A DNA stretch of 63,170 bases, counting the filler, from Intoshia linei (taxonomy: Eukaryota > Animalia > Orthonectida), in the NCBI GenBank assembly GCA_001642005.1. It is 11 parts of 11 records of this genome, joined end to end, with 100 filler letters (N's around TTAATTAATTAA, not from the genome) between each part and the next. Parts side by side here need not be neighbours in the genome. Positions count along the whole stretch, not along the records: positions 48,373 to 61,987 come from LWCA01001011.1; 10 more parts are not named here. One strand, given 5' to 3'. The notes below the pieces were generated by a model. It did not search any database. It was not told the DNA's origin and was given only the letters and a program-made list of their open reading frames with translations. Position numbers and translations under genes: made by a program. Position 1 is the first letter of the stretch; the number at the start of each line of letters is the position of its first letter. This document shows, one piece after another, positions 1 to 63,170 of this stretch.

Positions 1-904
1 CAATTGTGTATCAATAATTAATTTTACCATTATTGCAAAGGATTGTAATATAAATAGATTGATGTTAAAAATGTATCCATACTTTTGACCTTTTTTTTCT
101 TGTGAATGTTACTTTTCTTTTTAGCATTTTTAAATTAAGTTAGTATCAAAAATTTTATAAATTCGTTGCCGTAGATGTTGTTCAAAATGTTTGGAAAATG
201 AAAATTTGAAATTTAAAAATTGCAAAGGAATGAATTATATAGATTTTCACCCATATGTCTTTACTGGAAAAGTGTAGACGTACAATCCACATTTTTTTTG
301 AAATTATAGGATCAATGTTTAGATTTTCAATTTTTGAAAAATATTGGCTGATAATATATTAAAAATTATTTTTCACCGGGAATGCGTAGATTCCTGGGGT
401 TGAAATTTTGTATTTATATCAACTGGAATAAGGTCTATCAGAATAATTTTTTTTTAAATTTTCGGACCTTTAATTAGTTCATATTTTTTGTTTCAATAAA
501 ATATTTCGGAAAAAAAATATATGAATACTAAAATGCTTTTTTGACCGTGAAGTCGTCACTTATTGGGATTGAAATGTTTTATGTGTGTTAACATGATTTA
601 ACTCTACCACCTATAAATTTTTTGAAATTCTAGGGCTATTTTCAAAAAAAAAAGGAAGGGAATTTGGCCATAAAGGTATAATTTTTTTAAATTCTCCAAC
701 TCGTTTAATTTTTAAAAAGAGGGACAACGGGGGTTTTTGACCCTTAAGATGTGAAATTGGGAGGTTGAAATTTATGTTATTATACGCCCCGGAAAAAAAC
801 TGTAATTGAAATGTGCTCTTTAAAAAATTCTAAGAGTGCTAGTTATTTCAAAAAAGTAACACACACAGACACAAAAATCGCGTTGCATTTTATATAAGTT
901 AAGA
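1..904 (-). mobile_element. Non-autonomous Helitron-like element (family A), 5' end near 904
   Basis: Near-identical to 29980-30772 and to the reverse complement of 25671-26380, 33425-33910 and 47620-48272. On the minus strand it begins A|TCTTAACTTATATAAAATGC followed by a (GT)/(GTCT) microsatellite, as in Lep1-type Helitron 5' ends. It has internal subrepeats (aaaacccc..ccttttttt..aaacgag). Confidence 0.7.
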
Positions 905-1439
905 TGTATTACTTTTTTTGAAAAGCCATTAAACCCTATACTGCAATCTATTATTATTATATTATTAGATAATTAAAGTTAATCTGCGCAATTGTAATGA
1001 ATTTACATTTATTTTTATCAATACTATCAATATTCAAATTTTATTTTGTTGTAGAATTTGCATAATGACATTAATCTATTATAATTTAGTGATTCCTAGT
1101 GTGGACGGTAGCGCCCATCTAGTGGTACTGGAGCTATTTTTTACTTTTTAAATTTTTAACTTTTGGGGCTCTGGATTACATTTGGCATTTTATTATATTA
1201 TTGATTTTTATATTGATTTATATTTTGAATAACTTACATTATTATTGTAATTTGTATTCACCATACATATGTATTGTGTTCTCTGAACACTGGCCATGTT
1301 GAAGACCTCAAATAAAATTAAACAGGGAATGCATATATTTTAAAGCTTGTATTAACATCTTAACTTATATCGTATATATAAAGAATCTTAATTTTGTCAT
1401 TAACGAACATGTATACATATTTATTTAAACGAATAAAAG

Positions 1440-3469
1440 TTATTGCATCGACAATTCTTTCAGTTCATCTTCTAATATTCTTGTTACTTTGACCGCTTGC
1501 TCCGCATCAGGTCCTCCAATACTATGATGCAATTAAAAAATGCATAAAAAGTAAAAATTAAAAGTACCTTTTTAAAGCTGCATGTGCTGAGTTTCTTACA
1601 ACTGAAATGAAATCGTTTCGCCTTTTAAGGTAAATATACAATAATTATAATTGAAGGAAATTAATTACCAAATGTGTATTAGCCTTTGAATGGCAGGACT
1701 ATATTTTAATTTACCTAGAGCTAAACATGCACTTTGTCGAACTAATCTATCTGGATGTTTGGTCAAATCAAGCAACGAAGTACATATGATTTTGTTGTTT
1801 ACACCAGTTCTCGATAACGATATAATGGATACTGATATCACATTGGGATTTTCATCTTTAAGTAAACTTAGCAAGGATTTTATAACCAGATTGCTATGAT
1901 ATTTTCCTTTTTTATCAAGTTTAAAATAATCAAAAATGAATTACCCAATTGTTCAACCACATTAACTCTAAATTGTGACTCTACATCAAAAACTTGCTTT
2001 ACTGCTATCGCTTCAGCGATATGACGGCTCAAAGTTTCCCAAACTCTATTTTCAAATCCATCAAAAATACAGAATTCTAAAAAAATCAATTAAAATTATT
2101 TTTCGATCAAAAATTTTAGTTTCCACATATATGAGTATTTTTTAGCTGCCAACCCTAAGGATGGATTATATTTTATGTAAAATTTTACCAATGAAAGAAA
2201 TGTAACTAACATTATCATCTCGTATATCGACTACTTCTCCTAAAATCTGTTTTATCCAATATTCTCCTTCTTTATCGATCAATTGCGATAATTCTTTTTC
2301 AAAATTTTTCAAAAAAGAGTCATATAACGTGTCTAATGAGATACTTTCTTCTGAATTGAAATTTTTTGCCCAATATTCTTGTCCAAACATATCATTTGAA
2401 ACTTGAGTTTCTGTATTACTAATTTTTCTTTTTACACGTGATTCCGATTTTATTTGTCTATCTAAATTATTATTAATATTATTATAATTTCTAATTTACA
2501 TGTTAATTAGCAAAATAAATTTCAACCTCCCAAACTCACATCTTACTAGTCAAAAAGCCTAATTGTCCTTTTTTTGAAAATCAAACGAGTTCGAGAATTT
2601 AAATAAATATATACTCTGATACGGATTTCAAAATCATAAATATTAGCATAAATTTAAATTTACAAAAAAATATCTTAAGGGCCAAAACCCCAAATTTTCG
2701 GACAAACTGATAAAAAATCTGATGTACTTTAGACTATTTTAAACTTGGGAAGCGCATTATTCCATTATTTCATTTTTAATTAATTTCTATTAGCATCTTG
2801 TATCAATTGGATATAATTATGATATATTACCTTTATGACTATTTAAATCTCGAGATTTAACCAGATTGGGGGTTGTATCAGCCGTACTGATTGTTGATTG
2901 TTCATTCAAGTTAAAATTTAAAATATTTTCTACTTTTTTTCTAAAATTCGAAATCATTTCTCGTTGTTTAGTATTAGAAATTTCTTCAAAAATGTAAGAC
3001 CAGTCACATCTTTCTAATATCAGTTTACTAAATTTCATATTTCAAATTGTAAAATCAAATAGCTTTACGTTCCAATTTTGTAATTGGCAAACAAATCATC
3101 AAAATATAATCTTCCAATTGGTAATATATTTCGATCTGCGTAGAACGCCAAAGTTAATTCTTCCTTGTTATTACTTGATTGTAAAAAATCTCTGCTTACA
3201 ATAGGCAAAAAAATCTAAATATTTAGTAAATACTGATTTAACCTTGTTAGCTTAATTTATTCACCTTACAGTCGCATATCGTTAAACCAAGATTGATAGA
3301 ATTGTCCTTTCTAACTCTATTGCTAATAATTGTACTGTTTAAAGATTTCAGTTCCTCTAATTTTGATAATTATGATTGTAAATATATGTCTACCTTTTAA
3401 TTTTTTCGCCAATCCCACATCCTTATCAGCGCAACATATGATGATATTTGAATCTGACGTTTTAGTCAT
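1440..3469 (-). CDS. TIR-domain plus C-terminal HEAT-repeat protein (multi-exon)
   Basis: Spliced by eye from ATG at 3469: MTKTSDSNIIICCADKDVGLAKKLK/EELKSL...ICDCK/IFLPIVSRDFLQSSNNKEELTLAFYADRNILPI, a TIR_2-like pattern. C-terminus ...LLDLTKHPDRLVRQSACLALGKLKYSPAIQRLIHIW/RNDFISVVRNSAHAALK/SIGGPDAEQAVKVTRILEDELKELSMQ* is HEAT-like; TAA at 1440-1442. Introns are short GT-AG. Confidence 0.75.
2515..2700 (+). mobile_element. Family A Helitron-like fragment in an intron of the TIR-HEAT gene
   Basis: ttcaacctcccaaactcacatcttac...tttgaaaatcaaacgagttcgagaattt matches 25855-26040. Confidence 0.7.
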
Positions 3470-4374
3470 TTTAAATGTGAATGCTTTTATTATAAAAATT
3501 CAATTAAATATTTGCTTTTGTTTTACGTATCAGTTCACTTATTAGATCTGTAACAGTGCGCAGCGCAGCTAACTGATCTACATCCAAACAACACTAATTA
3601 ATCCATTACTAGTATAGATTATAAGAATTTATAGTTTCAACTGTTTAAAAAGGTACACATTTGTTTTAATTAATTTTTTATTCAACTAGCTTTGCGTTTT
3701 ATATTTTCCAATTTAGTACATAGATTTAAATTTAAATACAGAAAATATGGGGCATCCATACTTTTTGTCGCGCAACTAATCTTGAACAAAAATTTTTTAT
3801 AATTGTTTAAAGATGGATAATATCGTATTATATGAAAAAATTCAATTTATCCAGTACACCTATTTATTTAGGCAGCACTGCGTTATTATCATTCGATTGG
3901 TGAAAAATTAATTTTTAATTGTATTCAGAAATTAAACAATCTGAATTAATTTAAAGTTTGCGGCAGGTTGGATTAGTGTTTCTTAACCGATAAACCCTAG
4001 AAAATTTTATATGTACTCAAAGAAAAATTGAAAGAGAGCTCTATAGAGTCTATAGCAGGGGTTCTCAACGTGGGCCACAGAAAATTTTCCACATTATAAA
4101 AAATTATAGTGTATTAAGCCATAAAATTGCTAACCAAAACAAAATCTATAAATGCATAATAAATTTGAAATATAAATTTGGAATAATGGTTTACAGATCT
4201 TCAAAACTTTGAAACCAGATGATGAAACCAGTCCTGAACTAACTGAAAAACTCTTGAACTTAATTTAATTATTTTAAGTCTTAAAAGAAGATTTGAAATT
4301 AGTAAGACGAATATAAAAGGAAGGTATATTTTGATTTATGGAAATTCAAGAATCAAATGCAATTTTGTTTGATA

Positions 4375-5002
4375 ATGTTCAACCAAGCATTATTGCTTTT
4401 CAGTCTTTTTCCAACGTTCCGGTAGTCTATTTATACCATTAGCATAAAAACTCGCTACTTTATTGGAACTCAAATACCACATTTATTCGATTTAATCATC
4501 CTTTTAAGTGCTCGATGTACACTTGTTCTTGAATAACAAGCAACATTTGATAATAACGTACATGTTTGAATTGGAGATTTTATCAATTCCTCTTTAATTT
4601 TGTCTTCATCTACTAGACTAGGTCTACCGGAACGTTGGACATTTTCTAGGTTATAATTGTTTTGAATGAATTTAAGAACCATCTTTGAGTCTTTCGTATG
4701 CTGATAGCATATTTGTCATAAACATTACACATATTTTCATTAGTTTCCGATACAGTATGCCCCATATTGAACTCATAAAGTAAAATATGTCTGATATGAC
4801 CATCATAATCATCCAACTTGTTTTTGTAAATACTAATTAAAAAAATGTTTGTCATCGGAAATTACTCTTTCATCGAATACACATTTGTCCATATTTCGTA
4901 AAAATAAAAAAATAACGCGCTTACAATAAATATTCGATAAAAATATAGTTATTTATAATAAAGTTACAATAAAAACGGCATTACTTATGAAACGACCTAA
5001 TA
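4375..5002 (-). mobile_element. Internally deleted, frameshifted mariner transposon
   Basis: HIRHILLYEFNMGHTVSET...WF plus RSGRPSLVDEDKIKEEL (Mos1-type HTH), jumping to the C-terminal FYANGINRLPERW. A mariner-type TIR (TATTAGGTCGTTTCATAAGTAATGCCGTTTTT) lies at 4970-5002. Confidence 0.85.
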
Positions 5003-5287
5003 AGTTTAGTTATACATATTCATTTGGTTCCAAATTGAAATGTGTATTGATTGAGTTGATTCAGACATTCTCAATTTTTATGATGTTGTGAACCCGTAAT
5101 ATCCATTTTAATTATCTGGAAACCTACTGTAAAATCAAATTAAATGCTAATAAATTAACTAAAAATATTTATTGGTGTCGCAGGTTAACAAAAATGGCAG
5201 TACAGTGGTTTCTGTACAATATGAATGTCAAGAAACCAGATATTTAAAATATTCATAATAGAGTTGATTGTACAATATAAATATCAA

Positions 5288-5508
5288 TTAACTCTTTCAC
5301 TGTCTGATGCAATTTTATGTATTATCACCACACGTCTGGAATTTTTTTAATTTAAACTTGTATTATTTTTAAATTACCTATGTGAAAATGTATGACAATA
5401 AAACAATAAAGTTTTTCAAAATTATGCTGTGTATATTATAGAATACACAGACGTGTGAAGTGAAATTTCTGTGTATAGTATAGAATACACAGACAGTGAA
5501 AGGGTTAA
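5288..5508. mobile_element. piggyBac-type MITE (TTAA target, CCCTTTCACTGTC TIR)
   Basis: ttaa-ctctttcactgtc ... gacagtgaaaggg-ttaa; a second copy lies inverted at 14803-15024. Confidence 0.75.
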
Positions 5509-6704
5509 GATTGATGTTGTAATTGTTATGTAAATAGTTGTTAAGTTGAATCTGAAGTGATCACTTTAGATTTTGAATTCGAATTTTGAATCATGGTGAT
5601 TACTTTATGATTTTGTACACGTGATTAAATTGTTAATTTATAAAATCCTTAAATCATTACAAATGAAGTGAATATTAACACAAATGTATCGTAACATTCT
5701 ACTGTTATTTGGTATTGATTTGAAACTAACTTAGATTAGAATTGTTACAAGACAAATCTATTATTACTCAATATCAAGATTTATAAATATATTTTTACTT
5801 AAATAAAATATTGCTCTTTTTTGTGTCTAAAGTCTTATTAACACCAAATATCTCGATCGATAACTATATTTTGTCTCAAGCGTTACAAATATATTTAATT
5901 AAATTCCAAAAATGCTAATTAAATCTCCAGGAGAATTATTTGATTTTGAAGGCAATCCACGACCAATGTAGAACAGAGCAATGGATCAACCATTTTGAAA
6001 ATTTTTTGCTATTTGCAGATGTTGATCAAAAGTTAACCTAACCTAAAAACCTACCTAAGTTAAAGTACTTAAGTTAAAACCTAAATTCATGCTTCGTTTG
6101 TGTTGAAAATTTTATATATCCTCAACGCAATGTACCAACAAAATAAAAGATTTTATAAATTTTAACCCAAAATATACTATAAACGGGAATGTAATTAATC
6201 CTAGCATTTATATGAAAATGTATTAAAAATCATCACTGTATTTTGAATTTCTTCTTTTGTGTACAAATTTAATGATCGTTTATATTTTTGTAAGGCTCTT
6301 TCGGTTGAATCGGTTACAAATTTATACTTCATTGGTTAATTCTTTATTTTCATAATATCTGACAAAATCTATTCCCATAATATTTAGTTTATCAGAACTG
6401 CCAAATGTATTTTTGAAAACATTTCCTATGATAATTTTTATAATATTCTATTATTTCTTGATCAAAATGACGTTTAATAAATTGTACAAATCCATAATGA
6501 TAATAGTGCAACGGTAAATAAAATCGAAAATGGTATATTGTCAAAACTAAACTTACAAATTTATAATTTATCTCGTATAATCTATTAATATGATGTAATT
6601 TACAATAAAGTAGGCTTAAATACGACAATTTATGCAGATTAATAAATAACATTAATACGCATTAACGTTTTGCACTAAGTTACACATAATTTTACTTAAA
6701 AATA

Positions 6705-6804
6705 NNNNNNNNNNNNNNNNNNNNNNNNNNNNNNNNNNNNNNNNNNNNTTAATTAATTAANNNNNNNNNNNNNNNNNNNNNNNNNNNNNNNNNNNNNNNN
6801 NNNN
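6705..6804. other. Assembly spacer N44-TTAATTAATTAA-N44, first of ten (also 11598, 20752, 32036, 42617, 44142, 45326, 47013, 48273, 61988)
   Basis: An identical 100-bp construct each time; TTAATTAATTAA places stops in all six frames. Confidence 0.97.
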
Positions 6805-6999
6805 AATAAATTTATATTAAATAAATAATTTAAAAAATCACATATCGAACCTTTATACTTGCTTTCACTGGAAATTCAAAATATTTGTAAATTTATAAAA
6901 TTACTATCTATTAATTATATAATAAAATTCTATAAACAACAAAAAAATTCGAATAAATAACCAAGATTTTAATTTTTCTGTTTTAAAATTTATTGCACC

Positions 7000-8550
7000 T
7001 CATACAAATGACTTACATGATAAAGATTATAAATACGGTCAAGTTGATGTTATATCAGTAAAAAAAGCCGATATGTAATCCATTATTACAAATACCTCTA
7101 TTCGAAAAATCAATTCAATTCTATAACTGTCCAACAATGAATCAAATATACCAAGTAAAAGTGCACTATTTTATAATATAAACAAAATTTTAAAAACCGT
7201 TAAAGAAATTTTAATAAATGATGTAGCTGCGTTTAACCAGAACTTGTGTTAACATTTTGACGGCAAAAAAATAATTAGATATGACGGCCATAAAAGTGAG
7301 AAACTGGCTGTTTGTATTTCTGGAGAAAATTATTCAATACTTATTGCTTTACGGTCATTAAATAATAGTAAGGATCTTACAATATACCAATAAATTCTAA
7401 ATGTTTGAAGTTATTTAATATTAATGATAAAATATCAATAATGATTTGCGACACAAGAAGCTCCAACACCGGTATTCATCGGGGTGTAATAACTTATTTG
7501 AAACAGATTTTGCCAGAGTTTACATACGAACGTTGTCGGTTTCATATATTAGACCTTATACTTAAACATGTTTTTTATACTGTTTTTCAAGTTAATACAA
7601 ATTTGCCCAATATTCCATTTTCGTTTGTAACAAAAACTTAAAGAAAATTTTGTTATTATAAAATCTAAATATATCGGAAAAATTAATATAGAACACAATG
7701 CTAATTTACATGGAAATTTGCGTAATTACTACAAAGAATTATCTGAACTAATAGACGCTTATAAAACTCTAATAAAATACTAAAAAAATCCAATTATCAA
7801 ATGTAAAAAGTCGGGTGCATTTCTAATTCTCGTTGGAATGCAAAAGCATTGTATGCATTGAAATCATACATCTTAAATGTGGATAGAGCACCAGAGATGA
7901 AATAAATTTGTGATTTTATAGCAAAGGTTTGGTCTAAATGTTGGTTTACATGCAGATTTCAAACATTTGCAGAATGGGATTCTATAGAAGCATAATTGCT
8001 ATTAAATTATTAACTGTAGATAAATGTTTGAACAAGCATTGGATTCGCAAAAACACTTTAAGCAGAAGGCTAAAAATTTTGTACACAATCGAAATAGCAG
8101 AACGGGTTTAAAGTGAATAGATGACTATTTCATCTGATGAAAAATTGGAACAAATGTGTATAAAAAAATATAAAAATTATAATTTTTAATAATAAAATGA
8201 ATTTTTATCTAATTATACGACCATAAAGATACATTATGTTTTTAATGATATAATATTGACTTTTAATCCATGAAAATNACACTTTGAGCAGAAGGCTAAA
8301 AATTTTGTACACAAACGAAATAGCAGAACAGGTTAAAAATGCATGGATGACTATTTCATCTGATGAAAAATTGGAACAAATGTGTATAAAAAAATATAAA
8401 AATTATAATTAAAATATTTTAAATAAATTTTTATCTAATTATACGACTATAAAATATACATTATATTTAAATTTTAGTGTTTTTTAACATTTTTAAAGTG
8501 AAATTTTTTGCTTTTAATTTTGAAAATCAGCATAGTCTCGTAAGGGTTAA
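7000..8550 (+). mobile_element. Degenerate hAT-like DDE transposase pseudogene
   Basis: Broken frames give HFDGK, ICDTRSSNTG, CRFHILDLILKH (CxxH) and SNSRWNAKALYALK (RW motif), with many stops. It is followed by a terminus ending AAGGGTTAA at 8550 that recurs at 62820-62895. Confidence 0.65.
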
Positions 8551-8569
8551 TATTAATTTAATCTTTTAG

Positions 8570-9182
8570 TATTTTACCAAGTTCTTTAAATGGATGTGAA
8601 AAAAATGTTCTGTTTATTGACACTTTTATTTGTTTTAATATATTTAAATTTACTGAGAAGCTTTCTAAATGTATCAAATTTATATTAAAAGGTATATTTA
8701 AAGTGACACTGCTATAAATCATTTAATTAGAACTAGAACAAGGAAAACAAATTTCCATAAATATAAAAGAAGTTGTGAGATCCTCATTGAAAAGACTCCA
8801 AATAAACACACCTACAACTTTTAACCAATTTATCTCTGCATTAAGTTATGTAGAATTGGGTTTTTATACAAGAAATTTAATCATAATTGATAATCTCTCA
8901 AAAATATTGATGAACCATGACGTTGCACTATGTCATTTAATTTGCACTGAAAATAAAACTAAAACCCCGAAAAACGAAACTGTTGATATAAAAAAAAAAT
9001 GTTTTGACACCTTTACGACTTGTTGTTTATATCCTACCACTACACAAATTAAACAAGTACTCATTCTCTTACTTCGAATAGTCAAAAATAAAAAGGTTAT
9101 TTTATATACAAGTCACTATTCCCTAATTCAAAAATGTTCACTGAATTCCAATGAAATTTATACTCTCAATATTGACACATGA
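8570..9182 (+). CDS. XRCC2: XRCC2-like RAD51 paralog, 3' exons only
   Basis: After the acceptor at 8568-8569: ILPSSLNGCEKNVLFIDTFICFNIFKF (cf. XRCC2 [27 protein letters not shown]), an intron, then ...SSLKRLQI...LIIIDNLSKI (Walker B-like) to the stop at 9182. No Walker A exon was found. Confidence 0.65.
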
Positions 9183-9441
9183 CAAACATTAATATGTAAG
9201 TGCATTAAAATTGTTACGCTAAATCATGTACATGGAAATACTTAAACAGGCATCAGTATTTATATTGTACAATAAAATTCCATGATCTTGATGCTGAGAT
9301 TGGCAAAAAGAAAATATTTACATAGTTAAAATATCCTAGATACAATTTAAATTGAATATTTGTGCTTGAAAATATGAAAAATTTAAAAAAATTAAATTTT
9401 TATTTAAAAATCTACATTAAAATTTAAACATTGTCAATCAA

Positions 9442-10961
9442 ATGAAAAACATGCAATCAGATAAAAATTTACAAATTAAACCAGACGATTCTGTATTTGA
9501 AGCGGAGTGTATTGTATCGAAACGAAAGCATGATGTAATTTTTAAGAATTTTAGTCAACATGAAATAAGAATATAAATTTCAAATGAAAAGTGACAACTT
9601 TATTAAAAATTTTTCATTGTAAATTGAATTTTCGCCCAATAGTTTTCAGTGGTTTGTTTTTTATCATTTATCATTCTATTTTGATTTAAATTTTGATAGT
9701 TATATGTCATTTTTTAGCGTTTTGGTGATTTTATTTTTAGAACAATATTGAATACTTGGTCAAATGGAATGGTTGGTCTGATAGGTATATTTTTAGTCTA
9801 TTTTGGAATATTACGGAAGTAGTAGCAAGGCAAATAAAATCATAAAAGTTTATCTGAATTGGCTCTTCCAATATCAAAGTAAAGTTAACGTTTCCTATAT
9901 TACTGAAATATAGGAATTGTAGGCTTTCCTATATTCATTATCGTTTTACCATATTTTTCTATGACATGAAATTATTTTCTTCCATGCATCGAAGATTATT
10001 TTACAAAATTTGTGGTGAATATAACAGTTTACCAAAATGTTTTATTTTGAGAAACACGTTAACCGAATTATTGGAATGACGCATGACTAACGATATTGAT
10101 TATACTTGAATGTTGATGAATGCCATTTGTTTAATTTTCAATAGTTGAAATTGCTAAATTACTATATAAACAATTAATTTGATATCGTTTGTGAAATCTG
10201 AAAAATTAAACATTGAAATTTCGAGTAAGTTGATTCTTCATTTTATTGGAATACAAGAAAGCAGTTTATTCTTATAAATTGCTGATACTCTATTCCTATA
10301 TAACAGACAAATTGAACAAATTATTAAAGCATATATAATAGTTTACTATTTTGTTGACATTTTTATTTTAATATTTCAAACATTATATTTGATCAATTAT
10401 GTATTCAGACACAATACTTGGGAGCCGCCAGAAAATATCTTGGACGATCGTTTGTTATCAACATTCAACGAACGTCAAAAAAAACCAGTTCTATATCAAC
10501 GTAATTGGATATATTATATTTTTAGAATAGAGAATCGTATAGAATGAGAAATTCAAAATTTAAAACTAGTACACGCCGTTCCAGTACGAGATTAAAAGAA
10601 TTAAGCTGTATAGTTAAAGAAAACACAAAGGTTAATATGTTATGGTAATTTTAATTAAAATTCCAGGAAAAGAAATTTGAGACACTCAATGTTGTGCATA
10701 AACCTCCAAATATTAAAGCCAATGAAAAACGTGATTTTTATATTTTTGCAAATTTAATATATCAATTTAGCTCAAAATATATCCAGTACAATCGACCAAC
10801 TCAAGATGCCTAAAGAAAAAGATGTATATGATAAAATCCAACAAGACATTGAAATTACTGATGTCTTGTATAATGGAGTTACTTGTGTATTCAAAGAATA
10901 CCCCATTTTTATTAGTCAAAATATGACACGTGTTACACGTTCCTTACCTACTAAATTGTAA
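9442..10961 (+). CDS. Pc: Polycomb / chromobox protein (chromodomain plus Pc-box)
   Basis: Spliced exons: VFEAECIVSKRKHD/NNIEYLVKWNGWSDR/HNTWEPPENILDDRLL (Pc-type chromodomain). C-terminal IEITDVLYNGVTCVFKEY is a CBX C-terminal box; TAA at 10959-10961. Confidence 0.88.
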
Positions 10962-11129
10962 TAAATCCTTGTTATGTATATTTTATTTGTCAGATCGTTT
11001 TTTTTCATTCGAATTTTATATGACGTTTAGTGAGGCGAATTCGTTGTCAAAATAAATAAGAATTTTGTATTTATCTACAGATAAATGTTTAGCATAGTGG
11101 TTTTAAGTGGAAACTTCTCACATTGTTTT

Positions 11130-11365
11130 ACGGCGGACTTGTAATACATTATAAAATTTAGCGCCGACCATTACAGTAAAATTAATAGGCATAGTCAAAA
11201 ATCACCTCTAACTCCCTTATCAACCCAATTTCAGCGATATTCAGTATGTTTAATCGTAATAACCATTATACGTTGATCTTTTTTTTGAAAATTTGACTGG
11301 AACTGGATCTGAACCAATGACCCCTCATCATATCGACTGTTAGAGAGCATTAAACCATGGTAGCA
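11130..11365 (-). mobile_element. tRNA-derived SINE-like repeat
   Basis: The minus strand carries a Pol III B-box, GGTTCAGATCC (11305-11315), in a tRNA-like head. The body is repeated at about 23070-23240. Confidence 0.45.
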
Positions 11366-11697
11366 ATTCGACTTATTATAAATGAATATTTTTTTATATA
11401 TTTATAAAATACAAAACAGTTATTTAATTAAAAATATTATTAATTAACGTTTTTATTATTTTCTTCAAATTACAACTTTATTGTTTATTTTTTAAATTAA
11501 AATTTATCTCAAACCAGCAATAATATACATTGCTTGCATCATACAGGAGTATCAGAAGAAGGTCCTAAATATCCTGAGTTAAGTAGTATGCTCCAGTNNN
11601 NNNNNNNNNNNNNNNNNNNNNNNNNNNNNNNNNNNNNNNNNTTAATTAATTAANNNNNNNNNNNNNNNNNNNNNNNNNNNNNNNNNNNNNNNNNNNN

Positions 11698-13997
11698 CTT
11701 CAAAAGAGATTTAGATTTAACAGCTTTTTTAGGTTCACTGTCATCACTATCACTAGATGAATCAGATTCTACAGCCACTTTGCAGTCTTTAATATTATTA
11801 TTCACATTTAAAGACTTAGAGTTAATAGGCTTCTTAGGTTCACTATCATCACTGTCCAAACTAGAACTAGACTCAATATTTGATAATAATTTAGCTTTAA
11901 GAGATTTTACCTTTTCATTGCATCTAGTCACAATAGCTTTAACAGTCTTTGACGTTTTTTTGGGTGGAACAAGTTCACTATTGTCACTATCAGAAGTTGA
12001 TGAGTCAGAATTTACAGCAATTTTTGATTTATTCTGGGTCTTTATATTAAAATCGTTAGATTTAGCTTGATCAATACTTTTAATTTTAGGATAATTTATT
12101 TTTTGCTTGCATTTATTAATATTTTTATTTGATAATTTTTTAGATGAAACAATTTTACTATCGCTACTATCAGAACTCGATAAATTCGCACATGCCATTT
12201 TAGATTTTTGTTGAGTTTTTTTGCCTAAATTATCATTGTTTTTAATACAATTACTTTCACTACTTGACGAATCATTTAATAATTTTGATTTATTTTTACC
12301 AGCCTTGACAGTCTTTATTAATTTTTCCATTTTTATATCGCAGTCTTCACTCTCCGAATCACATTTTGCATTTATTTTAGATATAATAATTGATGTATTA
12401 ACAGGACTATTCCTTACTTTCTTAATCGAATTAATTATCACATTAGATTTTGAAGACATTTTAGATACATTTTTTTTAATCTCATCTAAATTGGAATCAC
12501 TTTCAGATGTAGATGTAGCACAATCATTTATAGTTATATTTTTCTTTTTAATCGTACTGTCATTGTCATTATCAGACGAGGAATCTGAACTTGAACCGGA
12601 TATTTTCGATGCAAGTACAATATTCTTCTTTTTAATCAGCAAATTATTTGATTTAACTTTTTTAGTTAATTTCGATGTTTTAGATACTTCATCTGAGCTA
12701 CTATCGGAAATTGATTTTTTATTAACTTTTTTTCCTCTTTTTTCAATACTAGCAACTTTCTTTTTTTGTTTCTTTAGTATAGGTGTAGAATTTAGATTCA
12801 AGCTTTTTGAGTTATCTTTTCCATTTCGTGCATTAATTGATTTTTTTTTATTAATATTTTCAATTAAAATATCTAAATCGGTGCAGCTGCTCGTAGTGGA
12901 ATCTGAATCACTAACGACATCCTTTGTATTTTTTAATGTACCAATTTTTTTAATAGAGACAGTACTAGATACTGGTTTTTTAACAACTTTATTTTTTACT
13001 CTAGTCAAAATAGATTCAATTGAATTGGCATTTTTTTTTATTTTTTTCAAATTACCAATTGAACTATTTATTTCATTAGAACTAGCACTACACGACGATT
13101 CCTTTTTTACATTTTTAGTAGAATTAGATTTTGATTTATAAATTTTAATTGAATCGTTACTATCTGAAGTAGATGAAAAAATTTCTAATTTCAATTTTTT
13201 ATTTGTAAGCCCTTTTGATTCTTGTGAACTAGAAGACAAATTTAAAGCGTTATTGATTTTTGTTTCTAAATCTTCACCATTTGATAACCTATCACGTTTT
13301 AAATTTTTTTTTATTAATCTAGAATTTGCTACATTCGATTCATTTTCACTGTCAGATGAACTAGAAAACTTTATTTCGACCTTTTTTTGGATTGAAGATT
13401 TTTTGTTACGCTTCTTAGATTTATTCAAACTTTTCCTTTTTACCTCTACAAGGTTGGAACTTTGTTCAACTGAGGAGTTTAAGTTTAATTCTAAATTAAT
13501 AATAAATTTTGTTTGAAATACATTTGAATATAAAGTAAATGTAAATATAGCGTCCATTACACAAAAAAAAGATAAAATTGTATGAAACGATTGTGCGTTA
13601 ATTAATGATAAACGCTATTGTTATAATAACATTAACAACGCAAAATGTTACAATCTTTTTTCATTATATAGAACAAAGATTAGCAACTTACGCCCACATA
13701 ATTTATTTTTTAAAGTTTACTTTTATCCAATTTTATATTTTATCCATCCAGTCATTCTACTAAATACTAACAGTGGGTGTTAAATTTTTGATGTTTCCAG
13801 TCCACCAAATTATTAGAATCTAACACCCGGTTGTTACTATCATAATGTTGTCCACCCTAATAACACGAGTAAACAACAAATAGTCGGATACTAGATAATG
13901 GATAAAATAGGTTTAGTCACATTATTTTTACATTACAATAAATAATAATTTTACTTTTGTTTAATTTTGTTTTTTTTAATTTTTCAGTTTTTGCCAT
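11698..13997 (-). CDS. Ser/Lys/Asp-rich low-complexity protein, Nopp140/nucleolar phosphoprotein-like; 3' end lost in gap
   Basis: Long ORF with alternating acidic-serine tracts (SSSDSDDSE) and Lys-rich blocks. A probable first exon MAKTEKLKKTKLNK (ATG 13997) splices in phase to the acceptor at about 13491. The ORF runs into the gap at 11697. Confidence 0.6.
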
Positions 13998-14452
13998 TTT
14001 AAATTAATTTAATCTGATATGGAATTCTAAATTGATTAACAATTAAATATTAATAAATCCACTCATGCAGTGCCGAACCTACCGTGCCAGAGATACATCT
14101 TCAAAAGACAAATTTTTCCAATTTGATCATTAAAAATTATATTCCTAAATATCACAAGTATTTTGTGTGTTACATATAAAATGTCCAGTCAAGAAGCTTT
14201 GAAGGAAAATATTAGGTGAGTGGAAACAATACTACGCATCGTTTAGTAAAAATTGTGTTATGGCCTATTTTTCATTTTCGAGTGTGGTCTATAGTTTAGT
14301 ATGTTCGGTTGTGGAGTCCAGAGTCTGGACTCAAAATTGTAACACTAAAAGGGCCGTATGTAGTTTAGGTCCACCAATATGAAGAATAATTTATTCAAAA
14401 TATTCAAAATGAATTAAAATTTATCGCTTCTTATGCAGTATATTAGTGTAAT

Positions 14453-14595
14453 TAGTGTGACCAGAAAAAAACGTACTATCATTTTTAGTTTATTGGGAAT
14501 AAATTTTTATTCGTCATCATATATAAGTAGTTTTGGCTTTACATTTATCACCAAATAAACTAAAATTGATAGTACGTCTTTTCCTGGCCACACTA
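14453..14595. mobile_element. 143-bp MITE with about 45-bp TIRs and a 7-bp TSD (gtgtaat)
   Basis: tagtgtgaccagaaaaaaacgtactatcatttttagtttatt ... aataaactaaaattgatagtacgtcttttcctggccacacta, flanked by gtgtaat at 14446-14452 and 14596-14602. Confidence 0.75.
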
Positions 14596-14802
14596 GTGTA
14601 ATGCATATGCTTCATGACAAAGAGATGTAATAAGATAATTTTATTTTTCATATTAGCCATATGAAATACGTTTGCATGTGGTATAACTCGGTCTGTTGGA
14701 CTTACTAACTAACTAACTACGTCTGTCACTTAATAAACAAAATTGATGTAGTGTAAACTATAATGACTCATACTTCAATGCTTTACCCAAAAACTTAATT
14801 AA

Positions 14803-15024
14803 TTAACCCTTTCACTGTCTGTATTCTATACTATACACGGCAATTTCACTTCACACGTATGTGTATTCTATGATATACACAGCATAATTTTGAAACACTT
14901 TATTGTTTTATTTTCATACATTTTCACATAGGTACTTTAAAAATAATACATGTTTAAATTAAAAAAACAATTCAAGACGTGTGGTGATGCATCATAAAAT
15001 AGTATTAGACAGTAAAAGGTTTAA
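14803..15024. mobile_element. piggyBac-type MITE, second copy
   Basis: ttaa-ccctttcactgtc ... gacagtaaaaggt-ttaa; reverse complement of 5288-5508. Confidence 0.75.
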
Positions 15025-16586
15025 AATATTCATGTAATGGCTTTTAACGAAAATTAGATCAAAATTCAATTCAATTCAACATTTTAAATTAAAATACAAA
15101 ATAAAATTAAAAACATTAAATTTAAATATATTTCTAATATCAATAATAATAAATAATTGTTCATATTGGAGGGCCCAAACTGCAAAAGGCCCACTAAAAA
15201 TAAAATAGATACAAATTGTAATAATTAATTTAAAATATATATGGTAACAGTATATAGATGACATAAAAATGCGTTCTTAGTAGTGTCTTGCGGTAATAAG
15301 ATTTTATCCATGAATTCGACAGAGTTTCAATGGGTTAAATTGTTTTACTATTAAAATTACCAAAATTATAGTTAATCTTTCGAATTTTCTTTATTATAGA
15401 TAAAAATTTCAAAGCAGTGACAAATATTAACGATAATGTGTTATAATTAAAATAACTTTATTGTTTTAATAGGTTTTATTATAAAAATCTGTAAAAAATG
15501 CGTACAATTTGTAATACGTAATCAATAACGTGTATGTAAACGTAATTTACATTTCTACTTTTTTAGTTTTGAATGAGTACTACTTAAATGAGTTTGTAAC
15601 TTTGATTATTAAAAATGGTAATGAAAATTAAAACATTTGTCTGAAAATATTATTCATCAAAGATAAAAAAGTACATTTTGTGCTTAACGATAATAGAAAA
15701 AAATTATTCAAATTGGTTCGGAATCCGAACTTGGCACTAACACGGCCCAATTTTTAAATAGATAATTTATTTTTTTACCTTTTAGTGTTAAAATTGACAT
15801 TTTAGAAAGTAAAAATATTTAAAGTATAAAATATATACTGTAAATCGTGGGTTCTTAATCTAAGTCTTATCTTTTTTGAGAAATGAATAATCCTAGAATT
15901 AAAATATACCTACATTACTCAGATACACTTTATTTCAATTGATCCAACCAAAAGTTACTTTTAATATATTATCAACCAATGTATCAAATTTAATTTTTAA
16001 AGAGAATATTTTTAATACCAACCATTTTTACTTAAATCAACCATTTTTAAATGGTAAAATTTAACATTAATTTAAGTAAATCAACTTTAATTTTATCCAT
16101 AAAAAATGCAGCCATCTAACAATTTCATAATTGTATCATTAATTTTTGTCTCCTTAATTAAATTTAATTGTGCCAATAGTTTGTTTCATAAAATGTCAGT
16201 GTCAAGTGTCCGTAAATTAATGTGCGAAGAAAATTATAAATATTTATAATTAATTGTCATTACTACTAACTACAATTATAAGCCTAGAAAAACTTGTTTT
16301 GTTAACAATAAAGTATTTATTAAAGATGTGCGAAATAACCAACGACACAAAACTGTAATGTCAAATTATCACCCAAAATGCTGATATATTTGCTAAAATC
16401 AGTTTTTGTGTACATGTAACCTAATCTTAAAGTAAATTAACGCAGTCCATACAAATTGATCGCAAAACGCTTCTTGAATATATAATTGTTGATTCTACAT
16501 TTAAAAATATTATATCGCTCATTGCTCTTCTAAATTTATACCGATTTTAACACTTCATATAAATTGAAATTATACATTAACCGACA

Positions 16587-17997
16587 ATGTCCGACAAGAA
16601 ATACACCTTGTCGGAGTTTACAAAAGTAGGATCAGTCCATATGCCAATGTTTGGTGTCGGATCATATAACATTGATGATGTAGAAATTGAAGAAAATATA
16701 CTTTCTTCAATTAAGGCAGGTTACAGGATGATTGATGTTTCCGAATTTAATCAGTATTTTTATCACATTGCTTTAATATTTATGCATTTTAAAACTTTTG
16801 ACTTTTAAGTTATTTATTCATTATAATTTTAGTAATGAGATTGGTATTGGAAAAGCTATACGAAGTTGCAATGTTCCTAGAAGTGAATTGTTTATTATTG
16901 GAAGAATATGGCGTAGATCTGTTTTAACCGTTGAGGCCACTATCAAAGCTTCAATTGAAAAGTAATTTTATTATGTTATGTGTTTTTGTATTACAGTCAG
17001 GACAGATTAAGCTGGTTATATTTTGAAAAAGGTAGTCCGCTTTTAGAAAAATTTAAACATTCTGCATGTTGAGTATATTATTTTTTAAATACAAATTATA
17101 TAACATTTTAATATATCAGTATAAGTACCGACAAAATTTGCTAAATTTTGAAAGTTAACACCCTAATGAACATAAAATTCTTTAACTCTGATATCATAAG
17201 CACTTTAACTAACCTTGCAATCAATTTAATTATTTTTACAAGTTGTAAGCATAACTGATGGTTTTTCCATCTATACTTGCCACCATTTTAATATGTAAAA
17301 TTTTAGACTAGGAATTGGATATTATGATTTATATCTCTTAAGTAATCCTATGGTTGATTTGAACATGGAAATTTATAAAAAAGTACAAGAAATTAAAGAA
17401 AAAACTGACTTGATAAGGTATAATAAACATTTAAATTGAATGTATAATTTTGTGTAGAGAATTTGGTGTTTCAAATTTTTATCCTCAACATTTTATAAAA
17501 ATTCGAGCTGTTGGTTTGAAATTACCTATTATAAATTCTTTGGAACTACACCCATATAGAAGTCAAGATAAAGTAGTAAAATTTTGCAAATCGAATGGAA
17601 TTGCTGTCATGTCACATTGTTCGCTGGCTGGTGGTTTTAAATTGGCATCTAAGGAAATGAAAAAAATCTCGGAACAGTAAACTTTAAATTAATCTTTTGA
17701 ATAATGTTAATTTTATTCACACTTTAATTTAGAGTCGGGAAATCGGCTGCTCAAATCATGTTGCGTTGGTCATTAGATAACGGATACCCAGTAATAACTA
17801 GAGCTACCTCAAATATAAAAAAAATTCAAGAAAACACCAAGATATTTGACATTGTTTTACCTGTCAATATCGTCAAACAGATGGTAATTTATTAATTTAC
17901 ATTTTTATATATATTTTTTTAGATTAATTTCCCGCATTTTTCTTGTTGTTCCATATCCATTGCATGCGAAAAACATAAATTTAACTTTTTCAGTTAA
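16587..17997 (+). CDS. Aldo-keto reductase fold protein, 6 exons, probable pseudoenzyme
   Basis: MPMFGVGSY..AGYRMIDVSEFNH/NEIGIGKAI..PRSELFIIGRIW../LGIGYYDLYLLSNP../EFGVSNF..ELHPY../VGKSAAQIMLRWSLDNG..ENTKIFD. All splice phases are consistent. Confidence 0.85.
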
Positions 17998-18819
17998 AAA
18001 TTGCAATCCTGTACATAACTTGTATATTTAATGCTTTGTTAAATACATTTTACGGTTTATTTCATTTCATTTTTTTTTTACAATTTTGATTAATTATGCA
18101 AATTTAAAGAACAAACTTATCGGACAGTATTATATCATTATATCATACCGAACGAAAAGTTTGTACTGTAAATTATTTAAACCAAATCAATTTACACCAT
18201 TTGTTACAATCTTTGAAATGATTTGTATCGTATACAGGACAAGCTCGGATAAACAATTTCACTTGACATTGTTTATGAAACTAGTTGACTGGTCAATACT
18301 TGGTTACTATTCTACTCTGAACCTTAAAACAATACTCGTTTGTAAAAAATATCTGCTTGATAAATTCAAATTATCAATTGAAATATTTTAATCATTTGGT
18401 TAGTCTGATATAAATTGATTAAATTTGTTGGTATCCTTATTAATCAATAGTGACCATTGCAACTTAACTTTTATAAAATTACTATGCATGAATAAATCTA
18501 TTTATATTAATTTATCCGCTTATATTGTATCAATTTCTAGTTTAATTAATTTATACATTTTGGAAATGTTTAATGTTGGCTAAAATAAATTAATTAATTA
18601 TTTACTGACTTATTGTTTACGACGCGTTTTCATGATATCTTATTTGTTTCTTAACAATGCGTTTTCATTTGTGCATGCAATGTTGTTTATGTTAATTTCT
18701 TTTGTTTCAGTTTAATTAAAATTATGAGAATGTAAATTGTATTACTGTATACGATTCGTGTATCTCGTGCTTAAACCGTGTCCTTAGGATAATAGAAAAT
18801 CCATTACATGTACTTTGTA

Positions 18820-18938
18820 TACAATTTTTTTAAACATAAATTCTGAGATAATTTTTAAAATTATAAACATAAATAAAAATGTCCGCCCTCGGCAGAACTA
18901 GGATGCTGTTTGTACCAAGTACATAACATTCAAGCTAG
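18820..18938 (+). mobile_element. Helitron 3' terminus (hairpin plus CTAG)
   Basis: gctgtttgtaccaagtacataacattcaagCTAG|t; a near-identical copy lies at 49648-49708. The upstream part matches family A internal sequence at about 47895-47940. Confidence 0.65.
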
Positions 18939-20054
18939 TACATTATATTTTTAATAAAAAAAATTTTAAAAATAACTTGTAATTTTTACGAAAAAAATGA
19001 CTTTATTAACTTTAACTTGCCATAATAATAACGTAACAAAATATATGAATTTTATAAATGAGTGTTTCTCAAATTTTTTTCAATATGTGCGCACTTGGAA
19101 GCAATAAAAAAAATTGAAAATGTTTACAATAGTGTAAGATTTTACTAGGAAAAACTGCAAATTTAAGAAAAAAAGTTGTTTAGGTACGAAAAACAAAATA
19201 ATCTAATTTAACTCATCATCTGTGAAATGGTTTATAGTTCGTTTTCAATTTTTCGTTGGACACAAATAAAATTTGCTGGAGCACGATTTGAGAAAAATTG
19301 CTCTAAATAACTATTTCAGTTAAAAAAGCTACGCCACAATGTAGAGCCCAATCTCAAATTTAATGGTAGTCATTTCAAAACATTAATTTCACTTTTATGT
19401 GATGTACGTTTTACTAGCATCGGCTAGCTTTGTTAGGACGAAGTTTTTAAGTTGACCTAAAAAAAATTTCCTGGTTAATATGATATCAATGTAAAATTTA
19501 CATAGACATCTCATCAATACCAAAAACGTTATCATTCAATTTTACCAATCAGTTAAAGCAGAGGTTCCCCAAATTTGTTTTAACGCAACCTAGCCATTTG
19601 AATTTTATTTTAAAAAATCAATCAAAACAATTTTTTCATACCGTGGTCCTCTTGTTCATAATATGAAGTTTTCACACAAAAATATTAATCTGAAATGTAA
19701 CAAATTGTACAATAATTTATAACGGTACAAGTGACATCATTTAAAATAATTGTATAATTAATTAATTAAGTGTAATTAATACTATCAGGAATATAATATA
19801 GTATAGAACAATTGAAATCTCCATCAACATGAAATAATTTAAAATTTGACAATCTAAGAATAACAATAACAATTAGCACGTCAAGTTAAAAATTAAAAAA
19901 TGTGCTAAATTTTAGAAAATGGAGCATAAGGTGTACAAATCAACAATCTCTTATGATAAAAAATCATTTAGCAAATTTATTCATTGAAGCAGTATCAAAT
20001 TTTATAAATTTTACATTTAGTAACAGTAAAACCTTAATAAATACAAAAGAAATA

Positions 20055-20324
20055 ATGCAATCAAATAAAACAACAATAAATCGGGCGTCCACGCCAATAC
20101 GAGGTTCTCCCGATATATGCTTTCCGAATTTATCACCAGTGAAGAGAAGCGCCATGCCAAATAAATGTAAGTCAAATACGTTAGTTCAAAAAGTTAAATA
20201 CGACAAAAACTTAAATGTTTTTGTTTTTAACAAAAAAACTTTTGCAACTATATTCGCAAAAAAAATGGACATGAATGAAAATATCATGTTTCAAAGTGAT
20301 TCGGATGAAAAAAATGAGTGGTAA
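20055..20324 (+). CDS. Possible small S/TP-rich hypothetical protein
   Basis: MQSNKTTINRASTPIRGSPDICFPNLSPVKR... lies within a 140-aa ORF with locally higher GC. No family recognised. Confidence 0.3.
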   Translation: MQSNKTTINRASTPIRGSPDICFPNLSPVKRSAMPNKCKSNTLVQKVKYDKNLNVFVFNKKTFATIFAKKMDMNENIMFQSDSDEKNEW

Positions 20325-21534
20325 TTTATTCGACATAGTTTTAAATGTATTTATTTTTTATTATATTACATTTAGAATGTAAATATGTAAATATATAAAT
20401 ATAATGTTCATCATTTTATAATTTGTGTATTTATTTTTTATTCATTTAATTTTTAGAAGTTATGATTGATATTATTTCTTAAATCAAGAATCAACTCAAA
20501 ATACTGTGTGTAAATGTATTATTAACAATAAATTTTACAAACAACAACAATTTTCTTTGTCACCCAGTCGAGTCAATTTCTATTTATATGGTCGATGGAA
20601 TCATCTAACCCAGTGTTTCTCAATTTTTTTTACTGCGCGGAACCCTTATGAAATTTCAAAGCATGATCAAATTTTTTTTCGCATGTCGCATATATGCAAC
20701 AATTTGATTTTTAATTAAAAAATTACGCTTCTAATATTGAAAACATAAATTNNNNNNNNNNNNNNNNNNNNNNNNNNNNNNNNNNNNNNNNNNNNTTAAT
20801 TAATTAANNNNNNNNNNNNNNNNNNNNNNNNNNNNNNNNNNNNNNNNNNNNAAAGTGCTGGGTTTTGTCTCCGTTATTTCATTATGTAAAATTCTATTTA
20901 ACAGTGTTTGATGTTTGATGCTTTTCCTATGACTTGTGATAAAAATGTTTTATCACTACGTAATTTCTTGTTGCATAAAATAAAAAATAGATCAACATTG
21001 ATATTAGTGAATTCATTAGGATATTTATTTAAAAAATTAGTTATTGACGGTTTCATTTATAATATAAATATCAAATAAAAAGTAAAATTTTCAAATATTC
21101 CGCTAATAATTACGATTTATATAACTAAGCAATAATGAAAAATGGAAATTATATGAAAGTTCTTTGTTGACAATTTATATTGTATTTTGACAAAAACTTA
21201 CCTTAGTAATTACCATTCTTGGGACCTACGCCACTCTGATGCCAACTTGGAATGATGAAATTTTAGTTGTTATGATAAAAACAGAAATTTATCAATGGTA
21301 AACGGAAATAATTATACATAAATAAATAGCAAAGTAATTCTAACTGGAAACGAAAAATATAATTGATAAGTAAAATCGGATTTTGGATTTTAGAATGTGT
21401 AGTACATTTAAAATATATTTTAAATGGATTTTGTAATACTTTTTTTTTTTTTCAAATAAAAAAATCATGACACCATCAGTTCCTCACCCTTGATCTATAT
21501 TTTATAGATAATTTGTATATAATAATTTTATAAG

Positions 21535-21698
21535 GTTCATTTGAAATACTTGCATATACTGATAAGGATGTTGTCGTACCCGAAATGTGGTGTGAAACTC
21601 ACGAACACAAAATTTTAAATGAGCAAAATGTCCCATTTCGATCATTTACTACCTCAATTCATAAGGTGGACTCTGGAGTAAGTTACAAGTTGTTGTAA
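21535..21698 (+). CDS. Possible exon of an unidentified gene
   Basis: An acceptor precedes the open frame SFEILAYTDKDVVVPEMWCETHEHKILNEQNVPFRSFTTSIHKVDSG. Upstream exons were not resolved. Confidence 0.3.
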
Positions 21699-21784
21699 AT
21701 ATTATATTTTAAAATAAAATTGTATATCGAAATTTAAATATAAAATTTTACAAATGTGTTAAAATGAATATATTAATTTGATTT

Positions 21785-24700
21785 TTAATTTTCCTTGTTA
21801 TTATTGCTAATATCCTCTATAAGAGTTAATCTAAATGTACATATTATATTATTAGTTTTTTCGTGAAGATATTTACACAACTTGTTGTTTTCAAAACATT
21901 TCGTCGGAAAATATTTTTAATCTAACGGTTATTTTTTTACAGTTTAGTGTCATGGGACGTATAAAGGTGGTTATGGTCATATAACGGGTCATCACAATGA
22001 TCAACAGACCTGAAAAATTTTATTAATGAACACAAAGATTTGAACAAGGGTGGGCACAATACGGCGCTTATAGAATTTTCATCTGATCAACGAGAGATGT
22101 CCTAAATAGAAATTTATTTTTTTTCAAAATAAAAAAAAATTATACGATACCATGTCTAAAATGACCACGGTCGAACCTAGGTGTTTTTTCAATAATGAAA
22201 TTTGCGAAAAATGAACCGACTTGAAATAAAATTAATCATTTTATATTTATAATGTTACTTTACTAATGTATCCCAAATTGGGATTTCCAATATAATTGAA
22301 AAATTTTTTGTGATTTAGCCTTGTTTTTATTTTGAAGTAAAATATTCTGCGTTTTTAAATAATTAAAAACTAACTTGGTATAATAGCGATATAAGTTTTT
22401 TATTCTTGCAGGTTAGCAATAAAAAATTTTTACCATCTACTTAATTGAGCAATCGATAGAGGAACCAAATGTTTTCATTTGCACATATGGGCCTATTATT
22501 ACTATATGATCCGGTTTCATGTATCTCGTTTTAAAATTGGTCTTGTATCCTGATTTTAGTAACCAGGTTTTTTTATTAATTTTGTTAAAAAACAAAAATA
22601 ACTTATTTAATGTTATATTAAAAATGTCAATAAACATATTTATCTATAAACACAATTTATTTACCTGTCAATTTTGTTGATTTTATCCGAAGTGTCTTTA
22701 AAATTTCTGGAATTTTTAATATGATAGGAATCATTTTCTTCTTTTATTCCATCTAATGTAGTTTTACCGCGACTTCCATAATCATAGTAATTTTTGCGCT
22801 TTTCTAGGGCAGCGCGAATTATATCTTTGACAATATTTTGTTCTAAATGTAGTATACAAAATTAAATTAATATTAATCTTGATAACATTACTTATAATAA
22901 AGTGGTTTACTTTGAAAAATAGCATTGATACATTTTTATCAATATCAAAAAATTTTTTAGATTTTAATTTAAAAAACTGGGCTGCCCCCATTATGGAAAT
23001 TTTAAAGGGAACCCAAATGACGGTGTACAAAAAATTGAAAAGATTTTCAGTATAATTATCGTTGTGTCGCAAAACAGCGACATTTTAAAATTTAGTGAAA
23101 AATTAATCTCTCATTTCCTCTATCCTTCCTTACCAGCCCATTTTCAGCGATATCCAGTATGTTGAAGCTTATTAACCATTATACAAGTGGGTACGTTATT
23201 TTTTTGAAAATTTGACCGTAACGATCTGAACGAATCTGAATGTTAGAGATTTCTACTCTATTTACATATTCATATATGTACGATTCCTCTATAATATAGA
23301 TTCTATATCAGTGGTTCAGATTCAAATCGTGTACGAAATCCCATTTCAAAATATTTATTTTTTTGGCCCCAAAGGAAACATGAAATATAAAATATTTATG
23401 AAAAAAGTTTTTTTCTCATAAGATTTGGTAAAATCGTGTTTTTCAAAAAAATTTTGGAAAAAGGATTTTTATTTTGGGGTTTGATTAAGTGGATTTTACC
23501 CTGAGAGTTTGAAATTGTATTTTTATTAAATATTGTTATTTAGTGGGGTAAAAGTGGGATTTTGGAAATAATAATATATCAACTATTAGAAGTTTGGTTC
23601 ACAATTTACTGAATGCATTATCTTGAATTGTTCAATTTTATACACAAAATTGTTTATAAATATTATAATGTAGTGATCATTTTTGATTCAGTTTGGCGCA
23701 ATACTAAAATCTTAAATTATTCTTACAATTAAAGTTTATCATTTAAAATGAACAAAATTTTGAAATGTATGGGCTATGACGAGAGAAAAAGAAAATTGAA
23801 AAAGTAAATAGATAACATTAGAACTTAAAGAATACATATTTTATTAGATTAATTAATGAACAAAACCCTAAACCGACATTAGTATTGGACATAGATCATA
23901 CATTATTAATTCGAAAATTCACGTCAACTGGTGAAATAATATTATACAGACCATATCTAGACGAATTTTTAGAAGCAATGGCTGAACTTTATAACATTGT
24001 TTTATTTTCTCATGGTAAAAGAGAATATGTACAAAGTTTAACAAAAAAGATGGATCCAAATGGACGCATTTTCAAAGCAATTTTTACACGTAACGATTGC
24101 GATTATATCGGTTATAATTCACCTGTCAAGGATTTATCAAAGTTGCACGTTAACTTGAATAAAACAATACTCATAGATGATACTCCAAATTACGCTGGTT
24201 TACAGGTACATTTACATATTTTTATATTTTTAATTGCCATTTTTAGCCGAATAATTTTATCACTATTAAAAGATTTTATGGTGAATCTAATGATAATGCT
24301 TTGTTGGTTGTTTCCAAAATACGTAAAGATTTGATTAATTATTCTGATTTTACTGACTATGTCAAGGAACTTAAAACATGAAAAATTTTGTTCACAAATT
24401 ACTGTATGAGATACTTGTATTTGTAAATATTTTTAACAAATAAATGTTTAATGTAAAATCAATTTTCAATGGCTGTATAATAATAATAAATCAGACATTG
24501 TCAGTGTGGCTACTAATAGTGTGTATCACGTGTACTTACGGGTCCACATATACGTTGAAGCGAAAAAGTTGTTCTGAATGCATAATTATTTTATAATTAT
24601 CTACAGTGGGGCCCACAACGCTAAAAAGGTTGATAACACTTCTATGCAAATCAAAGTTTTTTATTTTTATCAGACACTAGCTACACGAAGCTAAATACTA

Positions 24701-27700
24701 TTTTATAAATGATCTATCAAATTGAAATATTTTTACATTTCCGATTTTCTATAATTATATTACTACACCATTTTTAAAATTGACGTTAAATTAATTATAC
24801 CACGTTAATCAGCGTATTAAATTTGTACATAACTATATTTTTTATATACGATAAAAACTATCACATGTCAGTGTAATGATAAATGAAATTATCCATTATT
24901 ACCTCGACTATCGGCTTGAACTAGCCATGCCTGCACAGCAGTAATATCAGTTTGCAAAACTTGACACAACATTTGTAAGACCTAAATGAAATAATATTTA
25001 AAAAATACAATAAAAGAAAAAGAGTAAACTTTAAAATTGAAATTTCCTTGTAAATTAGACCAATTATATTATTTTTTAGTTTAAATGTCTACAAAATTAT
25101 AAAAATGTACAATTTTGAGATAGTAGTGATAGAAATTGATTGCATATTACCTTTTTCCCTTTGTATATTGCGCCATTTTTTAAATTAAAAAAACTAAAAT
25201 TCATGTGAAAGAAACATTTAGGTAAATATTGTTTAAAATTAAAATAGGTAAAAATTTAATAATGATTTAAATTTTAAATTACCCTCAAGATTTTGAATGT
25301 TTTAGTTGGCGTTACTTTTTATATTTTAACTTCATATATATAATTATATGGAAAATTTCATTTTATTCAATCAATATTATGTAAAGTAAGATAATTACTA
25401 TTGCTTCAATGTCAGAGCTAATAATGTGATGGTATATTGGTATTTGTGTCATAATATTTCTACGTTTGGATTTTCGTGATGATAATGATTTAGTTGTGTT
25501 GGGTATAATTCGACCGGATTTTTTTGAATATACAGTTTTTGATGCATTATCAAAAGTTTTGGGTTTTTTATCTTCAAATCCTGTTTCTTGGATAAATTCT
25601 ATCAATTTATTTTTCCATTCTTTGGTTGAGGCAACTAGTTTATAAAATTTTTTTAATTTGTGTAAGTTCATCCTAACTTATATAATACATGTATAACGTT
25701 ATTAATAATAACTTATAATGTATGCTACGCGATTTTTGTTTGTGTGTCTGTCTGTATGTGTGTTCAGCTTTATTTAAATAACTATCCGTCTTAAAATTTT
25801 ATAAAGTCCACATTTCAATTGCAGTTTTTTCCGGTGGTGTTCGAAAACATAATTTAAACCTCCCAAACTCACATCTTACGGTTCAAAAACCCCAATTATC
25901 CCTCTTTTTGAAAATGTAACGAGTTGAAGAATTTAAAAAAATATATATGCTGATACGGATTTTAAAATCATAAACATTAATAATCATTAACGATCATAAA
26001 TTTAAATTTAAAAAAATTATTGCATCAGGGCCAAAACCCAAAATTACCCTTTTTTTTAATGAAAACAGCCCTATAATTTCAAAACATTTATAGGTTGTAC
26101 AGATGTAACCTGTGAAGACACACAGAAAATTTCAATCCGAATAAGTGACGACTTCACAGTCAAAAAAGCATTTTAGTATTAATTTTTTTTTCCGAAATAT
26201 ATTATTAAAACAAAAAATGTGAAATAATTAACGGTCCGAAAATTAAAAAAAAGAGATTATTCTGATAGAGCTTATTCCAGTTGATATAAATACAAAAGTT
26301 TAACTCAAGAAATCTACGCATTCCCGATGAAAAATAATTTTTAATATATTATCAATCAATATTTTTCAAATATTTCGATTAAAATTAGATTAAGATTAGA
26401 TTTTAGTAGACGCCCATTATCAAATTTGTAAACCTAAACGGTTTAGAAAAGTATAATGTCTAAACATCTTGGACGAATTTACATTTTAAACATTCACGAT
26501 TAGATATTGGAACATGGTGCAAAAAATTTTCCGATTATTCGAAAATGGGTCAATTTTTTGAATAATCAATACTCCTAATAAACATTATACTGTTAACAAA
26601 GGCATATATTAAAATTTTAAACACGATTTTGAGATAATTAATGATAAGAGATATGGGTAGAAATTTCATTAATTGATTCCTTCGGTTTTTTTTCATTTTC
26701 AAAAAGTTTAAAATCACTTTTGTACCAAGACAACATCTTTGGACATTATAGTTTATTTACCGGGTGACCAAAAAAATTAATTGCTATTGAATATTAAAAT
26801 GTGGGTGATACAAGAGATTGGGAAAGACTAGTTTCTTGCTATAACACTTCAAAATATTGAATAATTTATACCTAATCCTACTTTTGAGTCCATTGTTTCT
26901 TTGAAGATTCGTTTATTCATTGATTTTCCCATAAAATTTATACCTACGCAATTAATAATGTTAAATAAAATAAAATAATGATATATTTATAAGTATGTAG
27001 TATTATTTTATTATCCGCAAAATATGCTAATATCGATCTGGGTGGCCAAAAATTGAAAAAAAATGTGTATGTTCGGTTTTTGAGAATTTGTGGAAATTAA
27101 TATCAATTCACTTTTTGAAATCTTTTAAATGTAATCGTGACCCGTCAGATAAGTCTTGCTTGTTATTGTTATTAAAATATATTTCTTAACCAGTAAAAAC
27201 TATAATTTTTCTTGATGCTTTAATGAATTTTTAATAGATCCAGGGTCATACGCAGTGGCGGATCTAGGATTTTCTACCAAGGATAGCGAAATAATTATTA
27301 GGAGCTAAACTCATATAATGTATTTAAATTTGAATTTTTATATTACGTTTATTAATATATTTCTTTATCTATAACAATTTACATTTTTTTTCTAGTTTTC
27401 ATTCTATTATATTTTTCAACATTTGCACCAAAATCGTTATTTTCGGCAAGTTTTCTTTCGATTATCAACAACGATAATCCGATAATATAACTTAAACTTC
27501 TATTAAACTCGAATAACAAATTTGTGTAAAATTAAAAAAAATTTTCTAAGACCCATCAAATTGCGTTTATTGAATTATGCTAGTTATCATTATTTACGTT
27601 TTATGTATATTAATATTATATATATAAAAGTTAGTATATAAATGAAAATATTTTAGGCGCAGTTTTGTCATGTCAGGGGGCGACCGCCCCACCTAGATCC

Positions 27701-28666
27701 GCTACTGGTCATACGAACCAGTTTGATGGTCTTTTAACGTTAAATATTTAAATTTTAATGTTATTGATTTATTATAAACCAGTTATCGTGTTAATCGGGC
27801 ACCTAACACTATTGATATTGATTGCATTAATGGGTATATTTATTGAAGATTCTATTGAAAATCGAGGATTACAGAAATATCCTTCATCATTAACAGAACA
27901 AATAGGTATACCCAAAAGTCCTACAAATATAATAAAATATATATAAAATGTATGATAGTGTACCTAATTACAAAAATATGTAACGAAAACATAAATTTGA
28001 ATATAATTAATACAATTAAAAAGGTTAACAACTTCCAAATCAGATATTCAGTCACTTATAATCATTTATCTAATCGTTTAAATAGTAAAAATTACTTGGC
28101 CATTATTATATAAACTAACACTACATTTGTTCATACATAAATGGTCGATAAACTTTATGTAGTTTTACCCCTTCCGTAAAAACAACATTCTTGCAAAAAG
28201 TCCAAGATATTCTCCAAAAGGTTAAATTACGGTACAAAATAAATAGTTTTCCATATAAGTATATTAATAAATATATATATAGACACTATAATACACTATA
28301 TATATATAAGTAACAAATTTATTTTATCAATAATTCGTGGATTCAGTCGATTTAAAAACAATTTTTTCGTACTCTACGTATTAAGTGTAAAGATCCCTCA
28401 TGAGCATAAGTGAATCATGAGTTTATATATCTAATGGTTGTAATGAAATTATATAATATATACTATATATATATCATTAATTTTAATAAAAATGAAAAAC
28501 CTTTAATATGTCTAACTCTGTTAGGGTGAGGTGTATGCCTAACAAAGAAAGAATTTAAACTAATTTTTCCGAATCGTGTTCCACATTTTCTATTTTTAAT
28601 GCAAAAGTCATCTTCCTCCATTGAATTATCATCGTCAGTTGAATGTTTATGAATGATATTAACCAT
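21785..28666 (-). CDS. TBATA: TBATA/SPATIAL (C4orf17-like) family protein, multi-exon
   Basis: FFVRHTPHPNRVRHIKG/LLGIPICSVNDEG (TBATA/C4orf17 N-terminal motif); exons at about 26872-26943 and 25399-25637; then VLQMLCQVLQTDITAVQAWLVQADSR/EQNIVKDIIRAALEK (C-terminal motif). The last two exons (about 22009-21940 and 21830-21785) fit phase but are tentative; the gene could stop at 22661. Confidence 0.7.
23309..23600. mobile_element. hAT-type MITE fragment, family shared with 45082-45325 and 61123-61620
   Basis: cagtggttc terminus; ccatttcaaaatatttattttttt is the reverse complement of 61585-61610. Confidence 0.55.
23748..24381 (+). CDS. FCP1/SCP-like CTD small phosphatase (HAD, NIF domain), 3 exons
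   Basis: KPTLVLDIDHTLL (DxDxT motif), YRPYLDEFLE, VKDLSKL..LNKTILIDDTP, then a final exon PNNFITIKRFYGESNDNALL; TGA at 24379-24381. Confidence 0.88.
25671..26380 (+). mobile_element. Family A Helitron-like copy
   Basis: Begins a|tcctaacttatataat, then a (gtct) microsatellite; reverse complement of 330-904. Confidence 0.7.
27253..27707. mobile_element. hAT MITE with perfect 8-bp TSD gtcatacg
   Basis: cagtggcggatctagg ... cctagatccgctactg, with TSD at 27245-27252 and 27708-27715. A sister copy lies at 35938-36429. Confidence 0.85.
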
Positions 28667-29979
28667 GTAAACTTTATGTATAATAATATTAAATAATAAA
28701 TAAAAATGTTAAAATGATATACAAATCTAGAACATTGTCAATAAAAAGTACGTAGTCAAACGCATACTTTAATTTAACCAAATATTGCACTGTTCGATTT
28801 TTCGCAGTACCAATTGTTTTACTGTTGAAAACATGAATCTAAAACATTATTTTAAACTTCACTCATTGTCAATATGCTCAGTGTTTATTGTAATTTACAA
28901 TTGGTCTTTGATTTTAGTAAAATGTTTCATATTTTTTGTCAGTTGCATTAATTGGGACATTTTACAGTTGATTACATTTAGTAATTAGATAAAAATGTAT
29001 CCAAATTTTTCTTCGTTTTCTGTTTCTATTATATTTTCAGTCTCTTCTTCAGGTTTTTCAGTTGATTCTATGTTTAAAATAATTATTAAGTACATTCAGA
29101 CCCGTATAATTTGAACACGGTATATTTAATACAATTATTTACATGAATCAAAATTAACAATTATTAACACTTCTCATATACTTTTTAAAGACACAATATA
29201 CAAAGCTTAAAGTCACTCTATTGCCGAAATATTAATTTGGTTGTACATGTTAGACTGTATGTTGAGGTAATATTTGAAAAAAAATTTGAATTCTCCAATC
29301 AATGTAGGGTTAGAATTTTACATTTAATTTATTGGTTTTTTTACAAGAAATATACTTTAAATGAAAAATGTATATTTTTACATAAATATTGTTAATAAAT
29401 ATAAGTTTTTAAGTTTATAATTTTTTCTATTGTAATGTTGATAATTTCTCAAGGCACTTGATAATTTGTTGAATGCTAAGTGTTAAGTTATGAAATATTG
29501 ACAAGTTTGTATCTGACAGTTATATTTTTAAATTAAAAAAAATTACTCTCTATTGATTGTTTTATTATACACTCCAACTCCTTGTATGGGTTTTTTTGAA
29601 ATGATTTTCTTTTTATATTACTAAATGTATATTTCATAAAAATAATATAACACTGCACATTTAAAAATTTTTGGCCACTTTTATTATTTTATGAAAGAGT
29701 GAATGAGAAAATCACATTGTAAAAATTAGGAAAAAAATTGAATATCGTATGGTTAGTGAAATAGAGACACATTAGAATTTCCTCTAAAAAATCTAAAACC
29801 CTTTTTTATATTTGTACCATGTATAATGTACAATGTACATGTCGATTTTAAACAATAGTGATTCATATTATATTATAACTAGGTTGACTGTTATGTACAT
29901 TACTTTTAGTAATTTGTTGTTTTAATTTAAATTTTCAATAAAATATTCTGAAAATTAGAATTATAGATTGAAATATTGC

Positions 29980-30772
29980 GTAGAAATGAAAAAAATTATG
30001 AAATTCCGAAGGAATGATTATATAGATTTTCACCTATATTTCTTTATTGGAAATGTATAGACATTTAATGCACATTTTTTTGAAATTGTAGGATCAATAT
30101 TTACATTTTCAATTTTTATTTTAATTGAAATATTTGAAAAATATTGGTTGATAATATATTAAAAATTATTTTTCACTGGGAATGCGTAGATTTTTGAGGT
30201 TGAAATTTTGTGTTTATATCAACTGGAATAATCTCTATCAGAATCTTTCTTTTTTTTTTTAATTTTAGGACCGTTAATTATTTCAAATTTTTTGTTTTAA
30301 TAAAATATTTCGGAAAAAAAATCTATGAATATTAAAATACTTTTTTGACCGTGAAAGCATAACTTATTCAGATTGAAATTTTTGTGTGTGTTAACAGGAT
30401 ACAACTCTACCACCTGTACATTTTTTTAAATGCTAGGGCTGTTTTCATTAAAATAAAAGAGTAATTTGGGGTTTTGGCCCTGAAGATATAATTTTTTTAA
30501 ATTTAAATTTATGATAAAATTTTATTTTAAAATTCGTATCAGAGTATATATTTTTTTAAATTCTCGAACTCGTTTGATTTTCAATAAAAAGGACAATTGG
30601 GCTTTTTAATCCGTAAGATGTGAGTTTGGGAAGTTGTAATATATTTTGCTAACACCCGGAAAAAACTGTAATTGAAATATGGACTTTATAAAATTCTAAG
30701 ACTGGTAGTTATTAAAATAAATGGTAACACACACACAAACAAATATGGCAAATCACATTATATAAGTAAGGA
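29980..30772 (-). mobile_element. Family A Helitron-like copy
   Basis: Colinear with 225-904; ends tatataagtaaggat. Confidence 0.7.
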
Positions 30773-32727
30773 TTTAATATAATTTTATTTTAATTTAACG
30801 TTAAATAAAATTTGAAAATTTCATTTGTTAACTATATATAAGAAATAACCGTCATTGTAATTGTAGTAATTAAATTAGAGTAATAATATTTTTAATTTTT
30901 TTATTTGTACAATTTTTGTATTATTAAAATATACTTAATAACCGAAAACGTTTTTGAGTGTTGTGCAGTTTAATACATTACCTGATACTATTTTCTGTTT
31001 GAGAGTCAACAAATCGTTCACTATATTGTAATAATACTTTATCAATCTAAATCATATTTATGTTGATTAATAAAATAATTTAATAATTGGGGATCCACAA
31101 AGCGGACAGACGGTAGAACTTTGAGGGTCATAAAATTAAATTAAATTTTTTAATTTTTCATGACATTAATCAATTTTTTTGACACCGTAAACCAAGTGTT
31201 CTAATAAAAGTCGTCAGCATGTAAATAATGTTCATTTTATTTAGAACTCGCTATAATTGGCAAACATACAATTGAGCGACTGTCGTTGGAGCGATACATA
31301 TTAGTGTGACATAATCATAAATTTTTTCACCCAAATTTTAAAGATTTTGAAGATAATTTTGGTCCCAAGATTTGGTAGGGATCATTTTTTAAATATAAAG
31401 ATTTTAAAGATAAATTTTGGACTAAAATTTTGCAGGGATTTTAAGGAAACATTTTAAGGAATCTTCAAAATCTTTCAAAATTTTCCTAAAGTTACCCAAA
31501 AAACATTTGTGAAAAACTCAATAATATGATAAATTAGTAAAATCGACGATTATGTCGCTTTAGAGCAGTGATTCTTAAATATGAGCTGCGGCTGACTAGT
31601 GCGCCATGAGTAATATTAAGATGCACCGCAAAGATATTTAAGTTTTTTTTATATAAAAAGTTTTTTATAAAGTAATAAATTATTACTTACTAATAATATA
31701 AGTTAAATATACATTATAGTGTCCACTTTTTAAACTTTCCGTAGAATTAACAAAAGTATATTTTACTGAGCGTTCAAAACGTAATTTAGAACACAATTAC
31801 CAATTAAATTTTATCTAGTTTTGTAATTTCCTTCGCCTATTTTTTTTAAACCTTTTTTAAAAACATGACAGACGAACTTTATTATTGTTCATGTTTTTAT
31901 ATTTATATAAGGTAAAATGACTATTAAATACGTATTTTTGACATGAAAATAGTATCATTGTTAATGGGAAAAAAATAGTACATATTTTAAGATATAAAAA
32001 ATAAATTTATGCATTTAAATGTAAAATATGCTACTNNNNNNNNNNNNNNNNNNNNNNNNNNNNNNNNNNNNNNNNNNNNTTAATTAATTAANNNNNNNNN
32101 NNNNNNNNNNNNNNNNNNNNNNNNNNNNNNNNNNNACTTAAATACCCTAAAGCGTATTGTTGCCTAATGAAACATTGGAATAAAACTATTCAGTTTATGG
32201 ATATATCTTTCACCAATAAGATATGCGAAAGATCTCTTGCATTGATGGATAACGTTGTCCTGACATGTAAAAACTTCAAAAATTTAGAAAATAGAGTTTT
32301 GACTAAATTTAATAATTATGTATAAAAAATTCACAATAAAAATATTACAATTTTAATTAAAATTTAACGATTTAAATTTTATTCTACATTCAAAACTTTT
32401 AATTGAACCTTATTTGGCTTTCTTAGAATTAATTTGATTATATAAGTAAGTAATACTCTTAATATTCATATTTAAATAATAATTTGATATTCTGTGCCCT
32501 TGAGCACCTTTATAAACTTTTTGAATTTTGTTAAGATTTTGGATTTTATGTCTGTTGAACTTTTGGATCTTGTCCTATCAAAAATTCATAAATATTGAAA
32601 TTATGTCCATCCTATTGACTATACTTTGAAAATACTGACAGTTTCGGTAATTAAATACTGATAAATAAAATAGTATTCATATTTAAATGTATATTATACA
32701 TTGTATATAATGTTAATGTCATATTAG

Positions 32728-35700
32728 ATATAATGAAATTTCAAATCTATCTAAATTACAATTTCATACATTCCCTTCGCTCAAGGCACTTTTTTTACAA
32801 GGTAATGAATTTATTTTTATATATTTAAAGATTCATTGTTTATTCCAATATTATTAGGAAATGATATTGTCACAATTGAAAACCTAAATGAATTATCAGA
32901 TTTACGAGAATTAGTTTTGGATAGAAACAAAATTAGAATTATTGACGAGGAATCGTTTTATGGTTTATCCAATTTGCGAGAATTACATTTAGAGGAAAAC
33001 CGTTTAAGGTCAATTTCAAACATTGAATATGCAGAATCAATAGAAATATTATATTTGGGATTTAATAGAATCAGTGTAATTATAATGATTTAATTAAAAT
33101 AATAAATTGTTATTGATTTATCATTTTAGTGTAGCGGTTCTCAACATACTTTGCAGTTGATACCCCATAATAATTTCTATTTATTGTAACTATGATACCA
33201 TGTGAATTAAAAAAAATAAAATAAAATAAATAGTTAGTTAAACTCTACATCATCAAAAATAGATACATAAATGTATTATGAAATTTTAAAAATATTTATA
33301 ATTTATGAATCATAAAATGTGAGTAATAGGATAAGACGAATTGGTACCCCAAAATAATTTATGGTACCCCTAGGGGGTACCAGTACCCCATTTGAGAACC
33401 GCTGTTTTAGTGATAATGTGTATTTTTACTTATATAATATGCTATGCAATATTTGTTTGTGTGTGTGTTCCACTTTATTTCAATAACTACCAGCCTTAGT
33501 ATTTTATAAAGTCAAATTTCAATTAGTTTTTTTCGGGGGTGATAATAAAATAAATTTTACCTTCCAAACTCACATATTACGGGTCAACAAGCCAAATTGT
33601 CCTTTTTTTTGAAAATCAAACGAGTTGGAGAATTTAAAAAAATATATAATCTGATACCGGATTTTAAAATCATAAATTTAAATTTAAAAAAATATATCTC
33701 CAGGACCAAAACCCTAAATTACCTTTTTTTAAATGAAAACAGTCATATAATTTAAAATTTACAGGTGGTACAGTTGTATCCTGTTAACACACACAAAAAA
33801 TTTCGAACTGAATAAGTGACGCCTTCACGGTCAAAAAAGCATTTTAGCATTCATATATTTTTTTCCGAAATATTTTATAAAAACAAAAAATGTGAAATAA
33901 TTAACGATCCGAATAGCATTTAGAAAATGTTTGTTACTATACTGATCACTTTTTTAATATACTTTACTTAATCTATACTTTTATAATTTAAATTAATTAC
34001 ATTTTTGTGGGTGCCAAGTGAAAAAAGGTTAAGAATCCATGGGTTAATGTAAATATTATAAAGGTGTATATCTAATTTTAATGAGGTAATATTAATATTT
34101 ACCTAGCGCAAATACTGTACTTGTATAATGATAAATGTATTCAATAATTTATTGTTGTCGGCTTATAGCAATTTTTTAAAAAATGATGAATTCAGATACT
34201 ATGTATGTATTATTTAACATATTTTTAAAGTTTAATCATCCACATTGTTGATGTAAATACATTTGTACTAACTGGATTACATAAAATAGTGGTTTAGAAT
34301 AGCACATCATCATACAAAATTGAAAATATTTTTTTCACATTAATCAATATATTGGATATTTTTGAGTCATAATTTTATTAATCAATTAATTAAATAGTTT
34401 TTAATGAATTGAAAAAAATAAAGATTAATTCGAGGAATAAAGGGTTATTTTCAATTAACTAAAATTAATTAATTAAAAATTTTTGATTTTATACATTTAA
34501 TGCAAGCAATTCTGATAAGCAATTAATATATTATACTTTTAACACAATTATTATTATCAATTGTATTATTCAATTTTATAATCATACGTTTCAAATTATC
34601 TTCAATTGATTAGTCGACTTTACATATTCATAAATTCATGTATTTATTTCTGAGTTTGAATATTTCACACAAAAATTTTTTGTCAGTTTTTAAAGAAATA
34701 AAATGATATTTTAACAATAATGAGGGTTGCTTTCAATAATGCAAACTTTGAAATGGTTTAATTTAATCGTATTTAATATGATCTTTACTTGTAGAAATCA
34801 CATAATCATTATGATAATGTCATATACAATATATATAATAATTTATTGTTTATATTAAATATGTATAAAATATAGTTAATTCCTAATTTAAAATTTTACT
34901 TTAATTTATTCTTAGGTTATAAGTGACTTGGATTATCTTCGTCAACTCGATAATTTGACTGAAATTTCTTTACTGAATAATCCAATATCTAAAAATGGAA
35001 ATCATCGAATGCTCATAATTGAATCAAATAAAAAAATTAACATTATAGATGGGATTATTGTTTCCACTGAAGAAAAGAAAAATGTTTATAGCTATTTTGC
35101 GGATATGCCATTTACTAATAAAACCCTTAATAATTCAAAAAACAATGTAAACCTAACGAGGAACTTTACTAAATCACCACCTCTAAGAATTAACAATCTA
35201 CAATTTGTAACAAATCAATTTTATAATAGATTTACAAAAGGTAATACCTATTACAGCAAGTTTACGATCATGGAGAGGGGTTATGTCCATATGGCCCGGA
35301 CCTACAGTCATGTTGGACCTACTTTTTTAAATTATTAATACGTTATTAATTAATTGTTGGAAAATTTTGTTCGTATACCAAAATTATCGTATAGCCAATG
35401 TTCTATGCGATTTCCAACGATTATTTTTAATTTTTAGTTAATGAACGATCAATAAAGCAATGTGTAGAGTCCTATTCTCAAAATTTTTTTTAGGGGATTA
35501 CAATGTTTATCTGACCCGGGCCTACTGCTAGCTGTCCACTGTCCTAGGCAACTTTTGAAAACTTAATAATTAATATAGCACACATATATGATAATGTATA
35601 ATATACCTTGTACATCATAAAATATTAATCATTAATATATAATAAATAATTCGTACTTATATAAAGTGAAATAGTTAAAAATGTATATGTTTATTTATTT

Positions 35701-36808
35701 ATCCATTTAATTGTTCCAGTTTATTTAAGAAAGTAAGAGGAGTCAAGTTTTACAAATACCATATTTTTATAACAGTTTTTCGAGAGTAATGTTTTATAGT
35801 AAATTTTATTTTCAGAAATTGTCAGAAATCTTCAAGGTCAAAAACCCAATTGTCCTTTATTTTTAAATTAAAATTGGTATAATATAAAATATATTATAAA
35901 TATTTTTGCAGAAGTGTGCCAACCCCTGTATCACATTCTGTGGCGGATCTAGGATTTTCAGCCAGGGGGACGAAATAATTATTAGGAGCCAAACGCATAT
36001 AATGTATTTAAATTGGAATTTTTATATGATGTTTATTAAATATTTCTATCTACATATAATATAATATAATTATAGTACAACATATGTATAATAATAATTT
36101 TTTTTTCTTGTTTTCATTCTATTAAATTTTTTAACGTTGATCATTCAGCTGTTGAGTTGTTCAACTGCATCAAAATCGACATTTTTGGCAAGTTCTCTTT
36201 CGATTATGAACAACGTTAAGTCCGATAATTTAACTTAAACTGATGTTATTAGTGTAAAAAATAATACATACATGAGTGTTGAATGATTACTATATACATA
36301 AAACGTAAACGATGGGTGCTAGAAATTTTTTTCATTTTTCTAAATGTTAATACACAAATTAAAATATTTTAGTCGCACATTTGTCACGCCAAGGGGGCAG
36401 TCGCCCCCCTCCCCCTAGACCCGATACTGATCACACTGTGTATTCTAGTAAAAATGTATAGGACTTTTTGATTAAATTATACTCCTTGAATTGCTACAAG
36501 ACATTTTGGGTCACAGTAATAATCAATATAACAATAATATTATTACTTCTAGACTTCAATTTAATTAGTCAATAAAAAAATAATTCGGATGATTGTTTTT
36601 ACAGTTAATATCACATTATTGTAGTATTGCAAGATAATTAAAAATTATTTTATTTTCATTTTAAATATATTTTTGATTTACATATGTTTATGATTATATA
36701 ATTTTAGATGAATATGAAAATGATGCATTCAAAAAACATTATACCCAACAAAATAATGATAAAAAATGGTCAAAAAATGTTACAAATTTTAAATGGAAAT
36801 ATCATTAA
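32728..36808 (+). CDS. LRRC9: LRRC9-like leucine-rich repeat protein, C-terminal exons only
   Basis: YNEISNLSKLQFHTFPSLKALFLQG/NDIVTIENL..LRELVLDRNKI..LHLEENRLR..LYLGFNRIS/..NNPISKNGNHRMLII..IIDG resembles the LRRC9 C-terminus. The last exon (about 36708-36808) fits phase; the 5' part is missing beyond the gap at 32036-32135. Confidence 0.75.
33132..33404. mobile_element. hAT-Charlie-type MITE with 8-bp TSD ttttagtg
   Basis: tagcggttctcaa ... ttgagaaccgctg, with TSD at 33124-33131 and 33405-33412. Confidence 0.85.
33425..33910 (+). mobile_element. Family A Helitron-like copy in an LRRC9 intron
   Basis: tacttatataatatgctatgcaatatttgtttgtgtgtgtg..., colinear with 25710-26240. Confidence 0.7.
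35938..36429. mobile_element. hAT MITE, sister of 27253-27707
   Basis: ctgtggcggatctagg ... cctagacccgatactg; TSD atcacatt/atcacact. Confidence 0.8.
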
Positions 36809-37283
36809 ATTTTAAAAGTTGTTATTGTTTTACATCACACATATTCTAAAATTATGGTTTTAGATTTAATATTTAATTTTCCCCATAGTAACACCCCAGT
36901 TAACTAAATTTAATTTTTTTTAAATTTTTTAGGGACAAATTATAATTGTTTATGTAATTATATTTAAGTATACTGAAATTAAAAAAGAATTGAATCATTT
37001 CAAAATTTGAAAGTATATTTATATAAATTGTATTTATAATTAACCAATAATAAAGAAAATATACATAATGTATTTATTATAGTGCTTTTTATAATTATAA
37101 TATATCATTTTACGGTAGGTAATTATGCATGTGCGTAATATATACTGAATTTAAAAAACAAATAGAAATTATGGAAAGTGATCCAAATTATATTGATTCT
37201 ATAATTTAATCTGGTGTAATTAAAAGGAATATTTCTTTAATGCAAATTTAAATATTAAAAAACTAAAAATTTTGAAATCAAAT

Positions 37284-38339
37284 TCATTTATTAATAATAA
37301 TATTTTTGTAGGGATACTTGATTAGAGATTTGGCTGTTTTTCTAAATTTTTCGCTCATACAGCAAAATAATATAAAATTAATCAAAGAGGTGGAAAGTGT
37401 TAATAAATCTGAAAAATCTGAAAGAGGAACGTATAATTTTTCAAATAATTTTTCATTGAATGCACAAATGAGTGTTAATATACCATACGGCATTTCGCGT
37501 AAGAGCGTTGTTGCAATAATAGCAAGCAGTATAGCTGTTGACATGCGTTCCTTCTTTGAATATTTAATTTTTAATTTATTAATTGGAATTTCATTAGTAT
37601 TTAATAAAATTTGTTTCTGTTGTAAATTAAATCCGAAGTTTGAGTTTGTATTCGTTAAACGATCTTTGCGTCGTCGTTTTTGTGATTGTATCACCATTAT
37701 CATTTGAATTGTAATGATGACTAGTAATATACAGGGTATTATCCTAAAACAAATTGAGTTGAGCCAAAACATTACTGATATAATCCAAGGAGTTACAAAT
37801 AAGCGATATCCAATTTGGTATAAACAGTAATCGGTATTATTTTCACAGATTTGTATAGGTGTATAAATGGCATATGTTAATATAGAAAAAAATAATATCA
37901 TAACAGTTACAGAAATTACCACTTTAGTGCAAAACCGATAATTAGTTTTTAATTGACAAGCTCCAGTATGCATTTTTCTAATAATGTATATCCGATAAAA
38001 ACCGAGATTGATGGTTAACCAAAATGATATTTGATGAAGTGTAATGAATAAATGGTTGAAAACAATTTTTAAAATGATGAGATCATAGGTAGGACGAATG
38101 TAAACTTTTATGTAAAACAGTATTACGTAAGGAATATATAATATGCACAAGCACTGCTGAATGACGCAAATTGTCACTAACATCAAATTTATGGTATTAA
38201 TTATATTTTTTCTAGTCAATACCATCAAAAAGGCAATATTGCATGAAATTGAAATGATACATAAAGGAATTGATATCCATTCATACACATTTTCCAGGTT
38301 TTGACTAAAAAGTTTTATTGTATCGTAAAATTTTACCAT
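37284..38339 (-). CDS. Intronless class A peptide GPCR (myosuppressin/dmsr/sex-peptide-receptor-like)
   Basis: Seven hydrophobic segments; LHQISFWLTINLGFYR (TM3), FRIIPCILL (TM5), EMPYGIL (TM6), INFILFCCMSEKFRKT (TM7/H8). First in-frame ATG is at 38339. Confidence 0.88.
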   Translation of the reverse strand: MVKFYDTIKLFSQNLENVYEWISIPLCIISISCNIAFLMVLTRKNIINTINLMLVTICVIQQCLCILYIPYVILFYIKVYIRPTYDLIILKIVFNHLFITLHQISFWLTINLGFYRIYIIRKMHTGACQLKTNYRFCTKVVISVTVMILFFSILTYAIYTPIQICENNTDYCLYQIGYRLFVTPWIISVMFWLNSICFRIIPCILLVIITIQMIMVIQSQKRRRKDRLTNTNSNFGFNLQQKQILLNTNEIPINKLKIKYSKKERMSTAILLAIIATTLLREMPYGILTLICAFNEKLFEKLYVPLSDFSDLLTLSTSLINFILFCCMSEKFRKTAKSLIKYPYKNIIINK

Positions 38340-39656
38340 CACATTCAAATTTATCCATAGGGCAATTCAATCATTTTAAATTAATCTTCTAAAAAGGTAA
38401 AATCGATACATCAATAATAAATTATTGTCAAAAATGCAATCAATTAATCCAAGTTACTTAAAATTTTTATCAAACTTTTAAGTTTTGTAGAAATTTAGTT
38501 GAGACAGATTAAATTAAACCAACATTAGTGTACTATGGTAGTGTTTCCCAAACAGTTCAAAACAAAAATAAATTTTCCGATCTCTTATCAATTTAATTAA
38601 TTTAGTTTTTAAATATGAATGGTTTTGAATTGAACACAATATACAATGTATTGATTTTGATATACGCATATACTCATATATTTGTTTATCATTTATATCT
38701 TGCAATTAACTTTAAGCTTTTATTAGTCACAAACCAAGATTTCCTAGACGTGCACCCAAAATAATATTATAGATAAATCATTATTCTCCAAATTAAATAT
38801 GAAAATCTAGGAACAATTATTGTACCATACTGTTATTATACTCTACTATGCTGTTTAATATTTAAATTCTCCTGAATTAATATACTTTATATATATTGTA
38901 TATTTTTTCAAAAACCATAATATCTGTCAAAAAAATAAATATACTGAACTGCAATTGTAGATGACTATCGTGATGTTTTTAGACATTCAGATTTTATCAA
39001 ATCAGCAAACAATTCAAGTTTAAATTTTCTGCTACCCCTCATAAATCATTTAAATCAATTATATGTATATTATCTATTTGATTTTGGAGTCCGACCCAGT
39101 TTTTGATGAAACATTGTAATTTATTTATAATAATATTAATTTGATATATATGTTCCATGTTTATAATTGTATATGTTTATTATACAAAATTGCTAGAACA
39201 CCAAATCAGGATAGGTAGGATGTATTAAAAGCCAATTACAAAAATTATACATTTAATAAAAACCCTCTGATATTGCGGCACATTTGAAAAAATTTGTGCT
39301 CCAAACCGAGGAAAATGAGACTATTTATTTTTTATTATAATAAATATTATTTATAACCTATATGAGGTTTCTAAATTATTATTATGACAAACATTTAATA
39401 TGCGTCTACAAATGAAACTAAGATGCTAATTTTTCATAATTTTTGTAAAATGCAAAACAAAAGTCTTGACACCCTAATTGTAGCTTTTTAAATGTATTTA
39501 GATACACCACTTAAAAAATATTATTAATAATTAAAAATTTTATTAATTAATAAAATATAGCCATTATAAATAAATCTAAAGCAAATTATTACGTTACACC
39601 AATTTCAGAAAATTAAAAAATAATACTTGTATTATTATGTATATTACTTGTATATT

Positions 39657-40227
39657 TAGTGGTTATCAATGTTGGCGTTAGCGCCCAGAGGGCGTTTTCA
39701 AAATGTAGGGGCGCTGCATTTATATATTATTATGATAGATTAATTTGACTGCAGTATCAATGATACACACTGTAAAATTGTTGAAGAATTAATGGCATTA
39801 GCATATGATTAAGAAGTCAACTACCGTTTTGAGAAAGATGTGAATTTTGCAATATGGGATGTGAGCCTTCAAAATGTCTTTATCCTCTGATGCATTCTGA
39901 AATGTCAAAGATATTATTGTTTTGTAACATCTAACATGGTTGAAAATGGATTCAGTTCAGTAAACAAAATATTAAGTAAAGATAGAAACAAAATTAATAT
40001 ATCTCAAAGAGGAGATGTTGTTATCAAATTAACTAACATAAAACCAAGAATTAAGGAGTAGGCACTCAATCACTAGGTGCAAGAATCACATGGATATAAA
40101 AAAAAATTATTATTATTTACCTTTTTTCCATTATTATTGATTTATATAAATTATCATTCATTTTATCATATAGATTTATGAATTGTGGTGTAATGAGGCG
40201 TTTGTTTAAAAAGGTTGATAACCCCTC
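39657..40227 (+). mobile_element. Internally deleted hAT (Buster/Charlie-like) element
   Basis: TIRs tagtggttatcaa / ttgataacccctc. Residual transposase C-terminus TSNMVENGFSSVNKILSKDRNKINISQRGD..LTNIKPRI..ESH carries stops. Confidence 0.75.
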
Positions 40228-40478
40228 GTATAGTTTATGTTTTGATATGAAAATTTCTTAAAAGAGCCTTAATATTAAATTTTTTATAATAATTTTTTAA
40301 TATTATGAAAACATACGACTCAAACTAACAAACAACGTAAAAATAAATATTGTAGCATATAATTTAAATTTATGGTTTTTTAAATTTGTGATAGAGAATG
40401 GCTCACAATTAATTAAATCGAGTGAATCAAAAAATGACATAAAAATATAACGCATAGATACCAAAAAACACTTTACAA

Positions 40479-42258
40479 TTATAAACTTTTATTTTCTTCA
40501 GTTATACTTTTTCTTCGATTACAAAAATTGTAAAAGGCATTTTGAATTATTTTGGCACAAAGTTTTTCCCTTTGTCTATGCAAAGTTGAAGATATTCTAT
40601 GATAATGTATTGATTTGTTGATTTTAAGTTCGATATCATTGACTTCAGTGCCATCAATGTAACCCAGAAAATTTTTTGTTAAGGCATTCAATATATCAAC
40701 ACAATATACACGATTATTTTTACATATAGGAATATCAAGTTGTATAATAACAAATTCATTTGGTTTAGGAATACGTAAAGGCGGTTGAATTGAATCTATC
40801 AAATCAGCTAAATTATAAATTAAATTTATCAATGCTAATAAAATAATACATAATTGATCTAAATCTATATATTTTGTAGCTTTTGGGTCGTACAATTCCC
40901 ATTCTTCATAAAATAGGTCAAAATCGTCTTGAGTTAAACCACGTTTGACATCTTCAGATGCCTGACTGAAATTTTCGATAATTACAGCAATGTACATATT
41001 GACGACAACCAAAAAAATGACCACAATGTAAGAAACAATATAAGCTGTGCCAATTATATTGCTACCGCAATTGTTAAACTCATTCGTTTCACTAGCAGGT
41101 TCACAGTTTGTATCATTTGTTATGCCTTCCAGTATTGTGTCCCATCCGGCCGATGTAGAAATTTGGAATAATAACTAAAGTAATGTTAGTTTGGATAAAT
41201 AATATGGTTTATTTGTGGGTAATCTGTAGTGGATAATTTTGAAAAATTAAGTCAAAATGAACTGATTGCTTTTAATTTAAATGTATCTATTTTTTTAAAC
41301 TCAAATTTTGGTTACCCTATTATATATAATAAATAATAAATGGATAATAATTATAATATTTATTATTGAAGCAATTACTATGACACTATTGATAAATGTT
41401 TCGAAGTTTGTACAGTTATTTATTCCGGCTGTATGTTTAACATGCATAAATAACGACCTAATGTGGTAAATAAATAATTTTTCTATTGAGACATACATCG
41501 TATACAGTACGCATATAGCAGGGGTTATCAACCTTTTTTAAAGTCGTCCCTCAATAATTCATAAACAAGTTGTTAATATTACTCAATTTTTTAAAGAATC
41601 GACCCGTAAATCAATAATTCTTATAAAAAATTGTATTATTTTTGTATGTGATTTTAGACATTGGCAGAGTATTAAAATAATATACTATAATATTAGTACT
41701 ATATACTCCAGGAGTATAATCATAAATTTATAATGTAATATTTAATATATTGTTTATTATTAACAATATAAACAATGCTATTTTATATATACTCTTAATT
41801 ATTGATTTATTCATACATTAAATATCAAAAAATTGTATTAATGTTAAGATTTTGACAAATTTATAATTTATAACTATTTTTAGAGATTATTTGTTATTAA
41901 TAAAAAAAATTTTTTGATCATGTATTTTCTGAAATAAAATAGAAAAATCGCTCACCGTTGACAACCTCTGGTATATAGTATTTGAAGATTAAATTTAAAT
42001 TATATTTAGAATATAAAAATATATATAATAAACGTATAAATTACATTCCAAACACTGCATAAATGTAAATGCAAAGAAACAATAGTAAACCAATGTTGAA
42101 TAATGCAGGTATTGAAACAGCTAATGAAAAGAGTAGTGTTCTTATTCCTTTTGCAGACTTTACTAAGCGTAGAACTCGACTTATTCTAAATACCCTTGTC
42201 ACTCTCAATAGTGTGGGTGATACAGTTATACTTTCAAATATATCAGATATGATAAGAC
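40479..42258 (-). CDS. Voltage-gated sodium channel alpha subunit (Nav1-type), domain IV S3-S6 plus C-terminal tail; 5' part missing
   Basis: [49 protein letters not shown] (DIV S4-S5), [10 protein letters not shown] (DIV filter Ala), [29 protein letters not shown] and an IQ-like CAKIIQNAF. Confidence 0.92.
41519..41970. mobile_element. hAT-Charlie-type MITE in a Nav intron
   Basis: caggggttatcaac ... gttgacaacctctg; TSD gcatatag/gtatatag. Confidence 0.75.
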
Positions 42259-42716
42259 CTAAATATAAACAATAAAAACTCTTCGAGATTATAATTGGTG
42301 TAATATTAAAACCAACTTTCGTCAACCATGATAAAATAATCTGTGATAACCAAATTTTAATGGAAAAAAAATTTATAGACACATAATAGTGGATTTCCCT
42401 TTAAGGCTTGGTAAATCATTGATTTTACACCGAAATTTTAAGTACAATGAATTATTCAGTTTGAGATTGATAAAATTTAGTTTTTATAGCATTAAAAATT
42501 CGATGATAATGCTAATTTTATTGACTTTATACAATTGTGAGCCTGTAATTTGCACAAAATTATAAATGCTAGAAATGCACGCATTTAAATTGCATTTAAG
42601 CACTTATGCATTTATGNNNNNNNNNNNNNNNNNNNNNNNNNNNNNNNNNNNNNNNNNNNNTTAATTAATTAANNNNNNNNNNNNNNNNNNNNNNNNNNNN
42701 NNNNNNNNNNNNNNNN

Positions 42717-44141
42717 ATTAGGAGATTGTATAGCATCCTCAACTAATGAATTATCAGAATTAGTTAATTCCACCTGTACAGGAGATTCTTTGGAACAATT
42801 ATCCTGACAGATATATTGTTGTAATTTTGAAGTAATTGGATCATTTTGTTTGAAAAATCGGGAATGAAAAGTAGGTTGTTTTGGTACATGTTTATCAAAA
42901 TTTCGTTTAACCCTATTGGTATTTAGGCTGATTTGATTTTGCCGAGTTTATAAATCTATTTCGAGTATTATTGATTAATATTGAACGAGGGATAAATGGT
43001 ACAGACAAAGAGCGTCCATATAATAATTCAGCCGGTGATTGCTTATTCTTAGAAGTAGGCATATTACAAATATCCGTAAGAATTTTATCTTTGATTGTTC
43101 GGTTTATTCGTTTTACTTGACCAACACCTTCATGGTGATATAAGGATGTGAACGTTTTCGTGATCCCTACAGCTGAACATAAATTTTTGACAATAGCTGA
43201 ATCAAATTGGGTACCTTGATCGGTGTGAATTTGATTTGGAACACCATACCGTGCGACAATATTATTTAGTATGTTATACGCCACACAATTAGCGGTCATA
43301 TCTTCAATAGGAAAGATTTCAGGCCAACCTGTAAAATGATCGACCATGACCAATGAATAACGTACCATTTTTTGTAACAGGCAATGGACCAGCAAAATCA
43401 ACTTGCCACAATTCGTTAAATTTAGATGAAATAACTTGCTTTAATGGATGATTATAACGTCGCCTACCAGTTTTAAATAAATTACATTTAAAACATTTCC
43501 TAATAAAATCTGTAACGACCTTTTTCAATCCCGTACAATAAAAATTGTTTTATTGTTTCTTCAAAAGATTTACTCAAATATGCCATGTTTAGATCAATAT
43601 TACTGTTCAATTGTGGATCACAAGGATCAAAACTAATCGTTAATTTGTCCTTAATAAAATTAATAGACTGGCTCGATAAGCTATTACGTAATCTTGTAGG
43701 ATTTTGGAACATATCAATGTTATGATTGACAAAGAAATCTAAGCCTAAGATTGGTTTTGAAACATTCGAGACAACAAATTATGGATAAGAGAGTTATTTA
43801 AAGATTTTGGTTTTTAGTGTTCCCTTATTTATTATTGGATTACCATTAACATCTGTAAATTTCTTATAGGATGGTTTATTCGCTTTAAACACACTAGGTA
43901 AAAAGGAGGAAACAGCTCCTGTATCAATAAGACATTTAAAATTCCGTTTATCAATAGTACAGTCTATATAAAATAATGAAGTCGCATAATTAAAACTATT
44001 TATTACTTCATAACAATATTCAAATATGTGTCCTTTTTTACCACATTTAGAACATAAGGGAATCAAGTGCTTCAAGTTACAATTAGCGCCATTGCATTTT
44101 CCTTGTAAATAATTATCACAAATTGTATTTGACTGAGAGTC
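42717..44141 (-). mobile_element. Gypsy LTR retrotransposon fragment (gag knuckle, protease, integrase; RT/RH deleted)
   Basis: CSKCGKKGHIFEYC (CCHC), LIDTGA (protease), then CFKC, WQVDFAGPLP and IHTDQGTQF (integrase), with frameshifts. Confidence 0.9.
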
Positions 44142-44281
44142 NNNNNNNNNNNNNNNNNNNNNNNNNNNNNNNNNNNNNNNNNNNNTTAATTAATTAANNN
44201 NNNNNNNNNNNNNNNNNNNNNNNNNNNNNNNNNNNNNNNNNAAAATATTAAATTTTATAAAAAAAATAAAATTAAAAATAC

Positions 44282-44965
44282 TTGTATCGTAAAAGCAACG
44301 ACACTACCAACTTGGAAACGATTATTTTTTTCATCGTATAATTGCGTTTTAGAAAAATAAATTTTTCTGTCATATGCAGATTTATATTTTATGTATCCAA
44401 CTGTGGAATTTATATCAATTATAGTCCCCTATAGTACAAGTATAATTAAATGTTTATTTAAAACCAATACCTTTACACGAGATTCTTTAGTTTCCAAAAT
44501 TGGTTCAGTTAATACAAGTTTAATATTTATGGCAAAAATCTTCCCATCACGTTGATCAGTCGCCAATTGATATTCAACTGGATCTCCTCGGTTCATTGTA
44601 CCTTTATAGATGCCACAAATACTTGAATATTGAATAACATTTAATCTACAATTATTTAATATATCAAAAATGTATTTGCATTATTTCTGTCATATACGGA
44701 CCATACCCAGAGAAATAAAACATGGCATTTTTTATATAGGTATATACATATACATTATAGGATGAATTAATTATTAATTAATTTCTTACTCATCAATTTC
44801 ATTTATATTGATGATTTTTCCGTCCAATACATTTATAGTACGATAATAATCATCACAGTCAATTTTTTTGCTAATCACATCAATATTACCGGTATAAACT
44901 TTTGAACTTATTTGTAATACATTTTCTTTTTGCTTGTTGCAATAAACAATTATTGCAACGGTTTT
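44282..44965 (-). CDS. CSDE1: CSDE1/UNR-like cold-shock-domain protein, three internal exons on a small contig
   Basis: Spliced: ...VYTGNIDVISK..LDGKIINI/..MNRGDPVEYQLATDQRDGKIFAINIKL..ESRVK/GTIIDINSTVGYIKY..RKIYFSKTQLY..FQVGSVVAFTIQ. These are tandem CSD-like units with consistent splice phases. Confidence 0.6.
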
Positions 44966-45425
44966 CTATATTAAATTTTAATGTCATATAAATATTATTC
45001 ATTGAAATACTCTTTCCTAGTAATTTTCGAAAATTTTGGCTGATTTTCTAATCAATTACTAAATATTAAAATGGATTTAGACCAGTGGTTCTCGATTGGG
45101 GTCGCTGGTCCACCAGAAATCCAAAACTATATGTCTGGGGTCGTGAGATTAAATAAAATGTAAAAAAATTATTATTAATGAAATTTAATAAAAAATATTA
45201 TTTCAAACGCTCAGGGAAAAATCCACTTAATCATAGCACAAAATAAAACCCAATTTTACCTACCCTTAAGGCTAAATGATAAAATCCCATTTTTCTAATA
45301 TTTTTTTGAAAAACAAGATTTTACCNNNNNNNNNNNNNNNNNNNNNNNNNNNNNNNNNNNNNNNNNNNNTTAATTAATTAANNNNNNNNNNNNNNNNNNN
45401 NNNNNNNNNNNNNNNNNNNNNNNNN

Positions 45426-47012
45426 ATTAGGAGATTGTATAGCATCCTCAACTAATGAATTATCAGAATTAGTTAATTCGACCTGTACAGGAGATTCTTT
45501 GGGACAATTATCCTGACAGATATATTGTTGTTGTAATTTTGAAGTAATTGGATCATTTCGTTTGAAAAATCGGGAATGAAAAGTAGGTTGTTTTGGTACA
45601 TGTTTATCAAAATTTCGTTTAACCCTAGATTGGTATATGGCTGATTTGATTTTGCCGAGTATATAAATCTATTTCGAGTATTATTGATTAATATTGAACG
45701 AGGGATAAATGGTAAAGACAAAGAGCGTCCATATAATAATTCAGCCGGTGATTGCTTATTCTTAGAAGTAGGCATATTACGAATATCCGTAAGAATTTTA
45801 AATATTTGCAAATCCCAATCATTTTTGTTTAGATTTGTGAGACAGCGGATTTTATCTTTGATTGTTCGGTTCATTCGTTCTACTTGACCAACACCTTCAT
45901 GGTGATATGAGGATGTGAACGTTTTCGTGATCCCTACAGCTGAACATACATTTTCGACAATAGCTGAATCAAATTGGGTAACTTGATCGGTGTGAATTTG
46001 ATTTGTTATACGCCACACAATCAGCGGTCATATCTTCAATAGGAAAGATTTCAGGCCAACATGTAAAATGATCGACCATGACCAATAAATAACGATTACC
46101 ATTTTTTGTAACAGGCAATAGACCAGCAAAATCAACTTGCCACAATTCGTTAAATTTAGATGAAATAACTTGCTTTAATGGATGATTATAACGTCGCCTA
46201 CCAGTTTTAAATAAATTACATTTAAAACATTTCCTAATAAAATCTTTAACGGCCTTTTTCAATCCCGTACAATAAAAATCCTGTTTAATTTTCATCACTA
46301 TTTGAATAATGCCTGAATGGGAGTTGCAATGTAATTTGTCTATCAATTTATCTCGTAATAAATTAGGCGTAACAATAAGTATATTTCCATTATTCTGACT
46401 AAAATAAAGCACATTATTTTTAATGGTGAATTTACGTAAGTTTTTATAGTATTTGTTTGATGAGTCAACGGTTTTATTGTTGCGTAAGAATTTAATAACT
46501 TCTCTACAATGAGGATCATTTGATTGAAATTTTTGAATATTTAAATCATCATTAGCATGTATAATAGCATTACACCTGGAAAGTTGATCAACCATTTTAT
46601 TCATTGGCCCGGGTCTATATTTTATTGCATAATCATAACTTTGTAAATCTTGAAACCATCTGAGTTTCATACCCCGCAATTTGGCTGAATTAGCTATTGT
46701 AGTTAAAGGATTGTGATCAGTTAATATAGTAAATTGTTTTCCAATTAAATAATGTTTAAATTTGTTTACAGAATAACTTATGGCTAAAACTTCCTTGTCA
46801 ACAGTACTATAATTTCTTTAAGCTGACGATAATCGCCTACTAGCATATTCAATAGGTTGATTATTTTGCATAAGAACTGAATCGATACCGAAATCAGATG
46901 CATCAGTTTCTAGTGTAAATGGCAATTCTGTGTCAGGTAATTTCATGGCAGGTGCAGGTGATAATTTTTGTTTAAGTGTGTTGAAAGCATGTATACATTT
47001 TTTATCCCAAAC
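45426..47012 (-). mobile_element. Gypsy LTR retrotransposon fragment (RNase H, integrase), same family as 42717-44141
   Basis: FTLETDASDFGI..PIEYASRRL..FTILTDHNPL (RNase H), HHCC zinc finger and integrase core. Near-identical to the 42717-43545 segment. Confidence 0.9.
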
Positions 47013-47112
47013 NNNNNNNNNNNNNNNNNNNNNNNNNNNNNNNNNNNNNNNNNNNNTTAATTAATTAANNNNNNNNNNNNNNNNNNNNNNNNNNNNNNNN
47101 NNNNNNNNNNNN

Positions 47113-47572
47113 TCAAATCAATTCAAATCAATGTGAGATCAAAATTTTTTGTATGTAATATCTGGAGATAACTGTATGAACTGTAATTTTTTTTAAATTC
47201 TGGGACTATTTTTATTTTTTGGAAAAAGAGTAATTTGGGGTTTTTGCTCTGAAAACATAAATTTTTAAAATTAAAATTAATGAAAATTTTCATAATTTTG
47301 AAATCTGTATCAGAGTATATATTCTTTAAATTATAGGACTCGTTTGATTTTAAATAAAATGATAATTTGGGTTTTTTACCGGTAAGATGTAAGTTTCTGA
47401 GATTGAAATTTATCTTACTTTTACCCTCAGAAAAAACTGTAATAAAAATGTGGAATTTTTGAAACTCTAAGACTCTTAGTTATTGAAATAAACGATAACA
47501 CATAAATAAACATAAACAGACAAATAAACAGACAAACAGACAGACAAATAAAGAGTTTTATATAAGTAAGGA
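47113..47572 (-). mobile_element. Family A Helitron-like copy
   Basis: Colinear with 30370-30772; carries an expanded (acag/aaac) microsatellite and ends tatataagtaaggat. Confidence 0.7.
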
Positions 47573-47619
47573 TTATTTAAAAATGTCTGTTAGTTTATTT
47601 ATTTATTTGTTTTAGTTTA

Positions 47620-49708
47620 TCTAATAAAGTAACAGGAGTCAATTTTTAAAAAGTTCCATATTGCTATTAAAGTTTTTCATATATCATTTTCAGAAATTAA
47701 GTCCTTCAAGGTCAAAAACCCCAATTACCCTTTTTTTAAAAATTATTAAAACGAGTCCTAGAATATTAAACAATTCACAATCTAATGATTTTAAAATTAT
47801 CAACATTATAATTATTTTCAATTTTAAAATCTAATATCTTTACGGCCAAATCCACAAATGACCCTTTTTTGTAAAAATTAAGAAAATCCTAAAATTTTTT
47901 TAAACATAAATTCTGGTATAGTTTTTAAAATCATAAACATTATCATAAATGGAAAAATTAAAAAAATATTTTCACGATCAAAACCGCACATTACCATTTT
48001 TTTTTAAATGAAAACGGCCCTAGAATTTAAAAAAATTACAGACGGTACAGTTGTATCCTTTTAAGACACACAAAAAATTTCAATCTGAATAAGTGACACC
48101 TTCACGGTCAAAAATGTACTTTAATATTCATTTTTTTTATTTCGAAACTATTTTATTAAAACAAAAAATATAAAATAATAAATGGTCCTACAATGAAAAA
48201 AAATTATTATTCTGATACAGCTTATTCCATTTGATATAAATACAAAATTTCAACCCCAGAAATCTACGCATTNNNNNNNNNNNNNNNNNNNNNNNNNNNN
48301 NNNNNNNNNNNNNNNNTTAATTAATTAANNNNNNNNNNNNNNNNNNNNNNNNNNNNNNNNNNNNNNNNNNNNTTATACAGTTCAATATAAATATTTATAT
48401 CCACAGTTTGAAAAAATTCAAGAACAAAATCAAATAATGAATGAAATCGTTGTAAGCAACAACCTTTAGAAAGCCATCTGACCTCTGTGTGTAGTAAAAG
48501 ACGTTCAAATTCTTTCTTTGCAGAAGTAATAATTTAATTAAAATAATGTTTTAATTTGTTAAAACAGTTTTCTGTGTAAGTTGCAGTAGCGTAGCATGAC
48601 TTTTCTCACAAGGTGTGCGATAATGGTTCCTTGGTAACATAATATTTTAAAATACAGTGTTGTGCACTGATATACGAGCTATTGTGCATTCATATACGGA
48701 CTATTGTGCACTCATATACCGACCATTTTAACTTTTGATTGTATTGCACGGCATTATGTAATGTTAATCAAATTAGTTGAGTTTGGACCGGGCCACTCAA
48801 CATCAAAATTTTTCCCTAAAAAGTTTAAATATAAATACAAATATAAAACAGTGTTTTTATCCGGGATCGCGCGAATTTGAAAAAATAAAACTGTTGATAC
48901 TTTTTTAATAATTTTATTTGTCACTTGATATTGTTTTGAACACATATTTTGTATATATTGTATATAGAAAATTTTCAGACAATATTGATCTTACAATTTA
49001 AAAAAAAATGTGCATTGAAGCTCTACACATTTCCAATAAAGACATATGGGTGAAAATATATATAATTCATTTCTTCGCAATTTTTCATACTCATTTCGAA
49101 AACATGTTTAAAATATAAATTAAAACTACAACAACGAATTTCTAAAACTAATCCAACTTTGTTATCATTTTATATTGTTACAGTGTTTTGCAATAATGGT
49201 AAAATTCACCTGAAATATGTTTATAAAGTGAAGATTATGTTAATTATTGATACATAATTGGTATTTTTAAGTATTTATTAAATTGGTACTGAATATATAT
49301 CATCACATTGAAAATGACAACATAGGTTTTTACAATTTTATTTTTGCTGGAATTTATACTATTTATGACAATTTTTAAGATTGGACTGTTTTTACTTTAT
49401 TTTAATATTATACACACATTTTGTCTAAATTAAAAAAATGGGATAACAATTGTTTTTAAAATTCTTTACGCATATGTTAAAAAAACAAAATTAAGATGGT
49501 ATAATTCACTTTAAAGTAAAAAGTCATGTGATATGATGGTTCCACCTGAAACAATTTTGAGAAACACTTCTTTAAAGGATTGATAACGGTAAATAGTCGA
49601 ATTTTTAGGTTAAATTTTCTTATTGAATTTATTTTTTTGGTAGAATGAAAATGTTCGCCTCTGAGAGCTAGAATGCTGTTTGTACGAAGTACATAACAGT
49701 CAAGCTAG
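47620..49708 (+). mobile_element. Family A Helitron-like copy interrupted by a gap, possibly running to the 3' hairpin-CTAG at 49708
   Basis: 47700-48272 matches the reverse complement of 380-750, and 48975-49262 matches the reverse complement of 1-330. A hairpin tgtacgaagtaca plus CTAG|t lies at 49681-49708. Confidence 0.55.
48655..48730. repeat. Short minisatellite, about 3 copies of a 22-bp unit
   Basis: tatacgagctattgtgcattca / tatacggactattgtgcactca / tataccgacc. Confidence 0.6.
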
Positions 49709-49850
49709 TTATTGATAAAACAATTTTCAATCTCATGGAATACGACTTCTCAGGTTGTCAATCAATTTCCTAATCGAATTCAATGAACGGAATTTTATTT
49801 ATCGTTGCTACAACAATACGACTATTTATAATAATTATAGAAAAATTAAA

Positions 49851-52800
49851 ATGTCTCACGAAAAAGATATTATGAAGTTAAATTTGTACAGTGTGTTAGA
49901 CATTGAAGACTTTTCCGATGAAAAACAGGTATTTCTTAAGTAACAGTTAATTAATTTGTTATAACAGTTTTCTGTGTAAATTGCCGATTTAAAAAATATT
50001 TTGCATTTTATGTTTGCGACTCCATAACTATTGTTACAAACTTAATACTTTTTTATTTGATGTATCATTTTAGATTCGAAAAGCTTATAGAAAATTATCG
50101 CTAAAATACCATCCTGATAAAAACAAATCTGCAAATGCCGGTATGTTTATTTGTTCTATGGCTTGACAATACACCACTCCAGAAAAATTATCAGTTTATT
50201 CGGGGATTAGTGGTTTATGCCCAATGAGACTGTATGACAGCTTAATATACTATTGTAGTCGATTGTTTAATGCCTACTTTGTTTGTGTAGGTGAGAATTA
50301 CATTTTACTTTATAAACTTGTTCTCTGGTAAAATAGTATTTCCAACATTTAATGGGCAATAAGGATGTACTTCTTTTGAAAATTAATACACTTCTGATTT
50401 TTGGTCACTCAGTATGTCGAATTTTTTTCTATATTTCATTTTTTACACTCACTTTTGTGTACAATGTACATAGAATGTTATGCGATACAATAACACTTTA
50501 TTACATCTTCTCTAGCGTCAGTTCCACTTTATTTATAAATAGTATAATTTTTTCGAATTGATTAAAAGAGTACCCTATTTATTAAAATTTTTACATACAT
50601 TGTTTTAGTTACGGAATTTTTGAAAATTGGAAAGTGTTTGGAAATTTTAACTGATAAAACGCTACGGGTAATCTATGTAGCTTTTAATATAATCCAGATC
50701 TTAGGACCAATATGACTGCACCCTTAGATCAAGGAAGGCTGCAGAAATTAGACTATCAGCAATGAATAAACAGCGTAAAAAATTAAGAAATGGTTATTTC
50801 AATTTTTAAATTTAATAGAATTGATCAATTAGATTTGGAATTACGCGAAAAAAACTTTAAAGCAGAAGAAAAGTTGAGTTCTGATTATGAAGCACGGGTA
50901 ATTTTTCACTAAAAATAATGGTGATATTTATTTCTTAGATTAAAATGTTACGAAAACAAACAGAAGAAATGTTAAAGAATGAACTAAAAACATACAATAA
51001 GGAAATTAAAAAATCAGGTTATTTTATTATATAATTATAATTTTATTATGTTCTGAAAATTCATTTTTGTTATAAAAATGCTTTATTTTAACAGAAAATA
51101 TAGTATATAGTGCGCGAATAATGATAAGCCTAACTGTTTTTTGATATTTTCATGATTATTTCAACTCTATTAACACAAATACACAATTATTGTTGATTAA
51201 ATTTAATTATAAATAAATGTTTATTGTATATTATACAAAATATAATGTTATAAAATCATTCATGAAGATCTTCACCGCGCCTTACAGCACCATAGTATCG
51301 CTCCACATGATTGCAGAAGTGAAGTAATTTTTGTAAGGTAAGGACATGTATTGCTTCATTAGAAATTATTTCAAGAATTCGCATGCGAAATTCACAAATT
51401 GATACACCATTTATTCTTCTATATGCTATCATCTGAGACATTTCATCCCTAAGCTTTATATTCACCTCGTTTTTGAAACAACTCCATGCAAGCTCAATTG
51501 GATTTAGCAAATGTGAATAGGGGGCTAATCGTATTCTTATCACAGATTCAAGTTTGCTGTGAACAGGAGCATTGTCTATGACAAAGGTAGGTGAAATTAC
51601 GCCTATTTCGGTACACTCATCAATCAAACTTCTGAACCAGTCATTGCAATCATCACCTTTAAATGAGCCGCGGTGAGTCTTGAAATTGAATATTCTACTT
51701 GCAGACATCGCAGCAATACAGTGGATATTTGAACCTTTCGAACCTGCCGTAATAACCGTCGACCTGCATCCAACTTTAGACCTACCCTCCTTTCGTATAC
51801 AAAACAAATTGAAGTTAGATTCGTTAATCAAGATTATAGTTCTACCATTAGATCTCGCCAATAGTAAACTATTAACATAGTCAACTCGCTTCAATTTGTT
51901 TTCTGGGCTATTAACATTGATGGGCATTGGTCTAATAGCCTTCAACGTGAACAACTCACAATCCAACCAATTTTTTATTGTATTTGTGCAAACTGTTACT
52001 TGAAATACTTGGAACAATTTATCCACGCATTCCTTGGATATTCAAATGTAATACTTCGAGCTATAAGCATGCACATGGATTGAGTCATTGCAGTGACGTG
52101 TTCATCCGATAATTTAAAATGGTATTTTTTTCCTGTTCCAAATGTTTTAATTTCATTATCGACGTGTAAATATAAGGATATTTCGTAATGCAATGATATC
52201 AATAAGAAATTTTCAATTAGCGCATATGATTCAACAGAGTGAGACGGAAATGTGAGGTTTTGATACACCAAATCTGAAAGTTCAACTTTTTTCAAATGTG
52301 GTGAAACGCTGAGTTTAACGCGTATTTTCTCTGTACTATCATCATCAATATGTAAGTCTTTAACCGCCTGATACACACAATTACCTTTCGAATCATTATA
52401 GGTAGCCGTGATGCATTCTTCGTTAAAATAAATATTTATAAAATAGCATTTGCTATATGCAGGTGGTGGGTCATCATCAACAGTATCAGATTTTTTTCAA
52501 AGGTGTCGTTGTACGCATCGAGTACAAAATCACTATCTAATCCATCCAATTTGCTTTCTTCACGAACAAAATTGTCCACAGTTAAATTTTCACCAACATA
52601 TTCTTCAAGTTCGTATTCAATCGTAACGAATCGACACATGCGATCTAGCTGTATCGCAAGTGTAAGTTCAGGTTTGATAAAATTAGCGAGTTTAGTGTGT
52701 AGATTCGAGAAGAAATCTAGAAAAGTTCTCTTAATCGTTTCGGTTACAGCACATGAAAACGTAGCTTCATTTAACAATTTCGCAACAACAGCGTCATCTT

Positions 52801-55278
52801 TCATCATTTATTTCACTTTACACTTAAAACTAAATAACTTGTTAAAGAATTTCGTACATGCAGAACTCTCACCATAAGATCGTAGTTTCTTCTCGGACTC
52901 CATGAGTATCGATAACATTTTGGTACACTGGTATGACGAATTGTATGCAGTCATAAAAATCGCGAAAACAACTTTTTGCAAATCACATATTTGCATCCTT
53001 TTAACATTACGCATAGTCGTGCCTCCTATTATTTCACGTGTATTAAACATGTTTGCAGCAACCAATAAAATTTTCACAGTAAATTTCCCATCAGGTAATG
53101 ATAGTGCGTACGCATATAAGTTTTCATGATACTTATATCAGGATTAATGATACTCATAATGTAATAATATTAAATTTTTATATATTAAAATGTAAGAATT
53201 GAACTCAATATAAAATTTTTGATTAATCGAGTATAATAACTTTAAACGAGTAATCAGTATATATGTAAATATTAGTATATTATATTTCCAGATTACTTTC
53301 TTTTGAACGTTGTTGTATACAACATTCTAATTGAAAATGATTTAAAATATTAGTTACCGATTTACAATCGTAATTTAATATTATTTTTCAATTGTAACAA
53401 TAAATTTTATTACGGAGATTTTAAACTCTAATTTTTTTTTAGCAATAGTAATCGAGCATCCAATTGGGTTTCCGTTTTGAACGTATATTTCTTCTCTTTT
53501 CTTGAGTCGTATATATTTCTTCAAAAGTCAGATTAGAATCAATCAAATCATTGTCAATTGTAGAATATTCTGCAAATTCACTTATTATTTCGGTTTCTCG
53601 ACTTGTTAAGAATCTTTTCTTTCATGTTTAAATTATATATATGATTATAGTTAACATTTTCAGTTAACATACAAAGATGGAACTATATAGTTCACGCTAT
53701 TAACTCGATCTATAACCTGTTATCCGTCAACCTCCTTATAAGATGGGATGATGCCTTGTTTCAAAAACATTCTCATTCTGTGATCAGCGTCCCTCTGGAT
53801 AATTATTATTTTTGGGGGACATTTTGACCAAAAGTGGGTGGTCTTTTCAAAAATTTTTAAAAGCATATTCGTAACATATATAAAATTACTCATCTTTCTA
53901 TAATAGAGTTTTCAGATTTAGTTTATTTGATTTTTACTTTTATTTCTGAGTGTGTGTGCGCCTCAGATTGTAATAGGTACACGATTCGTACCCTATTAAA
54001 TTTCTACATAATGGTCCTTGAGATTTGGGTGTTAATGAGAACTTTAAGTCCTAACTGCCAACAGGATCATTTTCAAATTGTAATGTTTAATAAATAATCT
54101 AGACATTAAAGTTAAATAATTATATTTACATTTGTTATAATGTTAATATTCTAAATTGAATGAGTGATATTAAATTTTGTCTCATTGGCAAATGTTAATA
54201 TTTATATATTTTGTTAATGGTGGTTAGGGGAACCATTAAGGGATAACTAAATTTTATTAAAATATAAAAGGCAACATACTTATTACAGAGATAATGGGTG
54301 TTGATAACTTATATTGTCAAACTCTTAATAAATTAATTATTCAATTTAATTTAATTTTTTTTTATTTGATAAAATTGAAAATTTAATTTGTTGATAAAAA
54401 TTAAAAATATATATTTTTTTATATATTTTCGCATCGCTCAGGTTAGGAAACACTGCTTTAGCGTCATACTTTTATTAATATTATTTTAGATAATATCAAT
54501 CCAACAGAATATCCTATTTTGAAGGTAAAATGGAAATTGGATCAAAACGAATTAAAGTATGATAAAAGCATTTTATCTCATACATTTTTACCTGTAATTG
54601 TTATCAAATAATAATCAGTAATTGTGAAACTCGTTAAAAATGTAGGGAAATAGAATTTATGTTACTTTAAGACACGAATAGACCCACGCGAAGCTTTTTT
54701 TATTATTTTATTTACATTTTTTTTTTTGTAATTTTCATATATATCACGTTAATTGAATACCATCCATACTCTAAAATTATTTTACTGTGAAATATTTAAT
54801 TGAATCTTATAAAATATATATCAATATATCATTAACACAAATTTAGTATGGAAGAGTTCATTCAGTGTATATATCAAAATCAAATTCTGCTTTAGTGGAA
54901 TTTTCAATGTTATACGTACAAGTAATTATTTTTTGTTAACTATTGATTTCAAATTTAGCCTAGTGTAATATTAAATGAGGAAGGATTAGAAAAAAACCCT
55001 TTAAGTTGCAAATGGGATAATGGCGATGCAGTTAAACAGTTTTATATTAAATGTTCACTCAACAACAAGGTAATATAAATTTATGTGATTTGTGACTTAT
55101 TTCCTTAGAAGTGGCGATCATTCGATAAATTGAGTGATACAAAATCCAATACTAAACTGCCTACAGGAAAAAGCCAACAAGATATATTGGTAATTAACGA
55201 ACTAATTGGATTGTTAATTAATAAATTTAGTACGAAAGTATGGAAAATGACGTTTTATCAAGAATGTTAAATTCCTGA
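49851..55278 (+). CDS. DNAJC17: DnaJ homolog subfamily C member 17 (J-domain plus RRM), multi-exon
   Basis: LNLYSVLDI..EKQ/IRKAYRKLSLKYHPDKN (HPD motif)/..LEILTDKTLR/DQYD..RKAAEIR..RKKLR/..LELRE../PILKVKW../YGRV..SALVEF../NEEGLEKNPL..W../YESMENDVLSRMLNS*. Confidence 0.85.
51103..52040 (-). mobile_element. Tc1/IS630-like transposase remnant in a DNAJC17 intron
   Basis: IILINESNFN (first Asp changed to Asn), FVIDNAPVH and LAPYSHLLNPIELAWS; only 26 aa between D and E, consistent with a deletion. The 5' end is replaced by non-transposase sequence. A possible terminus lies near 51105. Confidence 0.85.
52040..53157 (-). pseudogene. Putative endogenous viral element: nege/kita/virga-like (+)ssRNA replicase fragment with OTU-like protease
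   Basis: One reconstructed frame of about 370 aa, broken by an in-frame TAA (52808-52810) and a frameshift in an A7 run (about 52491-52497). LYAYALSLPDGKFTVKILLVAANMFNTREIIGGTT..DLQKVVFAIFMTAYNSSY resembles the post-methyltransferase region of tobamo-lineage replicases. NDSKGNCVYQAV..ENFLLISLHYEISLYLH..FGTGKKYHFKLSDEH resembles a viral OTU. The segment is intronless and richer in GC than its flanks. Confidence 0.6.
53437..54110 (-). mobile_element. Highly degenerate Gypsy integrase 3' end
   Basis: Minus-strand fragments QVIDRVNSVNYIV (GPY/F-like) and RRNIRSKRKPNWMLDYYC*, a typical Gypsy pol tail. Confidence 0.5.
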
Positions 55279-55337
55279 TTCAAAATATAATCCAACAAAT
55301 GGTAATACACCATTGTAAATAAATTTTCAATTTGATA

Positions 55338-55835
55338 ATGTTGTTTCGTTTCGATTTGATTCTAATTGGTTTTTGTTTACCCTGTAATTTTTGGAATATT
55401 ATCTTTATTTATTCATATTTAGTTGTTAGCTGCAATTTTACCTGCTTTAGTTGTATTAGTTTATCTGATGATATGTATGATAAATGCAATAGGAATCAAT
55501 CAGTTTTAAATTCAATAACAAAGTGTGCGCTCCTAGGAACAAATGAGTCCTGCATTGTAAATTTTATAATTACATAACAATTTGATAAAATTAGACTCAC
55601 ATGGTTGACAACGTAGTCTCAAGGTTTTGTGGGCCCAAGTGCGATTACACTAAATGCAATGGTCTTCTTGGTAAAGCGGTATTTATACGAAGTACTAAAT
55701 TAACTAAAATCTTAGAGATGCGTTCAGTGTTGTAATGAAAACAATTGCAACGATGGTTGGGTTCGTTTGAACGCCAATGCAGTTTCTTTGAATCTTATAT
55801 TTATCGTTATAGTTTTAATTTTTAGCCTTCATTAA
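55338..55835 (+). CDS. GPI-anchored Ly6/uPAR (three-finger) protein, 4 exons
   Basis: Hydrophobic leader MLFRFDLILI/VVSC, then FTCFSC..KC..SCI/..RFCGPKCDYTKC../RCVQCCNENNCN (CCxxxxCN signature) and a hydrophobic GPI-type tail LNLIFIVIVLIFSLH*. Confidence 0.8.
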
Positions 55836-56382
55836 ATATTCATATTTGGTTATTTTAAAAATTCATAATATTTTTTCTAAATATCACAATAATAAAAAGA
55901 GTTCCATTAACATTTTAAATGAGTTATAAGTGGACTATAAAATTCGACATTTTGAGAACTCAAAAACACGAGTTTGTCATGCATGTTGTGCTAATATTAA
56001 TTTGAATTAAACATTTTGTTTTATTTCAAATTTAACCCAATTCCAGATTTCTTAAATTTACCAAAAGTATAAAAAAATAGATATTGACCAAACAGGACAA
56101 AATATCTATTTGCAAAATCAATTAACACTATCTGTGAGACATTTGTCCATTTGAGTATTGTACCATTTTAAACAATACGAAAATGAAAAACAATGTAATT
56201 AGTTCATAATAATATATTGGTACATAATATGTACCTGCAAATAACACATTGAAGTATAAATTCTAATAATACAAGCATGACAATACTTGTAAGTTGTATT
56301 TAACGTATTCCTATTTTGAATCAATTCAACTAATTATGGCTAATGATGATATTGATTTATAAGACTATTGATCAATCTAAAA

Positions 56383-59300
56383 ATGGATCGAGTCAAAATT
56401 AAAGATAATTTTAACAGTAAAATTTTAGCGTACATTAAATTAAATGGCAACAACATTTAGATTACGATGTATTATTTAAAAAAGGTGAAGGTGCATTTTC
56501 AACCGTTTATAAATGCCTAAATATAAAAAACAATGAATATTATGCATGCAAGATATTAAAGAAAAAATTTAATAGGTTTAAAATTATAATTTTAGATAAC
56601 TATTTGAGCCATTCTCTAGCAAATAAAATATAAATATTTCAATTTAAGTGATCTATAAGAAATGATATCTAAGACAAATACTCATAGATAGACTTATCGC
56701 GTATGAAGGCGTGCAACATGGTTATTTGCACTATTTTACATAGAAGTAAATACTAAAACGTAAATTTACAATGAAACCTTGTCACAGTATTACGCGCAAA
56801 AATATGAAAAAATTTGAACATCAGTTTTTTGATGATTCTTGTGAATATTAAATTAATTGAAGTTTTATAATAGATTGAATAGTGAGATACGTACGTAGTT
56901 AACAGTTATTTGTAAAATTAAAAAAATGTATTTTTGTAATTAGACTATAAATTCGGTTCAAAATACACATAAAATGTTACAGCGTTACGAATTGAATTTA
57001 TTATTTACGTTATACATTTATGGTATTAATAAATTGTAAATTATATCCACAAAACGGTGCTTCACCTCTATGTTCTGATAAATTAACACTTTAATTAACA
57101 TTAATATAAGTATAATTATATAATTTTAATTAACACAAATAATTATACATTTTAATAATTAACTCGTGTTTTTAAATTCTAACCACATTATTTTTACGCA
57201 CATCCGATAGATTTTAATTTTCTCAACATTACCATGCAGTGTTATGATTTTCGTAGTCAACATTGGCGTAGTTATGATGCATTCTTTTTGAGAATGTATT
57301 TTAAAATATAATTTGTTTTAAGAAATTATGTCATAATTTCTTAATAGAGCCTTAATATTAGATTTTATAATATTTTTGAAATATAATGAAAAGATACGAA
57401 TCAAACAAAACAAAAAAAAATATGGTAGCATATAATTTAAATTTATCGTTTTTTTAATTTATGGCAGAGAATGGATCATTTATTGATTTACAATTATTTA
57501 TATTATATTAATGTAAAATTGAAATTATTCATTATTTTAGTAAAGACAATATAGGAAATTTACGTGAAATTTTTGCATTAAAATCAATGTCAAAATGCAA
57601 AAATATAATTAATATTCATGAAATAATTTTTGAAAAAGAAAATGGCACTGTATATTTAATTTTGGAATTATTCGATATGAATTTGTATCAATTTATGCAA
57701 GGTAGGTCATTACTGTTTAATATTTATAATTTCCACAGGTATCTTTTTAAATATTGATTTTAGTTCAAAAATATCCTTTGAAAACGCATGTAATTCTCAA
57801 AATTGTCGTTAATGTCTTAAAAGCACTTGAATATATGCATAGGTAATATACTTTCGATATGCTTATCATTAATTTTAAAATTTAGATTTTGTTTATTTCA
57901 TAGAGATATTAAACCTGAAAATATACTAATTAAAGTAATTTTTTTGATCTGAAACGGGTACAGAGTGAGCACATGACCCGGCTTTATTCGCCATATACGT
58001 ATGATCAAGAATACGTAGGAGGCATAAGACCGTATGACGGTACCAGATCACCAGGGCCCTACCATTATAAATGAGTAGGTGATGTTAAAAAAATCGAAAC
58101 ATGTTTTTATATCAACAGGGAATACTGTAAAAAAGTTTGACACTGGATTAAACAATTGATACTAGACCACATTTTTTTAATTTGTATATATTATAAGTAA
58201 TATGACTACAATTTTCGTCTGGTTTGGGACGGGCCATGATTGGATCTCCAGGGTCCTCAAATCGTCTACGACTGTAATTAATAGGTAATATTGGAAAATT
58301 TCATAAATAAGTCCAATTATTTTATAATTTGGTCTTTTAATCAGTGAAACACAATTAAATTAATATTTATATAAAAAATTCATAAGAAAAAAAATTTAAT
58401 ATATAAATTTTAAAAAACAAAAATTATTTTGAAGTAATTATCAAAAATGATCCATGAGAGGCTATTCGTTACCTTTGAGAACGGTGCTCATAATATACAA
58501 ACGGATATTGATAATATTAGCCATTACGGTCCGGTAAAATGCGAAAATGTAAGACCGTGGAGTCTCATGTAAATCACAAAACATTACAGATACAAACATT
58601 ATACTAGGTCACCTCAATGGGTAAATCCGGCTGTAATCTAATTTATAATCTTATAAAAACGTTTTTAAAAGCCAAGCATGCGACAAAAGTGACTTTTTTG
58701 AGACAGTTTCAATAATAGAAAAATTCCTAGAATAATTGATATTTAAGGTCCGCATCATTTTTATTATAATAAAATAGTTCTAAACACCGTTCTTCCCTTT
58801 AATAAAATCATTACAGTGGATAGTGATAAGAAGGTCCATATAAAATGAAGATTTTGATGTAAATATGAAATTATAACGAATGGCTTAAATATTATAACCG
58901 TTAAGTATCACTACGTTTTTCTCAATTATAAGAAGTCTTCTTATATTCGAGAGTAGAAAAAAAACTGTTTATAATAAAAAACAAGCAGACTTGTAAACAT
59001 ACTTTGAAAAATATAAAAAATACACTAAAAGTATGCTTTTATATTTTAAAAACTCGTTAGAATTGTATTAAATTACATCTTGGGTATTGTCAAAATCTAT
59101 TTGATATAAAACTTATAAATTAAATAAATAAAAATAACAATGAAGTCTATTGAGGAAGTAAAAAATGAGCTTTGTGAAGGACTTAAAGAATATTTGGTCC
59201 CCTTGATATCATTGATTATGAGTACATTGAAAATATTAAAAACACGTCCGAATCACCTTATCTTAATGAAATTTTTGTTGTTTATAAAAAATTTTAAATT

Positions 59301-60457
59301 CAGATTATTTTCAACGAATTAAATAAACAGCATATTGTATATGGTGAAAGCAAAACTTCTAAATTAGACATTCTATTGTATGAAGGAAGTTATTTTTTAA
59401 AAATGAATTGATAGGTTGTCTATTTTTTTGTTTAAAGTTCTTTCTTTCGAATACAAGCAGAAACTGCTTATATTCAAATTTTATTTAGTTAANTCTTTCT
59501 TTCGAATACAAGCAGAAACTGCTTATATTCAAATTTTATTTAGTTAAAAATTTCACTGAAAATTTGTATTTCAGGGGTCTGCTTATAATCGAGAAAAGAC
59601 AGTAGGGTTGATAAATGTAATTTAATTAGGTAAATTATATTATGACCGGTTGGAATAAAGTATTTTCATTGTGGATATTATAAAATCATGACATGGTTAA
59701 TTCACTGTGAAGCATAATTAAATATTATTCATTTATAAATAATTCTATTCATACATTTTGTCCCATTTTAAAAAAAATAATAATAATTTAGAATGGAGTA
59801 GCTAAATTGGGAGATTTTGGATCTGTACAATCGATGAGAAAGTGCAAACCACTTACCGAGTACATATCGACAAGATGGTAATTACTACAAATTTAATTTT
59901 GGTTCAATTGTTTGTGTTTCAGGTATCGATCTCCAGAGTGCTTACTCACGTGTGGTCAATATAACTATAAAATGGATATTTGGAGTATGGGTTGCGTAAC
60001 ATTTGAACTAATTACGTAAGTTTTTTTACAGATAATTAAATTTCATTCAATGTCACTGATATAGAACAATGGTTTAAGACCCTTAATTTTAATCATTTTC
60101 AAATTTAATTATATATATTAAATGTAAACAGATTTAAACCATTATTTGCTGGAAGAAATGAACTGGATCAAATTTCATTAATACATACAATTTTTGGTCC
60201 AGATAACAACACATTAGACTGTGATAGGTAATTTTAAGTATTACTATCTATATTTAAAAAATATATTCCTTAGACTCGTTCCATACAAAACGTACAAGAA
60301 ATTTAGGGAAAAATTAGTTCAATACCTTAGAAATGTATTATCACAAAAATTTGCCAATTTTGTGCATTTTATATCATTTATGTGCATTTATGATGCACAA
60401 TACCGACCTTCAGCTAAAAAGTGCTTACAACACTATATTTTTAGAAATTATCGGTAA
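56383..60457 (+). CDS. MOK: MOK/RAGE MAPK-like kinase, multi-exon; true 3' end uncertain
   Basis: KKGEGAFSTVYK..YYACKILKK/..NLREIFAL..LIFELFDMNLY/..IHRDIKPENILIK/..KLGDFGS..PLTEYISTRW/YRSPECLLTCGQYNYKMDIWSMGCV/..PLFAGRNELDQISLIH. The TEY motif and LLTxG pattern match MOK. One more exon may lie at about 60904-60949. Confidence 0.85.
56607..57477. mobile_element. TIR element in a MOK intron (GAGCCATTCTC termini)
   Basis: gagccattctct ... agagaatggatc; the right part is repeated at 40254-40404. Confidence 0.55.
58912..59604. mobile_element. pogo/Tc2-like non-autonomous element in a MOK intron
   Basis: ta-cgtttttctcaattataag ... cttataatcgagaaaagacag-ta. Confidence 0.55.
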
Positions 60458-61122
60458 TATTTAATTTGAGTTACCAGCTGTTTGAATTTCAGTGTGATCA
60501 GTTAATATGAGGATAATTGTTATGTGAATAACAGTACACGACCGGATTTACAACAAAATGGATCAATTTTCACAATTTTTTATGTGTCTTGAAATATTTG
60601 ACAGGGTCCATAGTTCTAAATGTGAATTTAAAAAAAACTATGAGGCGAAAATTTCCATAAATATATGCTAGTACATGAATAGTCAATTATGTATAAGGCT
60701 TATAATAAGCAGAATATTATTCAGCGTTTAAATAATAGAGATGGTGAATAATTAATGTTGATTCCTCATCTTTCTTTTATGTATGATTAAAATTTTAAAA
60801 ATTAACGAGAAATGAAATTGAAATGCACATGAAAAAACTAAAAGTGTACATTTGTACACAAAAATAAGGAAACAGCTTTTCTATTATAATATTAATTGTT
60901 TAGTCGCATTCAAAAGTGTTCCCTTTTACTTATAGTTGCACAAAGATAAATTTTAACCAGCTTTAAAAAAATAAACCAATTTCAGTCAACCCTAATAATT
61001 ATGTACTAACGTTGCATATATTTAGTGAAATTTATGTCCCTTCATTATAAGCGCAGCAATAGTTATTGCTAAAAGTGAAATATTATTAATAACAATATTT
61101 TGTACATATATACATTTACATA

Positions 61123-61620
61123 AGTAATTCTCGATTGGGGTCCCTGGACCCCTTGGATGTCCAAACTATATTCCTGGGTTCGTGTGATTTAAATAAAATA
61201 TACAAAATTTTATAATATTTATTACAGATTTGCCAGATGTTGGGAATTAATTCCAAAGACTAGGGGACCGGTACATTATTATTTCAAAAATCCTACTTTG
61301 ATCCCACTATTAAATTTAATTTAAATAAATTTCATAAAAAATGAAATTTTAAACCCTACGATTATTTAATTTTAAGGGAAAAATACCCTTTTTCCAATAT
61401 TTTTTTTGAAAGCACAGTTTTTCTCATATGATTTTATTGGATTAGAACTCTTATTCCAACCTAATCAAAATTCAATTTTAGCAACGCTTAAGGGAAATAT
61501 CCACTTTTACTAAATCTTATGAGAAAAAACTTTAAAAAAACATTTTTTCATAAACGTTATATATTTTATGTTTTCTTTGTGGGTCCAAAAAAATAAATAT
61601 TTTGAAATGGTGGTCCGTAT
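61123..61620. mobile_element. hAT-type MITE (family of 23309 and 45082)
   Basis: ttctcgattggggtccctggacccc matches 45088-45110; the right part is the reverse complement of 23340-23520. Confidence 0.6.
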
Positions 61621-63170
61621 TAATGTTCAATTTTTGTAAAAAATACTGAGATTTACTGAGTACTGAGTTATTTAATGAGTACTTAGTTTCACTTTTACTA
61701 AGTTATTAGATTTTGTTTATACTTAGTTATACTTTTAGTGAGTTTTAATAGTAATATTTAATATTATAATTTATTATATTTAATAGTAATAGTAAACTTA
61801 CTACAACCTGATTTACCTGACTACAACAATTACCTGATACTACAAATGTAGTTTATTATAAAATTCGGATATTATCTTAATCTACAGTATTGGCCATATA
61901 ATTTTAATAATTTAATATTTTTATATTAATGACATATAATTAAATAACCAATAGAGGAAATTAAACAAAATTTTAGATAGTAATGTANNNNNNNNNNNNN
62001 NNNNNNNNNNNNNNNNNNNNNNNNNNNNNNNTTAATTAATTAANNNNNNNNNNNNNNNNNNNNNNNNNNNNNNNNNNNNNNNNNNNNATAATTTGCAATG
62101 ATAAATACCAATAAAATTAACATTTACATTTCATATTTTAAGCCTTACAAGACAATTGCATGTATAGATGCCAAAAACTACACTCATAAATTTACATTGG
62201 TTTGTATACAAACCATAATAAGGCGGTACCAATATAAATTTTGAACACATTACTGCTCATACAATAACTTGTAATATGCGTAAAANTTATTATCAATGTT
62301 TACTTTGTGTCAACAATAAAATAAATTATATATGAAATACAATAGACGCGACGTCATTGTAATTGCGTGTCATAATAGCTATATACATGTCTAATGCCTT
62401 ATTTTCACTTTACCATACGAGTTTGGCAGAATGCATGAACTCGAAGAGTGAGTGCATTCCACACACGAGTTTTGTAAAAGTGAAAATTATAAGCTATGAC
62501 ATGTAATTTTTTTTACTATTTAGTCTATTGAATCAAAATTTCAATTTTTGCATGTTTAAATATATAAATAATTTATTTTCAAAAACTTTATTATTTAACG
62601 ATATTATATTGTGGATTATTCTATACTGATATATAGTTTCTATATTAACGCGGTAATAGAAAGTAAATCGATGTTCTCATATCAACCAATGAAAATGAAG
62701 AATTCTTCTCACTAAACTGTAAATTAAATGTATTTTATTGCTAATTCTTAGCCAAATTTAAGTTGTTCACTTTACAAATCAATGACATTTGAAATTTGTG
62801 AATTTTGAGCTTTAATTTTTAGTGTTTTTTAACATTTTAAAAGTGAAATTTTTTGCTTTTAATTTTGAAAATCAACATAATCTCATAAGGGTTAAATTGT
62901 TAATTATTTTTAAATTTCAAATTGTTAGAACTTTCAATTCAAATTTTATTGTTCTTTTTGTTTCTAAGACATTTCGAAAAGTATATGTATTTAGTACTTA
63001 TAAAATCTGGACACTCGTTAAGGCTAATGTGGAGTACAAATTTTATGGTATGTCATAAAATATCTTTGGTATTCCATTAGATTGCACTATTGCAGTGGTG
63101 GGCAAACTACGCCCCGCGAGATCATGCTTCATACTTATGTTTACATTCAAATTTTGAAATTGATTGACAT

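Follow-up and report, generated by a model that had tools for sequence, protein, structure and literature searches.

Host gene and intron

Intoshia linei, an orthonectid (a marine parasitic worm, not an insect), carries a stack of viral and transposon-like sequences inside an intron of a chaperone gene. We analyzed a window of 63,170 nucleotides (the whole stretch, 11 joined parts of assembly GCA_001642005.1), in which a host J-domain chaperone gene occupies positions 49851 to 55278 on the plus strand. Its 284-codon spliced frame is intact and has 11 GT..AG joints, read from contigs of runs X2, X3, and X5. Exon 2 encodes an N-terminal J domain (Pfam DnaJ, E = 1.9e-8), which was also matched in the PDB, while a Pfam scan of six other exons gave no matches, and the C-terminal RRM of DNAJC17/Cwc23 had no match with single short exons as queries.

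Intron 6 (51018 to 54489, plus strand; 3,472 nt, GT..AG) holds the stack and is excised exactly in spliced contigs from the same three runs, whereas the remaining ten introns measure only 37–468 nt. The original observation of a 3.5-kb DNAJC17 intron stands for the intron and the J domain; the gene name is putative, agreeing with the DNAJC17 architecture. Excised with the intron, the whole stack is most likely neutral.

At least five kinds of sequence lie within this one intron, in a genome described as 42% repeats (PMC7943196).

An endogenous nege-like virus fragment

Positions 52036 to 53137 on the minus strand are an endogenous piece of a nege-like virus replicase (ORF1) in host DNA, identified by 37 matches (best E = 3.5e-20) and by profile search (E = 7.7e-45 and 3.7e-25). 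What had been noticed as a virus-like fragment on this strand can thus be given a name. In both tblastn and profile alignments, the 1.1-kb fragment aligns to residues ~390–760 of nege-like virus replicases, with viral homology reaching down to 52038 (tblastn). This homology is colinear over ~370 residues in the methyltransferase to FtsJ interval of negevirus ORF1, as seen against Aphis glycines nege-like virus 1, Wuhan house centipede virus 1, Negev, and Loreto. The fragment consists of the end of the capping methyltransferase region followed by a linker, whose OTU-like Cys/His motif offers a lead only (Atlas 0.88), and ends short of FtsJ. It has no helicase, RdRp, or structural genes, and it is broken by one in-frame stop (52808–52810), one frameshift (~52465–52530), and truncation at both ends. 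RNA-virus homology, host exons on both sides, and a decayed frame identify it as a non-retroviral endogenous viral element (EVE), which likely records a past infection.

Among 21 matches scanned with Pfam at E ≤ 1e-5, 19 have both RdRP_2 and a viral helicase, and FtsJ and Vmethyltransf are each found in 11. The order methyltransferase–FtsJ–helicase–RdRp in ORF1 of these relatives agrees with PMC7154061. For the viral pieces themselves, Pfam gave nothing real (DUF4489 fell under its cut-off), a PDB search gave 0 matches, and a word-based homologue search returned the I. linei gene model alone, missing the viruses. Three IMG/VR loci with 24-residue matches (E ~6e-4) were dismissed as chance. Of 30 matches looked up, 15 carry virus names, of which 13 are nege-type, Cordoba virus included, and two virga-like. 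We take the 15 named viruses to be arthropod-associated, apart from Pimento, whose host is not known. Wuhan house centipede virus 1 was counted as nege-type following PMC7154061, and negeviruses are termed insect-specific in PMC7412485. The nearest known viruses share 28–46% protein identity with the fragment over the 109 best-conserved residues. In a tree of 109 columns and 38 rows, the fragment falls in no starred group, so the tree gives it no supported placement in a named clade.

The truncated Tc1 element and its junction with the virus

Next to the viral piece, positions 51256 to 52035 on the minus strand encode a Tc1/IS630-type transposase (DDE_3, E = 2.6e-12) whose N-terminus is gone, in agreement with the 5′-truncation first described. 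This copy keeps 260 codons open, with the first catalytic Asp changed to Asn, a D..E spacing of 26, and a short internal deletion. Contigs of the same family differ from it at 5–7% of letters, carry 24–27 gap letters, and extend 313–763 nt past 52035; because of these gap letters, the family spacing is probably 34–35 (DD34E). The transposase is followed, at 51099 to 51255 on the minus strand, by a 3′ UTR with AATAAA at 51220–51225 and a putative right terminal repeat. This right end is TA-bounded (51099–51108), apparently multi-copy, reaches ~110 bp beyond AATAAA, and has no poly-A. The break of a unique DNA contig at 51125 points to the start of a repeat, and the tentative identification as a terminal inverted repeat (TIR) draws on it. 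No inverted partner or left TIR was found in the window or the contig. A 14-mer near 57856 that resembles the inverted Tc1 end was rejected, as it sits in a short AT-rich intron.

With just one candidate end present, the Tc1 piece is a truncated relic rather than an intact element. It shares with Tc1/IS630 transposons the DDE_3 domain, the TA-bounded end, and a multi-copy family in the genome, but differs in lacking the left end and the N-terminus and in having Asn at the first catalytic site; for these reasons, and given the internal deletion, the copy is predicted to be inactive. Its family is expressed in those runs that yielded spliced contigs. In X3 and X5, family contigs end at 51199–51219; this only weakly suggests where a transcript stops, as a DNA contig breaks at 51211 too.

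The virus and Tc1 pieces meet at 52035/52036 on the minus strand. A direct fusion had been placed at about 52040; its exact site follows from family contigs that are loose-ended at 52035 in four of four runs and from two contigs that span the junction, one of 2,173 nt in X1, a run from which the assembly itself may derive, and one of 169 nt in X2 (0 differences; a different study). The Tc1 side shows no microhomology because the next base of the Tc1 family differs. Copy number was judged from run contigs, which are uninformative on RNA level, strand, and ends. None of the runs that contain the sequence is listed as RNA, which speaks neither for nor against its transcription. The X1 contig is unbranched, with a depth of 14.9 against 10.5–13.4 on its flanks, and X1 has no further contig at 80% likeness across the viral part, although contigs may hide rare or identical copies. 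The viral part is uncovered in X3, X4, and X5 and represented in X2 by two short contigs of low depth. A search for the junction at other loci thus revealed no second copy in the run contigs, evidence against a mobile composite. The NCBI gene model at this locus does fuse virus and Tc1, as might be expected of a composite that moves as one element or of an assembly artefact joining host DNA to a contaminating virus, but it relies on predicted introns absent from the spliced contigs. Considering also the single X1 contig at flank-like depth, the bridging contig in a second study, and the missing left TIR, we regard either as the least probable origin of the stack.

The Gypsy-like piece and other repeats

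On the far side of the viral fragment lies an AT-rich spacer (53138 to 53438; 301 bp, 18% GC) in which neither viral homology nor a purine tract with TG behind it was detected, close to the 280 bp of non-coding DNA originally described; it is possibly a retroelement 3′ untranslated region. It is followed on the minus strand by a decayed piece resembling the integrase tail of an LTR retrotransposon (53439 to 53800), in which GPY/F-like and tail-like motifs were assigned by eye. A Gypsy integrase 3′ end had been claimed here, and the tests did not bear it out: Pfam, homologue, and PDB searches and a single-sequence frameshift-aware scan stayed at background, and a two-sequence frameshift-aware profile scored 17.5 against shuffled maxima of 25.5–37.5, these tests having little power with one or two distant Gypsy tails to draw on. 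The sole lead from any tool was a weak likeness to an LTR-polymerase SH3 cluster (Atlas 0.87). By its motifs, the piece is plausibly a Gypsy integrase tail. No purine run of at least 10 followed by TG was found after its stop, nor any long direct repeat (LTR) or target-site duplication.

Besides these three pieces, the intron holds at least two further repeat scraps. An unrelated multi-copy repeat (53808 to 53898) cuts off the Gypsy-like piece, with several contigs aligning there and diverging at both ends in four of four runs; a second scrap from a different multi-copy repeat lies at 54239 to 54332 (run contigs). The co-orientation of the whole stack antisense to the host gene holds for virus and Tc1, both on the minus strand against a plus-strand gene, and is less certain for the third piece insofar as its Gypsy identity is. 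All-antisense orientation would arise by chance in one case in eight for independent pieces, or one in four if Gypsy and virus form one unit.

A second nege-like locus in I. linei

A second I. linei gene model (A3Q56_02648) contains a different nege-like fragment, interrupted by a Gypsy integrase with a score of 79, reached by none of 500 shuffles. Viral profile coordinates are nearly continuous across the Gypsy piece (from 353 to 366), which, in what is a predicted model, would suit co-capture and no less a Gypsy insertion into an existing EVE. Both nege-like fragments identified here have a Gypsy or Gypsy-like neighbour. The 109-column tree gives no support either way on the two fragments forming a clade. 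Two different fragments suggest at least two germline entries in this marine spiralian parasite.

Origin of the stack

An RNA virus without its own reverse transcriptase depends on one from the host, and copying of viral RNA by LTR retroelements is a known route in mosquitoes. Given this dependence, the shares of LTR elements (1.3%) and LINEs (0.02%) in the I. linei genome, as stated in PMC7943196, favour LTR copying. We put at roughly 48% the reading in which an LTR retrotransposon probably copied the viral RNA into DNA and a deletion probably joined this fragment, at a later stage, to a Tc1 copy that had probably inserted separately. In such a scenario, a nege-like virus would have been present in germline cells, where a Gypsy-type reverse transcriptase could have switched onto viral RNA, so that the viral piece came to follow the pol tail of the Gypsy element, and the chimeric cDNA would have integrated in the host intron. 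The Tc1 copy would have arrived by cut-and-paste, before or after that integration. Deletion or end-joining may then have cost the Tc1 copy its left end and ~500 initial bases, along with whatever lay beyond the virus, such as a polypurine tract and LTR if present, and other repeats would have cut into the intron later.

The co-oriented Gypsy-like tail 301 bp upstream of the virus fragment is consistent with LTR co-capture, and in Aedes, the nearest LTR element has the same polarity as its EVE in 543 of 614 cases (10.1101/127498). The TA-bounded end, the missing poly-A, the sharp junction, and the 5–7% divergence from the family argue for a separate Tc1 event. Against the co-capture stand the negative Gypsy tests, the 301 bp that separate Gypsy-like piece and virus in place of a direct junction, and the absence of an LTR, polypurine tract, and target-site duplication; the Tc1 part has against it a right TIR deduced from a contig break and an unmatched left end. 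Copying by an LTR retroelement, as originally proposed, hence remains plausible through the LTR-to-LINE ratio and the second nege/Gypsy model, while the insect precedent it drew on is not directly transferable to an orthonectid host.

The same observations make it quite possible that the pieces accreted independently, the viral cDNA being end-joined alone, perhaps at a break in Tc1, and the Gypsy-like piece arriving separately or not being Gypsy at all. The 301 bp of unassigned 18%-GC sequence between Gypsy-like piece and virus, the negative Gypsy tests, two unrelated scraps within 1 kb, and a second locus resembling a nested insertion all suit such accretion, and shared orientation comes cheap (one in four to one in eight). 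However, at ~1.3% LTRs, chance alone would seldom put an LTR-like tail of matching orientation within 300 bp, and the Gypsy or Gypsy-like neighbours at both nege-like fragments also count against it. Serial insertion with deletion had been called equally possible; compared with a template switch it is the better fit for the Tc1 part.

The template switch first suggested, in which reverse transcription would pass in a single event through three RNAs (Gypsy, viral, and Tc1), would explain the common orientation and direct fusion, and Tc1 family expression also speaks for it. Yet the Tc1 piece continues past AATAAA to its TA-bounded end with neither poly-A nor an LTR behind it. Moreover, virus–transposon hybrids in mosquito cells all involved LTR families with Tc1 abundant in the same preparation, according to PMC6797480. 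The lack of Tc1-side microhomology is a weak argument, because the same paper reports sequence-independent switching. Inclusion of Tc1 in one switch is thus very unlikely.

A possible small-RNA role

Under either origin, an antisense EVE in a transcribed intron could feed piRNAs or siRNAs against nege-like viruses. The host gene is transcribed with the EVE antisense to it, and I. linei encodes three PAZ-PIWI proteins, subfamily unspecified, and one Dicer (PMC7943196); in ticks, 90.9% of EVE-derived small RNAs are antisense with a 1U bias (PMC6580184). We nonetheless judge this role unlikely: in place of a large cluster there is a single short fragment, and the gene around it is ordinary and spliced efficiently; antisense orientation has even odds by chance, and PMC7943196 counts no RNA-dependent RNA polymerase and gives no Argonaute subfamilies. 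With the nearest viruses only 28–46% identical in protein, no matching viral target is known. More doubtful still is the broader idea that orthonectids host their own nege-like virus lineage and archive it repeatedly via Gypsy reverse transcriptase, with intronic antisense copies yielding antiviral piRNAs; if true, it would mean mosquito-style heritable immunity in a spiralian, drawn from ordinary gene introns.

Comparison with known systems

EVEs next to Ty3/gypsy elements in Aedes aegypti are similar in joining a positive-strand RNA virus piece to a co-oriented, probable LTR piece, antisense to a transcript running through the locus. They differ in lying in a large piRNA cluster, whereas the I. 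linei locus is the intron of a single protein-coding gene with a putative Gypsy piece and no LTR (10.1101/127498; PMC6797480). Insect retrotransposons with viral helicase domains likewise have alpha-like replicase sequence adjoining a retroelement, but their domains are whole, conserved, and in frame, while the I. linei piece is broken, out of frame, and at one locus (PMC6338049).

Our literature search found no report of endogenous viral sequence in I. linei and none of non-retroviral EVEs with piRNA in lophotrochozoa; the paper on the I. linei genome and that of Kondo et al. 2019 (Virus Res) may bear on novelty. The kind of element and the mechanism are known and no new capture mechanism is shown; it is the host that is unexpected. 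For a group in which viruses have scarcely been studied, the two fragments offer virome and small-RNA research a concrete target, and two NCBI gene models are flagged as virus–transposon mosaics, not host genes.

Host Gene and Locus

The window is made up of short contigs with spacers between them. The stack sits on one 13,615-bp piece of it (48373-61987), and its host is an orthonectid, not an insect. It lies inside a + strand gene for a J-domain chaperone (49851-55278), in which contigs assembled from sequencing runs X2, X3, and X5 define 11 GT..AG joints; once joined, the exons read as an uninterrupted frame of 284 codons, the product contains a J domain, and DNAJC17 is a plausible candidate name. 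One of the 11 joints skips 51018-54489 exactly, so that the intron, put at ~3.5 kb in the original prediction, is fixed at 3,472 nt. Since the remaining introns of the same gene measure 37-468 nt, this one has been swollen by insertions. A very high-copy repeat (~48950-49710; summed contig depth ~13,000 vs. ~11 on unique DNA) lies just upstream of the chaperone gene, and the next gene after it, also on the + strand, encodes a protein kinase and has short introns (56439-57940).

An assembly artefact or a multi-copy composite is an unlikely account of the stack. A single unbranched X1 contig of 2,173 nt spans 51956-54128 with four differences, at a depth of 14.9 compared with 10.5-13.4 on the flanks, contig depth being a rough guide. 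The assembly itself may have been built from X1; X2 comes from another study, and a 169-nt X2 contig bridges the virus-Tc1 junction with no differences. In X1, no further contig matches the viral part at the 80% level, which argues against the junction recurring at other loci as a mobile unit.

The Virus Fragment

The virus fragment occupies the minus strand at 52036-53137 and carries one stop and one frameshift. The frame from 53137, with an X placed at its stop, was searched against 1.84 billion representatives and matched 37 proteins (best E 3.5e-20); most of these proteins are 2,000-2,900 residues long, and the matching part lies at ~residues 390-630. Among the 30 matches looked up, 15 bear virus names (13 nege-type and two virga-like), 13 are nameless, and two are filed under I. 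linei and Undibacterium sp. The latter, a partial protein on a 682-bp contig that matches nege-like replicase, probably represents a viral sequence that ended up in a bacterial assembly by mistake. Over part of its length the query shows 100% identity to NCBI model A3Q56_06079 (Intoshia linei), whence the identification of the host as an orthonectid. RdRP_2 and viral helicase domains were found in 19 of the 21 relatives scanned, and FtsJ and viral methyltransferase in 11 each. A second frame carries the homology on in order to ~residue 760, reaching 52038; a profile of 32 full-length relatives matched the two frames with E-values of 7.7e-45 and 3.7e-25 and nothing else in the window.

The fragment spans the end of the capping-enzyme region, followed by a linker with an OTU-like motif (Atlas lead 0.88), present under a strict pattern in 12/32 relatives and uncalled by Pfam at E<=1 in all six scanned. 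This Cys/His motif lies between the methyltransferase and FtsJ of nege-like ORF1, both at 51999-52496 and in viral relatives. A tree on 109 columns places the fragment in no clade; its nearest neighbor is a second I. linei protein (43% identity).

Nege-like endogenous viral elements (EVEs) are already known in arthropods (PMC6580184), and viral-family RdRP genes have been noted in the I. linei proteome, the family being unnamed in the text and nothing further appearing in the supplements examined (PMC6396948). No earlier description of this element was found in the literature outside subscription journals; the interest of this intronic EVE is mainly its host, an orthonectid.

Junctions and Origin of the Stack

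The direct virus-Tc1 fusion predicted near 52040 is placed at 52035. The Tc1 piece (DDE_3 match, 51256-52035) is 5-7% divergent in sequence from contigs of its family, and in 4/4 runs these contigs stop aligning at 52035 and continue several hundred bases beyond, their next base differing from the window. The junction is therefore sharp, and microhomology is absent on the Tc1 side, the side judged here, the viral side requiring a donor sequence. NCBI model A3Q56_06079 (51256-52807), which joins virus and transposase via predicted introns, is likely a mis-annotation. In the Tc1 copy, Asn occupies the first catalytic position, and a short stretch between D and E has been deleted. The copy stops ~110 bp past AATAAA with a TA-bounded sequence, at which the contig of unique DNA breaks off, which suggests a right terminal repeat; its left partner is absent from the window, and the copy lacks a poly-A tail.

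The Gypsy integrase 3' end is less firmly identified. At 53439-53800 we see by eye what we take to be a GPY/F-like stretch and basic tail resembling LTR integrases, and Atlas leads to an LTR-polymerase SH3 cluster (0.87); none of the tests run, all weak, confirmed this identity. The piece is probably Gypsy. The predicted ~280 bp of non-coding DNA between it and the virus holds up as a 301-bp spacer (18% GC) with neither viral homology nor a polypurine tract.

An RNA virus without reverse transcriptase needs a host enzyme. A second nege-like locus, the predicted protein A3Q56_02648 (OAF69571.1; annotated as a hypothetical host protein on a different contig), links such fragments with Gypsy in I. 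linei: its similarity to the profile covers positions 256-353 (weakly) and 366-505, and a piece of the species' Gypsy integrase family separates the two viral parts (score 79, 0/500 shuffles). Its viral coordinates are nearly unbroken, so a later Gypsy insertion fits as well as co-capture, and at 43-45% identity to the window fragment it likely derives from a different virus. Decayed Gypsy pol pieces of the same family (RNase H, integrase) lie on their own short contigs at 42717-44141 and 45426-47012.

In Aedes, viral RNA recombines with LTR elements, all reported hybrids being with LTR families despite abundant Tc1 (PMC6797480), and the nearest LTR element shares the EVE's polarity in 543/614 cases (10.1101/127498). 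The I. linei genome comprises 1.3% LTR, 0.02% LINE, and 8% DNA transposon sequence within 42% repeats (PMC7943196, supplement 1). A template switch among Gypsy, virus, and Tc1 RNAs, as originally proposed, is very improbable. Fully independent accretion is a serious contender. All pieces lying antisense by chance would be a 1-in-8 event, or 1-in-4 had Gypsy and virus arrived together. Our best account, at a probability of roughly 0.48, is only a little likelier than independent accretion: a Gypsy-type element would have captured viral sequence behind its pol tail, Tc1 would have inserted separately, and a deletion would have fused the two.

Possible Small-RNA Role and Other Repeats

Relative to the viral sense strand, the host pre-mRNA is antisense. 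I. linei encodes three PAZ-PIWI proteins, one Dicer, and no eukaryotic RdRP (PMC7943196, supplement 15). This single intron does not form a cluster, a virus matching the EVE is not known, and the putative immune role of the antisense EVE is improbable.

The intron also holds multi-copy repeat scraps at 53808-53898 and 54239-54332, and a 15-mer (54441-54455) adjoining an AT-rich repeat, which we take to resemble a hAT terminal repeat and for which no partner was found beyond chance. Elsewhere, the piece at 48321-48533 presumably carries a hAT-like transposase motif, and a mariner-type HTH piece lies at 4649-4861.
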